DNA of 62,255 bases, taken from NCBI GenBank assembly GCA_948465965.1, contig CAOJYR010000006.1, forward strand, positions 1-62,255, written 5' to 3'. The DNA is from an uncultured Mycoplasmatota bacterium (GTDB lineage: Bacteria; Bacillota_I; Bacilli_A; RF39; UBA660). The notes under the pieces were generated by a model. The model was given only the letters and a program-made list of their open reading frames with translations, did not search any database and was not told where the DNA came from. Below, piece after piece: positions 1-62,255 of the stretch (position 1 is the stretch's first letter; every line of letters starts with the position of its first letter). The position numbers and the translations under genes were made by a program.

Positions 1-1
1 C

Positions 2-976
2 ACAGTAACGTATAGTAGTGGAGCTATCGTTTCTGAAAAACAATTACTAGCAGCAGACAAAAAGGAAACAATAAAGGTGCGAGTAGAGTTTAAGAAAGAT
101 TTAATAGCAGCAGACCTGCCTCAAGTAGAAACAGCACTAAATTTAACATTTAGCATAAATTATATCCAAGCAGATGACTCTGCAGTAGCAATAACTCATC
201 CAGTATGTAAACGTGCAACGACACTACATACAGAAGTATGTAATCAAATAAAAAATGGATCAGGGATTGTAGGGGGCTTCTGTAATGGAAGTGGCTATGC
301 AGTAGGGGATACCATAACCTATGGTAACTTAGGAACAACTGGAACATTAGCAAGTGGAGATGCCTTTGACTGTGATGTGAATGGTGATGGAATATATGAT
401 CCTCTAACAGAAAGATTTTATTATGTAAGTGACTTAGATACTGATAATAGTTATGCTGTATTAATTTACTATAATGGTGTATCAGAAGGAGTAGCTAATA
501 ATACAACTGCTTCCGCATATAATACAGATTCATCTGGTGATTTAGGACCACAAACGGCTATGTTACAACTCCCAACGACTAAACAATGGCCTAATGTAAG
601 TTTAGCAAATACAACAAGGGATATAAAAGACGAAACGGGTACAGTAATAGTGGAGGGATTTAGTTATGCAGGCTATGCCGCAAGACTATTAACAGCACAA
701 GAAGTAAACAGTGCATGTAAAAATAATGCAGTCGGTAGTTGGAAAGCCGGAGATTTAAACGAATGTCAATATTTGCTGGAAAATACTAATTATACCAATA
801 AAAATTTAAAAAATGGTAAATGGTTGGAATCATTCAATTCTGTGAGCCCTAAACATTCTTTTATTTGGGTGACTAATGGTAGCGATCAAGCTGTATATAG
901 CGGCGCAGTTGATAGTGGTTCTGCCTATTTAATTAGTCCCGCAATTGAAGTTCCAAAATCTAAAATCTCTTATTAA
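2..976 (+). CDS. secreted/surface protein of unknown function, C-terminal part (gene starts left of the window)
   Basis: The frame is open from nt 2 with no stop before the GTG at 77, so the ORF is 5'-truncated by the window edge. The sequence is Cys-containing and Gly/Asn/Thr-rich, which looks extracellular. No family recognised. Confidence 0.55.
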   Translation, partial: TVTYSSGAIVSEKQLLAADKKETIKVRVEFKKDLIAADLPQVETALNLTFSINYIQADDSAVAITHPVCKRATTLHTEVCNQIKNGSGIVGGFCNGSGYAVGDTITYGNLGTTGTLASGDAFDCDVNGDGIYDPLTERFYYVSDLDTDNSYAVLIYYNGVSEGVANNTTASAYNTDSSGDLGPQTAMLQLPTTKQWPNVSLANTTRDIKDETGTVIVEGFSYAGYAARLLTAQEVNSACKNNAVGSWKAGDLNECQYLLENTNYTNKNLKNGKWLESFNSVSPKHSFIWVTNGSDQAVYSGAVDSGSAYLISPAIEVPKSKISY

Positions 977-1089
977 ATCTATAATATAAATAGAAAAATA
1001 TAATAAAATTAAATAAAACAAACAATTTTTATTTAATTTTTTTTATTATTTGATATAATGAAATAGAAGTCAAAGGATGTGAGTCTAAG

Positions 1090-1371
1090 ATGGATTTTAG
1101 TTTTAATAGTAAAGAGGAATTGTTTAACCGTATAAAACCTGCCTTAAACGCAAAGTGTGAAGAGCTGCACAGACTGGGATATCCCTATATAAAAAAAGAA
1201 GATATCTGGAATTACTTAATTGAAGTGAAATGGATAAAATCAAAAGACCTAATGTTATCTGATATAGTGAATGATATCTTACACGTAGAAAACAAAAGAA
1301 TAGATGAATATTTAAAAGGAAAATTACAACGAACAAGAAGAACACAATACTTTGATGAAGATTTAATATAA
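1090..1371 (+). CDS. post-transcriptional regulator, ComN/YrzD-like
   Basis: 93 aa. The pattern ...LHRLGYPYIKKEDIWNYLIEVKWIKSKDLMLSDIVNDIL resembles the small ComN/YrzD family. As in Bacillus, it sits directly upstream of secDF. Confidence 0.55.
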   Translation: MDFSFNSKEELFNRIKPALNAKCEELHRLGYPYIKKEDIWNYLIEVKWIKSKDLMLSDIVNDILHVENKRIDEYLKGKLQRTRRTQYFDEDLI

Positions 1372-1384
1372 TAGAGGTGATCAT

Positions 1385-3673
1385 ATGAAAAAGATAGTAG
1401 AATCTAAAAAAAATACAAAAAGAAAAGTAATTACAACTTCAGCTATATTAATATTAATAGTTGTAGGTGTTTGTTTTTCTTTTATTCCACTTTTTAAGAA
1501 TTTAAAGTTTGGACTTGATTTACAAGGTGGATTTGAAATTTTATATAAGGCAGAATCTATTGATGGTTCTAAAATGACTAGTGACAAACTGACCGCCACA
1601 TATAAAACGTTAAGCAAAAGAATTGATAGCTTAGGAGTAAGCGAGCCAGAAATAGTTATTGAAGGTAACGACAAGATACGTGTAAAATTAGCAGGAGTCA
1701 AAGACCCAGACGAAGCGCGTAAACAACTATCCACTGTTGCAACCTTATCATTCAGGGACACAGAAGACAACCTACTTATGACAAGTGATGTCTTAACAGC
1801 AGGTGGAGCAAAGATTTCTCAAGATTCATCAGGAAACCCTGCAGTGCTTTTATCAGTGAAAGATAAAGATGAATTTTATAAGGTAACAAATAAGGTTAAA
1901 GATTATGAGAAAAATATGCTAGTAATTTGGCTAGATTTTGAAGATTTGAAAGATAGTTACCAAAATGAAGCCAGTAGTTGTGGTAGCAGCGGCTCAAATT
2001 GTTTAAGTGCTGCAACTGTATCGCAAGGGTTTGCAAGTGATGTCATTATTCAAGGTAATTTTACAAGTGATGAAGTAAATAATTTAGTTGATTTAATAAA
2101 CAGTGGCTCACTTCCAAGTAGATTAACAGAAATATCATCAAAAACTGTAGGGGCATCCTTTGGGGATTCTACCCTACAAAAAACATTAATTGCTGGAATT
2201 ATTGGTGTTATACTTATTGCAATAATTTTAATAGCAGTATACCACTTTGCTGGATTTATATCAGCAGTATCGATGATGTTATATACATTCCTAGTATTTG
2301 GAATATTCTGGCTAGTGGGAGGAGTATTAACACTTCCAGGAATCGCTGCTTTAGTTTTAGGAATAGGTATGGCAGTGGATTCCAATGTTATTACATTTGC
2401 TAGAATCAAAGAGGAATTATATAAAGGAAAAAGCTTACCACTTGCCTTCAAAGAAGGAACAAAATCAAGTTTTAGTGCTATTCTTGATTCAAATGTTACA
2501 ACTCTTATTGTAGCCATCATTATGTTTATATTTGGTGAATCAAGTATTAAAGGATTTGCTACAATGTTAATAATCACCATTGCAGTAACAATGTTTACTA
2601 TGGTATTTATTACAAGAGTACTTCTAAATCTATTTGTAAAAACAAACTTTTTCAATGATAAAACAAGAGCTTTTATAAATGTTAAAAAAGAAGATATTCC
2701 AGATGTTAGTAAAAACGAAGAAGTAAAAAAGATACCATTTAAAAATGTTAATTTCTTAAAACATAGTAAGAAGTTTATAGCACTATCATTAGTAATAATA
2801 GTAGCAGGAATAGCTATTATTGGTATAAAGGGGTTAAATCTTGGAATAGATTATCAAGCAGGTAGTGATATTACGATTGAAGCCGAAAAGAATATAACAA
2901 AAAAGGCACTAAAACAAGATGTAAATAACTTAGACTTAAAGTTAAGAGATATAGAAATAGCAAACGAAGAAATGAATATAAGAGTTAATGATACACTAAC
3001 TAGCAAAGAGATTAAAGATGTAGTAGACTATTTTGAAGAGAAATATGACGCAAAAACAAATATCGGTGTTGTATCCAATATAGTAAAAAAAGAATTAACA
3101 AAAAATGCTATTCTTTCAGTATTAATAGCTATGATTGGTATTATTATCTATATGTCAATTCGATTCAAATTTAGCTATGCCATATCAGGTGTCGTTGCCT
3201 TAATACACGATGTTGCAATTATATTTGCATTGTTTGCAATCTTCCATTTAGAAATATCAACTATGTTTATAGCGGCAATTCTTGCTATCATTGGATACTC
3301 AATTAATGACACTATAGTAAGTTTTGATAGGATTAGAGAGAATCTAAATAAACAGGATAAGAAAAAATTAGACAAAGAAAAATTGACAGAAGTATGTAAC
3401 GAAAGTATAAAAGAAACCTTTACAAGAACTATCTATACATCAATAACAACACTAGTTCCAGTAATTGCATTAATATTTTTAGGATCAAAAGAAATTTTAA
3501 CATTTAATTTAGCAATGTTATTTGGACTTGTTGCTGGTACATACTCATCCATTTTCATTGCAACAGTTATGTTTAAAAAGTTAGAGTCTAAAAATATTGG
3601 AAAAAAAGAAAAACCTAAAAAGATTTATACAGATGAAGTAGATGAAAAGAAAATTAAGGGAATAAATTGCTAA
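1385..3673 (+). CDS. secDF: protein translocase subunit SecDF (fused SecD-SecF)
   Basis: 762 aa. An N-terminal TM segment is followed by GLDLQGGFE (SecD signature). There are two multi-TM blocks, and the second extracytoplasmic loop starts GIDYQAGSD (SecF-like). SD GAGGTGA lies upstream of the ATG. Confidence 0.9.
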   Translation: MKKIVESKKNTKRKVITTSAILILIVVGVCFSFIPLFKNLKFGLDLQGGFEILYKAESIDGSKMTSDKLTATYKTLSKRIDSLGVSEPEIVIEGNDKIRVKLAGVKDPDEARKQLSTVATLSFRDTEDNLLMTSDVLTAGGAKISQDSSGNPAVLLSVKDKDEFYKVTNKVKDYEKNMLVIWLDFEDLKDSYQNEASSCGSSGSNCLSAATVSQGFASDVIIQGNFTSDEVNNLVDLINSGSLPSRLTEISSKTVGASFGDSTLQKTLIAGIIGVILIAIILIAVYHFAGFISAVSMMLYTFLVFGIFWLVGGVLTLPGIAALVLGIGMAVDSNVITFARIKEELYKGKSLPLAFKEGTKSSFSAILDSNVTTLIVAIIMFIFGESSIKGFATMLIITIAVTMFTMVFITRVLLNLFVKTNFFNDKTRAFINVKKEDIPDVSKNEEVKKIPFKNVNFLKHSKKFIALSLVIIVAGIAIIGIKGLNLGIDYQAGSDITIEAEKNITKKALKQDVNNLDLKLRDIEIANEEMNIRVNDTLTSKEIKDVVDYFEEKYDAKTNIGVVSNIVKKELTKNAILSVLIAMIGIIIYMSIRFKFSYAISGVVALIHDVAIIFALFAIFHLEISTMFIAAILAIIGYSINDTIVSFDRIRENLNKQDKKKLDKEKLTEVCNESIKETFTRTIYTSITTLVPVIALIFLGSKEILTFNLAMLFGLVAGTYSSIFIATVMFKKLESKNIGKKEKPKKIYTDEVDEKKIKGINC

Positions 3674-5844
3674 TAAAGGAGATGATTCCTTTGCCAAATA
3701 AAAAAGACAATATTAACTATGAAGAAGTAAATGAAAAATTAAAAACATATATTGAAGATGAAGATCAATTGAACTTTATAAAAAAAGCATACTTATTTGC
3801 TAAAGAAAAACATGAAGGGCAATATCGTAAAAGTGGTGAGGAATATATTACTCACCCTTTAAACGTTGCCTTAATTTTAACAAGTATCTATGCTGACTAT
3901 GAAACAGTTGCCGCAGGTTTCTTGCATGATGTTTTAGAAGATTGTGATTGTACAGTTGATGAGATGACTGAAAAATTCGGAGAAAACGTAACTAAGTTAG
4001 TACAAGGTGTAACAAAGCTTAGTAAAATTCATTTTTCAACAGAAAACGAGTATTTAATAGATTATTATAAAAAGATAATTGTTGGAATGAGCGAGGATGT
4101 TCGAGTTATTATCATTAAGTTGGCCGATAGACTTCATAACATGAGAACTTTATGGGCAACACCAGAAGATCGTCAAAAAGTAAAAGCACGTGAGGCGCTA
4201 GAAATCTTAGCACCAATTGCACACCATTTAGGAATTCATAAGATAAAAAGTGAACTAGAAGATTTGTCTCTTCGCTATCTAAAACCAGACGTTTTTTATG
4301 ATATTGCTGAAAAACTAAATAAAACAAAACTAGAACGTGATAGAACTGTATATGATATGCAAAAAGAAGTAATAGATCTACTAACTGAGCACAATATTAC
4401 TCATGAAATAAAAGGACGTGCAAAGAGTATATATAGTATTTATAACAAACTTGATAAAGGGAAAAAGTTTAGTGATATATATGATTTACTAGCACTAAGA
4501 ATTTTAGTTAATACAGAACAAGAGTGCTACTTAGCACTAGGAATAATTCATTCTAAATTCAGACCACTCCCAAGGCGGTTTAAGGACTATATAGCTATGC
4601 CAAAACCCAATATGTACCAATCACTTCATACAACAGTATTTGGAATAGATGGATACCTTTTCGAAATTCAAATAAGAACCTATGATATGGATGAAGTAGC
4701 AGAAAATGGAATTGCATCACATTGGGCCTATAAAGAAAACAAAGGATCAAACACTACTGCTAATTTGCAATCAACAACTGAGCAAAAACTACAATTCTTT
4801 AAGTCAATTATTGATCTATCAAAAGATAAAATGAGCAGTGAAGAGTTTGTAAATAGTGTAAAAGATGAAGTATTAAATAATAATATTTATGTCTTTACAC
4901 CAAAAGGAGATGTTATAGAACTTCCTAAAGGAGCCACTCCAATTGATTTTGCTTATAAAGTCCATACCAAAGTAGGAGAAACTACAACTGGTGCGATTGT
5001 TAACAATAGTATTGTACCTCTTAACCATGAGTTAAAGAATAACGATATAGTAAGAATCATAACCAATAAGAACTCAACACCATCCAAAGAATGGATCAAT
5101 ATGGTTAAAGCTACACAAACTAGAAATAAGATAAAAAGTTTCTTTACCAAAAACGAAAGAGAAATATATATTGAACGAGGGAAATATAATATAGAGAAGG
5201 AGTTAAGAAAAAGAAAATTAGTATTCTCAGACTTCTTTACAGATGAAAATACCAAAAAAATCTGCCAGACAATAAAAGTTGACTCACTAGAGGATATATA
5301 TCTATCAGCTGGAAATGGTAAAAACAGTCCCAATTCTATCATTAATATTATTGATAAAATGAAAGAAGTATCAGCTCCAAAAGTAGTAAAAGTAACCTCA
5401 AAAAACATTGATGCTGACATAATTGTTAGTGGTATCGATAAAATCAAAGTAAATTTAGCAAATTGTTGTTCTCCAGTTTATGGCGATGATATAATCGGGT
5501 ATATCACAAAAGGAAATGGTATTAGCGTTCATCGTAGTAATTGTCATAATTTAACTATGTTAGAAAATAGAACACTAGAGGTCAAATGGAATAGCAATTT
5601 AAATAAACGCTATCTAACTAGTATTTTAGTTTATACAAATACAGGAAAAAATCATATGTTAGATTTGATGCAAACCATAACAATGATGAATATCAGTGTA
5701 GATGGAATTAAAACGATAAGTAAAACAGATGAGGTAATATATGAAATAAATATCTATGTCACAGGTCTTGATCAATTAAATAAATTATTATTATCTCTTG
5801 ATAAACAAGACTATATCCTAAAATCAGAAAGGTTAATGCGATGA
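3667..5844 (+). CDS. relA: bifunctional (p)ppGpp synthetase/hydrolase RelA/SpoT (Rel)
   Basis: HD hydrolase motifs (HPLNVALIL, FLHDVLED), synthetase core (YQSLHTTV) and TGS and ACT-like C-terminal regions. The start is ambiguous: TTG 3667, ATG 3682 or TTG 3691, all in frame. Confidence 0.9.
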   Translation: MLIKEMIPLPNKKDNINYEEVNEKLKTYIEDEDQLNFIKKAYLFAKEKHEGQYRKSGEEYITHPLNVALILTSIYADYETVAAGFLHDVLEDCDCTVDEMTEKFGENVTKLVQGVTKLSKIHFSTENEYLIDYYKKIIVGMSEDVRVIIIKLADRLHNMRTLWATPEDRQKVKAREALEILAPIAHHLGIHKIKSELEDLSLRYLKPDVFYDIAEKLNKTKLERDRTVYDMQKEVIDLLTEHNITHEIKGRAKSIYSIYNKLDKGKKFSDIYDLLALRILVNTEQECYLALGIIHSKFRPLPRRFKDYIAMPKPNMYQSLHTTVFGIDGYLFEIQIRTYDMDEVAENGIASHWAYKENKGSNTTANLQSTTEQKLQFFKSIIDLSKDKMSSEEFVNSVKDEVLNNNIYVFTPKGDVIELPKGATPIDFAYKVHTKVGETTTGAIVNNSIVPLNHELKNNDIVRIITNKNSTPSKEWINMVKATQTRNKIKSFFTKNEREIYIERGKYNIEKELRKRKLVFSDFFTDENTKKICQTIKVDSLEDIYLSAGNGKNSPNSIINIIDKMKEVSAPKVVKVTSKNIDADIIVSGIDKIKVNLANCCSPVYGDDIIGYITKGNGISVHRSNCHNLTMLENRTLEVKWNSNLNKRYLTSILVYTNTGKNHMLDLMQTITMMNISVDGIKTISKTDEVIYEINIYVTGLDQLNKLLLSLDKQDYILKSERLMR

Positions 5845-6275
5845 GAGTATTAGTACAAAGAAGCGAAAAGGCCTCTGTTATAGTAAACAATGAACTAGTA
5901 GCACAAATAGCAGAAGGGTTAGTAATATTGGTTGGCTTCACTGAAGGTGATAACCTAGAAACTATAAAATATTTGGCCAATAAAGTCGTAAATTTAAGAA
6001 TTTTTCCTGATGAGAAAGAAGTAATGAATAAAAGTATCTTAGATTATGGAGGAGAAATCCTTTCAGTATCTCAGTTTACTCTATATGCAGATACTAAAAA
6101 GGGCAATAGACCTAGCTATATAAAAGCATTAAAGAGCAAGAAAGCTAAGTATTTATATGATGAATTTAATAAAGAATTAGCTAAAAAAATCTCAGTAAAA
6201 ACAGGGTTGTTTGGCGCCGATATGAAGGTAAACATTTCTAATATAGGTCCCACTACAATTCTATTAGAAAGGTGA
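5841..6275 (+). CDS. dtd: D-aminoacyl-tRNA deacylase
   Basis: 144 aa. MRVLVQR...GLVILVGF...SQFTLYADTKKGNRPSY...GADMKV is typical Dtd. Its ATG overlaps the relA TGA (ATGA). Confidence 0.9.
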   Translation: MRVLVQRSEKASVIVNNELVAQIAEGLVILVGFTEGDNLETIKYLANKVVNLRIFPDEKEVMNKSILDYGGEILSVSQFTLYADTKKGNRPSYIKALKSKKAKYLYDEFNKELAKKISVKTGLFGADMKVNISNIGPTTILLER

Positions 6276-7339
6276 TAACTATGTCTAAGAACAAATTGAA
6301 TTACAAATTAATAAATATAACAGCCCTAATGCTTTTATTATATATAGGGCTATCCAATATAAACCTATGGATTGGAATCATAACAAAAATATTATCTTTA
6401 TTAGGACCATTCATAGTGGGATTTGTTTTTGCTTATGCCTTTACTCCAGTTGTCAAATTCTTAGAAAATAAAGGTATTCGTAAATGGTTGGCTGTAACCA
6501 TTGTCATTTTATCATTAGTCTTAATCGTTGGAGGACTTTTAGCAGTAGCTCTACCAATGTTCTATGAACAGGCAAGTCTATTTGCTAAATTTATTCTAGA
6601 AATATTAGAAAATTTTGGAGATAAATTTCATTTAAATTTAGGAAATTTTGAAATAAAAATTGCTGACTATTTAAATGAAGCAGTAAAAGATATTGGTACT
6701 ATGGCATCATCTACGACACTAGACGTTCTGTCCAAGTCATTTAATTTTATAGGAAAATTTATTGTAGGATTTGTAGGATTTATTTACTTTTTAGCAGATA
6801 TGGATAAAATAAGAGAAAGTTTTAAAGAAATCTTGTTATCAATAAACAAAAAAATATATAATTACATGAAGTGTTTAGACCAAGAAATAGGTAATTACTT
6901 AAAAGGTTTAGGAATATTTATGATCATTCAACTATTTGAATACAGTATCTTGTTTTTTATAGTAGGACATCCTAACTGGTTAATTTTAGGAATACTTGCA
7001 TGCCTTACAACAGTAATTCCATATTTTGGAGGACTTGCTACTAATGTTTTAGCAATCATAACAGCATCTCTTATTTCAACAAAATTATTTATCGCAACCA
7101 TTATTATTTGTCTTATTTTCCCACAACTTGATGGTTATTTAATTTCACCAAAAGTGTATGGTAAAACAAATAATGTAAATCCACTAATAACTATAATGGC
7201 AGTAAGCATAGGCGGGACATTAATGGGAATGATAGGAATCATCGCAGCCCTCCCATGTTATCTGCTTTTAAGAACAACATATCAATTTTTTAAAAAAGAT
7301 TTGAAAAAGAGTATGAAACTTGTAAAAAAAAGCATTTAA
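6272..7339 (+). CDS. AI-2E family transporter (PerM/UPF0118-like permease)
   Basis: Polytopic membrane protein whose C-terminal half (IPYFGG..., multiple TM segments) is typical of the family. The likely true start is ATG 6281, downstream of AAAGGTGA. Confidence 0.65.
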   Translation: MITMSKNKLNYKLINITALMLLLYIGLSNINLWIGIITKILSLLGPFIVGFVFAYAFTPVVKFLENKGIRKWLAVTIVILSLVLIVGGLLAVALPMFYEQASLFAKFILEILENFGDKFHLNLGNFEIKIADYLNEAVKDIGTMASSTTLDVLSKSFNFIGKFIVGFVGFIYFLADMDKIRESFKEILLSINKKIYNYMKCLDQEIGNYLKGLGIFMIIQLFEYSILFFIVGHPNWLILGILACLTTVIPYFGGLATNVLAIITASLISTKLFIATIIICLIFPQLDGYLISPKVYGKTNNVNPLITIMAVSIGGTLMGMIGIIAALPCYLLLRTTYQFFKKDLKKSMKLVKKSI

Positions 7340-7365
7340 CTAGATAGAAATATCTAGTTTTATAG
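7340..7365 (+). terminator. hairpin terminator after the permease gene
   Basis: CTAGATA-gaaa-TATCTAG stem followed by TTTTA. Confidence 0.5.
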
Positions 7366-7401
7366 TATAATATTTATAATTTATTTAAGGGGGTATAATA
7401 T

Positions 7402-8523
7402 ATGGAGATATTCTCAACAGATACTACTATTTTCCATAAAGAAATTAAAGAATTATTATATATACTAGAGCATGAAAAAACAATGGAGAAAATTGCCGCA
7501 TTATCTTCGATGGAAGCCATGTTACTATTAGGAACACAATTAGATGAAACGATCCTAAATTTCGATAAAAAAGTTTTTGGTAATCGAGCTTTAATGGAGA
7601 AATATCAACAATATATGAACGCAAATTATAAAAAATTCATTAATAACTTCTATGAAAATAAAGAATTTCATCAAGCATATCTATGTGAAATATTAAAAAT
7701 AATTGGTGAGGATTTACAAGAATTAGGTGAAGAGTATAGAACTTATAATACAACATATCTTAAAGAAGACGAATGTATAGATATTATAACCTCATATTTA
7801 AAAAGCATTAAAAAAGAAAACCTATTCTATGAAATGATAGAAGAAAAAAGAATCTTTGAGCTAAAGAGAAATCTTGATGGATATAATGGAGAGACAGTAA
7901 CTATAATTAATAATGGTGATAGTTTTATTTTCCTAAAAGGATTTGATAAAACCATTTTCTCCTTAACCACATTAAGTCATGAGCTAGGACATATAGATGA
8001 TTTTAAAACTATCTATCAAAAGTATGGGATTAAAGATTCTCACAACCTGAATTTGCTTTCAATCTATAATGAGACTATATCTAAAAAATATGAGAAAGAT
8101 TTTTTGTACTACCTTGTAGACAATAATATTTATAAAGAAGAAGCTATAGATATATTAATAAATCTTTATTGGAATGATTATGATGTAATATTATCAACCT
8201 ATATTCTGTCATACCTCCCAAAACGATTATTAGAAAGAGATAAATACCAACATCTAACAGCAGAAGAGATAACCAAATATCTACCAGAAGGCCAAAAAGA
8301 AATTGGGGAATATGTAGATAGTCTAAATTCAACACTACAAGATGATATCAACTATGCATATGGTGCGATCATAAGTGAATATTTGGATTCAAATAATAAA
8401 GATACCCTATATAGCGGATATCGTCACAAATTATTTAATCCAAATTTTATAGTAGAAAATAAATTGTTACCCGAAGACTTTAGTAAAATCTATCAAAAAA
8501 AGCTAAATAAGCTAAAAATTTGA
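7402..8523 (+). CDS. putative gluzincin metallopeptidase (HExxH, M3-like C-terminal core)
   Basis: HELGH, followed about 25 aa later by SIYNET. This mirrors the HExxH...E arrangement of the pepF in this window. SD AGGGGG upstream. Distant paralog of the ORF at 23893. Confidence 0.45.
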   Translation: MEIFSTDTTIFHKEIKELLYILEHEKTMEKIAALSSMEAMLLLGTQLDETILNFDKKVFGNRALMEKYQQYMNANYKKFINNFYENKEFHQAYLCEILKIIGEDLQELGEEYRTYNTTYLKEDECIDIITSYLKSIKKENLFYEMIEEKRIFELKRNLDGYNGETVTIINNGDSFIFLKGFDKTIFSLTTLSHELGHIDDFKTIYQKYGIKDSHNLNLLSIYNETISKKYEKDFLYYLVDNNIYKEEAIDILINLYWNDYDVILSTYILSYLPKRLLERDKYQHLTAEEITKYLPEGQKEIGEYVDSLNSTLQDDINYAYGAIISEYLDSNNKDTLYSGYRHKLFNPNFIVENKLLPEDFSKIYQKKLNKLKI

Positions 8524-8570
8524 ATAATTTCTAATTTATTGTTATTATATTATGGTAGAGAATAATAGAG

Positions 8571-10313
8571 GTGATAAAAGTGAAAACATTTATGAATAGA
8601 ATTTTCAAAAAAAAGCCCAAATGGTTAGAATATTGGCCAAAAGAGTCAAGAAATGGAGTTAAAACACCAGACATGACAATGTATGAATATCTAAAATCAA
8701 AGGCGAAAGATAGCCCAAATATGAATTGTATAGCATATTTTGATAAGCATATCACTTATAAACAGTTCTTTAAAAAAGTAGATATATGTTCCAAAAGTTT
8801 ACTTAAATTTGGAGTGTGTGAAGGTGATGTAGTAACGATTTGTATGCCAAATTGCCCAGAAGCCCTAATTGCATTTTATGCTTGTAATAATATTGGCGCA
8901 ATAGCAAACATGGTGCATCCCTTATCTGGACAAGAAGAAATAAAATTATATGTAAATGAAACAAACTCCAAGATTTTGATCATGATAGATGTTTGCTACG
9001 AAAAAGTAAAAGAGATTATTAAGGAAACAAATCTATCAAAAACAGTTGTAGTATCAGCTAAAGATTCTATGCCTATTCTTTGGTCAATAGGATATCAATT
9101 TACAAAAGGATTTAGAGTTTCCAAACCCAAAAAGCACGATAATAACTACATATACTGGAATGAGTTTATAATGAAAGGAATAACTTACCAAAAAGAATAT
9201 TCTCATCACATGAAAAAAGATGATCCAGCAGTTATTTTACATAGCGGAGGAACAACTGGAATTCCTAAGGGGATTGTTTTATCTAACGCCAACTTTAACG
9301 CCTTGGAATTACAATGTGAGGTAAATATTGATAATGCAAAATCTGGAGAAAAAATAATCACAATACTTCCTATATTTCATGGATTTGGGCTAGGTGTTTG
9401 TGTACATACTGGAATGTGTATGAAAATAGAAAATATTTTAATGCCTGAGTTCGATAATAAAAGATTCACTAAAATATTAAAAGCAGCAAAGCCTTCAGTT
9501 CTTGCATGCGTACCGACCCTTTGGGAGGCAATGGTAACTAACAAAGCTTTAGAAAAAACGGATTTATCATTCCTAAAATATTGCATCAATGGAGGAGATG
9601 CTGTTGCTCCAAAAGTAGAAGACGATTTTAATAATTTTCTTCACGAACATGGTGCCAATATAAAATTAAGTAAAGGATATGGAATGACTGAATCCACCGC
9701 CGCTACTTGCTATACTTATGGAAAATCGAATAGAAAAGGAACAATTGGAGTACCAATGCCAGGAAACAACTATTCAATTTGTATTCCAAACACCGACGAA
9801 GAAGTAGAAGAAGGTGTAGAAGGAGAAATCTGTGTCAGTGGTCCAACGGTAATGCTAGGTTATTTAAATAATGAAAAAGAAACTAATCTAGTATTACGAA
9901 AACACGATGATGGAAAAGTCTATCTTCATACAGGAGATTTGGGTTATATCGCTGCGGATGGGCTAATTTATTTCACACAAAGATTAAAAAGAATGATTGT
10001 CTCTAATGGATATAACGTGTATCCTTCTAGAATTGAAGAAGTAATCGAGTCCCATGAAGATGTCTTGCAATGCTCGGTAGTTGGAGTACCTCATCCTTAT
10101 AAAGGAGAAGTTGCAAAGGCTTACATAGTCTTAAAAAGTGGTGTTTCACCAAGTATAAAATTAAAAAAGGAAATAAAAGAATTATGTTTAGAAAGTCTAG
10201 CTAAGTATTCCCAGCCAAAAGAATATGAATTCAGAAAAAGCTTACCTAAAACGCTACTAGGGAAGGTAAATTATAAAGAGTTAAGCGATGAAAATAAAAA
10301 GAGAGAGGAGTAA
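8571..10313 (+). CDS. AMP-dependent synthetase/ligase (long-chain fatty-acid-CoA ligase-like)
   Basis: AMP-binding motif HSGGTTGIPKG, plus GYGMTE and TGDLGY motifs. The true start is probably GTG 8580 after AGAGGTGA. Confidence 0.85.
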   Translation: MIKVKTFMNRIFKKKPKWLEYWPKESRNGVKTPDMTMYEYLKSKAKDSPNMNCIAYFDKHITYKQFFKKVDICSKSLLKFGVCEGDVVTICMPNCPEALIAFYACNNIGAIANMVHPLSGQEEIKLYVNETNSKILIMIDVCYEKVKEIIKETNLSKTVVVSAKDSMPILWSIGYQFTKGFRVSKPKKHDNNYIYWNEFIMKGITYQKEYSHHMKKDDPAVILHSGGTTGIPKGIVLSNANFNALELQCEVNIDNAKSGEKIITILPIFHGFGLGVCVHTGMCMKIENILMPEFDNKRFTKILKAAKPSVLACVPTLWEAMVTNKALEKTDLSFLKYCINGGDAVAPKVEDDFNNFLHEHGANIKLSKGYGMTESTAATCYTYGKSNRKGTIGVPMPGNNYSICIPNTDEEVEEGVEGEICVSGPTVMLGYLNNEKETNLVLRKHDDGKVYLHTGDLGYIAADGLIYFTQRLKRMIVSNGYNVYPSRIEEVIESHEDVLQCSVVGVPHPYKGEVAKAYIVLKSGVSPSIKLKKEIKELCLESLAKYSQPKEYEFRKSLPKTLLGKVNYKELSDENKKREE

Positions 10314-10323
10314 TAAATAGAGT

Positions 10324-10872
10324 ATGGATAAAAGATATAAAATGATAGACTATATTATGATTACCATTCTATTATTGTTAACACTAACCTGGGCCATATT
10401 TAATTATCAAAGCAGCCGCTTAGTAACTTATTTTGCAGTAATACCACTAGTAATAATACCTTTTATTTTTGATAAAATAATCTATGAAACAACAGAAAAA
10501 GAAAAAATTATTTATTATATCTTTATCTTCTTTGCTTATTTTTTAGGATGTGTTGTAAATTTATATAATAAAACAGAATACTATGATTTAATTATGCATG
10601 GAATATCAGGAATATATACCTGCATAATGGCATTCATAATGTATGATAAATTCAAAATAAAAAACAGCCCACTAGTAAAATTTATATTCTGTTTTGGCTT
10701 TGTCTTTTTAGTAGCAGGGCTATGGGAAATCGGTGAATTCAGTAGTGATTATTTATTTCATACAAATTTACAACATAGTATTGAAACAGGCGTAGTTGAC
10801 ACAATGAGTGATATGATTAGCGCTACAATAGGGGCTATCATTGTATATGTTATGGCATTAAAAATAAATTAA
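10324..10872 (+). CDS. integral membrane protein, unknown function
   Basis: 182 aa with about 5 hydrophobic helices. No family confidently recognised. Confidence 0.5.
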   Translation: MDKRYKMIDYIMITILLLLTLTWAIFNYQSSRLVTYFAVIPLVIIPFIFDKIIYETTEKEKIIYYIFIFFAYFLGCVVNLYNKTEYYDLIMHGISGIYTCIMAFIMYDKFKIKNSPLVKFIFCFGFVFLVAGLWEIGEFSSDYLFHTNLQHSIETGVVDTMSDMISATIGAIIVYVMALKIN

Positions 10873-11027
10873 GTTTATAAACTTGTAAAACAAGATAAGT
10901 AATCTATTTCAAAGTAAATAATTGGTTAGAAGAATATAATTTTTTTCTAATCTTTTTCTTTTGTATTTGTAAAAAGTATAGTTTGTAATAAATTGTTTCT
11001 TCTGCTATAGTTTATCTACTTATTCGA

Positions 11028-11974
11028 ATGAGTCAAACTATTGGGAGGAATAAAGTGTTAAAATTAAGAAATTATAAGTACAACTCATTATACGACTTTA
11101 AAGTAACAAAAAAAGATGCTGTAGAAATATCTAAACTAAAACCAGGAGAAAAACCATCTATCCTATCAGATACAATGTTTAAAACTATGTGTTATAATGA
11201 TAGTAGGTTAAAGTATTCAGCTAAGTTTTATCATATTACTTAGATATTGAATATGGAGACTTACTAAATAATATTAAATTATCAAAAGGAGAATTAGATA
11301 AAAATAAAGAAAGAAATAAAGGGGAAAGATGTGATTATGTTGCGATAGTGAATGATATTAAGATAAATATAGAAATAAATAATAATAGTAGTAAAGAAGT
11401 ACTAGAGCGAAATATGGAATATGCGCATAGACTATATGCAAGCAAAGTAAAGATAGGTAGTAATTATACATATAAACAGGTAATCCAGTTCAATCTAAAT
11501 AATTTCTCATTCGCTGGTAATGATAAAATAATAGATATTTATATGATAAAAAATGATGCAGGGATAGTATTAAATGATAAGTTAATATTTATTCAAATCT
11601 ATATTCCAAATTTAAGACGAAAATGGTATACTAGTGGCATACAAAGACTAAGTGAAGAAGAAAGATATGCACTAGGATTAATAGAGCCAGATATTCTAAC
11701 TTCAAAAGAATTAGGAGGAGATTTGGAGATTATGGAAGAATATATAAAAGAAGTAGAAGAAATAGTAGAAGATGAGTTTTTCGGAGAAAGTTATGACAAG
11801 GAATGGGCATGGAAGGATTTAGGTAAACAAGAAGGAATAAAAGAAGGGTCTAGAGATAAAGCCAAAGAAATAGCTAAAGCGATGTTAAAAAAGAAAATCG
11901 ATATAGAAATAATTGCAGAGTGCACAGACCTAGCAATAGAAGAAATAGAATCTTTAAAACAAAATGAAAGTTAG
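11028..11974 (+). pseudogene. Rpn / PD-(D/E)XK nuclease-family putative transposase, disrupted by a frameshift
   Basis: Two ORFs (11028-11243 and 11348-11974) together encode one protein of about 315 aa of the PDDEXK_2/Rpn type (...ERCDYVAIVNDIKINIEIN..., acidic C-terminal tail). The downstream frame is already open from 11225, so the frames overlap at a T4 run (11226-11229). Restoring one T gives ...SAKFLSYYLDIEYGDLL... Confidence 0.7.
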
Positions 11975-11976
11975 TC

Positions 11977-12005
11977 TTGAAAATGGGCCAAAAAAATTAT
12001 ATAAT
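11977..12005 (+). promoter_or_regulatory. sigmaA-type promoter of the hisS-aspS leader
   Basis: TTGAAA (11977-11982), 17-nt spacer, TATAAT (12000-12005). Confidence 0.6.
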
Positions 12006-12011
12006 AAACTT

Positions 12012-12203
12012 GACTTCTAGCAAGAGGAGTAATTAAGGGTTTAATTGTAGAGAGAATATGTAAGGTGAAAATATTTATTAAATAATTAATGAAGACACTT
12101 GCAATAAAAGAAGACGTGTGACTACGTTATAAGTATTAAGAGTATAAAATAAGGTGGCACCACAGGATTACCTGTCCTTAGTTGTAGCCATCTTTTTATT
12201 TTT
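12012..12203 (+). promoter_or_regulatory. T-box riboswitch leader (candidate Asp specifier) with terminator
   Basis: AGAGA box (about 12049), GGTGAAA distal-loop element (12064-12070) and candidate specifier loop GAA-GAC-A (12091-12097). The conserved T-box sequence is AAGGTGGCACCAC (12151-12163). An imperfect hairpin follows, ending in TCTTTTTATTTTT (12191-12203) just before the hisS SD. Confidence 0.75.
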
Positions 12204-12216
12204 AAGGAGGAAAATT

Positions 12217-13569
12217 ATGATACAAAAACCTAAAGGATGCAACGACATTTATGGAAGAGAAGCAAAAATTTGGAAATATGTAGAAAGTATAATTGATGCG
12301 ACTATGGAAAAATACAACTATAACTACATAAGAACCCCAATATTTGAATCTACTGATCTTTTCCATAGAGGAGTAGGAGAAACTACTGATATTGTTACGA
12401 AAGAAAGCTATGACTTTGAAGATAAAGGCGGAAGAAAAATCACGCTTAGACCTGAAGGTACAGCGGGAGTTGTTAGAAGTTTTATCGAAAATAAAATGTA
12501 TGGTGATCCTAATCAGCCAGTAAAGGTATATTATAATGGAACAATGTACCGTTATGAACGTCCCCAATCAGGGCGTGATCGTGAGCTTACACAGTTTGGT
12601 ATGGAAATACTAGGAAGCGATGATCCTATGAGCGATGCTGAAATTATATCTGCTGCAGTAAATATTTATAAAATGTTAGGGTTAAAGGAAATTAAGGTCA
12701 ATTTAAACTCACTAGGTGATAAAGAATCACGTGAAAATTATAGGAAGGCTTTAATCAATTATTTTAAACCACACATTAACGAGCTTTGTGAGGATTGTAA
12801 AGAAAGACTTGAAAAAAATCCTCTAAGAATTTTAGATTGCAAAGTTGATGCTGAAAATGAGATTCTAAAGAATGCGCCAAAGACATTAGACTATTTAAAT
12901 GAAGAAAGTCGTGATAGATTTGAGCAAGTACAAGAATTCCTAGATATTATGCAAATTAATTATGAAATAAACCCAAGTATAGTTCGAGGTCTTGACTATT
13001 ATAATCATACTGTATTTGAAATTGAAGCTAAAGTAGAGGGCTTTGGATCGAATAATGTTATCGGTGCAGGTGGAAGATACAATGGTCTAGTTGATCAATT
13101 AGATGGTCCAAAAACACCATGTGTTGGTTTTGCGAGTGGAATTGGACGTGTTGTGATGGCATTAGAACTAGAAAAAGTACATTTTCCAATAATAGAAAAT
13201 ATCGATTTATTCCTAATGTATGTAAATGACGAAGAAAAGAAATATGCGGCTTACTTAACGCAAGAATTACGCATGGCCGGATTCATCGTTGATACTGATT
13301 ATTTAGGAAGAAGTCTAAAAGCACAATTTAAACAAGCAGATAGATTAAATGCCAAATATACTGCTATACTTAATAGTGAAGATTTAGATAATAACGAAAT
13401 AAAGATAAAAAATAATAAAACAAAAGAAGAAGAAATTATAAGTTTAGATGCCCTAATTTATTATTTAGATGAAAAATTATCATCAGAAACAGAAGAATAT
13501 GATGGATGTTCTTGTGGCGAATGTAATGGAGATTGTGATGACGAATGTAGTTGTCACCATCATGAGTAG
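12217..13569 (+). CDS. hisS: histidine--tRNA ligase with a Cys/His-rich C-terminal tail
   Basis: Class II HisRS motifs (KGCNDIYG, LRPEGTAGVVR, MYRYERPQSGRDREL, GGGRYNGL). ATG 12217 is preceded by AAGGAGG. The GTG at 12154 in the ORF track lies inside the T-box and was not used. Confidence 0.9.
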   Translation: MIQKPKGCNDIYGREAKIWKYVESIIDATMEKYNYNYIRTPIFESTDLFHRGVGETTDIVTKESYDFEDKGGRKITLRPEGTAGVVRSFIENKMYGDPNQPVKVYYNGTMYRYERPQSGRDRELTQFGMEILGSDDPMSDAEIISAAVNIYKMLGLKEIKVNLNSLGDKESRENYRKALINYFKPHINELCEDCKERLEKNPLRILDCKVDAENEILKNAPKTLDYLNEESRDRFEQVQEFLDIMQINYEINPSIVRGLDYYNHTVFEIEAKVEGFGSNNVIGAGGRYNGLVDQLDGPKTPCVGFASGIGRVVMALELEKVHFPIIENIDLFLMYVNDEEKKYAAYLTQELRMAGFIVDTDYLGRSLKAQFKQADRLNAKYTAILNSEDLDNNEIKIKNNKTKEEEIISLDALIYYLDEKLSSETEEYDGCSCGECNGDCDDECSCHHHE

Positions 13570-13581
13570 GTAGGTGGAATT

Positions 13582-14895
13582 ATGAAAAAAATAAAACAAT
13601 TAAATGAATATTTTGGTGAAGAGGTTGTTATTAGTGGATTTGTAGATGAAATCAGAAATCTTAAATGGGTACAATTTATAGTACTAAGAGATGAAACTGG
13701 AAAAGTACAAATTACTATTGAAAAGAGTGAAGAGGCTAACAAGGAATTAGTAGAAATCGTTGATAACTTAACAATTGAATCAACTTTAAAAATAACAGGT
13801 AAAGTAGTAGAATCTCCTAAGGTAAAATTAAATGGAATGGAAATTATTCCTAGCAAGATAGAAATTACTAGCGTAAACAAAGGAGAACTTCCCTTTAATT
13901 ATAAAGACATTTCCACAGTTAACTTAGATACTAGACTAGATTATAGATATATTGACCTTAGAAGTGAAAAGAATATTTTAATGTTTCAGATCCAAAGTAC
14001 TATAGTAAGATACATGAGAGAATACTTATATAATAATGGATTTACTGAAATTCATACTCCTAAATTATTAGGTGCGGCTAGTGAATCTGGATCTGAAGTA
14101 TTTGAAGTTAAATATTTTGATAGATCTGCCTATCTTGCTCAAAGCCCGCAATTTTATAAGCAAATGGCACTAGCTAGTGGTTTTGGTAAAATATTTGAAG
14201 TAGCACCTTGCTTTAGAGCAGAAAATTCTAACACATCCCGTCATGCAACTGAATTTACTTCATTTGATGTAGAGTTTGCATATATAGATAATTTTAATGA
14301 TGTAATGGATTTAGAAGCTAATATGCTTGCCTACGCACTAGAAAAAACAAGCGAGATCTATAAAGAAAAAATAAAAGAAATTTTCGGTACTGAAATTGTT
14401 GTACCAAAAACACCATTCCCTAAAATGAGACTTACAGATATTTATAAAGAATTAGAAGAAAGATACGATTATAAAATAGAGGAAAGCGAAAAGACCGATT
14501 TAACCACTGAAGCAGAAAGACTTTGCTTTAAATTAGCAAAAGATAAATTTGATAGCGAGTTTTTATTTGTAATAGACTTTCCTGCTGAAAAAAGAGCATT
14601 CTATCATATGCGAGATGAAAATGGAATTCTTCAAGGGTATGATCTTATCTGGAGAGGGGTAGAAATTACAACAGGCGCCCAAAGGGAGCATAGATATGAA
14701 GAGATTGTCAAAAACGCAAAAGAAAAAGGTCTTGGAGAAGATGTTAAATTTTATTTAGATTTCTTTAAACATGGCTGCCCACCACATGGAGGTTTTGCAA
14801 TAGGTGTTGATCGTCTTACAATGTTACTTCTAGGAATTCCAAGTGTAAAAGAAACACAATTCCTATTTAGAGGCCCAAATAGACTTAATCCATAA
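13582..14895 (+). CDS. aspS: aspartate--tRNA ligase, short archaeal/type-2 form
   Basis: 437 aa class IIb enzyme. QSPQFYKQ (AspRS signature, unlike the SGQL of AsnRS), FRAENSNTSRHATEF motif 2, GGFAIGVDRL motif 3 and a ...NRLNP C-terminus. There is no GAD insertion domain. It has the hisS-aspS operon position. Confidence 0.8.
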   Translation: MKKIKQLNEYFGEEVVISGFVDEIRNLKWVQFIVLRDETGKVQITIEKSEEANKELVEIVDNLTIESTLKITGKVVESPKVKLNGMEIIPSKIEITSVNKGELPFNYKDISTVNLDTRLDYRYIDLRSEKNILMFQIQSTIVRYMREYLYNNGFTEIHTPKLLGAASESGSEVFEVKYFDRSAYLAQSPQFYKQMALASGFGKIFEVAPCFRAENSNTSRHATEFTSFDVEFAYIDNFNDVMDLEANMLAYALEKTSEIYKEKIKEIFGTEIVVPKTPFPKMRLTDIYKELEERYDYKIEESEKTDLTTEAERLCFKLAKDKFDSEFLFVIDFPAEKRAFYHMRDENGILQGYDLIWRGVEITTGAQREHRYEEIVKNAKEKGLGEDVKFYLDFFKHGCPPHGGFAIGVDRLTMLLLGIPSVKETQFLFRGPNRLNP

Positions 14896-14903
14896 TATAT
14901 AAA

Positions 14904-14934
14904 AACAGTTACTCGAAAGTAACTGTTTTAATTT
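14904..14934 (+). terminator. rho-independent terminator of hisS-aspS
   Basis: 10-bp perfect stem AACAGTTACT/AGTAACTGTT, loop CGAA, T-rich tail. Confidence 0.8.
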
Positions 14935-15036
14935 GTAAACTAGTAGTTGTGCTATAAATTAGTAGCTGTTATACTTTAATTAGGAATATTTAATAAGTTG
15001 GGTGGAGCCAAACTTTATATGAAGGGAGGCGATAAT

Positions 15037-15120
15037 ATGAGTAAGAAAGATTTTTTAATTTTTTCTCAAATCATGATTATTTTCCCTTCGTTATTATTGT
15101 TATTTATAACTTTAATATAA
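15037..15120 (+). CDS. 27-aa hydrophobic peptide (MSKKDFLIFSQIMIIFPSLLLLFITLI), candidate small membrane peptide or type I toxin-like
   Basis: SD GAAGGGAGG lies 7 nt upstream of the ATG. A candidate extended -10 (TGTTATACT, 14967-14975) is upstream and a dedicated terminator hairpin is downstream. Too short for the ORF track. Confidence 0.4.
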   Translation: MSKKDFLIFSQIMIIFPSLLLLFITLI

Positions 15121-15170
15121 AAGAAATCCACCTAACTCATCCAATGATTTAAGTGGAACCAAACTCAATT

Positions 15171-15214
15171 GGTAACACTCAACATGGCATATTAAGTGTT
15201 CCATTTTTATTTTA
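15171..15214 (+). terminator. long imperfect hairpin plus T-run ending the small-peptide unit
   Basis: GGTAACACTCAACATG / CATATTAAGTGTTCC arms (15171-15202) followed by ATTTTTATTTT. Confidence 0.6.
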
Positions 15215-15258
15215 TGCAAGTTTCCTTGACACATTCATAATACCATAGCATTACGCAT

Positions 15259-15287
15259 TTGTCAAAAAGACTTAAATATGGTATAAT
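15259..15287 (+). promoter_or_regulatory. sigmaA-type promoter of mtaB
   Basis: TTGTCA, 17 nt, TATAAT, with TG at the extended -10 position. Confidence 0.55.
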
Positions 15288-15320
15288 TTGTAGCGAAACG
15301 AAAAGAGGCAGTGATAGTGT

Positions 15321-16592
15321 ATGAAGTCAGTCGGAATATTAACCTTAGGATGTAAAGTAAATACTTATGAAAGTGAATATGTAATGAACCTTTTAAAGAA
15401 TGCAGGGTATGAGATAAAGGATTTTAATGATACGTGTGATGTTTATATAATAAATACATGTACAGTAACTAATACATCTGATATTAAATCAAGAAAAATG
15501 ATCAGAAAAGCTATCAAGAAAAATCCATTTGCATGTGTTGTAGCGATGGGATGTTTTATAGAAGCAAACAAAGAGTATAATATTGAAGGACTAGATATAG
15601 TTATTGGTAACAAAGACAAGTCAAAGATAGTGGAACTATTAGATGAGTATTTTAAAAAACAAGAACAAATAAGAAAAATTTATAATGATGTAAAAATTGA
15701 TTTCGAAGATATGAATATAGAAAAATTCCCAGGAAGAACTAGAGCTTTTGTTAAAATACAAGATGGTTGCGAAAACTTTTGTAGTTACTGTATAATCCCT
15801 TTTGTTAGGGGAAAATGCAGAAGCAAAAACAAAGATAAAGTGATAGAAGAAATAACATCCCTAGTAAATAACAATTATTATGAAGTAGTATTAACAGGAA
15901 TTCATACTGGAAATTATGGAGTAGATCTAGATACTAATTTTGCAGAATTACTAAAAGAAATTGTAAAAATAAAAGGGCTTAAAAGACTAAGAATTTCATC
16001 AATCGAAATAACAGAATTAACAGAAGAAGTTTTAAGTGTTATTAAGGAAAACGAAATAATAGTAGACCACTTACACATTCCTCTTCAAGCAGGAAGCAAT
16101 GAGGTTTTAAAATTAATGAACAGAAAATATGATTTAGACTACTTCTTTAATAAAATAGATACCATTAGAAAAATAAGGCCTAATATTTCTATAACTACTG
16201 ATGTTATAGTAGGCTTCCCAGGTGAGACAGAAGAAATGTTTGAAAAAACAATAGAAACTTGTAAAAAAATAGGGTTCACTAAAATCCACGTATTCCCATA
16301 TAGCGAAAGAAAAGGGACAAAAGCTGTTGAATTACCTAATCATATCGAGCCAAATGAAAAGAAAAGAAGAGCCAGAAAACTATTAGAAGTATCAAAAGAA
16401 TTAGAAATAAGTTATTACCAGAAGCATTTAAACAAAGAAGTAGAAGTATTAATAGAAGAGTATAAAGATGGATATAGTTTAGGTCATACAGGTAATTATT
16501 TACCAGTAAAAGTAAATAAGAAATTAGACCATAATACATTTGTAAAAGTAACTATAAAAGAGATCGAATATCCTTATTGTATTGCCGAATAA
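15321..16592 (+). CDS. mtaB: radical-SAM methylthiotransferase, MtaB/YqeV-type (MiaB family)
   Basis: N-terminal UPF0004 domain (LTLGCKVNTYESE), radical SAM CENFCSYCIIP and a C-terminal TRAM-like region. At 423 aa the size fits MtaB rather than MiaB. Confidence 0.75.
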   Translation: MKSVGILTLGCKVNTYESEYVMNLLKNAGYEIKDFNDTCDVYIINTCTVTNTSDIKSRKMIRKAIKKNPFACVVAMGCFIEANKEYNIEGLDIVIGNKDKSKIVELLDEYFKKQEQIRKIYNDVKIDFEDMNIEKFPGRTRAFVKIQDGCENFCSYCIIPFVRGKCRSKNKDKVIEEITSLVNNNYYEVVLTGIHTGNYGVDLDTNFAELLKEIVKIKGLKRLRISSIEITELTEEVLSVIKENEIIVDHLHIPLQAGSNEVLKLMNRKYDLDYFFNKIDTIRKIRPNISITTDVIVGFPGETEEMFEKTIETCKKIGFTKIHVFPYSERKGTKAVELPNHIEPNEKKRRARKLLEVSKELEISYYQKHLNKEVEVLIEEYKDGYSLGHTGNYLPVKVNKKLDHNTFVKVTIKEIEYPYCIAE

Positions 16593-16621
16593 ATTTTGTT
16601 AAGATAAGTATAGAAAGAAGA

Positions 16622-16843
16622 ATGCATATGAATAATTTTGAATTTCAAAAACTAATGAATGTAAAAAAAGAAGAGGAAGAAGAAAAGATAACTAGAGAAA
16701 AACCAGTGATTTATGATAACGATATTACGATAGATAATAAGAACAAGGACCCCAAAGAATCATTAACTATAGAAGAAATTAATGAGCAAAGAGCCTTTAA
16801 AAATCAACTAAATAATATAAATATAAAACAGCAAAACAAATAA
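16622..16843 (+). CDS. small acidic hypothetical protein
   Basis: 73-aa ORF from ATG 16622 between mtaB and recD2. Low complexity, weak SD. The upstream TTG extension overlaps the mtaB end. Confidence 0.3.
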   Translation: MHMNNFEFQKLMNVKKEEEEEKITREKPVIYDNDITIDNKNKDPKESLTIEEINEQRAFKNQLNNINIKQQNK

Positions 16844-16858
16844 AAACAGGAGGACCAG

Positions 16859-19051
16859 ATGGGAAAATATATTAAAGGAAATTATCGTAAAAGTATCTAT
16901 CAAAACGGGAATGGTTACCATATAGGTATATTTAAAGTGAAAGAGGCAAATTCCGATGATTTATTAGAATATGTAGATAGAACGATAACCTTCACTGGAT
17001 ATTTTCATGAACTAAACGATATGGATACCTATCTTTTTTATGGGAACTTAGTTACCCATCCCAAATATGGAGAACAATTTGCTGTAGAAAGTTATGAAAG
17101 ATGTAAGCCAGAAGAAAAAGATTCAATAGTAGAATTTTTAACAAGTGGACTATTTAAAGGAATAGGAGAAAAGAAAGCTAAAGCAATCGTAGATGTTTTA
17201 GGAAAAGATACACTAAATATTATTTTAGAAAATCCTAATAATCTATTATTAATTCCTACAATTACAAAAGTAAATGTTGATACACTTCATAACAAACTAA
17301 AAGAATATGAAGCTAGTTATGAAACGATTTTGTACTTATCTGATTTAGGCTTTGGAACAAAAGATTCTATGTTAATATATAATTATTACAAGGAGCAAAC
17401 AAAAAAAGCAATAGAAGAAGACATCTACACATTAATAAAAAACATTAATGAACTATCCTTTAAGAAAGTAGATCGTATTGCTTTAAAATCAGGCTTAGAA
17501 AAAGACTCACTAATCAGAGTCAAAGCAAGTATCCTCTATATAATGGAAGAATTAAGTAACTTATATGGACACAGTTATTTTCATAAAGAAGAAATATCCT
17601 CTTTTCTTCCTAGAGTATTATTAACGACAATAAAAGAAGAACTATATGAAGAAGCACTAAATAATTTGGAAATAAATTTAGAAATTGTAAAAAAAGAAGA
17701 GAAGTATTATTTAAAAGATATGTATGATTCAGAATGCTTAATCACAAAAAGAATAAGATTACTGGCAAATAAGGAAGATTTAAAAATAAAAAATATAGAT
17801 ACTAAAATCTCCGAACTAGAAAGTTTCTTTGAAATAAAATATAACGAAGATCAACGAAAAGCTATAAAAACAAGTATTTTAAAAAACTTTTTAATCATAA
17901 CTGGTGGTCCTGGTACAGGAAAAACGACCATTATGAAAGGTATAACAGAACTATATAGACAAGTAAATAAACTGTCTTTAGAAAAACTAAATGACAAGCT
18001 AGCGCTTCTTGCGCCAACAGGTCGTGCCGCCAAAAGAATGAGTGAGACAACACTTCTGAAAGCATCAACCATACATAGATTTTTAAAATGGCAAAAAGAA
18101 ACAAATAAATTTCAAGTAAACGAGTATAATAAAAGTAAAGTAGAATTAGTAGTCATTGATGAAGCAAGTATGATTGATACATACTTAATGGCTAGCCTTT
18201 TAAAAGGAATAAGTGCTAACTGTAAGATTATCATGGTAGGAGATGCTTATCAATTACCATCAGTTGGTCCAGGACAAGTATTGCATGATTTGATTTATAG
18301 TGAACGTTTGCCAGTAGTTGAGTTAAAAGAATTATACCGCCAAGGAAAAGATTCTAATATTTTAACACTTGCTTATGATATTAGAGAGGGTCGAGTAAAC
18401 CAAAAGATTTTTAACAAATCAAGCGATTTAACCTTTATAGAATGTAAAGATAGTGAAGTCATAGAAAATATAAAACAAATTTCTACAACCTATAAAGACT
18501 TATCATATAAAAATTTTCAAATACTAGCACCAATGTATAAAACATTAAATGGAATTGATGCTATAAATAATAGTATCCAAACCATTTTTAATGGAAAGTC
18601 TAAAACAAAAAAAGAACTTATAGTTGGAGAGACTATCTTTAGAGAAGGAGATAAAGTCATTGAGCTTTCAAACATGCCTGAGGAAAATATCTATAATGGT
18701 GATATAGGCATAATTTCTAAAATAGTAAAATCACCAAAAAAGGAAATATATATTGATTTTGATTCAAATATCGTGAAATTTACCCCAGCTAATTTTAATA
18801 AGTTTAGGCTTGCTTATGCGATATCAATTCATAAAGCACAAGGTAGTGAATTTGATGTTGTAATCATACCAATAGTAAAAAATTATAATAAAATGTTGTA
18901 TCGAAAGCTTATTTATACTGGAGTAACTAGAAGTAAAAAAACATTATATCTAATAGGGGATGTGAAAGCATTAGAAATAGCAGTTGATAATACTATTTCT
19001 GATATTAGAAGAACCACAATAAAAGATTTTTTAATTAATGGTATAAAATAA
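16859..19051 (+). CDS. recD2: ATP-dependent RecD-like DNA helicase (RecD2/YrrC, SF1B)
   Basis: 730 aa. Walker A GGPGTGKTT, DEASM, and the GDAYQLPSVGPG and IHKAQGSEF motifs. SD AGGAGG upstream. Confidence 0.85.
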   Translation: MGKYIKGNYRKSIYQNGNGYHIGIFKVKEANSDDLLEYVDRTITFTGYFHELNDMDTYLFYGNLVTHPKYGEQFAVESYERCKPEEKDSIVEFLTSGLFKGIGEKKAKAIVDVLGKDTLNIILENPNNLLLIPTITKVNVDTLHNKLKEYEASYETILYLSDLGFGTKDSMLIYNYYKEQTKKAIEEDIYTLIKNINELSFKKVDRIALKSGLEKDSLIRVKASILYIMEELSNLYGHSYFHKEEISSFLPRVLLTTIKEELYEEALNNLEINLEIVKKEEKYYLKDMYDSECLITKRIRLLANKEDLKIKNIDTKISELESFFEIKYNEDQRKAIKTSILKNFLIITGGPGTGKTTIMKGITELYRQVNKLSLEKLNDKLALLAPTGRAAKRMSETTLLKASTIHRFLKWQKETNKFQVNEYNKSKVELVVIDEASMIDTYLMASLLKGISANCKIIMVGDAYQLPSVGPGQVLHDLIYSERLPVVELKELYRQGKDSNILTLAYDIREGRVNQKIFNKSSDLTFIECKDSEVIENIKQISTTYKDLSYKNFQILAPMYKTLNGIDAINNSIQTIFNGKSKTKKELIVGETIFREGDKVIELSNMPEENIYNGDIGIISKIVKSPKKEIYIDFDSNIVKFTPANFNKFRLAYAISIHKAQGSEFDVVIIPIVKNYNKMLYRKLIYTGVTRSKKTLYLIGDVKALEIAVDNTISDIRRTTIKDFLINGIK

Positions 19052-19086
19052 AAAAATAACACCATAATAGAAGTAGAGGTGATTAT

Positions 19087-19254
19087 ATGGAAAAGAAAAC
19101 AAAAAAGAAAGTTATGATGGCTGCTGTTTTAGGAGGAATGGGAATGGCAGGTTATATGTATATGAAGAAAAATCCTGATGCTATTGATAATATGAAAGAC
19201 ATGGCAAAGGATGTAGCCAAAGCCACTTATAACAAATTAGAAGATATTGACTAA
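19087..19254 (+). CDS. small membrane-anchored protein (55 aa)
   Basis: MEKKTKKKVMMAAVLGGMGMAGYMYM... has one TM segment plus an amphipathic tail. SD AGAGGTGA upstream. A hairpin and T-run (about 19255-19285) follow. Not in the ORF track because it is under 60 aa. Confidence 0.45.
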   Translation: MEKKTKKKVMMAAVLGGMGMAGYMYMKKNPDAIDNMKDMAKDVAKATYNKLEDID

Positions 19255-19392
19255 AGCGCTTAATAGTAAGCTCTTTTTTATTGCTATTATTTTTTTAAAC
19301 AGTAATTTGTCAAAAATAGTAAAGTTTATTTGAAAAAGTCTTGATTTTTCGTTATAATAATTAATAGCTTAAGTATTAGGAGTGATAATAAC

Positions 19393-21294
19393 ATGGCGTT
19401 AAAATATGATGATTCATCAATAAAAGTATTAGAAGGGTTGGATGCAGTTAGAAAGCGTCCTGGTATGTATATTGGATCTACCGACAAAAGAGGGCTTCAC
19501 CATCTTGTTTGGGAAATCGTTGATAACTCAATAGATGAAGCAATTAATGGTTTTGGAGATTATATAAAAATCACAATTCATAGTGATAAATCTATAAGCG
19601 TTGAAGACCATGGTAGAGGACTTCCAACAGGAATGCATGCAACTGGTAAATCCACACCAGAAGTTATTTTTACAGTATTACATGCTGGAGGTAAATTTGA
19701 AAGCGAAGGATATAAAGTATCAGGAGGACTTCACGGAGTTGGTAGTAGTGTTGTTAATGCTTTGTCTAAATGGATGGAAGTAACCATTAAACGTGATAAA
19801 GAAGAACACTACATTCGTTTTGAAAATGGTGGACATGTTGTTGAGCCTCTAAAAAAAATAGGTACAACAAATAAAACAGGTACTACTGTTAGATTTTTAC
19901 CAGATGATGAAATTTTTTCAACAACAAACTTTTCATTCACTACAATTTGTGAAAGGATGCAAGAGTCAGCATTCCTTTTAAAAGGCATTACTATCGAAGT
20001 AGTTGACGAAGAGGATGAAAAAAGCGCTAAATATCACTATGAACGGGGAATTGAAGAATTCGTAGAAGATTTAAATAAAGGAAAAAATACACTTCATAAG
20101 GTTTTATCAATCACTGGTGAGAAATCCAAAATAGAAGTAGATATTTCTATGCAATACACCGACTCCTATAGTGATAATATTGTAAGCTTTGTAAATAATG
20201 TTAAAACCATTGATGGTGGAAGCCATGAAGTGGGTTTCAAAACAGCACTAACAAGAGTTTTTAATGATTATGCGAAGAGCAATGGTTTTATTAAAGGAAA
20301 AGATAAATCTCTTGAAGGAAGTGACGTTAGAGAAGGACTAACTGCAGTTATTAGTCTAAAAATACCTGAAGGAATATTACAATTTGAAGGGCAAACAAAA
20401 GGAAAGTTAGGAACTCCTCAGGCACGTGTTGCAGTAGATACAATAGTTACAGAACAAATGCGAGTATTTTTAGAGGAAAATAAAGCAATCGCAACTGAAA
20501 TAATAAATAAAAGTTTGCGTAGCAAGCTTGCTAGAGAAGCCGCTCGTAAAGCCCGCGAAGAAGCTCGAAAGGGAACAAAAAAGAATAGCAAAGAACGATC
20601 TTTATCTGGAAAACTTGCTCCAGCCCAAAGTAAAGATAAAACAAGAAAAGAATTATTCCTAGTCGAAGGAGATTCAGCTGGAGGTTCAGCAAAACAAGGC
20701 CGTGATAGAAAGTACCAAGCTATTCTTCCATTACGTGGTAAAGTTTTAAATACTGAAAAAACAAAAGAAGAAGATATTTTAAGAAATGAAGAAATAAATA
20801 CTATGATTTATACCATTGGAGCTGGATATGGGTCAAACTTTGATATAAAAGATTGTGAATACTCTAAAGTAATTATCATGAGTGATGCCGATGAAGATGG
20901 TGGACATATCCAATGTTTACTTTTAACATTCTTCTATCGCTACATGAGGCCATTAATAGAAGATGGAAGACTATTCGTGGCTCTTCCACCATTATTTAAA
21001 ATTCAAAGCGGTAAAAACATAGAATATGCATATTCTATTGAAGAAATGAAAGAAAAAGCCAAAGGTAAAAGATGTGAAATTCAAAGATATAAAGGACTTG
21101 GTGAAATGAATGCAGATCAGCTATGTGAAACAACAATGAAACCAGGAACAAGAACCTTAATAAGGGTAAATATAGAAGATGCACAACTTGCCGAAAAAAG
21201 GGTTTCAGTCCTAATGGGAGACGACGTACCACCTCGTAAAGAGTGGATTGATGAAAATGTTGAATTTACCTTAGAAGATGATTATCAAATATAA
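19393..21294 (+). CDS. parE: DNA topoisomerase IV subunit B
   Basis: GHKL ATPase (VLEGLDAVRKRPGMYIGS, DNSIDE), TOPRIM (EGDSAGG) and PLRGKVLN motifs. Called ParE rather than GyrB because the partner gene is ParC-type. Confidence 0.75.
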   Translation: MALKYDDSSIKVLEGLDAVRKRPGMYIGSTDKRGLHHLVWEIVDNSIDEAINGFGDYIKITIHSDKSISVEDHGRGLPTGMHATGKSTPEVIFTVLHAGGKFESEGYKVSGGLHGVGSSVVNALSKWMEVTIKRDKEEHYIRFENGGHVVEPLKKIGTTNKTGTTVRFLPDDEIFSTTNFSFTTICERMQESAFLLKGITIEVVDEEDEKSAKYHYERGIEEFVEDLNKGKNTLHKVLSITGEKSKIEVDISMQYTDSYSDNIVSFVNNVKTIDGGSHEVGFKTALTRVFNDYAKSNGFIKGKDKSLEGSDVREGLTAVISLKIPEGILQFEGQTKGKLGTPQARVAVDTIVTEQMRVFLEENKAIATEIINKSLRSKLAREAARKAREEARKGTKKNSKERSLSGKLAPAQSKDKTRKELFLVEGDSAGGSAKQGRDRKYQAILPLRGKVLNTEKTKEEDILRNEEINTMIYTIGAGYGSNFDIKDCEYSKVIIMSDADEDGGHIQCLLLTFFYRYMRPLIEDGRLFVALPPLFKIQSGKNIEYAYSIEEMKEKAKGKRCEIQRYKGLGEMNADQLCETTMKPGTRTLIRVNIEDAQLAEKRVSVLMGDDVPPRKEWIDENVEFTLEDDYQI

Positions 21295-21335
21295 AAAGCA
21301 AACAAAAACCAGTAATAAAAGAAGTAGGTGAAAAT

Positions 21336-23888
21336 ATGCCAAGAAAGAAAACAGAAACAGAAGAAGTAATTGAAAAGATATTTGACTATACCTTAGAAGA
21401 CATCATGGGAGAACGTTTTGGAAGTTATTCTAAATATATTATTCAAGAACGTGCAATTCCTGATGCAAGAGATGGGCTAAAACCAGTTCAAAGAAGAATT
21501 CTTTATTCAATGCACAAAGAGAAAAATACGTATGATAGAGGATATAGAAAAAGTGCTAAAACTGTTGGAGACGTTATCGGTAATTACCATCCACATGGAG
21601 ATACATCTATCTATGACGCTATGGTAAGAATGAGTCAACCTTGGAAAACAAGGCTTCCTTATATTGATATGCATGGTAACAATGGTTCAATAGATGGAGA
21701 TTCTCCTGCTGCTTATCGTTACACCGAGGCACGTCTTTCAAAAATCTCTAACGAAATGCTTCGTGATATTGATAAAGATACAGTAGAGTTTTCTCCAAAC
21801 TTTGATGATACTACAATTGAACCAACGGTATTACCTGCGCGTTTTCCAGCTCTTTTGGTTTATGGCGCACAAGGAATTTCCGCAGGATATGCTACAAATA
21901 TTCCACCACATAATTTAACAGAGATAATTGATGCTACAATTCACCGTATAGATAATCCAAATTGTAGCTTAGATACTTTAATGAAAATTGTTAAAGGGCC
22001 AGACTTTCCAACTGGTGGAATTATCGAAGGGATAGATGGAATTCGCCAAGCTTATGAAACGGGGCGTGGTAGAATTGTTATTAAGAGTAAGTATACCATT
22101 GAAGAGTCAAAAACAGGTTCATCCATTATAATCACTGAAATTCCTTTCGAAACAAATAAAGCCTTAATGGTTAAAAAGATGGATGATATTAGGATAGACA
22201 AAAAAATTGATGGAATTACCGAAGTAAGGGATGAATCAGCCGCAGATGTTAGAGTGGTAATTGATTTAAAGAAAAATGCAAATACTGAGCTTATAGTTAA
22301 CTACTTACTTAAAAACACTGATATGCAAATAAGTTATAACTTTAATGTTGTCTCAATTGTAAATAAAAGACCCAAACTTTTAGGATTAAAAGCTGCTCTA
22401 GATGCATTTATTAACCATCAAAAAGAAGTGGTTCGTCGTCGTACAGAGTTTGACTTGCGCCATGCAAAAGCAAGATATCATATAGTGGAAGGCTTAATAA
22501 AGTGTTTATCTATTTTAGATGAAGTAATAAAAGTAATTAGAGAATCTAAAAATAAAACAAATGCCAAAGAAAATCTAGTTAAAGAGTTTGCATTTACTAT
22601 GGAACAAGCAGAGGCTATTGTTACTTTACAACTATATCGCCTAACAAATACAGACGTTGTGGCATTAGAAACAGAAAAAGACTCTTTAGAAAAAATAATC
22701 AGCGGATTAAGTGCCATACTTGGAAGCGAAGATGTTTTAAAATCAGTTATGAAAAAAGACCTAAGAGATGTCAAGAAAGAGTATCCAACCCCACGTATTA
22801 CTGAGATAAGGGATGAAATAACTGAAATAAAAATAGATGAAGCAGCTATGATTCCAAAAGAGGACGTTGTAGTGATGATTACTAAAGACGGTTATTTAAA
22901 AAGAACTTCATTCAGAAGTTATACTGCCTCAAATCCAGAAGATATCACTATTAAAGAAAATGATTACATATTAGGAATGTATGAAATGAATACCACTGAT
23001 ACCTTGCTAGTATTTACTACCAAAGGAAATTACTTACATATTCCAGTGCATATGATTCCAGACCTAAAGTGGAAAGATATGCCAAAACATGTAAGTAATG
23101 TAATAGAAATATCACCAGAAGAATCAGTTGTAACCGCAATACCAGTGTATTCATTTGAAAGTGACAAAAATATAGTTATCGCAACACAAAATGGTATGAT
23201 TAAACGTACTAAAGTAAAAGATTTTAAATTACTTCGCTATTCTAAGCCAACAAGTTGTATGAAATTAAAAGACGATGACTTAGTAATAGATGCCTTTATC
23301 GAAGAGGAAAACTCCTTATTCCTAACTACAGATTCTGGGTATGGACTAAGTTTCAAAACTGAAGAAGTACCAATTGTTGGTGTAAAAGCAGCAGGTGTGA
23401 AAGCGATGAAATTAAAGGATGATCATTTAGTATCAGTAAATAATTTTGACTATGAAAAGAATGAATATATCTCAATTATTACTGATAAAGGCACAGGAAA
23501 AAGAGTAAGGTTAAGTGAATTTGAAATATCTTCACGTGCACGCCGAGGATTACTAGTTTTAAGAGAAGTAAAAACCAACCCATACAAGGTAATAAAAACA
23601 TTTATAACTGACTCTAAGAATTATATTGGTATTAAAAATGATTCAATAAATATTATAAAACTTACAGAATTAACTATTAATGATAGATATTCAATAGGAA
23701 CACAAATTTCTAAGCATAGTTTATCTGATGCATTCATAGTCGCAACTTTAAAAAGAAGTGTTAAAGAAGAATGTATAGATAAAAAAGAAGAGAAAATAGA
23801 AGTAAAAAAAGAAGTTTCTAAAAAAGAGAAGATTTCTCTAAAGGAGATAGATGATCGATTAATGACAATCGATGATTTTCTAAACTAA
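21336..23888 (+). CDS. parC: DNA topoisomerase IV subunit A
   Basis: The N-terminus GERFGSYSKYIIQERAIPDARDGLKPVQRRILYSM is the Gram-positive ParC pattern. The catalytic AAYRYTEARL is present. No GyrA box (QRRGGKG) at the start of the C-terminal domain. Confidence 0.75.
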   Translation: MPRKKTETEEVIEKIFDYTLEDIMGERFGSYSKYIIQERAIPDARDGLKPVQRRILYSMHKEKNTYDRGYRKSAKTVGDVIGNYHPHGDTSIYDAMVRMSQPWKTRLPYIDMHGNNGSIDGDSPAAYRYTEARLSKISNEMLRDIDKDTVEFSPNFDDTTIEPTVLPARFPALLVYGAQGISAGYATNIPPHNLTEIIDATIHRIDNPNCSLDTLMKIVKGPDFPTGGIIEGIDGIRQAYETGRGRIVIKSKYTIEESKTGSSIIITEIPFETNKALMVKKMDDIRIDKKIDGITEVRDESAADVRVVIDLKKNANTELIVNYLLKNTDMQISYNFNVVSIVNKRPKLLGLKAALDAFINHQKEVVRRRTEFDLRHAKARYHIVEGLIKCLSILDEVIKVIRESKNKTNAKENLVKEFAFTMEQAEAIVTLQLYRLTNTDVVALETEKDSLEKIISGLSAILGSEDVLKSVMKKDLRDVKKEYPTPRITEIRDEITEIKIDEAAMIPKEDVVVMITKDGYLKRTSFRSYTASNPEDITIKENDYILGMYEMNTTDTLLVFTTKGNYLHIPVHMIPDLKWKDMPKHVSNVIEISPEESVVTAIPVYSFESDKNIVIATQNGMIKRTKVKDFKLLRYSKPTSCMKLKDDDLVIDAFIEEENSLFLTTDSGYGLSFKTEEVPIVGVKAAGVKAMKLKDDHLVSVNNFDYEKNEYISIITDKGTGKRVRLSEFEISSRARRGLLVLREVKTNPYKVIKTFITDSKNYIGIKNDSINIIKLTELTINDRYSIGTQISKHSLSDAFIVATLKRSVKEECIDKKEEKIEVKKEVSKKEKISLKEIDDRLMTIDDFLN

Positions 23889-23892
23889 AGTT

Positions 23893-24921
23893 ATGAAAGA
23901 TAAGTATAAAATCATAAATGACTATTTAAATGAATTCTGTTTTCAGAATGATAATACTTTCTTTTTTCATAACTTAGTCCCATATTTTGTAACAAGTGAT
24001 AATATTTTAAAAATATTAAAAGAAAATGATTCCTTTATAGAAACCAACCACAAATACAATAAAGGGTTATTTGATAACGATTATGATGATGATATATATC
24101 TAGATGGTGTAGAATCTCTTTATATCGTAAGAAGATTTATTAAAGAAAAATGCCCTATGTATTTAGATAAATTGGATACATTTATAAAAAATGGAACCTT
24201 TGATTTTACTGATAGTCATGAGCATTTGAATATGAGTACTTCCAGTTATAGTTATACAAATAAACACAGAGAGATATCCATTAATTTACATCACAATTAT
24301 CATGATCCTTGGACTATTATTCATGAGTTTATTCATCAAATGAACCTTACTCCAGAAGGATATAGCGATAGTAGAATAGTACTCACTGAAGGTATTTCGA
24401 TATATTTTGAAACGTTGCTTTTTAAGTATATGGAAAAGTTAGGATATGATAAAGTAGAAATTAATAGGATTAGACGATATAGAACTGTCGATTGTTTTTA
24501 TGTCTGTCATATGCTTAAAGATCACATATTAATATTAGACAGTTATTTAAAATTTGGTAATATTAGTGATAACACTTATCATGACAGGAATAAATATAGC
24601 CTTATAAATTGGACAAATAAAGAAACCTACAACAAAGCCATTGATGCAACCTTCAAAGAATTAGAAAAAAGACTGATTAACCCTAGAAAAGAAAGTGGTT
24701 ATTTGCTAGGTACTTTAATAGCCTTTTCTGCAATCAGAAACAATGTGGATATAGATAAATTCATTAAACTAAACAGTAAAATTAATGATACAAATAATAT
24801 TTTAGGATGTCTAAAAAGTATTGGAATTAATTTAAATATGGATAAAGAATTATTTCAATCATTTAAGGAAGAAATTATCAGTATTAATAAAGTTTTAACA
24901 GAAGACAAAAAGAAGTTGTAG
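23893..24921 (+). CDS. putative gluzincin metallopeptidase (HExxH), paralog-like of the 7402 ORF
   Basis: HEFIH, followed about 20 aa later by EGISIYFET. There is no SD; the ATG lies 4 nt after the parC stop. Confidence 0.45.
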   Translation: MKDKYKIINDYLNEFCFQNDNTFFFHNLVPYFVTSDNILKILKENDSFIETNHKYNKGLFDNDYDDDIYLDGVESLYIVRRFIKEKCPMYLDKLDTFIKNGTFDFTDSHEHLNMSTSSYSYTNKHREISINLHHNYHDPWTIIHEFIHQMNLTPEGYSDSRIVLTEGISIYFETLLFKYMEKLGYDKVEINRIRRYRTVDCFYVCHMLKDHILILDSYLKFGNISDNTYHDRNKYSLINWTNKETYNKAIDATFKELEKRLINPRKESGYLLGTLIAFSAIRNNVDIDKFIKLNSKINDTNNILGCLKSIGINLNMDKELFQSFKEEIISINKVLTEDKKKL

Positions 24922-24938
24922 AAATACTTCTTTTTTTG
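24907..24938 (+). terminator. rho-independent terminator
   Basis: AAAAAGAAGT / ACTTCTTTTT stem overlapping the stop codon, followed by a T-run. Confidence 0.6.
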
Positions 24939-24969
24939 TAGAAAAAGCATATAATATAGTGGTGATAAA

Positions 24970-25335
24970 ATGTCTAAAGAATCATTTAAATCCTTCGCAA
25001 GAGGTCATAAAGAGTTAGCAAATTATATTATGAATGGAAAGACAAGTTGGCAAAAGCTATATGAAATTTATGAAATATATGGAGAAAACAGTTCTATATG
25101 GAATGATTATTTTACGAGTGCCTCTACCTCACTATCGCAAATTACTCCAGAAACAACATTTAAAGACTTATTCAATACTATAAAGAATGTTGACTTAGAT
25201 TCTGTTCAAAAAGGAATAACAAATATTCAAAAAACAATAGGGCTACTACAAGACATAGGTATAGGAGGTAATACACTACCTGCAAATACAGAAACATATG
25301 AACCACGTCCAATATATAAATATTTTGAGGATTAG
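24970..25335 (+). CDS. YlbD-like protein
   Basis: FKSFARGHKELANYIMNGKTSWQKLYEIYEIYGENSSIWNDYF matches the YlbD N-terminal pattern. Bacillus-like synteny ylbD-ylbE-ylbF-rsmD. Confidence 0.55.
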   Translation: MSKESFKSFARGHKELANYIMNGKTSWQKLYEIYEIYGENSSIWNDYFTSASTSLSQITPETTFKDLFNTIKNVDLDSVQKGITNIQKTIGLLQDIGIGGNTLPANTETYEPRPIYKYFED

Positions 25336-25337
25336 AT

Positions 25338-25559
25338 ATGGATCTATTTACAATTAATCAAATAAGAAGCAACCCAAACCTTTATAGTTATTTAAGAGAA
25401 AACTCTACTTGGTATAAGTATTTAAATAGAAATAGAGCTAACTTAAAATCTCTGGATGAGGAAATGAAAAAGAAATATAAATTAACTCCAGAAGATAAAA
25501 TAGAAAAATTCTCAAGAAGTATTGACTTAATTTCTACATTTATGGATGTATTAAATTAA
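25338..25559 (+). CDS. YlbE-like protein
   Basis: 73 aa. NPNLYSYLRENSTWYKYLNRN...KIEKFS matches the YlbE family pattern and synteny. Confidence 0.6.
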   Translation: MDLFTINQIRSNPNLYSYLRENSTWYKYLNRNRANLKSLDEEMKKKYKLTPEDKIEKFSRSIDLISTFMDVLN

Positions 25560-25580
25560 AAAGTATGATAATATAAATAT

Positions 25581-25862
25581 ATGGAAGAGTTATTAGATAA
25601 ATTAGACAAATTAAAAGAATCTTTAAATAAAGAAGAAACCATAATAAAAATAAGAAAACTAAACAAAAAAATAGAAAAAGATACTGCGTTAATAAGCAAG
25701 ATTAAAAGATATAAAGAAGAACCGAGTGAAGAGTTAAAATACCAAATATATTCAAATGCATTATATAAAGAATATAAGGAAAAGGAAACAGATCTAAATT
25801 TGCTGATAATGAGTATTAACAATAAACTAAAGAAAATAAACAATAAGGATCATTGCATATGA
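25581..25862 (+). CDS. YlbF/YmcA/YheA-like helical protein
   Basis: 93-aa coiled helical protein in the ylbF position upstream of rsmD. No clear SD. Confidence 0.4.
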   Translation: MEELLDKLDKLKESLNKEETIIKIRKLNKKIEKDTALISKIKRYKEEPSEELKYQIYSNALYKEYKEKETDLNLLIMSINNKLKKINNKDHCI

Positions 25863-26398
25863 AAGTAATAAGTGGGATTTATAAAGGTAGAAAAATAGAA
25901 GGTTTTGATATAGAAGGTACAAGGCCTACAATGGATAGAGTAAAAGAGAGTCTATTTGCTATGATACAAAATGATATTCAAGAAAGTATTGTCTTGGATC
26001 TTTTTTCGGGTAGTGGGAACTTAGCTATAGAATCCCTTAGTGAAGGAAGTAGTTTTGCATATCTTGTTGATAGTAATAAGAAAGCCATTTCTATAATAAA
26101 AAAGAATATAGAAAATATTGGTGTTAAAAACTGTAATATCTTAAATCTAGATTTTAAAAAAGCTTTAAAATATTACGCTGAGAACAATATTAAATTTGAT
26201 ATAATTTTTCTAGATCCTCCATATAAAACGAATTATATAGAAGAGGCCATAAAACTTATTACAAAATATAATCTATTAAATGAAAATGGTATTATAGTAG
26301 CAGAAAGTAGTAATCTAGATAAAGTTATATATCCAGATAAATACAAAGTAGCAAAAAACAAAAAATATGGGGATAAATGGGTAGTCATCTTAAAATAA
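25853..26398 (+). CDS. rsmD: 16S rRNA (guanine966-N2)-methyltransferase RsmD
   Basis: DLFSGSGNLAIESLSEG SAM-binding motif and the FLDPPY motif. 181 aa. Confidence 0.85.
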   Translation: MHMKVISGIYKGRKIEGFDIEGTRPTMDRVKESLFAMIQNDIQESIVLDLFSGSGNLAIESLSEGSSFAYLVDSNKKAISIIKKNIENIGVKNCNILNLDFKKALKYYAENNIKFDIIFLDPPYKTNYIEEAIKLITKYNLLNENGIIVAESSNLDKVIYPDKYKVAKNKKYGDKWVVILK

Positions 26399-26432
26399 TT
26401 GTGCTAAAATTATCTTTAAGATAGGTGATCAT

Positions 26433-28025
26433 ATGAAAAAATTGAATAATAAGGGATTTGCAATTTCAACATTATTATATGGACTTATGATAATGATTTT
26501 TTTAATTGTATTTGCTTTGATGAGTATAATGGGTTCAAACAGAAAAAATACCAAAAATTTAGTAGATGTTATTCAAGATGAATTAAATCGATATAGTATG
26601 ACCGATATAACAATGATGTATGATTCGTCTTTAGACGATGATGATGGGCGTATTTATATAGCACCATCAAGTGGTTGGTATAAAGTAGAGTTATGGGGAT
26701 CAAAGTTCACATACGCAACTACTGTAAATAAAGGATCTTATATATCAGGAATGATTTATTTAAATGATAATGATCACTTGTATGTATACTTAGGCAAAGA
26801 TAAAACAACAGAAGCAAAAGCCTCAGATTCATACATAACATTATCTAACGAAAATGATAGTACAACCATAATGTTAGCACCAGGAGGAAAACCACCAGGT
26901 GAGGACGACACACACTATAAAATGTTTGGTTATGCTGGAACTCAAATTATTACAGATGTAGGTTATACTGATGTTTCAAAAAAATTTACTATTGAATATG
27001 GTGAATATGATTCAGAAGGAAACCCAATAAAGACAAGAAATATTGCACCTATATTTTATGATGGCTTATTTGTTCCAAATGTAAATAGCAATCCTAGTAA
27101 GTTTAAAATTTCAAAAATAGCAGACAATCCTTCTAACAATCCCCCAGGTAAAGGAACCAATACAAAATTGACAAATGTTAAATATATAAAAGACTGTGCT
27201 ACAGGAAGTAGTTATACAGCATGGCCAGATATTGTACATTGGGTAGATATTCAAGCAATAGCTGGTGGAATTAATTACTCTTCAAATGTTTATAATAACG
27301 CAAGTATAAAAGCAGATGATTTTTCACAAACTTTAAGCAATAGTGAACGCGTTATAGATAGTAAAGTGGATGATAGTACACAATATAGTCAAATTAATGC
27401 CACAGGAAACAAATGTGTTACCGTGGAACTTCGACAAAAAAGAGATTTAGACGAAATAGCAGTATGGCATTATTATAAAGATGGAAGAAGTTATTATAAT
27501 CATACTTTGTCAGTTAGTAGCGATGGAAATAATTGGACAGAATTAAGACATACAACTTATAGTACAGCTGAATCAGAATCTTCAGTAGGAATTAGATATA
27601 ACTCATTCCAACCTCATCCAGATCCTACTGAAAATTTGCCAGAGGGTAAGTATTATATTTTTTATACTGGCGATAAAGATAAAAACACAGTATTAACACA
27701 AAATGACAATAATATTAATGTAAAGTTATTTACAGCTGAAAGGAATCAACAATGGCAGGTGAATAAAAATGATGATGGAACCTATAAAATAACAAATATA
27801 GAAACAAATTTTGCACTAGAAAAAGCCGAAAGTAGTGTTATATGTAAGAACAAAGACTTTAACAATAATCAAAAATGGAATATATATGGAAATATCGACG
27901 GTTTCTATTCGATAACAGATCCAACAAGATCTGCTCCAACATATGGAATAAAAAAAGATATGAGTTTGAGTATTTCTACTAGCGCTGATTCTAGTCAAAG
28001 ATTTAAATTTGTAAAAATAAATTAA
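26433..28025 (+). CDS. pilin-signal-like membrane-anchored protein with discoidin-like and ricin B-lectin-like domains
   Basis: The N-terminus MKKLNNKG/FAISTLLYGLMIMIFLIVFAL resembles a class III (prepilin) signal but has T, not E, at +5. Mid-region AVWHYYKDGRSYYNHTLSVSSDGNNW is F5/8 type C-like. The C-terminal 127 aa carry QxW-type repeats (QQWQV, QKWNI, QRFKF). Confidence 0.6.
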   Translation: MKKLNNKGFAISTLLYGLMIMIFLIVFALMSIMGSNRKNTKNLVDVIQDELNRYSMTDITMMYDSSLDDDDGRIYIAPSSGWYKVELWGSKFTYATTVNKGSYISGMIYLNDNDHLYVYLGKDKTTEAKASDSYITLSNENDSTTIMLAPGGKPPGEDDTHYKMFGYAGTQIITDVGYTDVSKKFTIEYGEYDSEGNPIKTRNIAPIFYDGLFVPNVNSNPSKFKISKIADNPSNNPPGKGTNTKLTNVKYIKDCATGSSYTAWPDIVHWVDIQAIAGGINYSSNVYNNASIKADDFSQTLSNSERVIDSKVDDSTQYSQINATGNKCVTVELRQKRDLDEIAVWHYYKDGRSYYNHTLSVSSDGNNWTELRHTTYSTAESESSVGIRYNSFQPHPDPTENLPEGKYYIFYTGDKDKNTVLTQNDNNINVKLFTAERNQQWQVNKNDDGTYKITNIETNFALEKAESSVICKNKDFNNNQKWNIYGNIDGFYSITDPTRSAPTYGIKKDMSLSISTSADSSQRFKFVKIN

Positions 28026-28050
28026 AAGCAGCAACAATTACTGCTTTTTT
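28024..28050 (+). terminator. rho-independent terminator
   Basis: AAAAGCAG / CTGCTTTT stem, 9-nt loop, T-run. Confidence 0.7.
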
Positions 28051-28066
28051 GATTAAAATAAAAAAA

Positions 28067-28093
28067 TTAGCACAAAATATTGACAAGTGCTAA
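28067..28093 (+). promoter_or_regulatory. CIRCE operator 1 (overlaps the -35)
   Basis: TTAGCACaa-N9-aaGTGCTAA has perfect 7-bp outer arms at the canonical spacing. It overlaps TTGACA (28080-28085). Confidence 0.75.
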
Positions 28094-28108
28094 AAAGTGT
28101 CATACAAT
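28080..28108 (+). promoter_or_regulatory. sigmaA promoter of the hrcA operon
   Basis: TTGACA, 17 nt, TACAAT. Confidence 0.7.
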
Positions 28109-28112
28109 AGCA

Positions 28113-28139
28113 TTAGCACTCATAAAATATTAGTGCCAG
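28113..28139 (+). promoter_or_regulatory. CIRCE operator 2 (downstream of the -10)
   Basis: TTAGCACTC-ATAAAATAT-TAGTGCCAG. The left arm is perfect; the right arm matches the consensus GAGTGCTAA at 6 of 9 positions. Confidence 0.7.
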
Positions 28140-28143
28140 GAGG

Positions 28144-29139
28144 TTGATGCAATTGTTAACTGATAGACAAAACAAAATTTTGAAGTTAATAGTTGATCAG
28201 TATATTAAATTAGCAAAACCAGTTGGTTCTAATTTAATATCTAAAAAACTAAAATGTTCTAGTGCCACAATAAGAAATGAGATGGTGTCATTAGAGGATG
28301 CAGGATTACTAGAAAAGACACATACATCTTCAGGGAGAATTCCTAGTGAAAAAGGTTACAGATATTATGTGGATAACCTTATGGAACCTAAAAAGATGAA
28401 TGGGGAAGATATGTTAAAACTTCAAATAGTTTTTCATAATCAGCAACTTGCCTTATCTGATGTAATAACTAAGAGTTTGCAGGTTATATCAGATATGACT
28501 AATTATGCTACTGTAGTACTTGGTAGTACCTCTCATGAGAACCTTCTTAAACAAATAGAAGTAGTTCCGATTGATGATGTTAGTATGATAGTAATAATAG
28601 TTACTGATAAAGGACATGTAGAACATAAAAACATTAGACTTCAAGATGTAGAGTTGGATGAAGTAAAGAAAACTGTTGGTTTAATCAACAATTTAATTGC
28701 AGGTACTCCTATAGATGAAATTAGTACGAAATTAGAGTATGAAATCAAACCTATTATAGGAAAATATGTAAAACAACATGAACAACTATATAATGCCTTC
28801 TATCATGTATTTAACGACTTCACTAACCAAGAAGTAAATATTGTTGGGCGCAACAAATTCCTAAATCAGCCAGAATTTAGTAATGTTGATAAAATTAGAA
28901 ATGTTTTCAATAAATTAGAAAACAAAGAAGTACTACACAGTATAGAGGAAGATGATGACAACAACATTAAAGTATACATTGGAAAAGAAAGTAATATTGA
29001 TGAGGATGTAACAGTTATTAAAACGAAGTTTAAAAATGGTGCTGAAGAGGGAACACTAGCTATTATAGGCCCTAAAAGAATGGAATACGACAGAGTGGTT
29101 TCAATGTTAGAATACATGAAAGAAAATATAGAAAGGTAG
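28144..29139 (+). CDS. hrcA: heat-inducible transcription repressor HrcA
   Basis: LTDRQNKILKLIVDQY..PVGS..SSATIRNEM..LE..GLLEKTHTSSGRIPSEKGYRYYVD. The start is ambiguous: TTG 28144, ATG 28147 or TTG 28153, after AGGAGG. Confidence 0.9.
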   Translation: MMQLLTDRQNKILKLIVDQYIKLAKPVGSNLISKKLKCSSATIRNEMVSLEDAGLLEKTHTSSGRIPSEKGYRYYVDNLMEPKKMNGEDMLKLQIVFHNQQLALSDVITKSLQVISDMTNYATVVLGSTSHENLLKQIEVVPIDDVSMIVIIVTDKGHVEHKNIRLQDVELDEVKKTVGLINNLIAGTPIDEISTKLEYEIKPIIGKYVKQHEQLYNAFYHVFNDFTNQEVNIVGRNKFLNQPEFSNVDKIRNVFNKLENKEVLHSIEEDDDNNIKVYIGKESNIDEDVTVIKTKFKNGAEEGTLAIIGPKRMEYDRVVSMLEYMKENIER

Positions 29140-29145
29140 GTCATA

Positions 29146-29784
29146 ATGGAAAAAGAAAAGGAAGAAAAGATTGAAGTTCTCGAAGAGGAAAAAGATTTAA
29201 AAGAAAATAAAAATTCCAAATCACATGCATGTGATTGTAATAAAGACTCTGATGATTCGTGTGGTGGGGAATGCCATTGTCACGAAAAACAAAAAAAACA
29301 TAAAAAAGAAAAAGATCACAAACGAAAAGAGGACATAAAAAAACTTGAAGAAGAAAATAAAAACTTATTAGAAAAAGTTAGATTAGCGCAAGCCGAACTT
29401 ATAAATTATCGAAAAAGAAAAGATGAGGAAACAGCAAATATATTAAAATTTGCAAATCAGGATTTAATTATGGAAATTCTTCCAATTGTAGATAATTTTG
29501 AACGAGCTATAAAATTAGATGATAATGATTTAACTGACGAATTATCAAAATTCTTAGATGGTTTTAAAATGATGTATGCGTCATTAACAGAAACACTAAA
29601 AAAATTCGGGGTTGAAGAAATAAATAGAGTTGGACAAGTTTTTGATCCAAACGAAGAGCAAGCACTACTTACTGATTGTGTAGAAGAAGATGATGACGAA
29701 GTAGTACTTGAAGTGTTATTAAAAGGATATAAATATAAAGGTAGAGTAATTCGCCCTGCCTCAGTAAAAATAAACCAAAAATAA
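29146..29784 (+). CDS. grpE: nucleotide exchange factor GrpE with a Cys/His-rich N-terminal insert
   Basis: The C-terminal two thirds are canonical GrpE (AELINYRKR, ILPIVDNFERA, GYKYKGRVIRPA). The N-terminal region carries HACDCNKDSDDSCGGECHCHE. Confidence 0.9.
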   Translation: MEKEKEEKIEVLEEEKDLKENKNSKSHACDCNKDSDDSCGGECHCHEKQKKHKKEKDHKRKEDIKKLEEENKNLLEKVRLAQAELINYRKRKDEETANILKFANQDLIMEILPIVDNFERAIKLDDNDLTDELSKFLDGFKMMYASLTETLKKFGVEEINRVGQVFDPNEEQALLTDCVEEDDDEVVLEVLLKGYKYKGRVIRPASVKINQK

Positions 29785-29799
29785 AAGGAGAGATAAATT

Positions 29800-31650
29800 A
29801 TGGGTAAAATAATAGGTATCGATTTAGGTACAACAAATTCATGTGCCGCAGTATTAGAAGCTGGAGCACCAAAAGTAATTCCAAATCCAGAAGGAGGAAG
29901 AACTACTCCATCTGTTGTAGCATTTAAAAAAGGAGAAAAAATAGTAGGAGATGCTGCTAAACGTCAAGCATTAACAAATCCTAATACAGTATCATCTGTT
30001 AAAAGATTAATGGGTACGAACAAGAAAGTTGAACTTGAAGATAAGAAGTACACTCCAGAAGAAATTTCAGCAATGATTTTGTCATACATTAAAGATTACG
30101 CAGAAAGTTATTTAGGCGAGAAAGTTGATAAAGCCGTAATTACAGTTCCTGCATATTTCAATGATGCTGAGCGTCAAGCTACTAAGAACGCTGGTAAGAT
30201 TGCAGGACTTGAAGTGGAAAGAATTATCAATGAACCAACTGCCGCAGCCTTAGCTTACGGTCTTGAAAAAGACGAAGGGCAAACTATTTTAGTATATGAC
30301 CTAGGTGGAGGTACATTCGACGTTTCTATTCTAGAACTTGGAGATGGTGTATTTGAAGTTAAATCTACTAATGGTAATAACAAGCTTGGTGGAGATGACT
30401 TCGATGAGAGAATAATTGACTACTTAGTTAGTGAATTTAAAAAGGATAATGGTATTGATTTATCAAAAGATTCAATGGCTATGCAACGTCTAAAAGAAAC
30501 AGCAGAAAAAGCAAAGAAAGATTTATCCGGCATGGTATCTACGCAAGTATCTGCACCATTTATTGCTAAGGGTGATGATGGAGAACCACTTCACTTAGAC
30601 ATGACATTAACTCGTGCTAAATTTGAAGATTTAATTAGAGACTTAGTAGAATCAACCCTAGATCCAGTTAAGAAAGCATTAAAGGATGCTAAGATGACTA
30701 AGAAAGATATTGATAAAGTTATCTTTGTTGGAGGATCTACTCGTGTACCAATGGTATATGACTTAATTACAAAAGAACTTGGACAAGAGCCATCTCGTGA
30801 AGTTAACCCAGACGAGGTTGTTGCTATGGGAGCTGCTATTCAAGGTGGAGTATTAACAGGAGATGTTAATGATATCGTATTACTTGATGTTACACCATTA
30901 TCACTTGGTATTGAAACATTAGGTAGTGTTATGACAACATTAATTCCAAGAAATACAACAATTCCAACTTCAAAATCAGAAGTATTCTCAACTGCTGCTG
31001 ATAATCAACCTGCTGTAGATATTCACGTATTACAAGGTGAACGTCCAATGGCAAGCGACAATAAAACTTTAGGAAGATTCCAACTTACAAACATTCCACC
31101 TGCACCACGTGGAGTTCCACAAATCGAAGTTAAATTTGATATTGATGCAAATGGTATAGTAAACGTTACCGCAAAAGATCTTGGAACAAATAAAGAACAA
31201 TCAATTACAATCACATCAAGTACTAATCTTTCTGATGAGGAAATTGAAAAAATGCGTAAAGAGGCTGAAGAAAATAAAGAAGCTGATGAAAAACGTAAAG
31301 AAGAAGCTGAAATTAAAAATGAAGCAGAACAAATGGTTTTCCAAACAGAAAAAGCTATTAAAGATTTAGGAGATAAAGCGGATAAGAAAGAAGTAGAACA
31401 GGCAGAAGACTTAATCAAAGACTTGAAGAAAGCTTTAGAAGATGGTGATGTTGATAAAATCAAAGAAGAAAAAGAAAAACTTCAAGAAAAAGCAATGGCT
31501 CTAGCTTCAAAAGTATATGAACAAGCAGCAAAAGAAAGACAAGCAGAAGAAAGTAATGAAGCAGACGAAAAAGAAAATAAAAAATCTAAAAAAGATAAGA
31601 AATCTAAAAAAGATGATGATGTTCAAGAAGCAGATATAGAAGAAGAATAA
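29800..31650 (+). CDS. dnaK: molecular chaperone DnaK
   Basis: [19 protein letters not shown] and other canonical Hsp70 motifs. Lys/Asp-rich tail. Confidence 0.95.
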
Positions 31651-31714
31651 AAACAAAAGATGTAAGAAGTAGCCAACTGCGACTACTTCTTCATATTATA
31701 AATAGGAGAATAAA

Positions 31715-33517
31715 ATGGATAAAATTAAAACAAGAAATGAAATTAGCAGTAACGATAAATGGAATATAGAACTTATTTATAAAGATACAGAAGAGTTTAA
31801 TAAAGATTTAAACCAAGCAAAATTAGAATTAGATAAGTTAGTAGAATTAGAAGAAAAATTTCTAGAAAATTCTGAAAGTTTTAAAAAATTCTTTATGCAG
31901 GATGAAATAACTTCTAGAACATTAGATAAATTATTTATCTATGCAAACTGTAAAAGTGACGAAGACAAAGCAAACAGTATTTATCAAGAATTATTAGGGA
32001 AAATTACAAATCTCTATGCAGAGTACAATGAAAAAACTGCATCAATTATACCTAAAATTTTAAAAACAGATAAGGAGGTTATTTACCAGTACATAGAGGA
32101 ACAAGAATTTTTAGCGCCTTATAAATATTTCTTTGATTGTATACTTATAACGAAAGATCATACTTTATCTGAAGAAGTAGAAAAAACATTATCAGCTTAT
32201 GCCCCAGTTTTAGGAGCAAGTGAAGATGCTTCGTCCTATTTAATAAATGCCGATTTAAGATTTGGTACAATTAAAAATGAGGAAAAGGAAGAGGAAGAAT
32301 TAACTGAAACAAATTATACAAATTTTATCAGATCAAAAGATAGAAAGGTAAGGAAAGAGGCCTTTCATAAAATGTATACAACTTATAAGGGAGTAGAAAA
32401 CACACTTACTTCTACCTATAATACTGCTGTTAATTATGACGCAATAACCGCAAGACTTAGAAATTACAACAGTTCAATAGAAATGTATTTAAAACCCAGA
32501 AATATTCCCATTGAGTTATATAACAATTTAATTCAAGTAGTAAGAGAAAATCTACATACTCTATATGAGTATTATGATATAAAAAAAGATATTCTAAAAC
32601 TTGATGAATTTCATCTATATGATGGTTATGTAAATGTTACAAAAGAAAATGAGAAAAAATATTCGTTTGATGAGGCAAAAGAATTAGTAATAAATGCTTT
32701 AAGTATATTAGGTAATGATTATACAGAAGTTTTAAAAAGTGCCTTTGCTGATGGCTGGATAGATAAATATCCAAACAAAGGAAAAAGAGGTGGAGCCTAT
32801 TCAATAGGAAACTATGATACACATCCCTATGTTTTACTAAATTATACAAATACTTATAATGATGTATCAACAATAGCACATGAATTAGGGCATGCAATGC
32901 ATAGTTATTATACAGCTAAAAATAATCCTTATATAACCGCTGATTATCCGATTTTTTTAGCAGAAATAGCATCAACTACTAATGAATTATTATTAAGCCA
33001 TTATATGTATGAAAATTCTACAAGTAAAGAAGAAAAATTAAATATTTTAAATGAAAAATTAGACTTATTTAAAGCAACTATATTTCGTCAAACAATGTTT
33101 GCAGAATTTGAAAAAAATGCACATGATTATGTAGATAATAAAAATGTTTTAACAAGTGATTATTTATGTGATATGTATTATAAGCTAAACAAAGACTATT
33201 TTGGTAAAAATGTTGTAGTAGATAATGAAATTAGATATGAATGGTTAAGAATACCCCATTTCTATACTCCATTTTATGTATACCAATATGCAACGAGTCT
33301 TTCGATTTCTTGTTATGTTGCAGAAAACATCATAAAAAACACTCCGGGATTTAAAGAAAAATATATAGAATTTTTAGCATCCGGAGGAAGAGATTATCCA
33401 TTAGAAGTATTAAAAATAATTGATATTGATTTATGTGACACTAAAGTCTTTGAAAGTGCAATGAATACTTTCAAGGAAACCTTAGATAAATTCAAAAAAG
33501 TTTATTATGAGAAGTAG
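31715..33517 (+). CDS. pepF: oligoendopeptidase F (M3B)
   Basis: 600 aa. HELGHAMH followed by FLAEIAST. Overall PepF-like length and layout. Confidence 0.8.
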   Translation: MDKIKTRNEISSNDKWNIELIYKDTEEFNKDLNQAKLELDKLVELEEKFLENSESFKKFFMQDEITSRTLDKLFIYANCKSDEDKANSIYQELLGKITNLYAEYNEKTASIIPKILKTDKEVIYQYIEEQEFLAPYKYFFDCILITKDHTLSEEVEKTLSAYAPVLGASEDASSYLINADLRFGTIKNEEKEEEELTETNYTNFIRSKDRKVRKEAFHKMYTTYKGVENTLTSTYNTAVNYDAITARLRNYNSSIEMYLKPRNIPIELYNNLIQVVRENLHTLYEYYDIKKDILKLDEFHLYDGYVNVTKENEKKYSFDEAKELVINALSILGNDYTEVLKSAFADGWIDKYPNKGKRGGAYSIGNYDTHPYVLLNYTNTYNDVSTIAHELGHAMHSYYTAKNNPYITADYPIFLAEIASTTNELLLSHYMYENSTSKEEKLNILNEKLDLFKATIFRQTMFAEFEKNAHDYVDNKNVLTSDYLCDMYYKLNKDYFGKNVVVDNEIRYEWLRIPHFYTPFYVYQYATSLSISCYVAENIIKNTPGFKEKYIEFLASGGRDYPLEVLKIIDIDLCDTKVFESAMNTFKETLDKFKKVYYEK

Positions 33518-33529
33518 TGAGGTGAAGAT

Positions 33530-34684
33530 ATGGCAGATAAACGTGATTATTATGACGTCTTAGGTGTATCTAAGACTGCAAGTGAAGCAGAGATTAAAAG
33601 TGCCTTTCGTAAAAAAGCAAAAGAGTTCCATCCAGATTTGAATAAAGATAATCCAGATGCCGCTGAAAAGTTTAAAGAAGCACAGGAGGCTTATTCTGTT
33701 TTATCAGATGAGTCAAAACGTAAAATGTATGATCAATATGGTCATGCTGGAGTAGGAGGCAGCGGGGCAAATGGTTTCGGAGGTTTTGGTGGCTTCGAAT
33801 CAGCTGACTTTGATTTTACAGATATATTTGATTCCATATTTGGCGGTGGAGCTGGAGGATTTTCTTCAAGCTTCAATTTTGGAGGAGGTTCTTCATCTGG
33901 AAGAACTAGAGCCACTCGCGGAAGTGATGTTTTAATGCGTATGGATGTGAATTTTGAAGAGTCTGTCTATGGTACAGAAAAGAAATTTAATCTAGATGTA
34001 GTTGAAGATTGTGAAGAATGTAATGGTAAAGGTGGTTTTGATGAAGAAAAATGTTCAACTTGTCATGGTAGTGGAACGATTACTTCAGAACAACACACAA
34101 TATTAGGTTCCTTTTTATCAAAAAGCACTTGTCCTGATTGTAAAGGTTTAGGAATAACATATAAAACAAAATGTAGTCATTGCAAAGGCAAAGGAAAAAT
34201 CAAAAAGAACAAAACAATCACTATTAATGTCCCAGCTGGTATTAATACTGGAGATAGGTTAAGGGTGACTGGTAAGGGTAATCCTGGCGCAAATGGAGGA
34301 CCTAATGGAGATTTATATTTAGAGTTTGTAGTAGATGAACATGATTACTTTATAAGAGATAATGATGATATCTACTTAGAAGTACCATTAACCATAACAG
34401 AAGGAATTTTAGGTTGCAAAAAGGAAATTCCAACACTTTATGGAAATGTAAAACTAAATATCTCAGCTGGTACAAATAGTGGAGATAAGCAAAGAATACG
34501 TGGTAAGGGAGTAGATAACCACTATCGTAAAAGAAAAGGTGATATGTATGTAGTATTTAAAGTATATACTCCAAAAAAATTATCACGTGAACAAAAATCC
34601 CTAATAGATAAATTATCAAAAACAGATTTAGATACACCAGAAACAAGTAAGTTTAATAAATTTACAAAAGAAAATGACAAATAA
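33530..34684 (+). CDS. dnaJ: molecular chaperone DnaJ
   Basis: J domain with HPD (FHPDLNK), a Gly-rich linker and four CxxCxGxG zinc-finger repeats. Confidence 0.95.
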
Positions 34685-34702
34685 TTCTAATTTGTCTTTT
34701 TT
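34676..34702 (+). terminator. rho-independent terminator of the dnaK operon
   Basis: GACAAAT / ATTTGTC stem followed by TTTTTT. Confidence 0.7.
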
Positions 34703-34829
34703 ATTGTAGTAAGATAAAAAGAAGTTTATTTTAGTTAAATAAGTATAGCTAGATTAATGTAAATCGTAATAGAGAATTTGATTATAAAGAGTATTTATAG
34801 TATAATATGTATCACGAAGGAGAACGGGC

Positions 34830-36290
34830 ATGGAAATTAATATAGATAAGATCTTAAAAGAAAAAGATTATAAAGAATTTCTAAAATTTGTAGATATACC
34901 AATAAGAGAAAAGTTTTTAGTGAAAGAAACATTAAGGATCGAAGAAATTATTTTAAAAAAAACTATAAATCAATTGAACAATAAAGAGAATATAAACTCT
35001 AAAAAAATAAAGACCCTTCTAGAGGAACAAATAGTAATTTTAGAAAAAAGGGTACAAAGAATAAGCAGAGATCTAGATAAAAATCAAAAAGAAAAACTAT
35101 TTGAAAAGTATATAAACATGTATATGAATCATCTGTTTTGTAATGGATTAGTATGGATTACACATACAGAAGAGGAAATGAAAAAAACAGAAATTTATGA
35201 TGAGATCTGTTTTAAAATCAGAAGAGAAAATCTTGATAATCCAAGGGCTACAATAATTAAAGCAGATTATGCAGAAGATTTTTCGATTCTATGTTCAAAC
35301 GATGATAATAATAGAATAACCTCTGGTTATCTAATGATCGGTAGTTCAGTATATGATGGTCAAGACTCAAATAATATTATATTAAACAGTTACTTAATGG
35401 ATCTTTTAGAGGGGAAACAAGTAGGCACCATAGAAAACTATTATATCAATTATATGAGTATAAATTATATTCATTTAGAGAAGCAAAATACAACACGAGC
35501 AAGAAATATAAATAAAAATTTATATACTGTTATAATAGGGGCATATCAAAATATTTACAATACATTAAAAGATGAAATATATAAAATTTATCACAATGGT
35601 TATACAGAGGAAGAATTAAAAAAAGCAAAAGAAGAAAGACAATCCATGTATGAATCCTTATTTATTGCTAAGGACTTTTTAGAAAGTAAAGTGAGTAGAG
35701 AAAAATACTGTTCTATTAAAAGTATTCAACCAACTTTTTTTGATAAAGCTATAGAAAACTTAAAACAAGTAGATGAAGGTTTATATAAGGAAGTGGGAAA
35801 ACAATTAAACAAAGGAAAAATATTCTTTTTAAATCAGATGAATGAAATTGGTTCATATTTAAAACGATATGATCCAAGAAAAAATAATTTTACGCTAATC
35901 GATTATTATGCAATAACAAATAGACCAATTGAAGATGTCATATCATTTTATAGATATAATAAAGAAATATTATGTAAAGCTAAATTGTTTAAAAGAGCAA
36001 ATGAGAAAAAAATGATAAGCGTAAATTATAAAGAAATCGACGAGGCTAAAATAATTATCATAGACAGAGAATTAACACAAGAAGATAAGGATAATATTAA
36101 AAACTTTATTAAAAAAGAAGGGTATCCAAATATTAAAAATATATATTTAGAGGCTCGAAAGGCATATCTTGAAGGCGACCTTAGAAGAGTAGAAAAAGAA
36201 ACAATAAAAAAATTAATAAAAAATAAATTTGCAAAAGAAAAGGAAAATAAACCCAATGAGCAAAAACAGAAAAAACATACAAAAAAATAA
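34830..36290 (+). CDS. hypothetical protein, 486 aa, Lys-rich C-terminus
   Basis: Long ORF with SD GAAGGAG. No TM segment and no motif recognised. Confidence 0.5.
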   Translation: MEINIDKILKEKDYKEFLKFVDIPIREKFLVKETLRIEEIILKKTINQLNNKENINSKKIKTLLEEQIVILEKRVQRISRDLDKNQKEKLFEKYINMYMNHLFCNGLVWITHTEEEMKKTEIYDEICFKIRRENLDNPRATIIKADYAEDFSILCSNDDNNRITSGYLMIGSSVYDGQDSNNIILNSYLMDLLEGKQVGTIENYYINYMSINYIHLEKQNTTRARNINKNLYTVIIGAYQNIYNTLKDEIYKIYHNGYTEEELKKAKEERQSMYESLFIAKDFLESKVSREKYCSIKSIQPTFFDKAIENLKQVDEGLYKEVGKQLNKGKIFFLNQMNEIGSYLKRYDPRKNNFTLIDYYAITNRPIEDVISFYRYNKEILCKAKLFKRANEKKMISVNYKEIDEAKIIIIDRELTQEDKDNIKNFIKKEGYPNIKNIYLEARKAYLEGDLRRVEKETIKKLIKNKFAKEKENKPNEQKQKKHTKK

Positions 36291-36295
36291 TAAAT

Positions 36296-36320
36296 AGAAG
36301 GATAAAATACCTTCTTTTTT
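36296..36320 (+). terminator. rho-independent terminator
   Basis: AGAAGG / CCTTCT stem followed by TTTTT. Confidence 0.65.
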
Positions 36321-36412
36321 GGTATAATTTAATTAAATGCAACCAAAAAGTTACAAAAAACAACTAAAAATTGGTAGAGTGCAACCGCATAACATAGTAC
36401 GATTATGGCGAG

Positions 36413-37819
36413 GTGAGGAAAGTGAAGTTTGGAGAAAACTTACAAAAATTAAGAAAAGAGAAAAAGATAAGTCAAGAACAACTAGCAGAACAGTTAGGAG
36501 TAACAAGACAATCGGTTTCAAAGTGGGAATCAGGTATATCCTATCCAGAAATGGATAAATTAGTATCCATATGTAAAATATTTAATTGTGATTTAGATTC
36601 TTTAATTAATAAAGATATTAAGGAAGAATTAGAAAAAAAAGAGGCTAGTAGTATAGTTAAAAATATATTTAAAGAGGCAATGTCTTATATTGAAAAAACA
36701 GTAAGACTATTTGAACAAAAATCATTTAAAGAAATAATCAAAATAATTGCCCAAATAATATTAATCATTATAATCATATTATTATTCAGTATTCCATTCC
36801 AATTAATAGAAGGAACTATTAGTAATGCATTTTATGTAAATAATAATTATATTAGTAATTTCTTTAGTAGTTTATGTGATTTTATTTTTAATGGTATATA
36901 TGTAGTTTTAGCGATTATAGCATTCCTATATATATTTAAAATTAAATTTTTAGATGAATATAGTGAAATAGAAACCAAAGAAATAAAAGAAAATATAAAT
37001 ACAGAGGATAATAAAGAAGATAAAGTAGTAGAAAAAACACAAAAAGTAATCACAAAAACAATACGCGAAAATACACTTACTGATATATTAGTAAAATTAA
37101 TAACTATATTTATAAAATTTTGTTTATTACTATTCTTAATACCAGTAGTTATCACAATGGTATCACTAATAATTGGATTGATATTATTAGTAATAATGAT
37201 ATTTAAAGGTGTACTTCTTTTAGGCCCTATTATTTGTTTAATTGCTGGAACTATTTTATCAATATTAATTATAGAGTTAATACTAAATTTTACATTTAAT
37301 CTAAAATATAGTAAGAGAAGAGTAATTATTACATTTATTACATCCTTAGTATTAGGATCTATTGGACTAGGGTTATCCATTTGGTATTTTATAAATCTGA
37401 ATATCATCAATGATTCACCAGCAGAGTATAAAAAAGCATCTATTGAAGAAAAAATACCAATGACTGATGATTTAAAATTTCATCAAGTATATGATGATAT
37501 AGAATATATTGCAGATGAGAATTTAAATAATGAAGTTTTAGTTAAAGTAGAATATAACGAAAATTGCTGTAATAAAATGTCGCTTAGAATAGAAAATACC
37601 GCATATATGATAGATTGTGATTATAATGAATCGTTTAATGGTAAAAAAATAATAAATTCAATTATAAAAGATTTAAAGAATCATAAATTATATACATATT
37701 CTAACTATTCTACAGTAAAACTTACTATAAAAACACAACAAGCAAACATAGATAAAATTATTAAAAATCAAGATGAATGGTATAGCAGTGATTATGATGA
37801 AGAAGATGACTATGAATAA
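36413..37819 (+). CDS. membrane-anchored XRE-family HTH transcriptional regulator
   Basis: N-terminal HTH_3 (LRKEKKISQEQLAEQLGVTRQSVSKWESG), followed by several TM segments and an extracytoplasmic C-terminal domain. The start may be GTG 36422. Confidence 0.7.
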   Translation: MRKVKFGENLQKLRKEKKISQEQLAEQLGVTRQSVSKWESGISYPEMDKLVSICKIFNCDLDSLINKDIKEELEKKEASSIVKNIFKEAMSYIEKTVRLFEQKSFKEIIKIIAQIILIIIIILLFSIPFQLIEGTISNAFYVNNNYISNFFSSLCDFIFNGIYVVLAIIAFLYIFKIKFLDEYSEIETKEIKENINTEDNKEDKVVEKTQKVITKTIRENTLTDILVKLITIFIKFCLLLFLIPVVITMVSLIIGLILLVIMIFKGVLLLGPIICLIAGTILSILIIELILNFTFNLKYSKRRVIITFITSLVLGSIGLGLSIWYFINLNIINDSPAEYKKASIEEKIPMTDDLKFHQVYDDIEYIADENLNNEVLVKVEYNENCCNKMSLRIENTAYMIDCDYNESFNGKKIINSIIKDLKNHKLYTYSNYSTVKLTIKTQQANIDKIIKNQDEWYSSDYDEEDDYE

Positions 37820-37832
37820 GTTATCTTTTTTC

Positions 37833-37861
37833 TTGTTGAAAAAGTAATGATGATATATAAT
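37833..37861 (+). promoter_or_regulatory. sigmaA-type promoter of the uORF/ThyA-like unit
   Basis: TTGTTG, 17 nt, TATAAT. Confidence 0.55.
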
Positions 37862-37886
37862 AAAATTATATGGGAGGTAAGGTAAC

Positions 37887-37991
37887 ATGAAACAAATAAA
37901 TATTAATAGAATTAATTTAGAAAAATATAATTTAGGAGAAAATATATTATCTTTAAAAAAGACGAATTATTATGATGTATTACACAATTGA
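37887..37991 (+). CDS. 34-codon upstream ORF overlapping the ThyA-like start
   Basis: Strong SD GGGAGG (37872-37877) lies 9 nt before the ATG. It encodes MKQININRINLEKYNLGENILSLKKTNYYDVLHN. Its TGA at 37989 is 20 nt inside the next ORF. Confidence 0.4.
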   Translation: MKQININRINLEKYNLGENILSLKKTNYYDVLHN

Positions 37992-38916
37992 TTCAAGAAA
38001 GGGTATCGTAAAAACAAGTGATGGCAAGGAAATCTGTGTAGGAGAAAAAGAACAAGTTAAAGAAAAAGAAACTGGAGTGGAAATATGGGTACCAGCGCAC
38101 ACCATTAGTGTTAACAGTGGAGTGGAATGTACTTATGATTTATCACGTGGAGAGTCTCCAATGATCACACTAAGACCTATCGCAACAAAAGCAACAATCG
38201 CTGAAATAATGTGGATCTATCAAAAAGAAAGTAATGATTTAGTAGAATTTGATGAATTACTTGGAAGAAACACTTGGGATATAGATCATAAAATACATAA
38301 CTGGTGGAATGATTGGGCATTAAGAGATAAAGATGGGAATTATATTTTAAATGAAAAAGGTCACCCAATAATAGGATCTTGTTATGGAGAAACAGTTAGA
38401 AAACATAATCTATTAAAAGAACAAGTTATTGATGCAATTAAAAAGAATATGGATGGTAGAAGAAACATTACTAGTTTATGGCAAGAAGATGATTTCAAAG
38501 AACCTCATGGATTAAAACCTTGTGCATTTCTAACAATCTGGAATGTAAGACATGAATGGGATGGGAAAGATTACTTAGATATGACAATGGTCCAAAGATC
38601 TAGTGATTTTGCAACAGCAGGATGTATTAATCAAGTACAATATGTAGTTCTTCAAAAAATGGTCGCAAGAGAGTTAGAATTAGAGCCAGGAACATTTACT
38701 TGGAAACCAATTAATGTTCAATTATATGATAGACATATAGACCAAGCCATTGAGATGCTAAATAGAGAGCCTGTTAATTGTAAAGCAGATATAGAACTTA
38801 ATCCAGATATAGAAAATTTCTATGATTTTACACCAGACGATATAAAGATAACTGACTATCCAAAAGAATTAATAAAAAAGAAAAACCCTCAATTAAAATT
38901 TGAATTAGGAATATAA
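37972..38916 (+). CDS. thymidylate synthase (ThyA) family protein, divergent
   Basis: Conserved ThyA landmarks are present: AEIMWIY (E58/W region), DGRRNITSLW (Arg pair), KPCAF (catalytic Cys), QRSSD...CINQ (Arg-Ser, Asp, Asn) and LYDRH. The DRTG phosphate-binding Arg and the N-terminal helix are not seen. There is no SD before the ATG. Confidence 0.6.
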   Translation: MMYYTIDSRKGIVKTSDGKEICVGEKEQVKEKETGVEIWVPAHTISVNSGVECTYDLSRGESPMITLRPIATKATIAEIMWIYQKESNDLVEFDELLGRNTWDIDHKIHNWWNDWALRDKDGNYILNEKGHPIIGSCYGETVRKHNLLKEQVIDAIKKNMDGRRNITSLWQEDDFKEPHGLKPCAFLTIWNVRHEWDGKDYLDMTMVQRSSDFATAGCINQVQYVVLQKMVARELELEPGTFTWKPINVQLYDRHIDQAIEMLNREPVNCKADIELNPDIENFYDFTPDDIKITDYPKELIKKKNPQLKFELGI

Positions 38917-38970
38917 AATAGTTTACATAGAAAACGTCAAATATGGTGTTTTTTCTTTTTTAATTATTTT

Positions 38971-40893
38971 ATGGATAGTATAATAATGCTAAAGATAGGT
39001 GAAAAATTAATTATGGAAAATATTAATATATGGGATACTAATCAAAAAGATAATTTTGATTTTTATAATAACATAGATGAATTTATTAGGAAAATAGAAA
39101 ACAATGAAATAGATACCTCCAATTTGTTTTTAATAGGAGAAAATGATGATTATAAAATAGATTCACATCTGAAAGAAATTGCAAAAAAGAAGAATCTTCA
39201 AATAACTTTTGTCGATACAAAACACCCAATTTGTATTAGTAAAATTGTGGCTTTTTCAGATTCTTATATGAGTAAAGATATCTTTTTAAAGAATAAAGAA
39301 AGAATAGTTAAAGCGATTTGGGACCAACAGTTAAATGAAGAGTATTGTGCAACTATTCATGACTATTCTTTTGATGAATCATTTTTAGATAGATTATTAG
39401 AAAAAAGAATTGATATAGATTTTATAAATACAAACCTAACAGAAGAGCAAAAAGAGAAAATAAGAAAATCCTATATTACTGCACATCAACAAAAGGATGA
39501 CGTGAAAGAAAAAATATGTGATAAAAATTTAGTAGGAATTTATACAAAAGAAGATCTTGAAACAATTAATAACATTGTAATAGATAGTAACATTAGTGAT
39601 AAAGAAATTAAAAACTTAAAATTTTTATCAAAAGAGGCAATCATACATATATCTCCTTCTCCATCCAAAAAGGAAGATTGGAGTAACTTGACTAACAAAT
39701 TAGAAAAGATAAATAGTTTAGGAAGAAAATATACTATTCAAATAGACATAAAAAATAGAAAAAATTTCAAAAGTGAATTACCAAAACTTAAGAATCTATC
39801 AAATATAGAAATAAATTTAAGTTATGACTTACAGGAGTATTCTCTAGATGAATATATAAAAGAAGAAGAAACATTAGATAATTTAATTAAAGATATCAAA
39901 AATTCAAATCTTTCACCTTTTGAAAAATATATTGAAGTATATAATATTGTAAAAAAGTATAAAGAATATAAAGAAAATCCGGAAGATCTAAAACAGTCTA
40001 GATATTTAAAATATATACTTGATAATGACTATATGGTTTGTGTTGGATATGCGAAGCTTTTAGAAGTTTTATTAGAAAAAATTGGAATAGAATCCTGTGA
40101 GTATTCAACTACTATATTTGAAGCAGAAACAGAAAACAACATGAATAAGGATGTAGATTTAAAAGGTGGACACGCAAGATTATTAGTTAATATAAAAGAC
40201 GATAAATATAATATAGATGGTTATTATATAGCCGATCCAACCTGGGATAATAATCATTTAGAAGGGGATACTTATACACATATGTTATTAACTCATGATA
40301 GTATGCAAAAAGCTAAGGAAATGTTTTCCTTAACAGGAAAAGATTTAATTTTCGACGTTCACAACATGAATGAGTTTGTAGACAAAATAAATACATTTTT
40401 AAAGATGGAGATGAGAAGTAGTTGGAACTTTCATAAGGAAGACTTTAAGAAAAATTTAAATTATTCATATCATATAGTATATTTAGAAATTATGGATACT
40501 TTTGAGAGATTAGATAAAGAACAATATAAAAAATTAGAAAAGTATGAGAAGGTAAATATTTTAGATAGAGACGAAGCGTTTTATAAGAAATTTTTAACAG
40601 AAGTAGGAAAATATATTGTTTCTAAAACTAATAAAGAGATTAGCAATAAAGTAATAATTGATGCGATAACCAATGTAAAAACAAGAAACTGGCAAGATGA
40701 TAAAACGTTTGTAGATGCTTATAAAGATAGTTTAAAACGCCAACAAACCACTTTAAGAAATAGATCTTTTCCATATGAAATCACACCTGATAAAAAAGAT
40801 CAAGAGAATGTATTCGACAATAATTTAGAATTAAAAAATATGCTTAATGAAATAGAAAAACCAAAAGAAAACACGCAAATGAAAAAGTACTAG
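38971..40893 (+). CDS. transglutaminase-like (Cys-His-Asp) superfamily protein, 640 aa
   Basis: Core pattern VCVGYAKLL...GGHARLLV...YIADPTWD, preceded by a long unassigned N-terminal region. Confidence 0.55.
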   Translation: MDSIIMLKIGEKLIMENINIWDTNQKDNFDFYNNIDEFIRKIENNEIDTSNLFLIGENDDYKIDSHLKEIAKKKNLQITFVDTKHPICISKIVAFSDSYMSKDIFLKNKERIVKAIWDQQLNEEYCATIHDYSFDESFLDRLLEKRIDIDFINTNLTEEQKEKIRKSYITAHQQKDDVKEKICDKNLVGIYTKEDLETINNIVIDSNISDKEIKNLKFLSKEAIIHISPSPSKKEDWSNLTNKLEKINSLGRKYTIQIDIKNRKNFKSELPKLKNLSNIEINLSYDLQEYSLDEYIKEEETLDNLIKDIKNSNLSPFEKYIEVYNIVKKYKEYKENPEDLKQSRYLKYILDNDYMVCVGYAKLLEVLLEKIGIESCEYSTTIFEAETENNMNKDVDLKGGHARLLVNIKDDKYNIDGYYIADPTWDNNHLEGDTYTHMLLTHDSMQKAKEMFSLTGKDLIFDVHNMNEFVDKINTFLKMEMRSSWNFHKEDFKKNLNYSYHIVYLEIMDTFERLDKEQYKKLEKYEKVNILDRDEAFYKKFLTEVGKYIVSKTNKEISNKVIIDAITNVKTRNWQDDKTFVDAYKDSLKRQQTTLRNRSFPYEITPDKKDQENVFDNNLELKNMLNEIEKPKENTQMKKY

Positions 40894-40908
40894 GAACTTC
40901 TAGTACTT

Positions 40909-41820
40909 TTAATATATCATTGTATGTAGCATTCTTTCTGTATTTTTAAAATTCACTTTAGCAATCTCTTTTAATTTTTCTTTCCCATACTTTTCAACTA
41001 CTTCTTCACCAATGGTATCTACATCACGTCCAGCTCCCTTAGGAAGAGGAATATGAATAGAGTCACAGAGCTTATCGAATTCTTTTAAAAATAAATATCT
41101 ACTAATAATAGATCCACACGCCACAGCTAAATTCTTATCTTCTGCTTTCGTCATAAAAGTTATATTTCTTTGAATAGTGGGAACATCTTTTATATATTCA
41201 TAATATCTTGCTTCTCTTGCAAATTCATCTACGATAATATAATCAACACTAGGATGTTCTTCTTGCATTAACTGATATAAAACTTTATTATGCATAATAG
41301 CTTTTATCTTGTTCATATTAATATCTTTAGTATATTTTTCATTGTATTCTTTATTACTAAGAATCATACTGCGATACTTAATCTTTTTAGCAATCTCAGG
41401 AGCAATCTTTAATATTTTCTTGTCATCAATCTTTTTAGAATCTCCAACGCCGAGTTTCTCTAAAAATTCTATATCTTCTTTTCTAACATAACAGGCAGTG
41501 ACAACAATAGGACCAAAATAGTCTCCAGTTCCAACCTCATCCGATCCAACTGAATCACAATAATAGTACTTTTTATTAACTTCTTTTTGTTTGTCCTTTT
41601 TCTCTTTAGTATTTTCTAATTGAACTCCCCACATAGCAGCATCAACATCAGCACTCGTCCCTTGAAACATACACTTTCCAGACTCATATAGAGTAATGAC
41701 AGTATCTTCTTCCTGGGCTTGGAAAATAGCATAGGGTATTTTTTTATCCCTTATTTTATCTTTATAATATTCAATCATTTTTTCTTTAATTTCATCATTT
41801 ACTTTAATAACAACATTCAT
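40909..41820 (-). CDS. rnhC: ribonuclease HIII
   Basis: N-terminal DUF3378-like domain plus the RNase H fold (GSDEVGTGDYFGP). The true start is the ATG at 41820 (MNVVIKV), preceded by GAGGTG. The longer ORF-track N-terminus was rejected. Confidence 0.85.
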   Translation of the reverse strand: MNVVIKVNDEIKEKMIEYYKDKIRDKKIPYAIFQAQEEDTVITLYESGKCMFQGTSADVDAAMWGVQLENTKEKKDKQKEVNKKYYYCDSVGSDEVGTGDYFGPIVVTACYVRKEDIEFLEKLGVGDSKKIDDKKILKIAPEIAKKIKYRSMILSNKEYNEKYTKDINMNKIKAIMHNKVLYQLMQEEHPSVDYIIVDEFAREARYYEYIKDVPTIQRNITFMTKAEDKNLAVACGSIISRYLFLKEFDKLCDSIHIPLPKGAGRDVDTIGEEVVEKYGKEKLKEIAKVNFKNTERMLHTMIY

Positions 41821-41893
41821 TATTAACACCTCAAAAACATTATAGCATATTTTAAATAAATAGTTTATAATAAAAGAGTAAGGAGTTGTAAAC

Positions 41894-42610
41894 ATGAATA
41901 TAATTGATATTATAATAGTATTACTATTAATAATGGCAGGTCTGGTTGGATTTAAAAAAGGAGCAATTAAGGAAGCTGTTTCTCTAGTCGGAATAATTTT
42001 AGTATTTGTAATTGCTTTTTCATTAAAAGGATATTTAGGAAATATCTTATGTAAATACTTACCATTTTTTAATTTTACCGGAAATTTAAAAGGTGTAGTG
42101 ACATTAAATATTTTAATGTATCAACTAATTGCCTTCTTTATAATCTATAGTATTTTATTTAGCATTTATGCTATAGTATTAAAGTTGTCTGGTATAGCAC
42201 AAAAATTAGTAAATATGACTATCGTATTATTATTACCATCTAAAATTATTGGATTCATCATCGCTTTCATAGAAGGATATATTATAACATTTATTGTTTT
42301 ATTAACATTAATGATTCCCTTAAAAGGCACATCAATGATAACAGAAAGCGCATTAGCTAATAAAATAATATATAATAGTCCTATTATTTCCAAAAGCACC
42401 AGCAATATAACTAATTCAATAACCGAAATATATGACTTAGGTGATAATCTATCCAAAAACGAAATATCAACAAATGACGCAAACTTAAAAGCATTAGATA
42501 TTATGTTAAAATATAAGATTGTAACACCAAAAACAGTAGAGCAACTAATTGTATTAGATAAATTAAATAGTGTTAAGGGAACAGAAGCAGTTATAAATAA
42601 ATATAAGTAG
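41894..42610 (+). CDS. cvpA: CvpA family membrane protein
   Basis: The N-terminus MNIIDIIIVLLLIMAGLVGFKKG is typical of CvpA. 4-5 TM segments. Divergent from rnhC, as in Bacillus. Confidence 0.7.
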   Translation: MNIIDIIIVLLLIMAGLVGFKKGAIKEAVSLVGIILVFVIAFSLKGYLGNILCKYLPFFNFTGNLKGVVTLNILMYQLIAFFIIYSILFSIYAIVLKLSGIAQKLVNMTIVLLLPSKIIGFIIAFIEGYIITFIVLLTLMIPLKGTSMITESALANKIIYNSPIISKSTSNITNSITEIYDLGDNLSKNEISTNDANLKALDIMLKYKIVTPKTVEQLIVLDKLNSVKGTEAVINKYK

Positions 42611-42621
42611 GAGATGACCCT

Positions 42622-43902
42622 ATGTTTGATATGCACTATGACCTATTAACAACAGCCTATATTGCTTATTTAAAAAAAGATTTTACTGCCTTTAAAAAGT
42701 GGTGCAAGGCATATAATGATAGTAATATAAAGGGAGTGATTGCTAATCTCTATTTTGCAAATAAGGAAGAGATGATTCAAGAATTACATCCTAAGTATTA
42801 TCAAGAAAATGTTAGCATTATAGAAATGTTTAAAATAGCGAAACAACTAGTAGAAACTTTTCTTCCCAATACTGAGGTGATTTATAGTATTGAAGGATGT
42901 GACTATTTAGAGATTGAAGATTTAGAGAAATTATACCATTTAGGCCTTCGAAGTATTTTACCTGTTAGAAATGAGAAAAACAAATATGCATCGGGATCCA
43001 AAAGTGATATGGGTTTAACAGAAAAAGGAAAACGTCTATTAGATAAAGCTATAGCATTAAAAATAGCCATCGACTTATCCCATACAAATGAAAAATCTTT
43101 CTACGATATAGTAGATTATATAAAAGAAAATCAAAAAGAAGAGGATGTAATCATTTATGCTAGCCACTCAAACGCAAAAAGCCTTTGTAATAGAGATCGT
43201 AATTTAACAGATGAACAGCTAAAAAGACTAAAAGAAGTTAATGGAATAGTTGGTGTTTTTTCTAATAGAAACTTTATAGTTCCACAAGAAGAAAGATATA
43301 AGGTAACAGAACAAGAAAAGAAAGATTATTATTTAAAGCATATAAATCATATTGTAAACATTGTAGGAATAGACTACGTAGGAGTAGCAACTGACGATAT
43401 GAACTTTTGTAAAGAAGTAGATCCTGAATATGGCGAGCTTTCTATATACAATTATGATAATATTAATTTTGAATTAGTAAAAACACTCTCCAAAATATAT
43501 AATAAAAAAGAAATTAATAAGATAATGTATCAGAATATGAAAAATAATTATAATAAATTAGTGTATAATAAGAAAAAGACAATAAGAGGAGGAAAAAATA
43601 TGAAACATTTAGAAAATGAGAAAGATTTCAATGAATTAATCGCAAAAGGAACAGTATTAGTCGATTTTTATGCTGACTGGTGTGGACCTTGTCAAATGAT
43701 TGGACCTATATTAGAAGAAATTGCTAAAGAAAAAGAGGATATCACTGTAATTAAAGTAAATGTAGATAATTTCGAAAATATTGCCAGAGAATACAAAGTT
43801 TTATCTATTCCAACATTAATCGTCTTTAAAGATGGAAAATTAACAAAACAAGAAGTTGGTTATATTGAAAAAAATAGAATTTTAGAACTACTAAAAGATT
43901 AA
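42622..43902 (+). CDS. M19 membrane-dipeptidase-like domain reading through in frame into thioredoxin
   Basis: Residues 1-326 have the M19 layout (HYD at the N-terminus, SIEG, GLTEKGKRLL..IDLSHT, ASHSNA..RNLTDEQL, GVATDD). No stop codon precedes the thioredoxin module. Confidence 0.6.
   Translation: MFDMHYDLLTTAYIAYLKKDFTAFKKWCKAYNDSNIKGVIANLYFANKEEMIQELHPKYYQENVSIIEMFKIAKQLVETFLPNTEVIYSIEGCDYLEIEDLEKLYHLGLRSILPVRNEKNKYASGSKSDMGLTEKGKRLLDKAIALKIAIDLSHTNEKSFYDIVDYIKENQKEEDVIIYASHSNAKSLCNRDRNLTDEQLKRLKEVNGIVGVFSNRNFIVPQEERYKVTEQEKKDYYLKHINHIVNIVGIDYVGVATDDMNFCKEVDPEYGELSIYNYDNINFELVKTLSKIYNKKEINKIMYQNMKNNYNKLVYNKKKTIRGGKNMKHLENEKDFNELIAKGTVLVDFYADWCGPCQMIGPILEEIAKEKEDITVIKVNVDNFENIAREYKVLSIPTLIVFKDGKLTKQEVGYIEKNRILELLKD
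43600..43902 (+). CDS. trxA: thioredoxin (internal start within the 42622 ORF)
   Basis: 100 aa with the WCGPC active site. It has its own SD AGGAGG (43587-43592) 7 nt upstream of ATG 43600. Confidence 0.75.
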   Translation: MKHLENEKDFNELIAKGTVLVDFYADWCGPCQMIGPILEEIAKEKEDITVIKVNVDNFENIAREYKVLSIPTLIVFKDGKLTKQEVGYIEKNRILELLKD

Positions 43903-43996
43903 AATATAGTAGTTCTTTTTGTATAAAAGAGTAAAAAAACAATTGTATAACTTAATTAGTATGCTATACTTAATATATACGATAAGGAGGAATCAT

Positions 43997-46636
43997 ATGG
44001 GAAAATATGTATATCTTTTCAGTGAAGGTAACGCTGAAATGAGAAATCTTTTAGGGGGAAAGGGAGCTAATTTAGCAGAAATGACTAACTTAGGATTACC
44101 AATTCCACAAGGTTTTACTGTAACAACAGAAGCGTGCACACAGTATTATAATGATGGTAAAAAAATCTCTAAAGAAATTGAAAATCAAATCTTTGAGTCT
44201 TTAAAAAAGATTGAAGAAATTCAAGGAAAGAAATTTGGAGATGTTAATGATCCATTATTAGTATCTGTTAGAAGTGGAGCACGTGCTTCTATGCCAGGTA
44301 TGATGGATACTATTCTTAACTTAGGTCTTAATGATGAAGCAGTAGAAGGTTTTGCTAAAAAAACAGGTAATGAAAGATTTGCCTATGACTCTTATAGAAG
44401 ATTCATTCAAATGTATTCAGATGTTGTTATGGAAGTTCCAAAATCTTATTTTGAAAAAATAATTGATGAAGTAAAAGAAGCTAAAGGTATTAAATTTGAT
44501 ACAGAGCTTACTGTAGATGATTTAAAAGAGTTAGTAAAAAGATTTAAAGAAGTATATAAAAAAGAAATGAATGGAGAAGATTTCCCACAAGATGTAAATG
44601 AACAATTAATGGGAGCTGTTAAAGCAGTGTTTCGTTCATGGGACAATCCAAGAGCAATCGTATATCGTCGCATGAATGATATTCCAGGAGATTGGGGAAC
44701 AGCAGTAAATGTCCAATCTATGGTATTTGGAAATATGGGAGATACCTCAGGTACAGGTGTTGCCTTTACTCGTAATCCATCCACCGGAGAAAAAGGAATT
44801 TATGGAGAATATTTAATTAATGCGCAAGGTGAAGATGTTGTTGCTGGTGTTCGTACGCCACAACCAATTACTAAACTAGAACAAGACTTGCCTGAATGTT
44901 ATGAAGAATTTATGGAATTAGCTCAAAAACTTGAAGATCACTATCGTGATATGCAAGATATGGAATTTACTATTCAAGAAGGAAAACTTTATTTCCTACA
45001 AACAAGAAATGGTAAAAGAACAGCACAAGCTGCAATTCAAATTGCCTGTGATTTAGTAGATGAAGGAATGATTACAGAACAAGAAGCTGTACTTAGAATT
45101 GATGCTAAATCTCTAGATCAATTATTACATCCAACTTTTAACAAAGAAGCTTTAGCTAAAGGAGAAGTAATAGGAGAAGCACTTCCAGCAAGTCCAGGTG
45201 CCGCATCTGGTAAGATTGTATTTACTGCAGATGAAGCAAAGATTGAAGGTATTGGAGGCAAAGGAGAAAGAGTTATCTTAGTAAGACTTGAGACAACTCC
45301 AGAAGATATTGAAGGTATGATTGCTGCACAAGGTATCTTAACAGTTCGTGGAGGAATGACTTCGCACGCTGCAGTTGTTGCCCGCGGTATGGGAACTTGC
45401 TGTGTTGCTGGATGTGGAGATATTAAAATCAATGAAGAAGCCGAGACTTTTGAATTAAATGGTAAAACTTATAAAAAAGGAGATTTTATTTCTCTTGATG
45501 GTTCTACTGGTAAAATTTATGATGGTGACATTGAAACAGAAGAAGCTAGTGTTTCAGGAAATTTCGGACGTATTATGGCCTGGGCAGATGAGGCTAGAAC
45601 CTTAAAAGTTAGAACGAATGCAGATAATCCAAGAGATACAGCTAACGCTATAAAATTAGGAGCTGAAGGAATTGGACTTTGTCGTACAGAGCACATGTTC
45701 TTTGATGAAGATAGAATTCCAAAAATTAGAAAAATGATTTTATCTGAAACAGTCAAATCCCGTGAAGAAGCCTTAAATGAGCTTATCCCTTTCCAAAAAA
45801 ATGATTTTAAAGCAATGTACAAAGAACTTAAGGGACTTCCAATGACTGTTCGTTACTTAGATCCACCTCTTCATGAATTCTTACCAACTGCTGAAGAAGA
45901 TATTAAAGCTTTAGCTAAAGAGATGAATGTAACAGTAGAACACTTAAAACAAAAATGTGCTGACTTGCACGAATTTAATCCAATGATGGGTCATCGTGGT
46001 TGTAGACTTGCTGTAACTTATCCAGAAATTGCTAAAATGCAAACAAGAGCTTTAATGGAAGCCGCAATTGAAGTAAAAGCAGAGGATGGATATGATATAA
46101 TCCCAGAAATTATGATTCCACTTGTAGGAGAGAAAAAAGAATTAGACTTCGTTAAAAATGTAGTAGTTGAAACTGTAGAGAAGGTAAAAGAAGAAAAGAA
46201 CTCGGGTATTGAATACCATATTGGTACAATGATTGAAATTCCTCGTGCTGCACTACTTGCTAATGAGATAGCAGAATCTGCTGAATTCTTCTCATTTGGA
46301 ACAAACGACTTGACACAAATGACATTTGGATTTTCAAGAGATGATGCAGGAAAATTCTTAGATAGTTATTATCAAAATAAAATTTATGAATCAGATCCAT
46401 TTGCAAAACTTGATCAAAATGGTGTTGGACAACTTGTAGAAATGGCAGTGGAAAAAGGAAGAAAAACAAGGCCAGATATTAAGCTTGGTATTTGCGGAGA
46501 ACACGGAGGAGACCCATCAAGCGTTGAATTCTGTCATAAAATAGGACTTACTTATGTATCATGTTCCCCATTTAGAGTACCAATAGCTCGTCTTGCTGCT
46601 GCACAAGCTGCTATACGCGAAAATGTGAACAAATAG
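43997..46636 (+). CDS. ppdK: pyruvate, phosphate dikinase
   Basis: GGKGANLAEM, phospho-His region GGMTSHAAVVARGMG and C-terminal CGEHGGDP. ATG 43997 follows AAGGAGG. The TTG 43919 extension was rejected. Confidence 0.9.
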   Translation: MGKYVYLFSEGNAEMRNLLGGKGANLAEMTNLGLPIPQGFTVTTEACTQYYNDGKKISKEIENQIFESLKKIEEIQGKKFGDVNDPLLVSVRSGARASMPGMMDTILNLGLNDEAVEGFAKKTGNERFAYDSYRRFIQMYSDVVMEVPKSYFEKIIDEVKEAKGIKFDTELTVDDLKELVKRFKEVYKKEMNGEDFPQDVNEQLMGAVKAVFRSWDNPRAIVYRRMNDIPGDWGTAVNVQSMVFGNMGDTSGTGVAFTRNPSTGEKGIYGEYLINAQGEDVVAGVRTPQPITKLEQDLPECYEEFMELAQKLEDHYRDMQDMEFTIQEGKLYFLQTRNGKRTAQAAIQIACDLVDEGMITEQEAVLRIDAKSLDQLLHPTFNKEALAKGEVIGEALPASPGAASGKIVFTADEAKIEGIGGKGERVILVRLETTPEDIEGMIAAQGILTVRGGMTSHAAVVARGMGTCCVAGCGDIKINEEAETFELNGKTYKKGDFISLDGSTGKIYDGDIETEEASVSGNFGRIMAWADEARTLKVRTNADNPRDTANAIKLGAEGIGLCRTEHMFFDEDRIPKIRKMILSETVKSREEALNELIPFQKNDFKAMYKELKGLPMTVRYLDPPLHEFLPTAEEDIKALAKEMNVTVEHLKQKCADLHEFNPMMGHRGCRLAVTYPEIAKMQTRALMEAAIEVKAEDGYDIIPEIMIPLVGEKKELDFVKNVVVETVEKVKEEKNSGIEYHIGTMIEIPRAALLANEIAESAEFFSFGTNDLTQMTFGFSRDDAGKFLDSYYQNKIYESDPFAKLDQNGVGQLVEMAVEKGRKTRPDIKLGICGEHGGDPSSVEFCHKIGLTYVSCSPFRVPIARLAAAQAAIRENVNK

Positions 46637-46747
46637 ATCGGTCTCAAGCCATATAATTGCTGGAAATAATTATATTAATTTGTATTTAGAAAGTGATTTA
46701 AATTATAGGTTAAAAAAGTATTAAAATTAAATATTTATATCTAAATT

Positions 46748-46778
46748 AGACTAGGATCTCAAAATCTTGGTCTTTTTA
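46748..46778 (+). terminator. rho-independent terminator after ppdK
   Basis: AGACTAGGAT / ATCTTGGTCT stem (two G-U pairs), 6-nt loop, TTTT. Confidence 0.55.
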
Positions 46779-46779
46779 G

Positions 46780-46959
46780 TTGAAAGAAAGTATCCTAATT
46801 GTGGTGCTGGTTTATTATTTAACGATAATGATAAAAGTTTCAGAATATTATTTTGATTCTACTAATCAATCTTATACGTATGGATACCAAAGTTTTGATG
46901 ATGCTTATAATGAGATTATTAAACCATTAGAAAAAGATTATAAAATAAGTGAAAAATAA
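46780..46959 (+). pseudogene. possible remnant of a small zinc-ribbon protein gene
   Basis: One frame reads YPNCGAGLLFNDNDKSFRILF-stop with no start codon. A second frame continues ...SEYYFDSTNQSYTYGYQSFDDAYNEIIKPLEKDYKISEK. A terminator-like hairpin follows at 47004-47031. Confidence 0.25.
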
Positions 46960-47239
46960 AAAAATCATTCTTGATCAAAAACTATATCAAATGAATCGAG
47001 ATAAGAGTGTCAATTTTTGATATTCTTTTTTGTTATGATTTTATAAAATCAAGTAAACATTTTACTAACATAAACTTAGCTTTTAAATGTTTGAATTTAT
47101 GACATTCACATACAAAATGTTTAATTGGCAAAATAATGTAGTAAAGGTTATATATTTTAAAATATAGTGTATACGATACTGTCATAAAACATCTTATTTA
47201 TTTACAAAATATGTTATACTAAATAAAAGAGGTAATTAT

Positions 47240-48892
47240 ATGAATAAAGGTTTAAATTATAAAACAAAAAAAATAACTAAAATAGACTTTATTATACTTG
47301 GAATAATCATTTTATTTTATAGTATTTTATCATTTATTAACTTAGGGTCATTTAAAAACCCACAAACATTTTATACATTCAACAAAAATGAAGAAGTTAT
47401 ATTAGAGTTAAGAGAAGATAGTGATATAATTAAAATTAAATTTTTTAACGGAGAATTAAATGGTAACTACCAATTTTATGTATCTAACAATAATAAAGAT
47501 TATTATTATATAAATGAATTCACAGGAAATGGTTCCTTTAGTTGGAACGAAGAAAAAATTTTAAAAAAAGCAAAGTATTTGAAAATAAAATCTATAGATA
47601 AAGCCACCTTAGGAAGTATCACTTTATATGATAATAGTAAAAACAGGATAAAAGTAGATAAAGTATTAAATAATAAGAAGAATAAAAATGGTCTAATAGA
47701 TGAGCAAGATATAACCCCAAAAACAATCAGTTATATGAATTCAACTTATTTTGATGAAATTTATTTTGCAAGAACCGCCTATGAATATACAAAAGGGTTA
47801 GAAGCCTATGAATGGGTTCATCCACCACTTGGGAAATTAATCCAAGCAATCCCAATAAAACTTTTTCATACTATGGCACCATTTTATTATAGGTTAATGG
47901 GAAATCTAGCTGGAATTTTAATGATTATTGTAATGTATTTATTTTGTAAGAACATGTTTAAAAGCACTACATTAGCAACTCTAGGAGCCTTACTTATGAC
48001 TTTTGATACCTTCCACTTTGTACAAACTCGTATGGGAACAGTTGATAGTCTTTTAGTTTTATTTATTATGTTATCTTACTATTATATGTATAAATATATA
48101 GATAGCAACAATAAAAGAAAAACGAAACATTTATTCCTGTCTGGACTATTCTTTGGAGCAGCTACATCTGTTAAATGGACTGGACTATTTGCAGGACTAG
48201 GACTGGGAATCATATTCTTTGTATATATAGTAAAAAACAGGCTGATTTCGTTAAAGTTATTAGGAAAATGTGTAATTTATTACATAATAGTCCCATTAGC
48301 AATATATATAAATTGCTATCTGTTATTTCCTAATATCCAAGTAACCTATACCGATAGTATGAAAGATATAGTAACTCAAACTGAAAAAATGTATGATTAT
48401 CATTCTAATTTAGAAGCAACACATCCATTTTCTTCAAACTGGTATACTTGGCCTATATCCTATAAACCCGTTTGGTATTATCAAGGAGAATTAGCAGAAG
48501 GGTACCATGGTACAATAGTAGGTATTGGTAATATTGCCATATGGTGGATTGGAATTATAGCATTTTTATACATACTAATAAGATTAATAGTAAAAAAAGA
48601 TAAAGAAACATTTCTAGTTATAGTAGGTGGATTATCTTTATGGTTACCATATCTATTTATTGGAAGATGTATGTTCTTATATCACTATTTTCCAGTCTTA
48701 CCATTTATCATGCTAAGTATAGTTATCCTATTTAAAGACATAGTAAATAAACTAAATTCATTAGTTCCAATCTATATATATATATGTCTTTTTATAGTGG
48801 TATTTGTTATATACTATCCTGCTATTTCTGGAATACAAGTATCTGATTCTTATTTAGATAGTATAAAGCTACTAAGCAGTTGGATTTTTTAA
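47240..48892 (+). CDS. GT39 (PMT/ArnT-like) phospholipid-carrier-dependent glycosyltransferase
   Basis: Loop-1 motif YFDEIYFARTAYEY and EWVHPPLGK, with more than 10 TM segments. An extra soluble segment of about 130 aa sits between TM1 and the catalytic loop. Confidence 0.75.
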   Translation: MNKGLNYKTKKITKIDFIILGIIILFYSILSFINLGSFKNPQTFYTFNKNEEVILELREDSDIIKIKFFNGELNGNYQFYVSNNNKDYYYINEFTGNGSFSWNEEKILKKAKYLKIKSIDKATLGSITLYDNSKNRIKVDKVLNNKKNKNGLIDEQDITPKTISYMNSTYFDEIYFARTAYEYTKGLEAYEWVHPPLGKLIQAIPIKLFHTMAPFYYRLMGNLAGILMIIVMYLFCKNMFKSTTLATLGALLMTFDTFHFVQTRMGTVDSLLVLFIMLSYYYMYKYIDSNNKRKTKHLFLSGLFFGAATSVKWTGLFAGLGLGIIFFVYIVKNRLISLKLLGKCVIYYIIVPLAIYINCYLLFPNIQVTYTDSMKDIVTQTEKMYDYHSNLEATHPFSSNWYTWPISYKPVWYYQGELAEGYHGTIVGIGNIAIWWIGIIAFLYILIRLIVKKDKETFLVIVGGLSLWLPYLFIGRCMFLYHYFPVLPFIMLSIVILFKDIVNKLNSLVPIYIYICLFIVVFVIYYPAISGIQVSDSYLDSIKLLSSWIF

Positions 48893-48921
48893 ATAAATTA
48901 TACAATAAAGAGGTGAATAAA

Positions 48922-49815
48922 ATGAAAGTAGTATGCGTTGGGCACTCTGCCTATGATATAACACTTTTATTAGATGAATATCCAAAAGAAAACACAAAAA
49001 CACGTATAACAAACTCTACAGAATGTGGTGGAGGAAGCGCATCCACAGGTGCTTATCTTTTAACCAAATGGAATCTAAATCCTATTCTTTTAAGTGCAGT
49101 AGGAGATGATTACTATGGAAACAAAATAATAGAAGAATTCATACATATTGGGGCAACTACTAAATACATCGAAAAAGTAAAAGACTATTCTACTACAAGT
49201 AGTTATATAATTGCTAATAAGAAAAATGGTAGTAGAACCATAATCACATCTAAGAAAAATACTATAAGAAGATTAAATCAAATGACAAATTTGGATGCAG
49301 ATTTAATTTTAATAGATGGTGAGCATCCAGAAAGCGCAAAAGAAGTATTATTAAATAATCCAAAGGCTATAAGTATTTTAGATGCCGAAAAAACAAATGA
49401 AGATATTAAGGAACTAGGTAAATTAGTAACATATATAATTTGTTCCAAAACATTTGCAGAAAAATTTACAAATACAAAAATAAATCCAAAAGATAAGAGT
49501 TCTTGTATTGCTTGTTATGAAATCTTAAGGAATTATTTTAATACAAACATCATAATAACATTAGAAGAAAGTGGTAGCTTCACAAAATTAGATGATTACG
49601 AGATTATTCCTAGCATTAAGGTGGATACAATAGACTCAACTGGTGCTGGAGACATATTCCATGGGGCATTTACATATTTTATTGGGAAGAACTATCCACT
49701 AAAAGAAACCATTAAGTATGCATCAATAACTGCAGCACTATCTACAACGAAAGTAGGTTCCAGATATTCCATACCAGAGTTAGAAGAGGTTTTAAATTAT
49801 GATAACATTATATAG
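48922..49815 (+). CDS. PfkB-family carbohydrate kinase
   Basis: N-terminal GxS..D and the C-terminal DSTGAGDIFHGAF signature. ATG 48922 follows AGAGGTGA. Confidence 0.8.
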   Translation: MKVVCVGHSAYDITLLLDEYPKENTKTRITNSTECGGGSASTGAYLLTKWNLNPILLSAVGDDYYGNKIIEEFIHIGATTKYIEKVKDYSTTSSYIIANKKNGSRTIITSKKNTIRRLNQMTNLDADLILIDGEHPESAKEVLLNNPKAISILDAEKTNEDIKELGKLVTYIICSKTFAEKFTNTKINPKDKSSCIACYEILRNYFNTNIIITLEESGSFTKLDDYEIIPSIKVDTIDSTGAGDIFHGAFTYFIGKNYPLKETIKYASITAALSTTKVGSRYSIPELEEVLNYDNII

Positions 49816-50065
49816 TAATTTACCCAGTATCGACTTACATGGATATGATAGAGACTACGCAAGGATTATTATTAATGAGTTTATACAGGATAATCATAAA
49901 ATGAAAAAAGAAAGAGTTCTCATAATACATGGTATTGGTAGTGGAATTTTAAAAAAAACAACCCATGAAACCCTACGAAAAAACAAATTAGTAAAAAGTT
50001 ATAAATTAGACAATTTTAACTCTGGAACAACCATTGTTGAAATCAACAAAAAAATTGACAATTAG
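49799..50065 (+). CDS. Smr domain protein
   Basis: 88 aa with IDLHG...IIHGIGSG, typical of Smr/MutS2 C-terminal domains. Overlaps the pfkB-family gene by 17 nt. Confidence 0.7.
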   Translation: MITLYSNLPSIDLHGYDRDYARIIINEFIQDNHKMKKERVLIIHGIGSGILKKTTHETLRKNKLVKSYKLDNFNSGTTIVEINKKIDN

Positions 50066-50119
50066 TAGGTTTTATGTTAGAGTATAGACTGCATATATCG
50101 GAAAGGGGAACGATTGAAT

Positions 50120-51613
50120 ATGTATACAGAAGAATACGAAGATAGAGGATTTCCATTTAGAGATTTCCTATTAAAGTTAATATTAATAGTTATATTTGTC
50201 TTTCTACTAGTATGGTTCTTGCCTAAATTTATAACACCAACAATTAAAAATAATAATAAAACTACTGACATATCTCCATTAACCTCTCAAATATTTGCAG
50301 ATAATTTGAATCGAATGAAAGAGGCTGCTATATCCTATTATACCGATGAAAGATTACCTCAAGAAGTTGGAGACTCGGATACAATGACATTAGGGGACAT
50401 GATAGGTAAAAAATTATTAGTACCTTTAATTGACAAAAACGGTAAAGCTTGTGATATAGAAAAAAGTTATGTAAAAATAACAAAACTAGATGATGAATAC
50501 CTACTAAAAGTAAATTTAAAGGACAGTGAAAAAGAAGATTATATATTAGTACATTTAGGATGTTATACATATTGCGATTCCTATATTTGTGAAAAGAAAG
50601 AAACAAATGTACAAGTAAAAGCATCAAAACCAACATCCATAGTTTCTATAAAAGGTTGTAAACCATGTAACAATAACACTAATAATAATGGTGGATCAAG
50701 TAATACAAAGCCAAGTGATAATCCAAATTCTACTAACAATCCAACCCCTAAACCTAGTGATGAACCAACACCAACTCCACCAGAAGAACCTGGATATATT
50801 TATGAATACAAAAAGACAACAGGGGCATCATTTTCAGCATGGACCTCATGGTCTAGTTGGAGTAAAACAAGCTGTACAACAAAAGAAATAAATTGTAATG
50901 ACAAAGATATTACATGTTTGAAAAAACTCCAAAGATTTAATCGCAAAGAACAAATTGGAACATATGATAAAAAATATGAGAAAACTAGACAAGTACTACG
51001 TCAAACAGGCTCATATCAACAAAAATCATGTTCTAAGTATAATTATGTAATAGTAAACAAAACAACTTACGCAACTACTACCACAACTACGTATACAACA
51101 GTTAATAATATTACATCAACAACCACAGGATCTACTGGTTCTTGGACTCTAGTAGCAAGTAGAAAAGAATTTGCAAATCCACCTAGAGATACAGCAACTA
51201 CTCATTATGAATTTGTTGGAGCAAATTACAGTTATTGTAAAGATACATGTACATCATTGCCAACATATTACTATAACGTATATCAGTATAGCGGAAGCAT
51301 GTCTACTGTAAGTAATACAACATCAACACCAAACGGATCATCTACAAGTAGTTCTACATCATCCGAAACTTCAACTTCTGTATCAGCAACTTGTGGAGAA
51401 TATGTTACGAAAACAATCCCTATTTACGATTATATAACAATAGCAGAAGTAGCAACACGAAAAGAGCCATTATATGGAAATGTTTGTTATCAAAGTACGA
51501 AGACAAGAACACTAAAAAATGCAGGAAGTACACAAACGAAGTGGAGTAAATATAATGATACAAGTTTATTAAAGAATGGCTGGTATTATACCGGAGCCAA
51601 AAAGAAAGCCTAA
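50120..51613 (+). CDS. single-pass membrane protein with a Pro/Thr/Ser-rich extracellular region
   Basis: N-terminal TM segment (LLKLILIVIFVFLLVWFL), then a Cys-containing domain, a PTPKPSDEPTPTPPEEP linker and poly-Thr/Ser tracts. ATG 50120 was preferred over TTG 50114. Confidence 0.6.
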   Translation: MYTEEYEDRGFPFRDFLLKLILIVIFVFLLVWFLPKFITPTIKNNNKTTDISPLTSQIFADNLNRMKEAAISYYTDERLPQEVGDSDTMTLGDMIGKKLLVPLIDKNGKACDIEKSYVKITKLDDEYLLKVNLKDSEKEDYILVHLGCYTYCDSYICEKKETNVQVKASKPTSIVSIKGCKPCNNNTNNNGGSSNTKPSDNPNSTNNPTPKPSDEPTPTPPEEPGYIYEYKKTTGASFSAWTSWSSWSKTSCTTKEINCNDKDITCLKKLQRFNRKEQIGTYDKKYEKTRQVLRQTGSYQQKSCSKYNYVIVNKTTYATTTTTTYTTVNNITSTTTGSTGSWTLVASRKEFANPPRDTATTHYEFVGANYSYCKDTCTSLPTYYYNVYQYSGSMSTVSNTTSTPNGSSTSSSTSSETSTSVSATCGEYVTKTIPIYDYITIAEVATRKEPLYGNVCYQSTKTRTLKNAGSTQTKWSKYNDTSLLKNGWYYTGAKKKA

Positions 51614-51630
51614 AAAGGGAGGAATTATAA

Positions 51631-54000
51631 ATGGATAAATATGAAATAAAAAATATAGTATTCTATAACTTTGAATCAGAAAGAGGACCATTAACACAGA
51701 CTTGCATTTTCTATGCTGATGGAAGTATAAAAAATATAACACTTGAAGATGGAAAAGAATTAGTCAACCTAATCAAAAGTCAATTTGAAAATCCCGATGA
51801 TTTACCAGCAATACATAATGTATCAGGTAAAGAATTTGAAAGGAGATTTCAAGAATTTAGAACTACGAAAGTTTCTGTTGATAATAAAGGTGGTCAAACA
51901 TCAACTGTAGAAGAGATAGAATTTAGTCAATCAATAGATAAAAATAAAACACCGATTATTGATTTAACAGGTAATACATTTACACAAGGAACTCAACCTC
52001 AAGATAATAATACAAAAAAAGGAAATGGTACTAAAGGACACCAAAAGAATAAGAAGTCAACCATCCTAGAAGATAATGATGATGAGATAGATGAATTTGA
52101 TCTAGAAGACCCCCTTCATCCATATTTAGATGCCATAGCAGAAACATATCAAAAAGCAAAAGGAAAATTAGCATCTAGAATAAAAAGAAGAAAAGCAAAA
52201 AAAGCTCAAAAGAAAATAGCAACAAAAAATTCTAAAAAATCAAAGAAAAAAGCAGGATCTTTTAGAAATAAATTTAAATCCTTCAGAAAAAAAGCAGCTG
52301 CGCTAGTAATGGCAGTAGCAGTAGGTTTTGGATTAACAGGATGTGGTAATAACACTAAAAAGACAGATGATAAGAAAAATGGTGGAGTTACACTTGCAGC
52401 AAAAACTAAAGGAATCGATAATACTACAACAGATGATTTAACAGAACAAGATATAGTTACTATAGCCCAAGGAAAGAGTTTTTCCAAACTACTAAATATG
52501 ACTAAAAACGAAACACAAAAACAAGAAATGAGCAAAATAGGAAGATATCTTACATTCTTTAATGGGTCTTTTGCTAATAAAAACAGTGAAAAAGGAAAGA
52601 ATATTAGACCAGCCCTAAAATGGAACGAAGTGAATGCCCTTAATTTGGCATATAACAATTTTTCAAAAGATGAAATCAAAGCTATGTATAATGGGCACGA
52701 ATTAACCCCTAGTAAATTAGATGGATATTTTAAATCAGCAAATCTTGAGCTTATGGGTGCCTTTGTTTTACAAACAAGAGAAAACCCAGTATCTTTAGAT
52801 CAATTAGTAAATAACCAAAAAGGTAAGGAGTATTATTATAAAATTAATAATTTATTTCTAGATGCACAAGAAAAAACAGGAACAGCAAAAATCGAAGCAG
52901 TGAATAAATTTTATAAGCAAATAATAAAAGATTTTGAAATAGATCCAGAAGAAAGAGAAATAGGTATTGCACATTCTGATTCTAGAAGCAATATCAAAGG
53001 ATATAAGTTAGTGGTAATGCCTATGGTTGCAGCTGCTGAAATAATGTTCCAAAACTTAGATATTGATCACACAATGTCTAATAAAGTTATTAAATATTTC
53101 AATGATAATGGTCTTTGTAATATTGCTAATGAAAAATTTGAAAGAGCCGCAGACTTTACAAGAAATGCTAAAGATGAAGAAGATAAAAACAATCCTTTAT
53201 ATAGACAATTTAAAAATGCAAAAATTATTCAATTAAAAAAGGATGGTTGGTACAACGTAAAAGATAAATATAGAGATTTATCTCAACTAGATGCTTTTCA
53301 AGAAAGAGTAAAATGGCATTTTGAAATCAATGATAAAGGTAATTTTACAGGCAAAATGACAAAATCATCAAGTGCAAAGACTACTGTATCCACAAAAACA
53401 ATTTCTAAAACAACAACTAACACAAAAACAACAGAAGAGAAGACTTCTAGTAAAAAAGAGGCTGTAAAAAAGACAGACAAAAAGAAAGTTGCCAAAGCTG
53501 AGGAAAAAGTTGATAAAAAAATAGAAAAACAAAATAAGAAAGCTAAAAAAACTGCCGAAAAACAAGCAAAGAAAAACAAAAAGGCAATGCAACAACAAGC
53601 AGATAAAGAAGCAGAGCAAACAAAAAAAGAAATAGCATATGAGAACGAAAAAACAGAAAATGATGCTAATAATATTAATGCTGGAGATAAAATCAGCGAT
53701 ATCAATGACAACATTCATATTGATGATGAATATGTTGAAATAGTAGATAAAGGTACAGAAGAAAACCCAGATTATGAACAAGTAGTATCTGACAAAATAG
53801 AAGATAGCAGCATAACAACAGATAACAATGGAGCATACGAAGACTTTCCAGATCCTAACGTATCAGGGGCAGAATTTGATAAAAAAGCAGATACAATGAC
53901 CAATGAAGAAAAAGCAGCTAAAATAGTAGAAGAAATGGCTAATAATCCAACAACATCAACAGTTGAAGAGAAGTCATATCAATATACATATACTAGATAG
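51631..54000 (+). CDS. large Lys-rich protein with an internal lipoprotein-like signal
   Basis: SD GGGAGG upstream; 789 aa. Residues about 205-238 read KKKAGSFRNKFKSFRKKAAALVMAVAVGFGLTGC (n-region, h-region, lipobox). The C-terminal region is K/E-rich. Confidence 0.6.
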   Translation: MDKYEIKNIVFYNFESERGPLTQTCIFYADGSIKNITLEDGKELVNLIKSQFENPDDLPAIHNVSGKEFERRFQEFRTTKVSVDNKGGQTSTVEEIEFSQSIDKNKTPIIDLTGNTFTQGTQPQDNNTKKGNGTKGHQKNKKSTILEDNDDEIDEFDLEDPLHPYLDAIAETYQKAKGKLASRIKRRKAKKAQKKIATKNSKKSKKKAGSFRNKFKSFRKKAAALVMAVAVGFGLTGCGNNTKKTDDKKNGGVTLAAKTKGIDNTTTDDLTEQDIVTIAQGKSFSKLLNMTKNETQKQEMSKIGRYLTFFNGSFANKNSEKGKNIRPALKWNEVNALNLAYNNFSKDEIKAMYNGHELTPSKLDGYFKSANLELMGAFVLQTRENPVSLDQLVNNQKGKEYYYKINNLFLDAQEKTGTAKIEAVNKFYKQIIKDFEIDPEEREIGIAHSDSRSNIKGYKLVVMPMVAAAEIMFQNLDIDHTMSNKVIKYFNDNGLCNIANEKFERAADFTRNAKDEEDKNNPLYRQFKNAKIIQLKKDGWYNVKDKYRDLSQLDAFQERVKWHFEINDKGNFTGKMTKSSSAKTTVSTKTISKTTTNTKTTEEKTSSKKEAVKKTDKKKVAKAEEKVDKKIEKQNKKAKKTAEKQAKKNKKAMQQQADKEAEQTKKEIAYENEKTENDANNINAGDKISDINDNIHIDDEYVEIVDKGTEENPDYEQVVSDKIEDSSITTDNNGAYEDFPDPNVSGAEFDKKADTMTNEEKAAKIVEEMANNPTTSTVEEKSYQYTYTR

Positions 54001-54011
54001 TCTGGGTGGTA

Positions 54012-54039
54012 AAAAGCTAATATCCATATATTAGCTTTT
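54012..54039 (+). terminator. hairpin terminator
   Basis: AAAAGCTAATAT / ATATTAGCTTTT palindrome. Confidence 0.5.
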
Positions 54040-54132
54040 ACGCATCTTTAAAAATATATAATATTTGCTAAAAAACTTTTGCTTTTTTAAAAAAGTTTGA
54101 TATAATACCTATAGACGTAAGGAGGGATATAA

Positions 54133-54297
54133 ATGGCTAAAGTTGGAAATAGACAAATGAAAACTCTAGTATGTACAGAATGTAACGAGGAGAATTACAG
54201 AGTACCAAGAAACGTAAAAAATACAACAGAGCGTCTTGAATTAAATAGATACTGTTCTAGATGTAGAAAACATACAACACATAAGGAAAAGAAGTAA
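54133..54297 (+). CDS. rpmG: 50S ribosomal protein L33
   Basis: 54 aa, MAKVGNRQMKTLVCTECNEENYRVPRNVKNTTERLELNRYCSRCRKHTTHKEKK, with a CxxC...CxxC zinc ribbon. SD GGAGGG upstream. Not in the ORF track because it is under 60 aa. Confidence 0.9.
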   Translation: MAKVGNRQMKTLVCTECNEENYRVPRNVKNTTERLELNRYCSRCRKHTTHKEKK

Positions 54298-54341
54298 AAA
54301 TAAGCTAAACACTTATTTTTTAATTTTAAGGAGTGAGATGA

Positions 54342-54899
54342 ATGATTAGTACAAATGATTTAAAAAATGGAATCACAATTGAGGTTGAGGGTGCAATATA
54401 TGTAGTAATGGATACACAACATGTTAAACCAGGAAAAGGAGCTGCCATCGTTAAAGCAAAACTTAAGAATTTAAGAACTGGAGCAATCTTTGAAAAAACC
54501 TTCAATGCAGGAGTAAAAGTAGCAACAGCAAGAATTGAAAAACAATTGATGCAATATCTTTATACCATGAATGATATTTATTATTTCATGAACATGGAAA
54601 GTTATGAACAATTAGAGCTTTCTAGTGATATTGTTAAAGATGCCTCTAAATTCTTAAAAGAAAACCTAGAAGTGTATATTACAATGTTTGATGGGGAAGT
54701 TTTAGGAATAGATTTACCAGACAAAGTAGAATTAGTAATTACTCATACAGAAGCTGCTGTTAAAGGTAATACCACTAACAACGCTTTAAAGGATGCTGAA
54801 GTAGAAACTGGATTCATTGTACGCGTTCCATTATTTATCGATGAAGGAGAAACCATTATAGTGTCAACAAGTGATGGTAAATACGTATCAAGAGCATAA
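54342..54899 (+). CDS. efp: elongation factor P
   Basis: MISTNDLKNGITIEVEGAIYVVMDTQHVKPGKGAAIVKAKLKNLRTG is canonical EF-P. Confidence 0.95.
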   Translation: MISTNDLKNGITIEVEGAIYVVMDTQHVKPGKGAAIVKAKLKNLRTGAIFEKTFNAGVKVATARIEKQLMQYLYTMNDIYYFMNMESYEQLELSSDIVKDASKFLKENLEVYITMFDGEVLGIDLPDKVELVITHTEAAVKGNTTNNALKDAEVETGFIVRVPLFIDEGETIIVSTSDGKYVSRA

Positions 54900-54915
54900 A
54901 TTGCTCTTTTTATTT
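54891..54915 (+). terminator. rho-independent terminator of efp
   Basis: AGAGCA / TGCTCT stem followed by TTTTTATTTT. Confidence 0.7.
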
Positions 54916-54965
54916 TACTTTTCATATTTCAAAGTGTTATAATTATCATAGTGAGGAGTAATAAT

Positions 54966-57224
54966 ATGGCAAAGAAAAAAAAGAAAAAACAAACAAAAAA
55001 AGGCTTTGAATACAGTGCCGAATTATATGGAATAGTTCTACTTTTATGTTCAATACTAGGAATAGGTAAATATGGACCAGTTGGAAGATTAATTTCATCA
55101 TTTGCTCTTTTTTTAGTAGGATCTATATATATGGTATTTTTAGTAGTATTATTTATAGTAGGAGCCTATTTATTAGTAAAAAGAGAATGGCCAGACTTTT
55201 TTGAAACAAAATTAATTGGTTTATATGTTTTTACATTAGGTTTTTTAATAACTATGCATCAAAGTTTTATTGTACAAAACGATGGAAATATGATGATTAT
55301 ATTTAGAGAGACAATAAATCAATTAGTAGCTGCATTCAATGGTATTATGAATAATGGTGTTTTAGAAGATTGGTTTGCAGTAGGTGGTGGAATAGTAGGT
55401 GGGACCTTTGCTATTATTTTTGATAAGCTATTTTCATACACAGGTATGCAAATAGTATCCTGGGTTTTGATGATAGCAGGAGTTTGTTTATTCACTGGTT
55501 TTTCTATCATTGATTTTATAAAAGAAAAAGTAAGTCAAAGAAAAGGCAAAAAAGAAAAAGAACCTAAAAAAGAGAAAAAGTCATCTGTTATTATTAGTAA
55601 TGGCAACGAAGAAGATTCAAAAGAAAATGACAAACACATTAAGATTACAAGTATTGATGAAATAACAAAAGCCTCTCCAAAAGATATAAATCAAAATAAC
55701 ACAGAAGAAAAAAGCATACAAGAAAAACAGCTTATTTCTAGCAAGGATTATCAATTGCCACCCCTAAATATATTGGATAAACCAAAGAAAAGACAGAAAG
55801 ATACAGATAATGGCATAATTGAAAAAAATATAGAAACATTAGAAAGAGTATTAAAGGATTTTAAAATTATTGGTAAAGTTGTAGAGGTTCATATAGGTCC
55901 CACTGTTGCTCAATATGAACTTGAAATTGCAAGTGGTACCAGAGTAAATAAAATCACATCTATCAATAGAGAAATAGCCTTAGCATTAGCTAAGAAAGAT
56001 GTTCGTATAGAAGCACCAATTCCTGGAAAAAATACAGTAGGAATTGAATTTGCAAATGAAGTAGCAACACCAGTTAGCTTTTATGAAATTATCAGCAGCA
56101 AGTTAATGATGAATTCTATGAGCAAAAAATTAATGGTACCTCTTGGAAAAAGTATCATGGGAGATATTGGTGTTTGTGAAGTCAATAAAATGCCTCATAT
56201 GTTAATAGCTGGTACCACAGGTTCTGGTAAATCAGTTTGTGTTAATGGAATTATTTGTTCTATATTAATGAGAGCTCGTCCAGATGAAGTAAAGTTAGTT
56301 ATGGTTGACCCTAAAGTTGTCGAGTTATCAGTTTACAATGGAATCCCACATTTAATGTGCCCGGTTGTAACTGATCCCAAAAAAGCGGCTGTTGCTCTTG
56401 CTAAGATGGTAGCAGAAATGGAAAGACGTTACGAAGTATTTAGTGAAAGTAAAACAAAAAATATTGAAGGATATAATGATTATATTGATAAATGGAACAA
56501 AGAACATAAAGGCGATGAGGTAAAAAAAGCCCGTCTTCCATATATTGTTATTATAATAGACGAGTTAGCCGACTTAATGATGGTAGCTGCTAAAGAAGTA
56601 GAAGATTCAATTCTAAGAATCACTCAAAAAGCACGTGCAGCCGGAATTCATTTAATAGTAGCAACACAACGTCCTTCAACTGAGGTAATCACAGGTTTAA
56701 TTAAAGCAAATATTCCTTCACGTATCTCATTTGCAGTTGGATCAGGAATTGATTCTAGAACGATATTAGACCAAACAGGTGCTGAAAAATTATTAGGAAA
56801 AGGAGATATGTTGTTTCTACCAATCGGTATGAATTCTCCAATTCGTATTCAAGGTTCATTTATAACAGACGATGAAATCAAAAGAATCATTGATTATACA
56901 GTAGAACAACAAAAAGCACAATATGATGATTCCTTATTAAATCTAGATGTAGTGGATGCAAATGATAAAAGTAGTGGTTCAATAGATAATGATACTACAA
57001 CCGATAGTGATGATCCACTATATAATGACATCGTAAAATTTGTAATAGAAACCCAAAAAGCAAGCGCTTCCCTTTTACAAAGAAGGTTTAAATTAGGATA
57101 TAATAGAGCAGCACGTATTATAGATCTCTTAGAAGAACGTGGTGTAATTGGGCCACCTAATGGATCAAAACCGCGTGAAGTATTAGTACAATTAGGTAAC
57201 AATGAAGAAGTAAATGACGAATAA
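54966..57224 (+). CDS. ftsK: DNA translocase FtsK/SpoIIIE
   Basis: N-terminal TM segments, a linker, the motor domain with Walker A GTTGSGKS and a C-terminal gamma (winged-helix) domain LLQRRFKLGYNRAARIID. ATG 54966 follows GAGGAG. Confidence 0.9.
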   Translation: MAKKKKKKQTKKGFEYSAELYGIVLLLCSILGIGKYGPVGRLISSFALFLVGSIYMVFLVVLFIVGAYLLVKREWPDFFETKLIGLYVFTLGFLITMHQSFIVQNDGNMMIIFRETINQLVAAFNGIMNNGVLEDWFAVGGGIVGGTFAIIFDKLFSYTGMQIVSWVLMIAGVCLFTGFSIIDFIKEKVSQRKGKKEKEPKKEKKSSVIISNGNEEDSKENDKHIKITSIDEITKASPKDINQNNTEEKSIQEKQLISSKDYQLPPLNILDKPKKRQKDTDNGIIEKNIETLERVLKDFKIIGKVVEVHIGPTVAQYELEIASGTRVNKITSINREIALALAKKDVRIEAPIPGKNTVGIEFANEVATPVSFYEIISSKLMMNSMSKKLMVPLGKSIMGDIGVCEVNKMPHMLIAGTTGSGKSVCVNGIICSILMRARPDEVKLVMVDPKVVELSVYNGIPHLMCPVVTDPKKAAVALAKMVAEMERRYEVFSESKTKNIEGYNDYIDKWNKEHKGDEVKKARLPYIVIIIDELADLMMVAAKEVEDSILRITQKARAAGIHLIVATQRPSTEVITGLIKANIPSRISFAVGSGIDSRTILDQTGAEKLLGKGDMLFLPIGMNSPIRIQGSFITDDEIKRIIDYTVEQQKAQYDDSLLNLDVVDANDKSSGSIDNDTTTDSDDPLYNDIVKFVIETQKASASLLQRRFKLGYNRAARIIDLLEERGVIGPPNGSKPREVLVQLGNNEEVNDE

Positions 57225-57238
57225 TTTACTTCTTTTTA
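57205..57238 (+). terminator. rho-independent terminator of ftsK
   Basis: 11-bp perfect stem AAGAAGTAAAT / ATTTACTTCTT spanning the stop codon, followed by a T-run. Confidence 0.8.
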
Positions 57239-57271
57239 TATAATAAAAAACTTTCTATGTAGTAAGATAGA

Positions 57272-57280
57272 TGGTATAAT
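57272..57280 (+). promoter_or_regulatory. extended -10 promoter of the retron cassette
   Basis: TGGTATAAT. The -35 is weak. It sits immediately downstream of the ftsK terminator. Confidence 0.55.
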
Positions 57281-57286
57281 AGCATC

Positions 57287-57458
57287 AAGAGCAATAGTGA
57301 ATGGATTTATCCTACTTTAGCGACTCGTTAAAGGACAAAAGAATTAGAATCAAATAATAGTAATATTTCAAAGGGCACTACTACACGTTGTGTAGAACGC
57401 TTCATTGCATTACGCTTTTAAGCCCATTTCCATATTACAATATCAATAAGTATTGCTC
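57287..57458 (+). ncRNA. candidate retron msr-msd non-coding RNA
   Basis: Structured leader of about 170 nt directly upstream of, and co-oriented with, a retron-type RT. Terminal inverted repeats are GAGCAATA (57289-57296) and TATTGCTC (57451-57458). Internal hairpins lie at 57315-57333 and 57381-57395, and GGGC/GCCC pair at 57373-57376 and 57422-57425. The boundaries are approximate. Confidence 0.5.
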
Positions 57459-57476
57459 CAAAAGGAGGTAATAAAA

Positions 57477-58427
57477 ATGTGGAAATACATTAGTAAAGAG
57501 CAAGAAAAAGAATTTTTATTATCTCTAAATTTAATAGATAATAAACTGACAGATAAAGAAAAAATAATAAAAATTTATTCTATCAGTAATAACATAAAGA
57601 ACAATTATAAAATTTATAAAATACCAAAGCATAATGGAAAGAAAAGACTTATTTATGAACCAAGCACCACCCTAAAACATATTCAAAGACAAATATTAAC
57701 CAACATTTTAGAAAACAAAAGTATTTCTGAATATGCAAAGGCATACTGCAAAGGTATATCTTTGAAAAAGAGTGCCTTGCCACACCTAAATAAAAAAACA
57801 GTCTTAAAACTAGATATTAAAGATTTTTTCAATCACATTAATTTTATCGATATTTATAATTCCTGTTTTCCAATAGAATATTTTCCAAAGCCAATTGGTA
57901 TACTATTAACTTATCTTTGTACATATGAAAATCACTTACCACAAGGCGCTCCAACGTCAGCCTATATTTCGAATTTAGTCCTAAAGGAGTTTGATGAGAA
58001 AATAGGAAGATTATGTTTTGAGAAAAACATTTCTTACACCAGATATTCGGATGATATGACTTTTTCTGGAGACTTTAACCCAACAGATATAATCAAAGTT
58101 GTAAAAAAAGAATTACACAAGTATAAGTTAGAGATTAATAAAGACAAAATACATGTAATCAAGAAAAACAATAGACAAACAGTAACAGGAATAGTTGTTA
58201 ATAAAAAAATGCAAGTATCAAGAGATTACAGAAAGAAAATAAGGAAAGAAATATATTATATTAAAAAGTATGGATTACCCTTCCATTTAAATAAAATAAA
58301 ATATGAGGGTAATCCAGAAAAATATTTAAAAAGTTTATATGGAAAAGTCTTATATGTTTTGCAGATAAACAAAGAAGATAAAGAATTTAATTTATATAAA
58401 AGGTATTTGGAGACACTATATGGATAA
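57477..58427 (+). CDS. retron-type reverse transcriptase
   Basis: 316 aa from ATG 57477 (SD AAAGGAGG 57461-57468). Motifs: LKLDIKDFF, LPQGAPTSAYISNL, YTRYSDD (58035-58055) and RQTVTGIVVN (VTG at 58182-58190). Size and motif set fit retron RTs; no maturase or endonuclease domains are present. Confidence 0.8.
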   Translation: MWKYISKEQEKEFLLSLNLIDNKLTDKEKIIKIYSISNNIKNNYKIYKIPKHNGKKRLIYEPSTTLKHIQRQILTNILENKSISEYAKAYCKGISLKKSALPHLNKKTVLKLDIKDFFNHINFIDIYNSCFPIEYFPKPIGILLTYLCTYENHLPQGAPTSAYISNLVLKEFDEKIGRLCFEKNISYTRYSDDMTFSGDFNPTDIIKVVKKELHKYKLEINKDKIHVIKKNNRQTVTGIVVNKKMQVSRDYRKKIRKEIYYIKKYGLPFHLNKIKYEGNPEKYLKSLYGKVLYVLQINKEDKEFNLYKRYLETLYG

Positions 58428-58611
58428 ACGAATTTTTAACAAATATATGAACGAACAAATTATACAAAAAATAGGTATCTTAGGAGAATGTTTTAGCATA
58501 AATATAGATGAATGGCATCCAGCAAAGGAAAATAGTAAATATCCACATCGTATTTATTTTTATCAAGAAAACAATATTGTTGGTTATATAGATGCAAATA
58601 CAAGAAACTAA
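58420..58611 (+). CDS. small retron-associated ORF (63 aa), possibly the 5' half of an interrupted 127-codon gene
   Basis: Its ATG overlaps the RT stop (ATGGATAA, 8-nt overlap). No TM segment and no recognised domain. The same frame stays open for 64 more codons after the TAA at 58609 (to TAA at 58804-58806). Confidence 0.5.
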   Translation: MDKRIFNKYMNEQIIQKIGILGECFSINIDEWHPAKENSKYPHRIYFYQENNIVGYIDANTRN

Positions 58612-58894
58612 AAACAATTAATCTTTGAGACTGATCAGAAGACTGTATCTTTATATGATAATTTTTTATACCAATGTTTTAAAAATAAAAACCAAGAGTT
58701 CTATGATCAATTTTATAGATACATAGTAAAGGGAAAGGAACAAAAGGAATTACAAAAAACAAAATCACAACTAATTAAAAAGAGAAATAACTTCTCGATC
58801 AATTAATATTATGGAGATAAATTCTCTTTTTCTTTATGGTTGTTTATTTTTAGCTAATTTGCTATACTGAATATGGTAGAAAGAAGGTATGATT

Positions 58895-59611
58895 ATGGCA
58901 ACACCACATATAGAAAGTAAAAAAGAAGAGATAGCAAAAGTAGTACTAATGCCTGGAGATCCACTTCGTGCGAAATATATTGCAGAAAAGTTTTTGAATG
59001 ATTATAAATTAATTAATACAGTACGTAATATGTTTGGATATACTGGGTATTATAAAGGAAAAGAAGTAACAGTATTTGCATCAGGTATGGGAGTACCAAG
59101 TATTGGGATTTATTCTTATGAATTGTATAAATACTATGATGTAGAAAAAATAATTAGAATTGGAACAAGCGGTTCTTTTAATAAAGATATAAAAATATTA
59201 GATGTAGTTTTATCAGAAGGTAGTTTTTGTAAAAGTTATTTTGATAAATTATTAGATGATAATGATGTAGACTACATTGAATCTAGCAAAGAACTAAACA
59301 ACAGTATTATATCGAAATCAAAAGAAAAAAACATACCAATTAAATATGGAAAAACAATAACCAGTGATGTTTTTGACTTGTATTGTGATAATGAAGATGA
59401 TTTTAGAGAAAACTTCCCAAAAGAAGAGAACTATTTAGCAGTAGAAATGGAAGCGTTTGGACTATTCTATATTGCGAAAAAATTAAATAAAGAGGCTGCC
59501 TGTCTAATGACAGTTGTTGATTCCCTATATGATAAAAGGAGTCTAACTAGTGAAGAAAGGGAAAAGTCACTTGATGAAATGATTACTTTAGCACTTGATG
59601 CTGCTTTATAA
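58895..59611 (+). CDS. deoD: purine nucleoside phosphorylase, DeoD-type
   Basis: MATPHI...VVLMPGDPLRAKYIAEKFL...GMGVPS...IRIGTSGS...EMEAFGLF. ATG 58895 is 7 nt after AGAAGG. Confidence 0.9.
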   Translation: MATPHIESKKEEIAKVVLMPGDPLRAKYIAEKFLNDYKLINTVRNMFGYTGYYKGKEVTVFASGMGVPSIGIYSYELYKYYDVEKIIRIGTSGSFNKDIKILDVVLSEGSFCKSYFDKLLDDNDVDYIESSKELNNSIISKSKEKNIPIKYGKTITSDVFDLYCDNEDDFRENFPKEENYLAVEMEAFGLFYIAKKLNKEAACLMTVVDSLYDKRSLTSEEREKSLDEMITLALDAAL

Positions 59612-59657
59612 ATAAAACAAAAAAAATAACATATACTAAAAGAAGACGAGGTGAGGT

Positions 59658-60929
59658 ATGAAATATTCAAAAAAAGATTTAGGTTCTTATAAATTACATT
59701 TAATTAAAACAAATAAATTTAAAACAATTACGGTAAGAATAACATTTAGAAGCCCAATAATAAAAGAAGAAATAACCATACGTAATATGTTATGCGATAT
59801 TTTTACACAGTCAAGTAAAAAATACAAAACGAAAAGAGAACTCACAATAAAAGCGCAAGACTTATATGCAGTAGATATTACTACATCAAATGTAAGACTC
59901 GGCAACTATACAAACATGAACTTTTATTTAAATACATTACATGATAAATATACAGAGCCAGGTAATTTTAAAGAAGCATTAGATTTTCTTAGTGAAATTA
60001 TTTTTAACCCAGACATTACAGATGATAAATTCAATAAAGAAAAATTAGATATTATAAAAGCAGCTTGCAAAAGTTCTTTATCATCAATAAAAGAAGACGC
60101 TTCCAACTACAGTCTAATTAGAATGTTTGAAGAATTAGATAAAGATAGGCCCTCATCTTATAGAATGGTTGGATATTTAGAAGATTTAGATAAAATAGAT
60201 GAAAAGAATTTATATACATATTACAAAAAAATGTTAAAGACTAATTTAGTGGATATATTTGTAATAGGAGATATCGATTTTGAAGAAGTAACTGAATTAA
60301 TTAAAAAGAAATTTCAATTTAAAACTCTAAAAAAACAGCGAATTCCATATATACTAGAAGATATAAAAACAAGAGGAAAACGTCTTTTTGTCAAAGAAAC
60401 AATCAATACAAATCAATCAAAACTAGCTATAGGATGTAGAACACATGAATTATCAGATTACGAGAGAAATTATCCTTTAACCTTATACAATTTAATATTA
60501 GGAGGTTATAGCGATTCAAAACTATTTCAAGAAGTTAGAGAAAAAAACTCCCTTTGTTACGTAATTAATTCTGTTCCAAATAAGCTCGATAATTTAATTA
60601 TTATCAGAGCAGGGATAGATAAAGAAAATTATAAAAAAACACTAAGTTTAATAGATAAAATTTTAATAGACATGAAAAAGGGAAAATTTACAGACGAAGA
60701 TTTAAAAACAGCCAAAGAATACTACAACACTGCTTTAGATGAATTAGAAGAAAGCCAGACAAGAATAATTGATAATTATTATATGAGTGAGCTTATTGGT
60801 ACAGATAGCATTGAGATAAAAAGAAAAAAAATTGCCAAAGTTACAAAAGAAGAAATAATCAAAGTAGCAAAAAAAGTAAAGATGGATACCGTCTTTTTGT
60901 TAGAAGGTGATAATAATGAAAGAGATTAA
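59658..60929 (+). CDS. M16 (pitrilysin) family peptidase-like protein, non-catalytic type
   Basis: Has the fold and length of the YmfF/YmxG-like family but lacks the HxxEH zinc motif. Paired with an active-type M16 gene downstream. Confidence 0.7.
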   Translation: MKYSKKDLGSYKLHLIKTNKFKTITVRITFRSPIIKEEITIRNMLCDIFTQSSKKYKTKRELTIKAQDLYAVDITTSNVRLGNYTNMNFYLNTLHDKYTEPGNFKEALDFLSEIIFNPDITDDKFNKEKLDIIKAACKSSLSSIKEDASNYSLIRMFEELDKDRPSSYRMVGYLEDLDKIDEKNLYTYYKKMLKTNLVDIFVIGDIDFEEVTELIKKKFQFKTLKKQRIPYILEDIKTRGKRLFVKETINTNQSKLAIGCRTHELSDYERNYPLTLYNLILGGYSDSKLFQEVREKNSLCYVINSVPNKLDNLIIIRAGIDKENYKKTLSLIDKILIDMKKGKFTDEDLKTAKEYYNTALDELEESQTRIIDNYYMSELIGTDSIEIKRKKIAKVTKEEIIKVAKKVKMDTVFLLEGDNNERD

Positions 60930-62190
60930 ATTAAAAGGATTAGATCTCAGTGTTTTTAAAGAAACCTTAGATAATGGCCTTGAAGTAATTTTCATTCCTT
61001 ATAAAAACAAAAAAAATTATTTCATAAGTTATGCGACTCGTTTTGGATCAACAACAACATCTTTTACACCAGTATCACAAAATAAAGAAATAAAAGCTCC
61101 TGATGGAATCGCACATTTCTTAGAACATAAAATGTTTGAACAAGAAGATGGCATTGATCCATTTACATATTTTTCTAAAAGTGGTACAGGATTAAACGCC
61201 TCTACTTCTTTTGATAGTACACAATATATTTGTTATGGAACAAAAAACTTCTTAGATAACTTAGACTTTTTAATCGATTTTGTAAATAGCCCATATTTCA
61301 CTGATGAGAATGTAAAAAAGGAAAAAGGAATCATTGCTGAAGAGTTAAAAATGTATTTAGATATTCCTGATTTTAAATTAGAAAATAAATTAAGAGAATG
61401 TATTTACGAAAAAAATCCAAGACGAATAGACATTGGAGGAACAGTAGAGGAAGTAAATAAGATTACAAAAGAAGATTTATATCTTTGTTATAATAATTTT
61501 TATACACCCAATAATATGTTCATTTTAATCGCAGGAAACTTTCCCATAAATGAAACCAAAGATTTAATTCATAAAAAATTAGACAATAAAGAGAAAACTA
61601 AGCCAGCTAAAATAAAAAAAATAAAAGAACCAAAATCAGTTTATAAAACATCAGATAGCCTCAAATGTGATATAAAGGTTCCAAAAATAGCAGTTGGTAT
61701 AAAAATAGCAGAAAAGGATATAGGAATAAATGATTCTCTAGAATTAGATTTATACCTATCCATGTTTAGTGCAATTGTATTTGGTTCCTCATCAGAATTT
61801 AGAGAAAAAGTAAGAAGTAAAAAGTTAATAAATAGTTTTTATACTGAATGGGAGAAAGTAGAGAATTATCACATTTTTTCCATCTTTGCATCAACTGACA
61901 ATCCAGACGAATTAATAAAAGAAATCGAAAATGAATTAGAAAATATAAATATAGAAGAAGATGCATTTAATAGAATGAAAAAAGTTTGGATCGCAAATGA
62001 AGTTAAAATTGCTGATTACATAGAAGCAACAGTAAACAACATATATGATGACATGATTAGATACAATAAAATAATTCCGAACAGAATAGATTTAATTAGA
62101 AAAATGAAAATAAATAAACTTAATAGTGTTATAGAAAAATTAAACATGAAAAATAAAAGCATAGTAAGGATGTTACCAAAAGATAAATAA
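60907..62190 (+). CDS. M16 family zinc peptidase (HxxEH)
   Basis: HFLEHKMFE inverted zinc-binding motif. The probable start is ATG 60916 after AAGGTGA. Overlaps the preceding M16 gene. Confidence 0.8.
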   Translation: MIIMKEIKLKGLDLSVFKETLDNGLEVIFIPYKNKKNYFISYATRFGSTTTSFTPVSQNKEIKAPDGIAHFLEHKMFEQEDGIDPFTYFSKSGTGLNASTSFDSTQYICYGTKNFLDNLDFLIDFVNSPYFTDENVKKEKGIIAEELKMYLDIPDFKLENKLRECIYEKNPRRIDIGGTVEEVNKITKEDLYLCYNNFYTPNNMFILIAGNFPINETKDLIHKKLDNKEKTKPAKIKKIKEPKSVYKTSDSLKCDIKVPKIAVGIKIAEKDIGINDSLELDLYLSMFSAIVFGSSSEFREKVRSKKLINSFYTEWEKVENYHIFSIFASTDNPDELIKEIENELENINIEEDAFNRMKKVWIANEVKIADYIEATVNNIYDDMIRYNKIIPNRIDLIRKMKINKLNSVIEKLNMKNKSIVRMLPKDK

Positions 62191-62255
62191 TAGTAGATTT
62201 ATTGAACTTGTCAATAAAAAGTAGACAGTAAAAAAGAGCTATTTAAACCCTAGTT

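What the first reader, a model, noticed from the sequence alone, without database searches (positions are those of the whole stretch)
57240..58806. Compact retron-like cassette between ftsK and deoD with a small partner gene of no recognisable effector class
A self-contained unit sits between the strong ftsK terminator (57205-57238) and the deoD promoter. It consists of an extended -10 promoter (TGGTATAAT), a structured non-coding leader of about 170 nt, a 316-aa RT and an ORF overlapping the RT stop by 8 nt.

The RT carries retron-type motifs (PQGAPTS..SNL, YTRYSDD, RQTVTGIVVN). Described retron systems pair the RT-ncRNA with a recognisable effector, such as ATPase+HNH, TOPRIM, TIR, NDT, PRTase, protease, 2TM, cold-shock or HTH modules. 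I can see none of these here.

The only partner is a small soluble-looking ORF: MDKRIFNKYMNEQIIQKIGILGECFSINIDEWHPAKENSKYPHRIYFYQENNIVGYIDANTRN, plus a possible 64-codon continuation. The flanks are housekeeping genes, and there is no integrase or prophage context. This is the best candidate in the window for an undescribed anti-phage module.
Basis: partly seen in the sequence, partly recalled or inferred. Interest (0 to 1): 0.8.

Follow-up and report, generated by a model that had tools for sequence, protein, structure and literature searches.

The report
Effector-less retron beside a gene relic
This is a real retron (a reverse transcriptase plus its structured template RNA) of the already described Ec107-like "orphan" kind, and the small gene next to it is the broken leftover of an unrelated 320-residue gene, not a new anti-phage effector.

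Summary
Between ftsK and deoD lie an extended -10 promoter, a ~170-nt structured leader, a 316-aa RT, and an ORF that overlaps the RT stop by 8 nt.

The RT is a retron RT. Its best PADLOC model is RT_Ec107-like (2e-125, full length), and all 14 PDB sequence hits are retron RTs. The leader is a genuine msr-msd ncRNA. It is conserved from the -10 box to the RBS in 77 related loci, and 24 of 34 base pairs show compensatory changes.

The "partner" reading fails:
- No related RT locus (0 of 82) carries the small ORF.
- No gene family occurs in more than 10 of the 82 loci within 6 kb.
- An exhaustive HMMER search shows the ORF is the N-terminal 64 residues of an uncharacterised ~320-aa family, joined directly to that family's C-terminal ~55 residues.
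- About 200 central codons are deleted, and the TAA sits at the junction.
- Members of that family lie away from any RT in the five distinct contexts examined.

The cassette is therefore a new member of the effector-less Ec107-like retron branch noted by Mestre et al. (2020), next to a pseudogene. Related species have this ftsK-deoD spacer empty or filled by a lipoprotein gene.

The parts
57205..57240 (+). ftsK intrinsic terminator. It marks the left edge of the insertion and is conserved in the empty site of relative L102.
   Evidence: Inverted repeat I4 with 11-nt perfect arms plus a T-run. blastn matches window 57201-57237 to L102 1431-1469.
57273..57281 (+). Extended -10 promoter TGGTATAAT of the retron transcript.
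   Evidence: TGnTATAAT is conserved in the alignment of 81 related leaders, and conservation stops just upstream of it.
57289..57458 (+). Retron ncRNA (msr-msd). Stem a1 is 57290-57296 and a2 is 57451-57457, with G57289-C57458 as an extra pair.
   Evidence: RNAalifold on 77 sequences. Pair counts: all 7 a1/a2 pairs have double changes.
57297..57299 (+). Candidate branching (priming) G: G57297 or G57299, in the conserved TAGTG just 3' of a1.
   Evidence: Inferred from position and conservation in the alignments. Not assignable without msDNA mapping.
57303..57333 (+). Two msr hairpins: 57303-57305 with 57310-57312, and 57315-57322 with 57326-57333.
   Evidence: Helices 2 and 3: 3 of 3 and 5 of 8 pairs have compensatory changes.
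57360..57438 (+). msd stem: 57360-57365 with 57433-57438, and 57373-57376 with 57422-57425. Inner hairpin: CTACAC/GTGTAG at 57381-57395.
   Evidence: Helices 4-6; coordinates.
57477..58427 (+). Retron reverse transcriptase, 316 aa, with RBS GGAGG at 57464-57468.
   Evidence: PADLOC RT_Ec107-like 2.2e-125 over residues 9-313. Pfam RVT_1. All PDB hits are retron RTs. M1 W2 K3 Y4 are invariant in the family, which fixes the start at 57477.
58420..58611 (+). Relic gene, 5' part: 63 codons equal to the N-terminal domain of an uncharacterised ~320-aa family. It ends at TAA 58609-58611, at the deletion junction.
   Evidence: phmmer against 1.8 billion representatives: 21 hits other than the window's own ORF, best 3.7e-17. 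Family profile positions 1-64 match at 94 bits. tblastn gives up to 60% identity over 60 aa.
58612..58806 (+). Relic gene, 3' part: 64 codons equal to the C-terminal ~55 residues of the same family. It has no start codon of its own in this frame.
   Evidence: Family profile positions 266-318 match residues 65-121 (i-Evalue 4e-8; 5e-9 for the 64-aa piece alone). Codon score 0.156.
58813..58835 (+). Weak terminator-like hairpin (GGAGA-TAAAT-TCTCT) plus a T-run after the relic gene. Homology with relatives' deoD upstream region resumes at about 58829.
   Evidence: Read from the sequence. It was not called by the scan, which needs at least 3 G-C pairs. blastn matches query 1629-1700, i.e. window 58829-58900, to L088-L096.

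Best explanation
The segment ~57239-58828 lies between ftsK and deoD and has no counterpart in related species. It holds two unrelated things.

(1) A complete minimal retron of the Ec107-like, effector-less branch. A constitutive-looking extended -10 promoter drives one transcript. Its 5' ~170 nt fold into the msr-msd ncRNA: an a1/a2 closing stem, two msr hairpins and an msd stem with an inner hairpin. The rest of the transcript encodes the RT. By analogy with characterised retrons, the RT binds the ncRNA, primes from the 2'-OH of the G just 3' of a1, and copies the msd into a branched msDNA of roughly 80-90 nt.

(2) A dead gene immediately downstream. It keeps the first 64 and the last ~55 codons of a ~320-aa protein family of unknown function. 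It has lost the central ~200 codons and carries a TAA at the deletion junction. It is not a retron component.

No toxin or effector is encoded in the cassette. Any phenotype would therefore depend on RT-msDNA alone or on a gene elsewhere in the genome.

Shown here: RT family assignment, ncRNA structure and covariation, non-conservation of neighbours, the relic nature of the ORF, and empty sites in relatives. Inferred: msDNA synthesis, the priming G, and the absence of a defence output.
For: RT:
- PADLOC RT_Ec107-like 2.2e-125 (416 bits, full length), ahead of RT_III-A at 355 bits.
- NCBIfam retron_St85_RT 218 bits, against Drt2 59 and group II 54 bits.
- All 14 PDB hits are retron RTs.
- YSDD, VTG and the H of NAXXH are present.

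ncRNA:
- Conserved from the -10 box to the RBS in 81 loci.
- 98.7% of cells are paired and 24 of 34 pairs have double changes; 0 of 500 shuffles and no slid register come close.

No partner:
- tblastn of the ORF against 87 RT loci finds nothing.
- No neighbour cluster occurs in more than 7 of 82 loci within 2.5 kb, or more than 10 of 82 within 6 kb.

Relic:
- Searches show profile 1-64 plus 266-318, with the TAA at the junction.
- Family members sit next to Peptidase_M29, next to DUF87, or with unannotated neighbours only, and never next to an RT.

Insertion:
- The ftsK-deoD gap is about 70-105 nt in L102, L098 and L101, and holds a lipoprotein gene in L089-L096.

Literature:
- The Ec107 branch (59 RTs) has no specifically associated protein (PMC7736814).
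- Clade 2 RTs are among the best RT-DNA producers (PMC10849725).
Against: - The relic's ATG overlaps the RT stop (ATGGATAA) and has a GGAG 7 nt upstream. The 63-aa N-terminal domain is intact with gene-like codon usage (0.437). A short product could therefore still be made and might have been co-opted.
- The RT was not placed in a tree with Ec107 itself; assignment rests on profile scores.
- The window RT has SALPH where over 90% of the family has NAxxH (N99S, D98K), so its activity is not guaranteed.
- Only five distinct contexts of the 320-aa family were inspected.
- Only 62 kb of the genome is visible, so an effector acting in trans cannot be excluded.
Confidence: 0.82

Rival explanations
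1. The 63-aa product (the N-terminal domain of the 320-aa family) is expressed by translational coupling with the RT. It has been recruited as a lineage-specific small retron accessory or effector.
For: An 8-nt start/stop overlap and a GGAG Shine-Dalgarno. Codon score 0.437, typical of genes. The N-terminal domain is the best-conserved part of the family and is intact.
Against: It is unique to this one contig. None of the 82 related RT loci has it. The same frame continues into the family's own C-terminus after the TAA, which is the signature of a deletion plus nonsense relic, not of a designed small gene. The parent family is not retron-linked. It has no PADLOC or Pfam match.
Confidence: 0.07
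2. The ~320-aa family is a genuine, still undescribed retron effector class. The window shows a decayed example in which the toxic effector was inactivated.
For: The gene is adjacent to, co-oriented with and overlapping the RT. The family has no Pfam, PADLOC, NCBIfam or PDB match, and its confident AF2 model has no structural neighbour, so a new function is possible. Toxic effectors are often inactivated (general knowledge).
Against: No RT lies within 5 kb of the family members looked up: P0145, P0150, P0168, P0122 and P0146, giving 12 loci (L168-L179) in five distinct contexts. No family member lies within 6 kb of 82 Ec107-like RTs. The family lives in sporulating Firmicutes next to housekeeping genes.
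Confidence: 0.04
3. The retron does work as a tripartite defence system, but its effector is encoded elsewhere in the genome, or was lost here. One candidate is the AAA_15/AAA_21 ATPase found just upstream of the ncRNA in a sub-lineage.
For: In 7 of 82 loci a 288-302-aa PtuA/AriA/MAD3-like ATPase ends 194-212 nt upstream of the RT. It is the only fixed-position neighbour found. Mestre et al. suggest that the Ec107 branch lost its associated protein.
Against: In the window the upstream gene is ftsK with its own terminator. The only ATPase examined next to the cassette is the FtsK motor itself. [quoted passage not shown] Only 62 kb of this genome can be inspected.
Confidence: 0.15

Closest known systems
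Retron-Eco5 (Ec107) and the Ec107 branch of retron RT clade 2 (Mestre et al. 2020, PMC7736814)
   Same: A minimal promoter-msr/msd-RT cassette with a ~316-319-aa RT. The best profile match is RT_Ec107-like. It sits in a housekeeping intergenic spacer without prophage or integrase (for Ec107, from memory of Herzer et al. 1992 and from PMC7736814). No specifically associated effector gene.
   Different: The host is a low-GC gut 'Bacilli'/Tenericutes-like lineage, not E. coli. The ncRNA sequence, msd included, is conserved across many species. No direct tree with Ec107 was built, and msDNA is not demonstrated.
Type III-A retrons (RT plus PRTase-like protein, with or without a winged-helix protein)
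   Same: RT_III-A profiles are the second-best RT matches (6e-107). Mestre et al. place the Ec107 branch at a node shared with PRTase-linked RTs.
   Different: No PRTase-like or winged-helix gene is next to this RT or next to its 82 relatives.
Type I-A / Septu-associated retrons (Ec78: RT plus PtuA ATPase plus PtuB HNH)
   Same: A sub-lineage of the RT family (7 of 82 loci) has an adjacent PtuA/AriA-like AAA_15 ATPase.
   Different: This is not the case in the window. There the ATPase is upstream of the ncRNA, is only ~290 aa, and no HNH partner was seen. The RT belongs to a different clade.

Membership tests
Retron (RT + msr-msd ncRNA) | The RT groups with retron RTs and not with group II intron, DGR, Abi or UG/DRT RTs. 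| tested here: met
   The top 25 PADLOC hits are all retron RT models, best 2.2e-125. NCBIfam retron_St85_RT scores 218 bits, against Drt2 59.5 and group II 54.4. All 14 PDB sequence hits are retron RTs.
Retron (RT + msr-msd ncRNA) | Retron-specific region X (NAXXH, H most conserved) and region Y (VTG) in the RT (PMC7736814). | tested here: met
   VTG is present in RQTVTGIVVN. Region X reads SALPH: H103 is invariant in the family, but N99 is replaced by S in the window, whereas over 90% of relatives have N.
Retron (RT + msr-msd ncRNA) | An adjacent ncRNA with terminal inverted repeats a1/a2, one to three msr hairpins and a long msd stem-loop. | tested here: met
   Six helices on 77 sequences, 98.7% paired. 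24 of 34 pairs have compensatory changes, and 0 of 500 shuffles reach the observed values.
Retron (RT + msr-msd ncRNA) | A conserved branching G at the 3' end of a1. | tested here: inconclusive
   G57297 and G57299 lie in the conserved TAGTG directly 3' of a1. Which one primes cannot be told from sequence.
Retron (RT + msr-msd ncRNA) | Production of branched msDNA. | not testable with these tools
   This needs expression and nucleic-acid extraction. Clade 2 RTs are reported as high RT-DNA producers (PMC10849725).
Tripartite retron defence system (types I-XIII) | A cognate effector gene or fused effector domain co-evolving with the RT. | tested here: not met
   The RT has no extra domain (316 aa). 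The downstream ORF is a relic that is absent from 82 related loci. No neighbour family occurs in more than 10 of 82 loci.
Ec107-like orphan branch of retron clade 2 | The RT matches the Ec107-like profile best and over its full length. | tested here: met
   PDLC03739 RT_Ec107-like: 416 bits, residues 9-313 on profile 2-306 of 307.
Ec107-like orphan branch of retron clade 2 | Placement in a phylogeny with Ec107 and the reference retron RT set. | not tested
Type III-A retron | A PRTase-like effector adjacent to the RT. | tested here: not met
   No PRTase hit in the window ORFs next to the RT. No conserved neighbour family of any kind, as would be expected for a cognate PRTase, among the 82 related loci.
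Uncharacterised ~320-aa family (alignment A3/A4), for the small ORF | A full-length match to the family profile (324 positions). | tested here: not met
   Only profile positions 1-64 and 266-318 are present. Positions 65-265 are missing and a TAA lies at the junction.

The most novel reading that the evidence does not exclude
This RT-ncRNA cassette belongs to a large family of effector-less retrons in small-genome gut Bacilli: 308 confirmed matches among GTDB species-representative genomes. The msd sequence itself is conserved, and no linked partner exists. The family could therefore have an effector-independent role in which RT-msDNA is the functional product, or it could use an unlinked or previously unrecognised partner. 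The upstream ~290-aa ABC-type ATPase seen in 7 of 82 loci is one candidate.
Probability: 0.2. Interest if true: 0.7.

Novelty: new member of a known kind. Interest (0 to 1): 0.3.

Why it matters
The claim of a new effector class falls away, so this locus should not be prioritised as an undescribed defence module.

What remains useful:
- It is a clean, compact example of the Ec107-type retron in an uncultured low-GC gut lineage.
- Empty sites are documented in related species.
- The covarying ncRNA alignment of 77 sequences could seed an Rfam-style model.

The family bears on a known open question: what do retrons without effectors do? It could also supply short, well-defined RT-ncRNA pairs for RT-DNA production. 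These points belong to the family as a whole, not to this window's "partner" gene.

Tried and rejected
- PADLOC and Pfam on the 63-aa, 64-aa and 128-aa versions of the ORF: nothing significant.
- Rfam on 56500-59500: only chance-level hits and no retron family.
- Word-indexed search of 5.8 billion proteins with the 128-aa ORF: no hit. This was a false negative, later overturned by the exhaustive phmmer search.
- Exact-sequence look-ups of the window's DeoD, 63-aa ORF and RT: not on record.
The two halves were not folded separately, because they are fragments of one domain architecture.
- Foldseek of the full-length family model against PDB and BFVD: no match at or below E 0.001, and TM below 0.25.
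- PDB sequence search with the family profile: only a chance hit.
- NDT-like reading of the 138-aa ORF after the RT in L001: not supported by Pfam, with only weak AbiO/Nhi hits.
- Literature searches for orphan or standalone retrons gave nothing beyond Mestre 2020.
- A stop-codon reassignment reading of the TAA was considered and rejected. The TAA lies exactly at the junction of two non-contiguous parts of the family profile.

Full report
**Observation.**
- ftsK ends at 57224. Its terminator is an 11-nt perfect inverted repeat (57205-57215 / 57224-57234) followed by a T-run.
- TGGTATAAT lies at 57273-57281. A non-coding leader runs to the GGAGG at 57464-57468.
- The RT ORF starts at ATG 57477 and stops at 58425-58427, giving 316 aa. 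The ORF listing extends it to a TTG at 57453, but M1-W2-K3-Y4 are invariant in 31 relatives, which fixes the start at 57477.
- A 63-codon ORF starts at 58420 and overlaps the RT stop by 8 nt. It ends at TAA 58609-58611. The same frame then stays open for 64 more codons, to the stop at 58804-58806.

This is not chance. Only 2 of 20000 shuffles of 58420-58806 have two or fewer in-frame stops. Both halves score as coding in that frame only: 0.437 and 0.156 per codon. Genes score 0.50 +/- 0.15, the off-frame 99th percentile is 0.108, and the RT itself scores 0.288.

**The RT is a retron RT of the Ec107-like group.**
- PADLOC's best model is RT_Ec107-like (2.2e-125, 416 bits, residues 9-313 on profile 2-306 of 307). 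Several RT_III-A models follow, best at 355 bits, and then other retron types.
- NCBIfam gives retron_St85_RT at 218 bits, against 59 for Drt2 and 54 for group II intron RT.
- All 14 PDB sequence hits are retron RTs (Kva2, Ec86, Ec78, Ec67, Ec83, Eco8).
- YSDD and the retron-specific VTG are present. In region X the window reads SALPH. The H is invariant, but N99 is replaced by S, whereas over 90% of relatives have N.
- Overall the window RT deviates at 9 highly conserved columns. Other members deviate at 0-12, so it does not look decayed.

**The leader is a retron ncRNA.** More than 100 RTs share 64-71% identity with this one. A scan of species-representative genomes gave 308 confirmed relatives. 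The 80 loci fetched come almost entirely from uncultured gut 'Bacilli', 'Tenericutes' or 'Erysipelotrichaceae' MAGs.

Aligning the 260 nt upstream of each RT shows strong conservation that begins exactly at TGnTATAAT and runs to the RBS. There is none further upstream.

RNAalifold on 77 distinct leaders predicts the classical retron layout:
- a closing a1/a2 stem (window 57290-57296 with 57451-57457);
- two msr hairpins (57303-57312 and 57315-57333);
- an msd stem (57360-57365 with 57433-57438, and 57373-57376 with 57422-57425).

I added the inner hairpin CTACAC/GTGTAG (57381-57395) by hand. On this 34-pair structure, 98.7% of cells pair and 24 pairs have changes on both sides (120 cells). None of 500 shuffles reaches the observed values, and registers slid by 1-3 columns drop to 32-48% pairing. 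Rfam has no model that matches.

The priming G is probably G57297 or G57299, in the conserved TAGTG 3' of a1. This is an inference.

**There is no conserved partner.**
- tblastn of the 63-, 64- and 127-aa versions against 87 related loci finds nothing.
- I clustered all ORFs around the RT in 82 non-redundant loci. Within 2.5 kb no family occurs in more than 7 loci. Within 6 kb none occurs in more than 10, and the largest is a set of ABC transporters at variable positions.
- Genes directly downstream are heterogeneous and look like housekeeping genes. By eye they include FtsA-, NusB-, NUDIX- and GNAT-like proteins, ABC transporters and others; these were not scanned.
- The only neighbour at a fixed position is a 288-302-aa AAA_15/AAA_21 ATPase. 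It ends 194-212 nt upstream of the RT in 7 loci and resembles PtuA, AriA and MAD3. The window lacks it.

This pattern matches Mestre et al. (2020). The clade 2 branch containing Retron-Eco5 (Ec107) has 59 RTs and no specifically associated protein cluster. The authors suggest the partner was lost (PMC7736814).

**What the small ORF is.** The word-indexed protein search found nothing. An exhaustive phmmer search of 1.8 billion representatives found, besides the window's own 63-aa ORF, 21 hits. All are N-termini of proteins, 17 of them 304-342 aa long. The best is P0122 at 3.7e-17. tblastn gives up to 60% identity over 60 residues.

A profile of 18 members aligns to the window ORF in two pieces:
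- profile positions 1-64 match residues 1-65 (94 bits, 1e-30);
- profile positions 266-318 match residues 65-121 (4e-8; 5e-9 for the 64-aa piece alone).

The window gene therefore keeps the family's start and its C-terminal ~55 residues. It has lost the central ~200 residues, and the TAA sits exactly at the junction. This is a deletion-plus-nonsense relic. It is neither a designed small gene nor a recoded stop.

The family is small (39 clusters at 90% identity). It has no Pfam, PADLOC, NCBIfam or PDB-sequence match. AlphaFold2 on a 36-sequence alignment gives a confident model (pLDDT 88.9, pTM 0.87). The model has N- and C-terminal helices around a long beta-sheet core, and it has no significant neighbour in PDB or BFVD.

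Five members were looked up, giving 12 loci (L168-L179). They lie next to Peptidase_M29 in two lineages, after a DUF87 ATPase plus a 229-aa gene in one, or among unannotated neighbours. The hosts are sporulating Firmicutes. None has an RT within 5 kb. None of the 82 RT loci or the 80 deoD loci carries a family member.

**Insertion context.** The ftsK-deoD-peptidase synteny is conserved in metagenomic relatives (FtsK 62-89%, DeoD 69-79% identity). The spacer varies:
- about 70-105 nt in L102, L098 and L101, consisting of the terminator followed by the deoD RBS;
- one lipoprotein gene in L089 and L095;
- two genes in L090, L092, L094 and L096.

None of these has an RT. Window homology to relatives ends at about 57237 and resumes at about 58829. 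The unique segment therefore includes both the retron and the relic, followed by a weak hairpin plus T-run at 58813-58835. Whether the two arrived together or separately cannot be resolved.

**Mechanism.** Most likely the cassette makes one transcript. The RT uses the folded leader to synthesise a branched msDNA from the msd, as in characterised retrons (mechanism as summarised in PMC7736814; clade 2 RTs are strong RT-DNA producers, PMC10849725). No effector is encoded in cis. The output of the system is therefore unknown, as it is for Ec107 itself.

I put 0.82 on 'Ec107-like effector-less retron plus unrelated gene relic'. The alternatives are not all mutually exclusive with it:
- an unlinked or lost effector: about 0.15;
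- co-option of the 63-aa product: 0.07;
- the 320-aa family being a real retron effector class: 0.04.

**Verdict.** The retron call is supported and strengthened. The locus is a new member of a known kind, of modest interest. The most interesting residue concerns the family as a whole: hundreds of gut Bacilli species carry an effector-less retron with a conserved msd, and a sub-lineage pairs it with an upstream ATPase.

Noticed in passing
L003:3926-4792 (also L029, L045, L048, L054, L070, L081): A 288-302-aa AAA_15/AAA_21 ATPase (PADLOC mad3, PtuA and AriA-like, around 1e-13 to 1e-16) always ends 194-212 nt upstream of the Ec107-like RT, giving ATPase-ncRNA-RT. It is the only fixed-position neighbour in the RT family and a possible unrecognised retron partner. 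In L003-L006 it lies beside a relaxase, TnpV and a serine recombinase.
   Followed up: partly
L013, ORF starting 74 nt after the RT stop (560 aa): A large ORF directly downstream of the RT carries two R-x4-H motifs (RNKLAH, RNSIAH) reminiscent of HEPN. It has no Pfam or PADLOC hit.
   Followed up: partly
Proteins P0122-P0177 (alignments A3, A4); loci L168-L179: An uncharacterised ~320-aa family in sporulating Firmicutes. Its AF2 model is confident (pLDDT 88.9, pTM 0.87) but has no PDB or BFVD structural match. It also has no Pfam, NCBIfam or PADLOC hit. It is adjacent to Peptidase_M29 in two lineages, and follows a DUF87 ATPase plus a 229-aa gene in another.
   Followed up: partly
window 57360-57450 and alignment A2: The msd sequence itself (GTAATA...CTACACGTTGTGTAG...TATTAC), not just its structure, is conserved among RTs that are only 61-70% identical. 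This is unusual, because msd regions normally differ strongly between retrons.
   Followed up: no
window 57765-57779 (RT residues 97-101): Region X of the window RT reads KKSALPH. Over 90% of family members have DNAxxH (D98K, N99S), so the retron NAXXH motif keeps only A and H here.
   Followed up: partly
window 57225-58894 versus L088-L104: The ftsK-deoD spacer is a variable spot in this lineage. It is empty (about 70-105 nt), holds one or two genes including a conserved ~200-226-aa lipoprotein, or (in the window) holds the retron plus the relic.
   Followed up: yes
L019, L020, L022, L025: ORF overlapping the RT stop by 4 nt (50 aa): A conserved 50-aa lysine-rich ORF ending in FSWDENVGKEKW is translationally coupled to the RT in four closely related loci. 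Its function is unknown.
   Followed up: no
L001/L010: 5948-6364 and 6348-6908: A 138-aa ORF overlaps the RT stop by 4 nt and is followed by a NUDIX gene. The 138-aa protein has only weak AbiO/Nhi PADLOC hits (1.5e-4) and no Pfam hit.
   Followed up: partly
L046:5806-6012: In this relative the reading frame at the predicted RT start closes after three codons, and the leader alignment is displaced by extra sequence. The copy is possibly disrupted.
   Followed up: no
window 1-62255: Of the ORFs of at least 140 aa, only one of those that are not nested inside a longer ORF is on the minus strand (40909-41895). The window is 29% G+C.
   Followed up: no

What the first reader, a model, noticed from the sequence alone, without database searches (positions are those of the whole stretch)
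58420..58806. Retron partner gene is split by a single in-frame TAA (63 + 64 codons)
The ORF starting at 58420 stops at TAA 58609-58611. The same frame then continues with no stop for 64 further sense codons: KQLIFETDQKTVSLYDNFLYQCFKNKNQEFYDQFYRYIVKGKEQKELQKTKSQLIKKRNNFSIN, ending at TAA 58804-58806.

That downstream stretch contains no ATG, GTG or TTG in frame and has no SD, so it cannot be an independent gene. In DNA this AT-rich, non-coding frames are normally closed every few tens of codons. A 64-codon open continuation therefore argues that this was recently one 127-codon gene.

The possible explanations are:
- a nonsense mutation inactivating a toxic effector, a common fate for defense genes;
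- a sequencing error;
- stop-codon readthrough, which is much less likely.
Basis: seen in the sequence. Interest (0 to 1): 0.65.

Follow-up and report, generated by a model that had tools for sequence, protein, structure and literature searches.

The report
Gutted gene remnant beside a retron
The two 63- and 64-codon pieces are the head and tail of a roughly 320-codon gene of unknown function that has lost its middle 200 codons, so this is an ordinary dead gene next to a retron and not a small gene switched off by one stop codon.

Summary
ORF 58420-58611 (63 codons) ends at TAA, and the same frame stays open for 64 more codons to TAA 58804-58806, with no ATG, GTG or TTG. The chance of this is about 0.001-0.002.

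An exhaustive search matched the 63-aa piece to the first ~60 residues of an uncharacterised family of 304-342-aa proteins (E down to 2e-16). A family profile matched the 64-aa piece to positions 266-319 of 323 (E 2e-6; 24.6 bits against at most 13.3 in 5000 shuffles). The locus is therefore a remnant with an in-frame loss of about 200 central codons, which hold almost the whole beta-rich core of the predicted fold.

The TAA sits on the deletion joint. It occupies the slot of a conserved Arg (AGA) of the tail, and a related strain stops matching the window inside this codon. The joint probably created the stop. An independent assembly reproduces the joint, so it is not an error.

Reverting the TAA would not restore a gene. 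The family is also not a recognised retron partner: relatives in ten loci (about five genomic settings) lie away from any RT, and 11 related RT loci lack it. The retron itself (Ec107-like RT plus conserved ncRNA) looks intact.

The parts
57272..57280 (+). Extended -10 promoter element (TGgTATAAT) ahead of the retron ncRNA
   Evidence: Read from the sequence. A TATAAT-like box is conserved in this column of the alignment of eight related loci. Function is inferred.
57288..57459 (+). Retron non-coding RNA (msr-msd). The a1 arm 57290-57298 pairs with the a2 arm 57449-57457, and there is a long msd stem with a CTACAC/GTGTAG hairpin.
   Evidence: Strongly conserved upstream of RT relatives in seven other loci. 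The RNAalifold consensus has 39 pairs, 20 of them with a compensatory double change. No Rfam family matches.
57477..58427 (+). Retron reverse transcriptase, 316 aa, apparently intact (YSDD at 190, VTG at 236)
   Evidence: PADLOC RT_Ec107-like, E 2.2e-125, covering 2-306 of 307 profile positions. Pfam RVT_1, E 3e-21. 4360 relatives at E<=1e-40, the closest 71% identical. Motifs.
58420..58611 (+). Head of the remnant gene: 63 codons plus TAA, equal to family positions 1-62. The start overlaps the RT stop by 8 nt, with a GGAG at 58409-58412.
   Evidence: phmmer against 1.84 billion proteins gave 24 hits at E<=1e-3. Nearly all are the N-terminal ~60 residues of 304-342-aa proteins; P0122 is 59% identical, E 2e-16. 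The family HMM gives E 1e-28.
58609..58614 (+). Deletion joint carrying the TAA stop
   Evidence: The HMM alignments of the two halves abut here. The TAA lies 14 residues before the conserved YD, exactly where six homologues have Arg AGA. The X7 contig is collinear with the window up to about T58609, has both of its two mismatches in 58610-58614, and then runs on for 161 nt of unlike sequence.
58612..58806 (+). Tail of the remnant gene: 64 codons plus TAA, equal to family positions about 266-319 of 323. No start codon of its own.
   Evidence: Family HMM E 2.3e-6 among 2950 six-frame ORFs, with no other hit in the window. hhalign E 1e-5 on columns 267-301. BLASTP E 3e-5 to P0123 residues 263-285. 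24.6 bits against a maximum of 13.3 in 5000 shuffles. In 27 of 32 family members the best local alignment falls in the last ~70 residues.
58757..58851 (+). AT-rich hairpin across the tail's stop codon, followed by a T-rich run; probably the old gene's terminator
   Evidence: Inverted repeat I2 with 30-nt arms. RNA fold -19.3 kcal/mol, z = -3.25 against shuffles. It is not called by the strict terminator scan, so this is an inference.

Best explanation
The stretch 58420-58806 is a pseudogene. It is the first ~63 and last ~64 codons of a roughly 320-codon gene from an uncharacterised Firmicutes protein family. They were joined by an in-frame deletion of about 200 codons (about 600 nt).

The deletion removed nearly all of the predicted beta-rich core and the first helices of the C-terminal bundle. 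The joint falls inside a codon. 'TA' probably comes from a Tyr codon of the head and 'A' from the conserved Arg AGA of the tail, which together make the TAA. One event would then explain both the stop and the open continuation.

What can still be made is at most a 63-residue N-terminal fragment. It would be translated by coupling to the RT, since its SD and ATG overlap the RT's end. The tail is untranslated 3' sequence ending at the old terminator.

The neighbouring retron (promoter, ncRNA, RT) is intact. It belongs to the Ec107-like 'orphan' branch, which as a rule has no adjacent effector.

Shown: homology of both halves, their order and frame, the missing middle, and reproduction of the joint. 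Inferred: the exact joint, that the joint made the stop, that the fragment has no function, and whether the full-length gene ever worked with the retron.
For: - The head matches family residues 1-62 (HMM E 1e-28).
- The tail matches positions 266-319 (HMM E 2.3e-6; hhalign E 1e-5; BLASTP E 3e-5; shuffle control; consistent placement in 27 of 32 pairwise alignments).
- No trace of the middle appears in any frame of the window.
- The AlphaFold model of the family (pLDDT 84.7, pTM 0.85) places strands 60-220 and helices 233-263 in the deleted part.
- The TAA sits in the slot of the conserved AGA Arg, with the same 14-residue spacing to YD as in six homologues. P0124 reads 'RKQLTF' where the window reads '*KQLIF'.
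- Several homologues have Tyr after the head's last Asn: P0128 and P0129 read N-Y directly after it, and P0152 has Tyr at the position that lines up with the stop.
- The contig from a related strain (X7) follows the window to about 58609 and then diverges.
- An independent assembly (X1) spans the joint without any difference.
Against: - No full-length orthologue from the same lineage could be read. Only 30 nt of the X7 continuation are visible, and its resemblance to the family is not frame-specific (+1.3 to +3.4 bits in all three frames).
- The position of the X7 mismatches is deduced from what the tool lists, not read directly.
- The tail is only about 30-40% identical to family members, and its last 25 residues align loosely.
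- A separate nonsense mutation next to the joint cannot be excluded.
- X1 may be the run the genome was assembled from. If so, it checks the assembler but not the sample.
Confidence: 0.85

Rival explanations
1. One reading: a 127-codon retron effector gene inactivated by a single nonsense mutation at codon 64. Reverting the TAA would restore it.
For: One frame, 63 + 64 codons, no start codon in the second half, and an open stretch unlikely by chance.
Against: No protein of about 127 aa covers both halves contiguously. The only 127-aa hit (P0134) is a contiguous N-terminal fragment of the long family. The halves map to positions 1-62 and 266-319 of a 323-position profile. The fused query found nothing in 5.8 billion proteins.
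Confidence: 0.03
2. Two separate lesions: an ordinary point nonsense mutation (for example TAT/TAC to TAA) in the head, plus an independent in-frame deletion starting 1-2 codons later. They could have occurred in either order.
For: The aligner carries the X7 match formally to 58614, so 'TAAAAA' could be head sequence. Pseudogenes accumulate several lesions.
Against: Two independent lesions within 6 nt in a 387-nt remnant would be a coincidence of a few per cent. Both X7 mismatches lie in 58610-58614, so real collinearity ends at about 58609. The spacing of the tail places the TAA in the Arg slot.
Confidence: 0.25
3. Sequencing or assembly artefact: either the TAA is a base error, or the deletion is a collapse in the assembly.
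For: Coverage in the one run that holds it is low (word depth about 3.7).
Against: A 275-nt contig from a different assembler spans 58415-58689 with zero differences. Any repeat at the joint is at most about 5 nt, too short to collapse a 31-mer graph. A base error would not explain the missing 200 codons.
Confidence: 0.02
4. The shortened locus is functional. Either the 63-aa head acts as a small protein coupled to the RT, or readthrough of the TAA gives a 127-aa head-tail mini-protein that serves the retron.
For: The head keeps its SD, its start and a gene-like codon score (0.30). The 80 nt seen in X7 are 97.5% identical (78 of 80 bases), against 87-96% in the other X7 pieces laid on the window. 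The frame is preserved across the joint.
Against: The head is two helices and about three strands torn from a larger sheet in the model. A preserved frame is expected by chance in one deletion out of three. There is no recoding signal and no second example. Only 80 nt of comparison are available, and young pseudogenes also look conserved.
Confidence: 0.07

Closest known systems
Retron-Eco5 (Ec107) branch of retron RTs ('orphan' retrons; Mestre et al. 2020, PMC7736814; PADLOC model RT_Ec107-like)
   Same: The RT matches the clade model end to end (E 2e-125). The ncRNA lies directly upstream, with a1/a2 arms and an msd stem supported by covariation. As in that branch, relatives carry no conserved neighbouring effector: only two of the 11 related loci (L006/L007, one arrangement) have any coupled downstream ORF, and it is unrelated.
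   Different: Here the RT's last codons overlap the start of a further gene, now a remnant, which belongs to a family not reported with retrons. msDNA production was not tested.
Uncharacterised ~304-342-aa Firmicutes protein family (P0122, P0147, P0152, P0155 and others; no Pfam, NCBIfam, PADLOC or PDB match)
   Same: The head is 40-59% identical to the family's N-terminus. The tail matches its C-terminal helices, including the conserved S-[IL]-Y-D motif.
   Different: The window copy lacks positions about 63-265 and carries a stop at the joint. Intact members lie after a peptidase M29 gene, alone, or in an operon of DUF87 (HerA-like) ATPase, a 229-aa protein, the family gene and a DAO/Rieske oxidoreductase. 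They do not lie next to an RT.
Decayed or inactivated defence-system effectors (pseudogenised toxin genes next to an intact sensor module)
   Same: A broken gene sits immediately downstream of an intact retron RT and is translationally coupled to it.
   Different: There is no evidence that this family is toxic or defence-related. It has no PADLOC hit, is absent from phage, plasmid and IMG/VR collections, and is not found beside other RTs.

Membership tests
Retron (Ec107-like / Retron-Eco5 branch) | Reverse transcriptase of the retron clade with catalytic YxDD and the VTG motif | tested here: met
   PADLOC RT_Ec107-like E 2.2e-125, 2-306 of 307 positions. YSDD at 190 and VTG at 236.
Retron (Ec107-like / Retron-Eco5 branch) | Adjacent structured ncRNA (msr-msd) with inverted a1/a2 arms | tested here: met
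   Conserved upstream of eight related RTs. 39 consensus pairs, 20 with compensatory changes.
Retron (Ec107-like / Retron-Eco5 branch) | Production of msDNA | not testable with these tools
   Needs an experiment. No RNA or DNA run covers it usefully.
Tripartite retron with a dedicated effector (the 'retron partner gene' of the finding) | The neighbouring gene family recurs next to RTs of the same clade | tested here: not met
   The family HMM finds no hit in the 11 related RT loci L001-L011. In the 12 family loci fetched (L012-L023), no RT gene is called beside the family gene. Mestre 2020 reports no associated cluster for this branch.
Uncharacterised ~320-aa family (P0122/P0147 type) | N-terminal helices and first strands (profile positions 1-62) | tested here: met
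   HMM E 1e-28; 59% identity to P0122.
Uncharacterised ~320-aa family (P0122/P0147 type) | Central beta-rich core (positions about 63-265) | tested here: not met
   There is no room for it between 58608 and 58612, and no hit in any other frame of the window. In the model these are strands 60-220 and helices 233-263.
Uncharacterised ~320-aa family (P0122/P0147 type) | C-terminal helical segment with the S-[IL]-Y-D motif (positions about 266-319) | tested here: met
   HMM E 2.3e-6, hhalign E 1e-5, BLASTP E 3e-5, shuffle control.
Gene split by a single nonsense codon | Homologues cover both halves contiguously, with a sense codon at the stop position | tested here: not met
   Homologues have about 200 residues between the two matched parts.
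Programmed stop-codon readthrough / recoding | The stop and a constrained downstream frame are conserved in relatives, with a recoding signal | tested here: inconclusive
   The only relative seen (X7) departs from the window inside the stop codon, and none of its contigs lays on the tail at a likeness of 80 in 100 or more. Coverage is patchy, however.

The most novel reading that the evidence does not exclude
The ~320-aa family may be a so far unrecognised effector recruited by an 'orphan' Ec107-like retron in this mouse-gut lineage. It is translationally coupled to the RT and possibly still full-length in the related strain seen in run X7. The window would then show its recent loss by deletion. 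That would give a first candidate partner for the retron branch that Mestre et al. left without one. It would also link it to a protein that elsewhere sits in an operon with a HerA-like ATPase.
Probability: 0.15. Interest if true: 0.55.

Novelty: new member of a known kind. Interest (0 to 1): 0.25.

Why it matters
Mainly this corrects the annotation and the proposed experiment. The locus is a deletion remnant, so 'repairing' the stop codon would test nothing. The retron should be filed as an Ec107-like orphan retron without a working neighbour.

Two smaller points may interest specialists:
- An orphan-branch RT is here fused in operon fashion to a gene of an unknown family whose predicted fold has no solved counterpart.
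- The stop codon was probably generated by a deletion joint. An in-frame stop followed by an open frame can therefore mark a large internal deletion and not a point mutation.

Tried and rejected
- **Fused 127-aa query.** It found nothing in the word-indexed 5.8-billion-protein search, in Pfam or PADLOC, in phages or plasmids, or in IMG/VR. I therefore searched the 63-aa half alone, and that search was the decisive one.
- **Link to the L006 ORF.** The 138-aa ORF that follows a 70%-identical RT in L006 looked similar by eye ('GYIGAETFAEL' against 'GYIDANTRN*KQL'). Alignment scores are at shuffle level (z = 0.3), so I rejected the link.
- **Codon-usage scoring of the tail.** Inconclusive.
- **Exact-sequence look-ups.** The RT and the 63-aa ORF found no other contig. 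The 63-aa protein is alone in its 90% cluster.
- **Reading the X7 continuation as proof of an intact orthologue.** The 10 visible codons fit the family equally well in all three frames, because of a TATATA run. I kept this only as 'compatible'.
- **Other runs.** X3, X5, X6, X8 (a metatranscriptome) and X9 gave no coverage of 58406-58850.
- **Fold and sequence searches of the family.** PDB gave no assignment. NCBIfam and PADLOC gave none.
- **Rfam.** It has no model matching the ncRNA.

Full report
**Observation**

The sequence is as described. ATG 58420 opens a 63-codon ORF that ends at TAA 58609-58611. The same frame then runs through 64 sense codons (KQLIFETDQ...NNFSIN) to TAA 58804-58806, with no in-frame ATG, GTG or TTG. 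The ATG overlaps the stop of the upstream gene by 8 nt (..CTA TAT GGA TAA) and has a GGAG seven bases upstream.

The open continuation is unlikely by chance. The probability is 0.0021 from the window's base composition, 0.0015 from local composition, and 0.00115 in shuffles. After the 67 long ORFs of the window, the next in-frame open stretch never exceeds 49 codons, except in five cases of 214-774 codons, too long to be chance open stretches.

Codon usage is gene-like for the first half (0.30; genic mean 0.35). It is ambiguous for the second half (0.02; mean for non-coding open frames -0.24).

**Surroundings**

- Upstream lies ftsK (54951-57224).
- A promoter-like TGgTATAAT follows at 57272-57280.
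- Next comes a structured RNA at about 57288-57459.
- Then comes a 316-aa reverse transcriptase (57477-58427). It matches PADLOC RT_Ec107-like at E 2e-125 over the whole model and keeps YSDD and VTG.
- The RNA is strongly conserved upstream of RT relatives in seven other loci. It folds with a1/a2 arms and a long msd stem, and 20 of 39 pairs show compensatory changes.
- Downstream of the finding lie a terminator-like AT-rich hairpin (58757-58851, z = -3.25), deoD (58889-59611) and two M16 peptidase genes.

The retron is therefore real and looks intact.

**What the two halves are**

The fused 127-aa sequence has no relatives in the word-indexed search, Pfam, PADLOC, phage or plasmid records, or IMG/VR. 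The exhaustive HMMER search accepts only exact window sequences, so I ran it with the 63-aa half. It returned 24 hits at E<=1e-3. Nearly all are the N-terminal ~60 residues of proteins 304-342 aa long; P0122 is 59% identical at E 2e-16.

The 64-aa half matches the C-terminal part of the same proteins:
- hhalign against an 18-member alignment: E 1e-5, columns 267-301.
- BLASTP: E 3e-5 to P0123 residues 263-285.
- A 32-member family HMM searched against all 2950 six-frame ORFs of the window and 11 RT loci finds exactly two hits. The first half hits at positions 1-62 (E 1e-28) and the second half at positions 266-319 of 323 (E 2.3e-6).
- The second half scores 24.6 bits, against at most 13.3 in 5000 shuffles.
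- In 27 of 32 pairwise alignments its best match falls in the last ~70 residues.

The locus is therefore the head and tail of a roughly 320-codon gene, with about 200 codons (about 600 nt) missing in frame.

**What was lost**

An AlphaFold model of the family (pLDDT 84.7, pTM 0.85) shows two N-terminal helices, about sixteen strands between residues 31 and 220, and a C-terminal helical bundle (233-322). The deletion removes strands 60-220 and helices 233-263. The original fold cannot survive this. Reverting the TAA would not restore a gene.

**The stop codon and the joint**

In the six homologues for which I have DNA, a conserved Arg encoded by AGA lies 14 residues before the conserved YD. The window has its TAA exactly there, also 14 residues before YD. 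P0124 reads 'RKQLTF' where the window reads '*KQLIF'. On the head side, several homologues have Tyr after the last Asn: P0128 and P0129 read N-Y directly after it, and P0152 has Tyr at the position that lines up with the stop.

A 241-nt contig of run X7 comes from a related strain whose pieces are 87-96% identical to the window across the region. It follows the window from 58535 and then runs on for 161 nt of unlike sequence. I cut the reference at 58545. The contig still showed two mismatches, and none was listed as lying away from an end. Both mismatches must therefore lie in 58610-58614.

Real collinearity thus ends at about T58609, inside the stop codon. The simplest reading is one in-frame deletion joined as TA|A: TA from a Tyr codon and A from AGA. 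That joint itself created the TAA. A separate point mutation beside the joint remains possible; I give it about one chance in four.

**Artefact?**

A 275-nt Logan contig of run X1 spans 58415-58689 without a single difference. A repeat of at most five bases cannot collapse a 31-mer graph. I consider an error very unlikely, although X1 may be the source run of the genome.

**Is it a retron partner?**

Mestre et al. 2020 state that the Retron-Eco5 (Ec107) branch has no associated protein cluster.

My sample agrees. The RT relatives of 49-71% identity (L001-L003, L005, L008-L011) end next to unrelated or convergent genes. Only L006/L007 has a coupled downstream ORF: a 138-aa protein followed by a NUDIX gene. 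That protein is unrelated to the window's remnant.

Conversely, the 12 family loci fetched show the family gene in other settings, and none has an RT called beside it:
- after a peptidase M29 gene;
- alone;
- inside an operon of DUF87 ATPase, a 229-aa protein, the family gene and a DAO/Rieske oxidoreductase.

The family has no Pfam, NCBIfam, PADLOC, PDB-sequence or PDB-fold match, and it is absent from the phage, plasmid and IMG/VR collections.

The tight overlap with the RT, and the presence of both a related RT piece and the head in X7, leave a small chance (about 0.15) that this lineage had recruited the protein as an effector. Nothing tested here supports toxicity or a defence role.

**How it works now**

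This part is inference. The retron promoter drives the ncRNA and the RT. Ribosomes finishing the RT can restart at 58420 and make a 63-residue fragment, probably unstable. The tail is untranslated and ends at the old terminator.

**Verdict**

This is an ordinary pseudogene of an unknown family beside an orphan retron. Interest is low to moderate.

Noticed in passing
L006 3448-4408 (also L007 1397-2357): An RT 70% identical to the window's, and of the same length, is followed by a 138-aa ORF that overlaps its stop by 4 nt. A NUDIX gene then overlaps that ORF. The 138-aa protein (MKKIVIAGSAK...GYIGAETFAEL) has no Pfam hit and only weak PADLOC hits (AbiO/Nhi region, E 1e-4). This may be a lineage-specific effector module in an 'orphan' retron branch.
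   Followed up: partly
L018 463-5433; L019; L021-L023: The ~320-aa family recurs in a co-directional, partly overlapping gene row: a DUF87/HerA-like ATPase (624 aa; PADLOC mad8 3e-12, HerA 3e-10), a 229-aa protein with no family, the family gene, and a DAO + Rieske oxidoreductase. L020 also has the DAO/Rieske gene directly downstream. The function is unknown.
   Followed up: partly
Model m648650e44f45 (P0147, family of the remnant): A confident AlphaFold model (pLDDT 84.7, pTM 0.85) with a long beta meander between helical ends. It has no significant fold match in the PDB (best Foldseek E 0.11, TM <= 0.24) and no sequence match to any solved structure.
   Followed up: yes
window 57424-57541, against a 14,993-nt contig of run X3 (word depth 97.6): A much more abundant organism in another mouse-gut sample of the same study carries a related retron. 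The end of its ncRNA and the start of its RT are about 80% alike with small indels. Retrons of this clade therefore appear to be present in several mouse-gut bacteria.
   Followed up: no
window 57477-58427: The RT's codon-usage score (0.16) is well below the window's genic mean (0.35), and its GC content is 22-30%, against 31-36% at the 3' end of ftsK. This fits horizontal acquisition of the retron cassette between ftsK and deoD.
   Followed up: no
window 58425-58427 / 58420-58428: The RT's stop codon is supplied by codons 2-3 of the neighbouring gene (ATG GAT AAA read as ..T ATG GAT AA). MDK(R/K) is the conserved start of that family in other genomes. The RT reading frame therefore terminates inside a conserved foreign start region.
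   Followed up: partly
window 19060-19254 (+): A 64-codon open stretch with the highest coding score of all short open frames in the window (0.60). It is probably a real small gene. I did not examine it.
   Followed up: no
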